From contig JBMFOM010000055.1 of NCBI GenBank assembly GCA_049969615.1, positions 1 to 13,431 of the forward strand: DNA of 13,431 nucleotides, read 5' to 3'. The DNA is from a candidate division WOR-3 bacterium (GTDB lineage Bacteria; Hydrothermota; Hydrothermia; JBDRYB01). The notes beneath the pieces were generated by a model. The model had not been told where the DNA came from. It made no database searches and saw only the letters and a program-made list of their open reading frames with translations. Positions 1 through 13,431 of the stretch are shown piece after piece (position 1 is the first letter of the stretch; each line of letters begins with the position of its first letter). The translations under genes were made by a program, and so were the position numbers.

Positions 1-89
1 TGACCCATCCGGGCTTTCTCAAACCAGGGGGGTATGCTGAGAATCAAAAATGAGCACATCCGGGGAAAGGATCACGCGAACTCGGAAAC

Positions 90-118
90 TTGATCCTGTG
101 CAGGAAGTGGGTTATAAT
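90..118 (+). promoter_or_regulatory. sigma70-type promoter of ribBA-ribH (probably leaderless)
   Basis: TTGATC (90-95), 17-nt spacer, TATAAT (113-118); in-frame TTG start 6 nt downstream at 125; no SD. Confidence 0.75.
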
Positions 119-124
119 ATACTC

Positions 125-1315
125 TTGAGCGAACAAGGTTTCTCTAGGCTTGAAGATGTCCTGACCGACCTGCGTGAGGGAAGGCTTATTATTGTGGTTG
201 ACGATGAGGACAGGGAAAACGAAGGGGACTTTGTGGTCGCGGCCGAGAAGGCCTCACCGGAGGTCATAAACCTAATGGCGAGGGCAGGTGGTGGCCTGGT
301 TTGTCTCGCTCTCAATCCCACCAGGTTTGATGACCTGGAGCTGGGTCTTCCGGTCCCGAATACCTCTCGGATGGGAACACCTTTCGGCATCCCTATAGAT
401 GCATCAGGGGTTACAACTGGCACATCCGCTCACGAGAGGGCGATGACCGCCCGTTGGGCCGCTGATGAGTCAAAAGGCCCCGAGAATTTCTTGCGCCCCG
501 GCCACCTCTACACTCTCCGGGCTTCCGAGGGTGGTGTCCTCAGGCGAGCTGGCCACACTGAGGCATCGGTTGACCTCGCCCGGATCGCAGGGCTTTATCC
601 TGCCGCGGTCATATGCGAGATAATGGATGAGGATGGCACGATGGCTCGTTTGCCCAGGCTCATGGAAGTGGCAAAACACCACAACCTCAAGATGATCACG
701 GTCGCGGAGATAATCAGGTTTCGTCTCGCCAGCGAGATATATGTGGAACGCATCCTGGTGCGGCCCCTGAAGACCAGATGGGGTGATTTTGTCCTTTACA
801 TTTATCGGGACAAGATAAAGGGTGATGTTCACCTCGCGCTGGTATCGGGTAAGATAGCCGAGAATGCTCTTGTTCGCGTTCAGAGGGAGTGTCCTGTTGG
901 GGATATATTCGGTTCAGTAACCTGCGATTGCAGGGAACAAATGGACACGGCTCTCTTTCGTATAGGTGAAGAGGGAGGAGTCTTCGTTTATCTCAGACAG
1001 GAGCCGGGTTCATCGGGCACGGTCGCCCGGATACTTGAACATGTTGATCCGGATTACCTGGCAAAGGAGCGCGACGAGGCCGAGCGCTACATCGGCACGG
1101 GCGCGCAGATACTCAAGGACCTGGGCATCTCTTCCATGAGACTTTTGACGAACAACCCCAGGAAGATGGTGGGAATAGAGGGCTTTGGCCTGGTCATAAC
1201 CGAGCGCGTTCCCGTTCAGCCAAGGCCCCGTAGAGAAAACATAGAACACCTCACGAAAAAAAGGGATACCATGGGCCACATCATAGGCCCGCTTGATCAA
1301 CCGGAGGACGATTGA
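125..1315 (+). CDS. ribBA: 3,4-dihydroxy-2-butanone 4-phosphate synthase fused to a degenerate GTP cyclohydrolase II domain (RibBA/RibBX)
   Basis: DHBP synthase motifs DDEDRENEGD, GLVC, RPGH, RAGHTEA, VICEIM; RibA-like C-terminus with ECPVGDIFGSVTCDC, GAQILKDLG, LLTNNPRK. ORF opens at 50, but homology begins near TTG 125, just after a -10 box. Confidence 0.93.
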   Translation: MSEQGFSRLEDVLTDLREGRLIIVVDDEDRENEGDFVVAAEKASPEVINLMARAGGGLVCLALNPTRFDDLELGLPVPNTSRMGTPFGIPIDASGVTTGTSAHERAMTARWAADESKGPENFLRPGHLYTLRASEGGVLRRAGHTEASVDLARIAGLYPAAVICEIMDEDGTMARLPRLMEVAKHHNLKMITVAEIIRFRLASEIYVERILVRPLKTRWGDFVLYIYRDKIKGDVHLALVSGKIAENALVRVQRECPVGDIFGSVTCDCREQMDTALFRIGEEGGVFVYLRQEPGSSGTVARILEHVDPDYLAKERDEAERYIGTGAQILKDLGISSMRLLTNNPRKMVGIEGFGLVITERVPVQPRPRRENIEHLTKKRDTMGHIIGPLDQPEDD

Positions 1316-1317
1316 AC

Positions 1318-1776
1318 ATGGAGAGAAGGGGACAGGTTTCAGCAAAGGGAAAACGAATTGCCATAATAGTTTCGCGCTTCAACGAGGCAATAAGCAAGCG
1401 CCTCCTTGAGGGCGCGACAGAGACCCTTCTGCAGCACGGCGCGACCGAGGCAGACCTTGATGTTTTTTGGACTCCTGGCAGTTTTGAACTGCCACTCATC
1501 GCGAAGAGCCTCGCCGAAAAAGGGGGCTACGACGGCATCCTTGCGCTCGGCTGCATCATAAGGGGCGAGACCCCTCACTTTGATTACATCGCCGCGGAGA
1601 CCGCGAAGGGCCTCGCAAAGGTCATGATGGAATACACGGTTCCGCTGGGCTTCGGCATAATAACAGCGGACACGATGGACCAGGCCACCGATAGGGCAGG
1701 TGGCAAGCAGGGAAACAAGGGCCGGCTCGCGGCCTTGCACCTCATGGAGATGATGAACCTTCTGGAGGGGATGTAG
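1318..1776 (+). CDS. ribH: 6,7-dimethyl-8-ribityllumazine synthase
   Basis: IAIIVSRFN, PGSFELP, LGCIIRGETPHFDYI, GNKG motifs; GGAGG at 1303-1307; start ATG 1318 or TTG 1312 (the latter overlaps the ribBA stop). Confidence 0.96.
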   Translation: MERRGQVSAKGKRIAIIVSRFNEAISKRLLEGATETLLQHGATEADLDVFWTPGSFELPLIAKSLAEKGGYDGILALGCIIRGETPHFDYIAAETAKGLAKVMMEYTVPLGFGIITADTMDQATDRAGGKQGNKGRLAALHLMEMMNLLEGM

Positions 1777-1857
1777 TCTGGTTGTCAGTTGCCGGGTAAG
1801 GGGCCATTGTTTCCAGTTCAGGTTTTAGACTAAAGACAGGTAAGATCTGCTTGATAT

Positions 1858-2469
1858 TCACCACCTCACACCGACATATCCTTCTAGGACCACGAACCAG
1901 TCCGGGCAGGGCCAGACATCTGGCCTGAAGCCCATGTAGTTCAATCTGGCCGAAAGCCCCAAAATAATGTTGATAGTCTTTTCTACGTCGGGCCAAGGCC
2001 TGTATTTGCGCCAGTATTCGCCCCTTGTAAAAATCGTCAAGCCAGGGGTAACTTGGTCAATTTTAACCCAATCGCTTGCCCCATAGATTTGTTTTTCCCA
2101 GTGACAGAAGTTGCCAGTGAACCCCCCACCGATATGCGTGTGGATGGGATGGGATTGATAAACCATTTTTGAAAGACCCAGCTCGTAGGTGGTTATTCCT
2201 TCCGCGAGACTCGCGCCCACTGGCACATCGTTGAAAAAAACTATCGTCTTGTATTCCGGGTGGTCCATGTATCTAACTCGTATATAAGGCTCCAACCCAA
2301 GCGGAAACCCCTTGACATAGGTGGTCTGCAGGAAGAAGTTTGTCCAAATGTGATAACCCCAATCAACATAGCCGCAGACACTTTGGGCTGTAGCCCTTTC
2401 ATTCGGCGCGACTTTGCCCCAACCGGCCAAAACCTCTGCACTTATGCTTATCAGAGCTATCAAGATCAT
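1858..2469 (-). CDS. Hypothetical exported protein, probable outer-membrane beta-barrel
   Basis: GGAGG SD before ATG 2469; hydrophobic N-terminus MILIALISISA; alternating aromatic/Gly beta-strand pattern; ends LEGYVGVRW (BAM beta-signal-like terminal aromatic). Confidence 0.7.
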   Translation of the reverse strand: MILIALISISAEVLAGWGKVAPNERATAQSVCGYVDWGYHIWTNFFLQTTYVKGFPLGLEPYIRVRYMDHPEYKTIVFFNDVPVGASLAEGITTYELGLSKMVYQSHPIHTHIGGGFTGNFCHWEKQIYGASDWVKIDQVTPGLTIFTRGEYWRKYRPWPDVEKTINIILGLSARLNYMGFRPDVWPCPDWFVVLEGYVGVRW

Positions 2470-2484
2470 TTCTTTACCTCCATA

Positions 2485-2506
2485 ATTATAGAGTATGGGG
2501 TACCCC
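2485..2506 (-). promoter_or_regulatory. -10 box plus palindromic putative operator upstream of the barrel gene
   Basis: Minus-strand TATAAT at 2490-2485 followed by a short leader with GGAGG; perfect palindrome GGGGTACCCC at 2497-2506 in the promoter spacer. Confidence 0.55.
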
Positions 2507-2520
2507 TGCAAAAAGCTTTT

Positions 2521-2646
2521 TTATCTACCCTCTAGCACCAGAAGAGGTTGCACCAATAGAGGGGGGCAACTACAGCCGTAGACATACTTGACGCACGAGA
2601 TCATCTCCACTTGTATATCTTTCTCTGGTTCTATCAGATATGTCAT
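2521..2646 (-). CDS. Small Cys-containing peptide (41 aa), candidate RiPP precursor
   Basis: Not in the ORF track (too short). GAGGTGA SD at 2657-2651, then ATG 2646: MTYLIEPEKDIQVEMISCVKYVYGCSCPPLLVQPLLVLEGR*. The MxY(I/L)IxP start recalls Clo7bot-type Cys-rich radical-SAM target peptides (from memory). Confidence 0.6.
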   Translation of the reverse strand: MTYLIEPEKDIQVEMISCVKYVYGCSCPPLLVQPLLVLEGR

Positions 2647-2719
2647 GGTCTCACCTCTTTTATGGGTTTGGTTTTATCTTTCAGAGGTACCCCAAACTCC
2701 ACGAAAAGCCTCATAACCG

Positions 2720-2925
2720 ATGTATATCTTGGTGGCGGTTTTATCCTCTCCTGTTTTGTCCGAAGAGACTCCACTAGGGCTCGTAGGCACTATACGCAGT
2801 TTTATGGGATTGACGGGGCATTCCTGGGAACAGCCAATCTCTCGCCTGATGCGGTTGATGACTCCGGAAACATCTATCTCTTGGAGAAAGATAGCCTCAT
2901 CATTCTAAGGATAAAGGGGCAATAG
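2720..2925 (+). pseudogene. Internally deleted remnant of an exported NHL/6-bladed beta-propeller-like protein
   Basis: Leader-like MYILVAVLSSPVLSEE from ATG 2720, then a different frame encodes FYGIDGAFLG...AVDDSGNIYLLEKDSLIILRIKGQ* (propeller blade-like motif) ending 2925; junction near 2785-2795. Confidence 0.45.
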
Positions 2926-2940
2926 GAAACTATATAACGC

Positions 2941-2970
2941 GGCCCCGGTTTGCATATGCCGTGGCCTTTT
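2941..2970 (+). terminator. Possible rho-independent terminator
   Basis: GGCCCCGGT...GCCGTGGCC stem (one mismatch) followed by TTTT, between convergent stops at 2925 and 3011. Confidence 0.4.
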
Positions 2971-3010
2971 AGTTGGTTGAGTCCGGTCTTGGCACCCACA
3001 AAGAGCGCCC

Positions 3011-3634
3011 CTACACATCCGGAACCCAAAGGCACCTTCCGAGTCTCCTGGCCTTGCCGGTCCCTATGAAATACAGGGTGAGGGCCGCGGCGACCGCGTC
3101 AAGTGCGTCCGGGTCCAGTTTCTGCCAGATGTCCTTTCCGAGGTTCGGGATGAACTCAGCCAAAAGCAAGAGGCGCTGGAGCTGGCCCCGTTCGGAGCGC
3201 TTGCTCGCGAGGGAGCCATAGGAGCCTGCCCTTGATAACATGACGAAGCTCGCGTGGGGATAGACCTCATAGACCCTGCATTTTCCCCGGAATCCAGTTG
3301 CAAAACCATGGGCCTTGGGCTTTCCACGAAGACCCAGCATTTCCCTCGCCCGGGCGTGGAGACGGAGCATGTATCCTCCCACCGGAGGGAAGCTGGGTAT
3401 CCCCAGCTCCCAGAGGGCCTTTTCCTCATCTCGCCAGAACCTACCTTTCCTGGGAAGATATACCGGGCAATCAAGCGTGATCTCGGTTATCCCCACGCCC
3501 TTGATTATGTTCAAGAGCTCTTTTCTCGTCGTGAGCCGGAAGACCTCTTGCATTACCAGGCAATCATCCCCGGCTCTTATAATGGCCAGAACCGAGGGCC
3601 TTTTTATCGCAAGGTCTATTCCCGCGAAGATCAT
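3011..3634 (-). CDS. DUF429-family protein (predicted RNase H-like nuclease fold)
   Basis: N-terminal GIDLA, central LDCP, YEVYPHA and C-terminal DALDAVAAAL motifs typical of DUF429; TGATG coupling to the upstream gene at 3634. Confidence 0.8.
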   Translation of the reverse strand: MIFAGIDLAIKRPSVLAIIRAGDDCLVMQEVFRLTTRKELLNIIKGVGITEITLDCPVYLPRKGRFWRDEEKALWELGIPSFPPVGGYMLRLHARAREMLGLRGKPKAHGFATGFRGKCRVYEVYPHASFVMLSRAGSYGSLASKRSERGQLQRLLLLAEFIPNLGKDIWQKLDPDALDAVAAALTLYFIGTGKARRLGRCLWVPDV

Positions 3635-4392
3635 CAGTACATTATCCTCCCATCGGTTGTTCTGAGGCCTATTTGAAATATGACCGGATCATCAACCGGC
3701 CTGTATATGCCTGGGTCGTGAAGCCGCTCATACTCAATGAAAAACATGAGCGCGGCTCCTTTGCCCATTGCATATAGCCCTGCCTCGGCCCTGGTGTCTG
3801 CGTATGTGGCCCACGGATAGCCGTCCAGCTTGATTCCCGTGTCAAGGTAGGGCCCCCAGTTCCAGTCCGGCCTCAGCCTCGCTCCTGTCTCCCACGACCA
3901 CGCCAGGCCTGTTATCCTCTCGGTCGGATCATCAAGCCAGAGGACATATCTGTGAAGCCTGGTGTGAAACGGTTCCCAGATGATCCCCGTGTGGACGCTT
4001 GAGAAGATGAGTGTCCTCTCGTCCCGGTCAAGGTCGTGTTTGCAACGGTGGGTGAAGCCCAGCTGGGCGACGAGGCCCTTGATTCCCCAGGACAGGAGCG
4101 TCCCTTCCTCCCAATAGAGCGCGAGGGGCTGGAACCTTATGTTTGAGTGCGGGCTCGCGACCAGCTCGTTCGCGCCGTAGATGGACAGGCTTACCCCCTT
4201 TATCCTGAAGAGCTCAAGGAGTCCCCCTATCCGTATAGACCAGGCATAGGTTGTGTCCGGCAGGTATGTCCCGGCGGACGCCCACACGCCCATTGTTCCC
4301 AGGTAGGCCCCGCCAGTGTTCCCCAGGGGGTTCATCAGGACGCTCCTTCCGGGGAAGGGGACAACGAGCAACAAGAAAACCAGTCCGGCCAT
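3634..4392 (-). CDS. Hypothetical exported beta-barrel-like protein, paralogue 2 (HRCKHDLD)
   Basis: Hydrophobic N-terminus, Trp/Gly-rich beta strands; clear similarity to 4392-5150 (NPL, SIRxGGxLEL, FxPLAxxWEEG, GFxHxCKHDxD, EYERxHDxGxY, FQxGL); TGATG overlaps on both sides. Confidence 0.8.
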   Translation of the reverse strand: MAGLVFLLLVVPFPGRSVLMNPLGNTGGAYLGTMGVWASAGTYLPDTTYAWSIRIGGLLELFRIKGVSLSIYGANELVASPHSNIRFQPLALYWEEGTLLSWGIKGLVAQLGFTHRCKHDLDRDERTLIFSSVHTGIIWEPFHTRLHRYVLWLDDPTERITGLAWSWETGARLRPDWNWGPYLDTGIKLDGYPWATYADTRAEAGLYAMGKGAALMFFIEYERLHDPGIYRPVDDPVIFQIGLRTTDGRIMY

Positions 4393-5150
4393 CAGAAAAA
4401 CCCCCGTGGACTCAAGGTTTGCAGACCGACCTGGAAAAGATTCATGCCAGCAGGGCTCCCGTAAAGCCCAACATCGTGAATCCGCTCGTATTCAACGAAT
4501 CCTGCCATCATTGCGCCGGCATCGGCCGTGAATCCCCCAGCGCCTGCCCTCGCGTCAAGGCCCAGACCGTCCCTGTAGCCGTAGAGCCTGAGGCCTCCGT
4601 CCGCGGAAACCCCTTGGTCTCCTTTTGTCCTCCAGGAACCCCTTCCTTCAAGGCTAAAGAGGAGTTTTCCTTCCCTCGCCCGGGGGTAATCCTTCGCGTA
4701 GACATACAGATGCGCGAAAACCTGCGTGTGCTCGCAAAGCATTCCTCCGACGAGCCTTGTTCCCACGAGTATGCGTCTAGTTGTGTCAACATCGTGTTTG
4801 CACGAGTGAAGGAATCCCACCTGCCAGAACGCATCGCCGGCCGGCCCGGTTACCAGGAGGCCCTCCTCCCACCTCGCCGCGAGGGGATGAAATGAAATAA
4901 GGCCTCCCGGCGCGGAAGCCAGGACCTCCGACGAAGCGGCGATTGCCACGCTGTTGCCGCCCCACCTCGCCAGCTCAAGGAATCCTCCCATCCTGATGCT
5001 GAAGGAAAGCCCACGGTTCCCCGGATACCAACCGGCTATGGCCCATACGCCGGAAACGCTGAGATAACCGTCGTCTGTCTCATATAGCAGGGGATTCACG
5101 GTTATCCCCCTAGCAGGGGAGGGCATTGAGAGGATGAAGGCCACTAACAC
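4392..5150 (-). CDS. Hypothetical exported beta-barrel-like protein, paralogue 1 (HSCKHDVD)
   Basis: Same shared motifs as 3634-4392; a GTG start at 5150 gives the same length as the paralogue (252 aa), starts with a hydrophobic leader and lies 6 nt after TATAAT; ends in FF. Confidence 0.8.
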   Translation of the reverse strand: MLVAFILSMPSPARGITVNPLLYETDDGYLSVSGVWAIAGWYPGNRGLSFSIRMGGFLELARWGGNSVAIAASSEVLASAPGGLISFHPLAARWEEGLLVTGPAGDAFWQVGFLHSCKHDVDTTRRILVGTRLVGGMLCEHTQVFAHLYVYAKDYPRAREGKLLFSLEGRGSWRTKGDQGVSADGGLRLYGYRDGLGLDARAGAGGFTADAGAMMAGFVEYERIHDVGLYGSPAGMNLFQVGLQTLSPRGFF

Positions 5151-5156
5151 TGAAAT

Positions 5157-5162
5157 ATTATA
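5157..5162 (-). promoter_or_regulatory. -10 box of the barrel-barrel-DUF429 operon (leaderless)
   Basis: TATAAT-atttca-GTG on the minus strand; no SD; no good -35. Confidence 0.65.
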
Positions 5163-5253
5163 TTGTAGGGCCAGGTTCCTGTGCCTGGTCTCCTCACTAG
5201 ACGGAAGGGCAATTTGTGAGCGAACGCTGGTCGTTCGCGAGCGACCCCTATAC

Positions 5254-5283
5254 TTGAACAACTTGCATGGCCCGCGTTATCAT
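5254..5283 (+). promoter_or_regulatory. Promoter of fba (near-leaderless)
   Basis: TTGAAC (5254-5259), 18 nt, TATCAT (5278-5283), ATG 8 nt later; no SD. Confidence 0.55.
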
Positions 5284-5291
5284 TTGATTAA

Positions 5292-6185
5292 ATGGATTTT
5301 CTCACGCTCAGGGAAGTCTTCGCAGTGGGTCCTTCCCCGGCCTTCAATGTTAACAACCTTGAGTTCGTACAGGCTGTGTGCGAGGCCGCACGGCTTGAGG
5401 CCAGACCGATTATCGTCGCGGCAACCGAGGGGGCCTTGTCCTATGTGGGGGCAAAGGCTCTCGTCGCAATGGTCATGGCCGTTTCCAGGGAGAAAGGCGT
5501 TAGGGTTGCCCTGCATCTTGACCACGGAAAGAGCCTTGATGCCGTGAGGGTCGCGCTTGACGCCGGTTTCTCCTCTGTAATGCTTGATGGCTCTGCCCTG
5601 CCCTTTGATGAGAATGTTAGGCTCACGGCCCAGGCCGCCAGGTTGGCTCATGAGCGCGGCGCGACATGTGAGGGCGAACTCGGTGTCCTGAAGGGAGTTG
5701 AGGATTCGGTATCGTCAGATAGATCTCTTCTCACTGATCCTGATGAGGCCGCGTTATTCGTTGAGAAAACAGGGGTTGACGCGCTGGCCGTCGCTGTTGG
5801 CACATCCCACGGCGCGTACAAATTCAAGGGTGAAGCGAGAATAGACCTACCGCGGCTTGAGGCAATAGAGGGGCGCGTCCGGGTTCCCCTTGTCCTCCAC
5901 GGAGCATCAGGGGTTCCCCCTGACCTCATAAGGGAGCTGGCTAATCTGGGGATCATGCTTGAGGGAGCGGCCGGGATCCCGGATGAGCAGATAACCAAGG
6001 CCATTGAGCGTGGGGTTATGAAGGTGAATGTGGATACGGATCTGAGATTAGCATTCCTGGCTGGGGTGTTGCGTTATATCAAGGATAATCCCAAAGAGTT
6101 TGACCCCAGAAAATACCTGGGCGCTGGAAGGGACAGGGTAATTGAAATAGCGAGGCAGAGGATTAGCCTTCTGAGTGGGTTTTAA
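5292..6185 (+). CDS. fba: Class II fructose-1,6-bisphosphate aldolase
   Basis: AFNVNNLE, HLDHG, SSVMLDGS, EGELG, GTSHGAYK, LVLHGASG, KVNVDTD, FDPRKYL motifs. Confidence 0.95.
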   Translation: MDFLTLREVFAVGPSPAFNVNNLEFVQAVCEAARLEARPIIVAATEGALSYVGAKALVAMVMAVSREKGVRVALHLDHGKSLDAVRVALDAGFSSVMLDGSALPFDENVRLTAQAARLAHERGATCEGELGVLKGVEDSVSSDRSLLTDPDEAALFVEKTGVDALAVAVGTSHGAYKFKGEARIDLPRLEAIEGRVRVPLVLHGASGVPPDLIRELANLGIMLEGAAGIPDEQITKAIERGVMKVNVDTDLRLAFLAGVLRYIKDNPKEFDPRKYLGAGRDRVIEIARQRISLLSGF

Positions 6186-6189
6186 CCCA

Positions 6190-6250
6190 GATTTTACGGC
6201 AGGCTGTAAACCTTGAATTGCCAAGCGATCAGCCCATCTAACATTGCTCA
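6190..6250. repeat. Dispersed ~60-nt intergenic element, copy A
   Basis: Manual alignment with 10688-10746: 49 identities, 10 mismatches, 2 single-base gaps in 61 columns; begins 4 nt after the fba stop. Confidence 0.8.
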
Positions 6251-6412
6251 GGAACCCCCATGAACCCATAAAAGCTCTTTCCAAACCTGTTTGGCGTTTT
6301 GCCGAATTTCTGAGATGCTCTCCTGTGTATCGGTTCCAGAACAAACCATGTAGCATCGGGAAGCTGTCGCGAAAAACTCCTGCGGCAGGCCCGGAAAATT
6401 TGGCCTGGGACT

Positions 6413-6442
6413 TTGAACATCGCGTAGAAAATGGGTTATAAT
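6413..6442 (+). promoter_or_regulatory. Promoter of small hypothetical gene (leaderless)
   Basis: TTGAAC (6413-6418), 18 nt, TATAAT (6437-6442), ATG 6 nt later at 6449. Confidence 0.7.
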
Positions 6443-6448
6443 TTCAAT

Positions 6449-6670
6449 ATGCCGCTCAATGATGTCAGAAAGGTAATCTATGACTTTGCTGGCTCAAAAA
6501 GGCTCGTCATAGAACGCTACGGCGGGCACAGATACAGGGTCAGGATGTTTCATCGCCAGAAGTGGCTCGTATTTTACTCATGGATGATGAAGGCCATGAC
6601 CATGATAGAGGCCGCGGATGACGAGGAGGCCGTTGACAAGGCCGTGGATTGGGCGACGAAGATCATCTGA
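6449..6670 (+). CDS. Small hypothetical protein (73 aa)
   Basis: MPLNDVRKVIYDFAG...IEAADDEEAVDKAVDWATKII; protein-like composition, codon style like its neighbours and its own promoter. Confidence 0.7.
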   Translation: MPLNDVRKVIYDFAGSKRLVIERYGGHRYRVRMFHRQKWLVFYSWMMKAMTMIEAADDEEAVDKAVDWATKII

Positions 6671-6854
6671 TAATTTCGGCTGTTTCTTTGGGACAATCAG
6701 TCTTCGTCGCAAAGCGCGGGATTTTTGGATAGCCCTTTCTGGACCCTATCCATGAGTCTTATCATAGCTAGAAGAGAACCATGAAAAAATGCCCTCGTGG
6801 CGGGATTTTTCAAGGGGACTCTCTTAGAAATCTCTTCTCTTGGACAAAGCGCTC

Positions 6855-6938
6855 CTGGCTCAGATTAATAAGTTATTACCACTTTATCAGGGGTCTCTGA
6901 TCACCACTTTAATAGCGGCTGTTATTGATTTGAGCCAG
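6855..6938 (+). other. Long imperfect inverted repeat / rod-like hairpin, candidate structured RNA
   Basis: 17-bp stem 6855-6871/6922-6938, 5-nt bulge, 7-bp stem 6872-6878/6910-6916, 7x8 internal loop, 6-bp stem 6886-6891/6896-6901, 4-nt loop; four G-U pairs, all valid on the + strand. Confidence 0.7.
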
Positions 6939-6964
6939 AAGGTCAGGATTCCGGACGAGAACTC

Positions 6965-7660
6965 TTATGGCGTTTTCCCCTTCTCCCTTTCCTCCTCCTC
7001 AATGTGGTGTTTTATTACCCTGCCGGTGGTCATATAGACGATGTCCTCGCCTAGGTTGGTGGCCAGGTCACCTAAGCGCTCAAGGTTCTGCGCTACTTGT
7101 ATGAGTTTCATGGCGCGCTCTATTGTCTCCGGGTCTGACATCATGTATATGATGAGCTCCCTTATTACCTGATCCCTCAGCGCGTCAACCTCGTCGTCCT
7201 TTCGGCAAACTGCTCTTGCTATCTCCGGATTGTTTTCCCTCAGGGCTGTCATGGTATCGTCCATCATCCCCATTACGATGTCGGCCATCCTCGGTATGTC
7301 CAGGAGGGGTTTTATCTGCGGATGGGATATGAGGAATTCGGCCTCCCGGGCGATGTTGTAGGCGTGGTCGCCCATGCGCTCAAGGTTGCTGTTCATGCGC
7401 AGGATCATCATCGCGGCGCGGAGGTCACCCGCGCTTGGCTGAAAAAGCGCCATGAACTTCACGGCCTCGTTGTCAATAGCCACTTCCTGAGCGTTGACTT
7501 CTTTTTCAATCTCGCGAACCCTTTCCAGGGCAAACCTGTCCTTTTCTCGGAGTCCATCTATGGCAAGAGCCACCATTTCCCTAACGGATATTGCCATCTC
7601 GGTGATGAGCTTCTTGAGGTTCTCAAGCGCTTGCTCTTTGCTGGTAAGGTCCTGTGTCAT
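6965..7660 (-). CDS. phoU: Phosphate signalling protein PhoU
   Basis: [45 protein letters not shown] two-repeat PhoU motifs; ATGA overlap with pstB. Confidence 0.96.
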
Positions 7661-8403
7661 CCGAACCTGCCGGTTATGTATTCCTCGGTGAGTCGGTTCT
7701 TGGGCACGGTGAATATATCCGGTGTCTCGCCGAACTCAACGAGTTTTCCCATATACATAAATGCGGTTTTGTGGGAAACGCGCGCGGCCTGTTGCATGTT
7801 GTGTGTTACTATAACTATCGTCACTTGTTTTGCGAGCTCCCTTATTAGTTCCTCTATTTTAGCGGTAGCAATTGGATCAAGCGCTGATGTTGGCTCGTCA
7901 AAGAGTAGAACTTCTGGCTCAACCGCAAGTGCCCTCGCTATGCAAAGCCTCTGCTGTTGGCCGCCTGAGAGCTCAAGCGCGTTCCTTCTCAGGATGCCCT
8001 TAACCTCATCCCATAGCGCCGCGTTCCGGATCGCTTTCTCAACCCTTTCCTCTATGTCAGCCCTGCCTTTTATCCCGTTCACACGGAGTCCGTATGCCAC
8101 ATTGTCGTATATGCTCATCGGGAACGGGTTGGGCTTTTGGAAGACCATGCCGACCCTCCGCCTCACCTCAACCGGGTCTTCCTGGAATATATCCTTGTCG
8201 TCAAGCAGAACCTGGCCCTCAACCCTGGTCTTTGGTAGGAGTTCCTGCAAGCGGTTCAGTGTTCGCAGGAGAGTGCTCTTACCGCAACCGGATGGCCCTA
8301 TTATAGCCGTTACACGCTTTTCCTCTATGTCCATGGATATATCAAAAAGGGCCTGTGTCCCTCCATACCAAAAGGACAGGTTCCTTATGGACAGCTTGAT
8401 CAC
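7657..8403 (-). CDS. pstB: Phosphate ABC transporter ATP-binding protein PstB
   Basis: [65 protein letters not shown], terminal YITGRFG. Confidence 0.97.
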
Positions 8404-8409
8404 GATTAG

Positions 8410-8443
8410 ATTATAAACCGGGGAATGCTAAGGATTCATTAAG
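8410..8443 (-). promoter_or_regulatory. pstB promoter: -10 box (leaderless) with possible 11-nt-period activator repeat
   Basis: TATAAT (8415-8410)-ctaatc-GTG; CTTAAT (8443-8438) and CTTAGC (8432-8427) flank the -35 position, with no canonical -35. Confidence 0.6.
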
Positions 8444-8444
8444 A

Positions 8445-9264
8445 TTACCTGATGACGAGCTTTGTCCGGTAGGGATAATTTGCTGATCCCGCATACCTTA
8501 CCACTACCTTGCCCCTGTATGCTCCTGCCCTCCAGAGATAAACGTCCCTGCTCAACGAGACCCGGTTCGCATCCGGCTGCAGTTGCCCGTGTAAGCCAAC
8601 CTCCCGTCAACCGAGTAGATTGCTATTTCTGAGGATTTCCCGCAGAAGAACAGCAAGCCTCCCGGCGCTGGTGAAGAGACCACGGAAGGCCCAGGAAGAT
8701 CGTCCGATTCCTCTGTTTCCATCGGCGTGCAGACAGTAGCCATGGTGAGGCTTGGGGAAGTCGTGATCCAGGTTGGGGCTCAGTCCGGTGAGCTACAGGC
8801 CAAAAGGCCACTGGGCGAATTGACTGTAAACGTTGGCGAGCTCGTTGCTGGCGGATAAGCGCTCACGCAACCGGGGTAGTTCCCATTCGCATCCAGCCTC
8901 AGAATCACCGCATCGTTGTTGGCCCCGAACCTGTAGCCTGACGCTATGTAGCTCTCGTCAGTTCTTTGCGTGATTGACAGTGCGCCGTCAGTGCTGGTGC
9001 CTCCGAATATCCCGGCCCATGTCACAGAGCTAGACGCGTCCGTCTTCAGTATAATGAAGTCCTGGCCCACTAGGCGTTGCATGAGGCCTCGATCCTGAAC
9101 ACCAGGATGTCGTAGTTGCCAGCTCCCCAGCTCCGGGTGTTCCCTACCACGGGATAGCCGCTATCTCCGGCCTGTATGAGGAACTTTCCATGGTCAAAGT
9201 CGGTTCCCCCATATGATTTCGCAAACAGGCCCTGTGAAACAAGGACACATAGGAGTATGTCCAT
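8445..9264 (-). pseudogene. Frameshifted secreted repeat (beta-propeller-like) protein with T9SS-type C-terminal sorting domain
   Basis: Pieces in different frames: MDILLCVLVSQGLFAKSYGGTDFDHG... (9264-9070), ...WAGIFGGTSTDGALSITQ...ILRLDANG (9082-8780), ...IAIYSVDGRLAYTG (8743-8552), ...VYLWRAGAYRGKVVVR...YRTKLVIR* (stop 8447-8445). Confidence 0.75.
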
Positions 9265-9300
9265 TATGATCCGTAACCTCCGCGTTTCATCGCGCGTATG

Positions 9301-9306
9301 ATTATA
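9301..9306 (-). promoter_or_regulatory. -10 box of the secreted-protein pseudogene
   Basis: Minus-strand TATAAT followed by a ~30-nt leader containing GGAGG before ATG 9264. Confidence 0.45.
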
Positions 9307-9471
9307 CGGGAAAATCTGAAAGAAAACTAAAAAGATGGCCCTGGTTTTGACCAGCAACCGGTAACTGGCTCATGGCACAACCGACAGGTCTTCAACCGGA
9401 GCGCAGGGGAGGGGCGCGGCGGCCCTGGGCCAACCGTTCTGTTTTTGTTTCTGCGAGCAACGAGCAACCAT

Positions 9472-9477
9472 TATAAT
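9472..9477 (+). promoter_or_regulatory. -10 box of cinA (leaderless)
   Basis: TATAAT-ttccct-GTG (9484); no SD. Confidence 0.65.
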
Positions 9478-9483
9478 TTCCCT

Positions 9484-10683
9484 GTGCGTGTCATACTCGT
9501 TGGGGATGAATTGCTCTCGGGCCGGGTCAGGGACGCAAACCTGAGTCTTATAGCGCGTGGCTTTGCCCAGTTGGGCATTTCCGCGAAGCGCGCTGAGGTC
9601 ATTCCGGATGATGAGGATGTGATAGCCTCGGCCATAGCCCGTTCCCTCAGGGATGATGGCCAGGTCGTCTTATCCGGCGGCCTTGGCCCGACTGATGACG
9701 ATAGGACAAGGCAGGGCCTGGCAAAAGCCCTATCAGAGGAGCTTCATTTTGATGAATTTCTGTATAGCAAGATAAAGGAAAGGCTCTACACGCTTGGCCA
9801 CCAGGAGCTCGCCATTCACAGGAATTATGCTTTTATCCCTGATGGCTTCCTTGCCATAGATAACCCAATTGGAATAGCGCCTGGGCTTCTCTGGCGGGAT
9901 ACCGAGAACTTTGTCCTTGCTCTACCGGGCGTGCCACCGGAGGTGGCCGGAATCCTCCCTGGGGCCCTTGAAGTCCTGGGGGATCTGGTTAAGGAACCCA
10001 TTTTCATCGGCACCCTCGCAGTGGCTGGCATGAAGGAGGCGGAGATAGCGGAGCGCCTTGAGGTGCTTCCTGAGCTTGCTGGCAGGATGGCTTATTACCC
10101 AAGGCTCGTTGAGGTGATCCTCAAAATCAGGGCAAGGGATGAGATGGAGATGAACCGGCTGGTCAGCATGGCCAGCGAGAGGCTCGGCCCGGCCGTCTAT
10201 AGCACCCAGGACGAGGGCCTTGAGTCAGCGCTCGGTCGGTTTCTCAGGGGCCAAGGGCTTTCGGTTTCTACGGCCGAGAGTTGCACAGGTGGCCTAATCG
10301 CGCACCTCATAACCCAGGTTCCGGGTTCCTCCGATTACATGCGAGGCGGGATTGTTGCCTATACACCTGATGTCAAAAGCCGTGTCCTGGACGTTCCGGT
10401 TGATATGATTGAGAAACACAGCGTTTATTCCCACGAGGTCGCCAGGGCCATGGCCGCCGGCGCCGCGAGGCTCTTTGGTTCCGATGTTGCCATATCCTCA
10501 TCCTGCGTCGCTGGGCCTGGCCCAGATGGGGATCATCCTGCTGGCGAAAGCTATGTTGGCCTCTATTTTACCGGAGAATCCAGGGCTTACCGCTTCCGTT
10601 TTGGGGGGACCAGGGATCAGGTCAAGATGTCCGTCGCGAAGACCGGGCTTGATCTGGCCAGGAGGCGGCTTTTGGGTCTATAG
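9484..10683 (+). CDS. cinA: CinA-family protein (molybdopterin-binding-like N-domain + NMN deamidase PncC domain)
   Basis: VGDELLSGRVRDAN, SGGLGPTDDDRT, NPIGIAPG, LPGVPPE; C-domain TAESCTGG, PGSSDY, AY...K, VAGPG. Homology begins at GTG 9484. Confidence 0.93.
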   Translation: MRVILVGDELLSGRVRDANLSLIARGFAQLGISAKRAEVIPDDEDVIASAIARSLRDDGQVVLSGGLGPTDDDRTRQGLAKALSEELHFDEFLYSKIKERLYTLGHQELAIHRNYAFIPDGFLAIDNPIGIAPGLLWRDTENFVLALPGVPPEVAGILPGALEVLGDLVKEPIFIGTLAVAGMKEAEIAERLEVLPELAGRMAYYPRLVEVILKIRARDEMEMNRLVSMASERLGPAVYSTQDEGLESALGRFLRGQGLSVSTAESCTGGLIAHLITQVPGSSDYMRGGIVAYTPDVKSRVLDVPVDMIEKHSVYSHEVARAMAAGAARLFGSDVAISSSCVAGPGPDGDHPAGESYVGLYFTGESRAYRFRFGGTRDQVKMSVAKTGLDLARRRLLGL

Positions 10684-10687
10684 CCAG

Positions 10688-10746
10688 GATTTTCGGCAGG
10701 CTATAAGCATTGCATTGCCGATGGAACAGCCCACTAAGATTGTTCA
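10688..10746. repeat. Dispersed ~60-nt intergenic element, copy B
   Basis: About 80% identical to 6190-6250; begins 4 nt after the cinA stop and fills most of the cinA/lepA convergent gap. Confidence 0.8.
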
Positions 10747-10759
10747 TCCTATCTTTGAT

Positions 10760-12529
10760 TCACTGCTCCCTGGCCTTTAGGACCTCAAGGAATGCCTCCG
10801 GTGGCACATCAACCTTCCCGACCCGTTTCATCCTGCGCTTGCCCTCTTTCTGCTTCTCAAGAAGCTTGCGCTTACGGGTTATATCTCCTCCGTAGCACTT
10901 CGCGGTGACATCCTTTCGGAGAGGGACTATACGCTCCCTTGCTATTATCCTGCCCCCTATGGCGGCCTGTATCACGACCTCAAAGAGGTGCCTGGGTATC
11001 TGTGCCCTTAGCTTCTCGCATATGGCTTTGCCCATCCTATAGGCCTTTTCCCTGTGGACTATGGCTGAGAAAGCCTCAACCCTCTCGCCCGCGACCAGGA
11101 TGTCAAGGCGCACCAGGTCAGAGGGGCGCCAACCAACCAAATCATAGTCCATGGATGCGTAGCCTCTTGATACACTCTTGAGCTTGTCAAAGAAATCGTA
11201 GATGACCTCCGAAAGGGGCAAGTCGTATTCCAGCATAGCGAGGCCAGGATCAAGGAAGGAAAAACCCCTCTGCTCCCCCCTTCTGGACTGAGCCAGTTCC
11301 ATGACCGGCCCTATGTGCTCCGACGGGGTGATTATCTGGAGGCGGACAAAGGGTTCCTCCGCGAGATCCGGATCATCGGGAAAATCCGATGGCCTCTCCA
11401 CCTCAATGAGGGTGCCCTTTTTGGTCCTGACCCTATAGTGAACCGTCGGAGTCGTTATCACTATGTCAAGGCCAAATTCGCGCCTCAGGCGCTCGGTTGT
11501 TATCTCAAGGTGGAGCATACCCAAAAAACCGCAACGGTAGCCCGGACCTATTGCTGGAGAATGTTCGCCTATGAACGAGAGCGCCGCATCCTGTAGCTTA
11601 AGCTTCTCTAGGGCTTTAGTGAGCTCAGGAAAATCTCCAGGCACAACGGGATATAGGCCAGCATATACCATTGGCTTTGCCTCACGGTAGCCAGGAAGGG
11701 GCTCGGTTTCCGGCGCCCTGGCATCAATCACCGTGTCCCCGACCCTCGCCTCTGATATATCCCTTATGGCCGCAACAAAGTAGCCCACATCGCCAGCACT
11801 CAGGGTATCCGCCCTCTGCATGTCGGGTTTGAAAAAACCCACCTCGGTTATCTCATATTCCTTGCCGGTTGAGGCAAAGGCTATCTTCATGCCGGGCCCC
11901 ATCTCGCCTTCAAAGACCCTAACATAGGGGATTACGCCCCTGTAGTCATCATAAACGGCGTCAAATATAAGAGCCCGCAGTGGGCTTTTGGAACTGCCAT
12001 GAGGCGGAGGAACCCTGTCTATGATCAGGTCAAGCAGTTCGCGAACACCCCTCCCCTCCTTAGCCGAAACCAGGTGAATCTCGCCCGGACCTATGAGCTC
12101 CTTGATCTGTCTTGCCACCCGGTCCGGATCGGCGGTAGGCAGGTCTATCTTGTTGATTACGGGGATTATCTCAAGGTCAGCCTCAAGGGCCATATAGAGG
12201 TTGGAGACGGTCTGGGCCTCAACCCCCTGACTTGCATCCACCAGAAGAACCGCGCCCTCAACGGCCGCGAGGGAACGGGAGACCTCATAGGTAAAATCAA
12301 CATGACCAGGGGTATCAATCAAATTAAGGATGTATCCCTTGTATTCCATCCGGACCGGCTTCATCTTTATAGTTATGCCGCGCTCGCGTTCAAGATCCAT
12401 GGAATCAAGTGTCTGCTCGGTTATCTCCTCTGGCCTCATGGTTCCCGTTATCTCAAGGAACCTGTCCGCGAGTGTGCTCTTGCCGTGGTCAATGTGCGCG
12501 ATTATGGAGAAGTTCCGCGTCCGGTTCAC
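10760..12529 (-). CDS. lepA: Translation elongation factor 4 (LepA)
   Basis: RNFSIIAHIDHGKSTLADR, DTPGHVDFTYEVSRSL, NKID, GFLGMLHLEI, KCYGGDITRKRKLLEKQKEGK; start placed at GTG 12529 by homology and -10 spacing. Confidence 0.98.
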   Translation of the reverse strand: MNRTRNFSIIAHIDHGKSTLADRFLEITGTMRPEEITEQTLDSMDLERERGITIKMKPVRMEYKGYILNLIDTPGHVDFTYEVSRSLAAVEGAVLLVDASQGVEAQTVSNLYMALEADLEIIPVINKIDLPTADPDRVARQIKELIGPGEIHLVSAKEGRGVRELLDLIIDRVPPPHGSSKSPLRALIFDAVYDDYRGVIPYVRVFEGEMGPGMKIAFASTGKEYEITEVGFFKPDMQRADTLSAGDVGYFVAAIRDISEARVGDTVIDARAPETEPLPGYREAKPMVYAGLYPVVPGDFPELTKALEKLKLQDAALSFIGEHSPAIGPGYRCGFLGMLHLEITTERLRREFGLDIVITTPTVHYRVRTKKGTLIEVERPSDFPDDPDLAEEPFVRLQIITPSEHIGPVMELAQSRRGEQRGFSFLDPGLAMLEYDLPLSEVIYDFFDKLKSVSRGYASMDYDLVGWRPSDLVRLDILVAGERVEAFSAIVHREKAYRMGKAICEKLRAQIPRHLFEVVIQAAIGGRIIARERIVPLRKDVTAKCYGGDITRKRKLLEKQKEGKRRMKRVGKVDVPPEAFLEVLKAREQ

Positions 12530-12535
12530 CCTTAT

Positions 12536-12565
12536 ATTATCCCGCATGGGCAAAAGCGGGGACAA
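12536..12565 (-). promoter_or_regulatory. lepA promoter (leaderless)
   Basis: TTGTCC (12565-12560), 18 nt, GATAAT (12541-12536), 6 nt, GTG. Confidence 0.6.
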
Positions 12566-12801
12566 CCCCTGGGTCGCCCGCGACGCGAGATTCATGGGGC
12601 ATTTCCGTGCCTCTTTCCTCAAAGGGTCTTGGAATATCTGTAGCCATTGTCATAATTTGAGAAGCTCAATTTTTGCTCTAAAACCGTCAAACACTTGCTC
12701 CAGCATTTTATCAGTGAAATCCGGATCCCAGATCGTCAAGGCCGGGGCCGAAAAGGGCCGGGAACGGAAGACGCAAATATTGGTCAGGCAAGGGAAAGAG
12801 C

Positions 12802-13020
12802 TTAGAAGAGGAACAAGGGTTCATCTTTGGGGGGTTCATCTCCGGGGAAGAGAATGTCCCACACCATCGGGATAAGCCTCTGCTGATTTTTCACCGAGGG
12901 CTCCCTTTCCTTAACCTTCTTTATTATCATGTCCATGGCCACCTTTCCCGGCCTGATATCCGGGTGATCCTCTCTCAGCTCTTTTGCCAGCTGCCTGGCA
13001 AAAATCTTGTTGTTAGCCAT
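12802..13020 (-). CDS. Small hypothetical protein (72 aa)
   Basis: MANNKIFARQLAKELREDHPDIRPGK...PLFLF; the ATG overlaps the end of the upstream ORF by 8 nt; no family recognised. Confidence 0.55.
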   Translation of the reverse strand: MANNKIFARQLAKELREDHPDIRPGKVAMDMIIKKVKEREPSVKNQQRLIPMVWDILFPGDEPPKDEPLFLF

Positions 13021-13426
13021 CAGCTTCCTGAGACTCATCCTCAAAGCTCCTTGACTTCATCAGCCTGTCCCTCACCAAAGCAACAACCCCCTGGTATAAT
13101 TCAAGGAGAACCTCCTTGCGCTCTCGCTCACTTTCAAATCCTAAAGCCTCCAGCACAGCGTCATCAAGTTCAAGGCGGTCCGGCATAACCCCTTTCAGGG
13201 CTATGTCCTCTGGGTCTATGTTTGAGAGATCCCTGTTAGGTTTCGGAAGGCCAAGCTCCTCAAAGATTGAGACGATGGGGCGAGAAGAGAGCGATTTAAG
13301 GGCATTGGTCAAGCGAGTTGTTTGTTGGTGATCCTTCACCCGGCTGGCCTCTAGCTGGCCCCTGATTGACCACTTGCCTTATTCTCTGGGTATGTAGGAG
13401 AGGACCAGAAGGATAAATAGCGTCAT
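13013..13426 (-). pseudogene. Chimeric remnant: leader of an exported protein with premature stop, fused to the C-terminus of a probable N-6 DNA methylase / type IIG R-M enzyme
   Basis: RPIVSIFEELGLPKPNRDLSNIDP...PDRLELDDAVLEALG...LYQGVVALVRDRLMKSRS resembles, from memory, the helical C-terminus of large N-6 methylases; no methylase motifs present; upstream in frame: ATG 13426 MTLFILLVLSYIPRE, then TAA at 13381-13379. Confidence 0.55.
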
Positions 13427-13431
13427 TAACC

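Follow-up and report, generated by a model that had tools for sequence, protein, structure and literature searches.

The closest described systems are Clo7bot, CefA/CefB and the sactipeptide and ranthipeptide maturases. Clo7bot originates in Clostridium, its substrate being a short Cys-rich peptide encoded beside the modifying enzyme, and the first-pass annotation ascribes an M-x-Y-[IL]-x-x-P leader to Clo7bot peptides. In CefA, the core Cys recur at every fifth residue. The auxiliary clusters of SPASM enzymes are recognised by the pattern C-x9-15-G-x4-C ... C-x2-C-x5-C-x3-C ... C. In mature sactipeptides and ranthipeptides, thioether bridges join the sulfur of Cys to an alpha, beta or gamma carbon. 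Sactipeptide and ranthipeptide maturases, including CteB/SCIFF, PapB and AlbA, are described in PMC10114670 as forming Cys thioether cross-links. Here, in a 13,431-nt stretch of DNA (the window), a short minus-strand ORF is very probably a genuine but disabled precursor gene, and is what can still be recognised of a RiPP cassette of two genes upstream of a predicted small outer-membrane-barrel gene.

In its present reading, the precursor-peptide gene occupies positions 2521..2646 of the minus strand (ATG at 2646, TAA at 2523-2521) and comprises 41 codons plus TAA, with the product MTYLIEPEKDIQVEMISCVKYVYGCSCPPLLVQPLLVLEGR. Its conserved part is the first 28 codons, which hold the leader and the start of the core, and the last 13 codons lie outside the ancestral frame. 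A Shine-Dalgarno-like GAGGTGA (2651..2657, minus strand) precedes the ATG with a gap of 4 nt and lies within the end of the maturase frame; relatives keep GGAGGTGA or GGAGGTAA at this place, and the conservation of the site inside the maturase 3' end fits translational coupling. The strong ribosome-binding site and the 41-aa Cys-rich ORF named in the first-pass annotation are both present as claimed. A C6 run (2561..2566, minus strand; G6 on the plus strand) follows the third Cys codon and forms a +1 frameshift site. Specifically, a single four-letter step (CCCC=P), equal to one C fewer, gives a reading of 37 codons (2532..2646, minus strand; TAG at 2534-2532) with leader MTYLIEPEKDIQVEMIS and core CVKYVYGCSCPLYWCNLFWC. 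This alternative reading has the length, the stop and the five Cys that had been proposed for it, and ends in ...CPLYWCNLFWC. Its core Cys stand at residues 27, 32 and 37, every fifth residue, corresponding to a 15-nt period, and the near-repeat reported for the tail consists of two 15-nt units that are identical at 12/15 positions.

Under a codon model trained on long ORFs of the window's genome, the peptide ORF scores 0.066 bits per codon versus 0.17-0.44 for the real genes of the window, so composition alone would miss the gene. Pfam and NCBIfam return nothing above threshold for the 41-aa ORF, a word-index protein search with the same ORF returns no match, and Rfam, tRNA and terminator scans of the window find nothing relevant. 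A cyclotide hit (PF03784, 14.9 bits, E 0.028, 13 residues) falls below its cut-off of 25 bits and is a composition-level match. The 37-codon gene is recoverable from the raw sequence despite the silence of Pfam, NCBIfam and the word index.

Homologous small Cys-rich peptides, which the first-pass annotation had proposed as a check on the gene, exist. A phmmer search of 1.84 billion representative proteins gives four matches at E<=0.001, namely P0002 (37 aa, E 5.3e-8), P0003 (57 aa, E 1.5e-4) and two repetitive proteins of 1044 and 784 aa that were set aside as composition matches. P0002, a metagenome peptide with the sequence MIYLIEPENDIRVEMIPCVKYVYGCDCPLYWCHLFWC, is 84% identical to the one-C-fewer reading of the window and aligns to the last residue, including the stop. 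The cluster of P0002 contains two further 37-aa members, P0006 and P0007, and all three end in LYWC-x-LFWC, which identifies the alternative frame as the ancestral one. A profile search adds one cluster only, a 42-aa peptide (P0009), bringing the distinct intact relatives to four. The exact 41-aa and 37-aa products of the window are absent from the protein collection, and the family totals three clusters with six member sequences among ~15 billion proteins; judged by these absent products and the single extra cluster, it is very rare. In the aligned relatives, leader residues 1-8 are invariant except residue 2, and the core is variable. The intact relatives combine the leader MTYLIEPE-x-D..EM with the Cys/aromatic core C-P-L-Y-W-C-x-L-F-W-C, in which Cys falls at about every fifth residue; a core with repeated L-[YF]-W-C units is unusual.

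These homologues bear on two other readings of the ORF. That it is a chance ORF in an intergenic spacer is next to impossible: the weak codon score would suit such an origin, as would the lack of a copy in two other genomes of the genus and a peptide profile that matches only the window across 64 genomes of the class, and against it stand significant homologues in which length, stop and position beside the maturase are conserved. Two weak peptide matches in G001, of the same genus (E 0.04 and 0.12), fall within ordinary genes, either on the opposite strand or in another frame, and are therefore noise; a profile search of genome contigs with the peptide alignment confirms no locus, and DNA and tblastx comparison of 2470-3010 with the relatives and the window's own genome finds no other copy. 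It is likewise extremely improbable that the 41-aa product with its new PLLV tail is a working unmodified small protein. The start and the Shine-Dalgarno-like site are intact, and the tail repeat was noted in the first-pass annotation to be conservative in both frames, as a working product would have it; the PPLLVQPLLV tail, however, occurs in no protein of the searched collections, the relatives align to residues 1-29 or 1-32 only, and the shifted tail scores -0.25 bits per codon.

A scan of metagenome contigs reveals four related loci with the peptide gene (L025, L026, L027 and L028). In L028, three genes follow one another on the same strand: a radical SAM maturase of 446 aa (327-1667), a 42-aa peptide MTYLIEPEKDTQAEMNACVKGVVSPCCSTYCPLVDCCGLFWC (1664-1792) whose ATG overlaps the maturase stop (ATGA), and a 205-aa gene (1856-2473) that is 58% identical to the 203-aa gene of the window. 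L026 has the same gene order. L025, which shares 91.4% identity with the window over 1857-2714, carries an intact 37-aa gene preceded by the last 35 maturase codons, open to the contig end, and of the L027 maturase, the contig includes the end only. Additionally, an intact maturase (55% identical) is present in L029 (G002:C38), a locus of the same-genus genome G002; behind it come GGAGGTGA and the start of a diverged peptide, MRYIWKPTEEHAESCWDICPTK, whose remainder is cut off by the contig end. A short gene that adjoins its modifying enzyme and combines a conserved leader with a more variable core is thus seen in L028 and L026; in the window, the enzyme is deleted. The cassette would therefore consist, where complete, of a radical SAM/SPASM maturase followed by a precursor of 37-42 aa started on the ATGA overlap. 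The lineage is of hot-spring origin, and some relatives are labelled 'candidate division WOR-3' by their sources. G+C content is 46-52% in the cassette and barrel gene versus 55-60% in the flanks (window 1857-3010, L025, L026, L028 and L029). For the cassette in the relatives, the value is 46-50%, which fits an accessory module that was possibly transferred.

Over 37 codons, the frame-corrected window gene is separated from that of L025 by 5 synonymous and 7 non-synonymous changes, giving a dN/dS of 0.26; against L026 and L028, the value is 0.10-0.26 over the first 24 codons, and that of the neighbouring 203-aa gene is 0.11. These ratios indicate a peptide family under purifying selection, and the window copy may be slightly relaxed, on small numbers of changes. 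For heterologous expression, L028 and L025 offer intact candidate copies.

The L028 maturase matches Pfam Radical_SAM (PF04055) with 65.8 bits (cut-off 29.5; E 6.7e-18) and carries the CX3CX2C motif as CNFACFYC at residue 104, as well as a SPASM cysteine pattern at residues 329-348 and 386-399 and at C414. The Pfam SPASM model (PF13186) stays below its cut-off in 5/5 orthologues, the best reaching 13.9 versus 21.5 bits. For the L028 maturase, the best NCBIfam model of 67 is the Clo7bot maturase TIGR04334, which aligns over residues 4-402 of 446 and gives 323.5 bits, short of the cut-off of 600. TIGR04463 comes second with 291.6 bits (cut-off 525) and CefB (NF038107) third with 230.3 bits (cut-off 600), and the models of PapB, the SCIFF maturase and YhhB score 126.9, 76.3 and 67.3 bits. 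Each of the three best models describes a peptide maturase that acts on Cys-rich substrates. Among solved chains, 5wgg is nearest (E 2.3e-19); it is listed as 'Radical SAM domain protein', and we take it to be the thioether-forming SCIFF maturase CteB. Taken together, these matches support the assignment of the relatives' enzyme as a putative radical SAM/SPASM peptide maturase. The ATGA coupling of the L028 homologue to an enzyme whose best model is TIGR04334 also bears out the RiPP-precursor part of the earlier suggestion.

By homology, the maturase would bind the leader and, by radical chemistry, cross-link core Cys to other side chains via thioether bonds. This chemistry is suggested by likeness to enzymes whose matches score below every curated cut-off, and an aromatic C-C (cyclophane) cross-link could be formed instead; such a link is conceivable in a core rich in Tyr, Trp and Phe, and the YhhB model is among those that respond. 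The enzyme belongs to a large superfamily: of 7999 candidates that were scored, 2858 proteins reach E<=1e-30. A scan of 272 genomes of the phylum finds a close maturase in G002 only and eight more genomes with maturases at 37-41% identity, and a maturase search of genome contigs reaches loci in Bacillota only, which are distant and have neither a clear peptide nor a TIGR04333 match. Among the genomes of the class, G036 matches the maturase seven times.

Unlike L028, the window retains only the end of this enzyme. A remnant, MRLFVEFGVPLKDKTKPIKEVRP, occupies 2643..2714 of the minus strand and consists of the last 22 codons plus a TGA that overlaps the peptide ATG (ATGA). With the L028 maturase as query, tblastn aligns to 2649-2714 of the window only (16/22 identical, E 0.003). 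Blastn similarity to L025, L026 and L028 ends at 2714 in 3/3 cases, so ~1.27 kb of the maturase gene is missing. In its place stands a replacement sequence of 296 nt (2715..3010) that has no resemblance to the maturase, no match to anything tested and no other copy in the genome. A 104-aa ORF on the plus strand (2611-2925) and open stretches on the minus strand (2674-3035) have no Pfam match and were dismissed as shadows of this spacer. The first-pass statement that no maturase is in the window holds for an intact gene, and needs amending for the trace formed by these last 22 codons. Elsewhere in the window's genome (98% complete, 203 contigs), the maturase gives 0 matches at E<=1e-20, and the two other SPASM proteins of this genome reach 87.5 bits or less on any model and are unrelated. 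The precursor is orphaned by this measure, although a maturase could sit in an unassembled gap between the 203 contigs of the 98%-complete assembly. The orphan, decaying state that had been proposed for the precursor is in accord with the 22 C-terminal maturase codons that are left and with the lack of an orthologue elsewhere. A deletion has removed all of the maturase except its last 22 codons, and, with no substitute maturase in the genome, the cassette probably no longer yields its product here.

The second lesion lies in the C tract at the Cys-Pro-Leu codons, which reads TGCCCCCTC (C5) in the intact L025, TGCCCCCCTC (C6) in the window and TGCTGCCCCTC (C4) in L026 and L027; L028 has no such run at the corresponding place. 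One extra C in the C5 tract would have replaced the last 10 core residues, including two Cys, by PPLLVQPLLVLEGR. In L026 and L027, the other frame gives PLYDCCPLFGC-stop, which is the family ending at the family stop position; one short run is thus frameshifted in opposite directions in two lineages. In the window, the frameshift would represent decay after, or together with, the loss of the enzyme.

Whether C6 is genuine bears directly on this proposal, as the extra C could instead be a sequencing or assembly error in a genome that encodes an intact 37-aa precursor, still without a maturase. Homopolymers are typical error sites, and, apart from the extra C, the shifted tail departs from that of L025 at a single nucleotide, which would suit a shift that is unreal or very recent. 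The public runs listed for the site are DNA only, one DNA run containing 0.15 of the query words; runs X2 and X3 yielded no contig, and the only run found (X1) has the site at a depth of 3.3. A 165-nt contig of this run covers 2418-2582 with no difference and shows C6; it comes from a second assembler, perhaps working on the same reads, and X1 is maybe the window's own source. The variation between C5 and C6 that the first-pass annotation had thought might appear in reads is answered in part: the X1 contig has C6 and no mixed lengths, at this low depth only. Against an error stand the 11 intact genes of the window, none of which is frameshifted despite 35 homopolymer runs of 5 or more, the C6 of the second assembler's contig, with the reservation about its reads, and the ~1.27 kb maturase deletion, which is impossible as a base-calling error. 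On balance, a miscalled C6 is unlikely, and the shallow depth of a run that is possibly the window's own source leaves it a minor but real chance.

A different account treats the tract as a slippage switch, in which lengths of C4, C5 and C6 toggle the end of the Cys-rich core, or in which tRNA-Pro slippage on CCC-C rescues the frame, so that shifted copies are partly expressed. CCC-C is prone to +1 slippage, and the opposite-sign shifts at one tract, C6 in the window and C4 in L026 and L027, are what such a switch would leave. A contingency locus would be expected to have a run longer than 5, however; the shifted alleles of the window and L026 adjoin a deleted or broken maturase, L028 lacks the run, and mixed lengths are not seen in the X1 contig, at its low depth. 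A switch of this kind is very unlikely; if true, it would make this a phase-variable RiPP precursor, and we know of none described.

Decay of the cassette, the reading preferred here, is also suggested by other losses among the relatives. In G001, a deletion of 1.64 kb relative to L026 has taken out the maturase together with the peptide gene, of which the last codons, CCGLFWC-stop, are left. In L026, two genes are interrupted: maturase and barrel gene each consist of two overlapping frames, with the break of the former at a run of T, and in L027, the barrel gene is intact, without the frameshift of L026. Because L026 has more short-run frameshifts and the L027 barrel gene is intact, part of the L026 'decay' could be assembly error. 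Within one genus, this accessory peptide cassette appears to have been lost in at least three ways, namely by deletion plus frameshift (window), by frameshifts (L026 and L027) and by a clean 1.64-kb deletion (G001), and such repeated loss can inform estimates of the frequency of relics among 'orphan' RiPP precursors. The locus would accordingly display a RiPP system being lost rather than a working product, and the annotation that suits 2521-2714 is that of pseudogene remnants rather than a functional gene.

The gene that follows the peptide in the window (1858..2469, minus strand) is intact and encodes a 203-aa predicted small outer-membrane beta-barrel with no Pfam or NCBIfam family. An AlphaFold2 model from a 10-sequence alignment is all-beta (mean pLDDT 74.8, pTM 0.70), and Foldseek matches it to the OmpA, OmpX, NspA and Ail barrels (E about 1e-5, TM 0.4-0.66). 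The barrel gene lies 3' of the peptide both in the window and in all four related loci (L025, L026/L027 and L028), and the genes beyond it vary (ribH in the window; a TPR protein, a beta-propeller protein and plsX in the others). It occurs in 3/41 genomes searched, all of one genus and each with two or three paralogues, and is present without the cassette in G001 and G002. The predicted barrel protein may act in export or self-protection. Its gene is separated from the peptide stop by a stretch with a promoter-like TTTGCA-16-TATAAT (2485..2512, minus strand), in a segment that is conserved in L025, L026 and L028 and occurs once in the window's genome.

On the other side of the replacement sequence, a DUF429 gene (3011-3634) lies downstream of two adjacent minus-strand genes (3634-4392 and 4392-5261) that encode proteins of 252 and 289 aa without a family match; these share F-x-P-L-A-x-x-W-E-E-G, H-x-C-K-H-D-x-D and E-Y-E-R-x-H-D and look like tandem paralogues. 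Further along the window, ~1 kb between pstB and cinA (8428-9440) contains short ORFs only, the largest being of 100 aa (8780-9082, minus strand) with no Pfam match.

The leader extends beyond the window family. Cys-rich peptides encoded beside the 37-41% maturases of the eight phylum genomes (L062-L069), kept as small ORFs with at least 2 Cys after off-frame and enzyme-overlapping ones were dropped, start with M-x-[YFW]-[IL]-x-x-P in 10/10 cases. Together with three members of the window family, the motif is present in 13/13 aligned peptides, which suggests that the leader pattern named in the first-pass annotation marks a broad superfamily. That part of the earlier comparison stands; the proposed tie to Clo7bot does not extend to family membership by TIGR04333. 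Among the phylum loci, L069 has three tandem precursors, and L064 and L065 encode peptides of 77 aa with ~16 Cys that match CefA weakly (18.6 and 11.5 bits). In relatives of the class (L031-L058), many other radical SAM/SPASM genes have adjacent short Cys-rich ORFs of several types, including ...ICGCFLTxCRK, ...AERCCERSQRCPNE and ...CGGxxRCG.

Set against the described systems, the window family resembles Clo7bot in that TIGR04334 is the best model for the relatives' maturase and in having as substrate a short Cys-rich peptide encoded beside the enzyme. It differs in that the maturase scores 323.5 versus the cut-off of 600 bits and in its lineage of uncultured hot-spring bacteria rather than Clostridium. 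The Clo7bot peptide model TIGR04333 (cut-off 31 bits) has no match at E<=10 in a six-frame translation of the window's own genome, and neither it nor any other NCBIfam model matches P0001, P0002, the L028 peptide or P0003 at E<=10; TIGR04065 (ocin_CLI_3235) has no match on the window, and the papers searched gave nothing on 'Clo7bot' or 'Cys-every-fifth'. With CefA/CefB (NF038108/NF038107), the family shares core Cys at every fifth residue and has CefB as its third-best maturase model; unlike CefA, it has three periodic Cys only, with bulky aromatic spacers, the window family gives no match to NF038108 (30 bits), and all scores lie below the cut-offs of 30 and 600 bits. With the maturases of sactipeptides and ranthipeptides, the relatives' enzyme shares the radical SAM core, a SPASM-like Cys pattern and 5wgg as its closest chain, whereas its sequence is distant from theirs, as the PapB (126.9 bits) and SCIFF (76.3 bits) scores reflect. 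Taken together, these comparisons support the window copy as a precursor turned pseudogene, from a rare and new subfamily within the Cys-rich radical SAM/SPASM RiPPs, which by curated models is a member of neither the Clo7bot nor the CefA family and would work in the manner of both.
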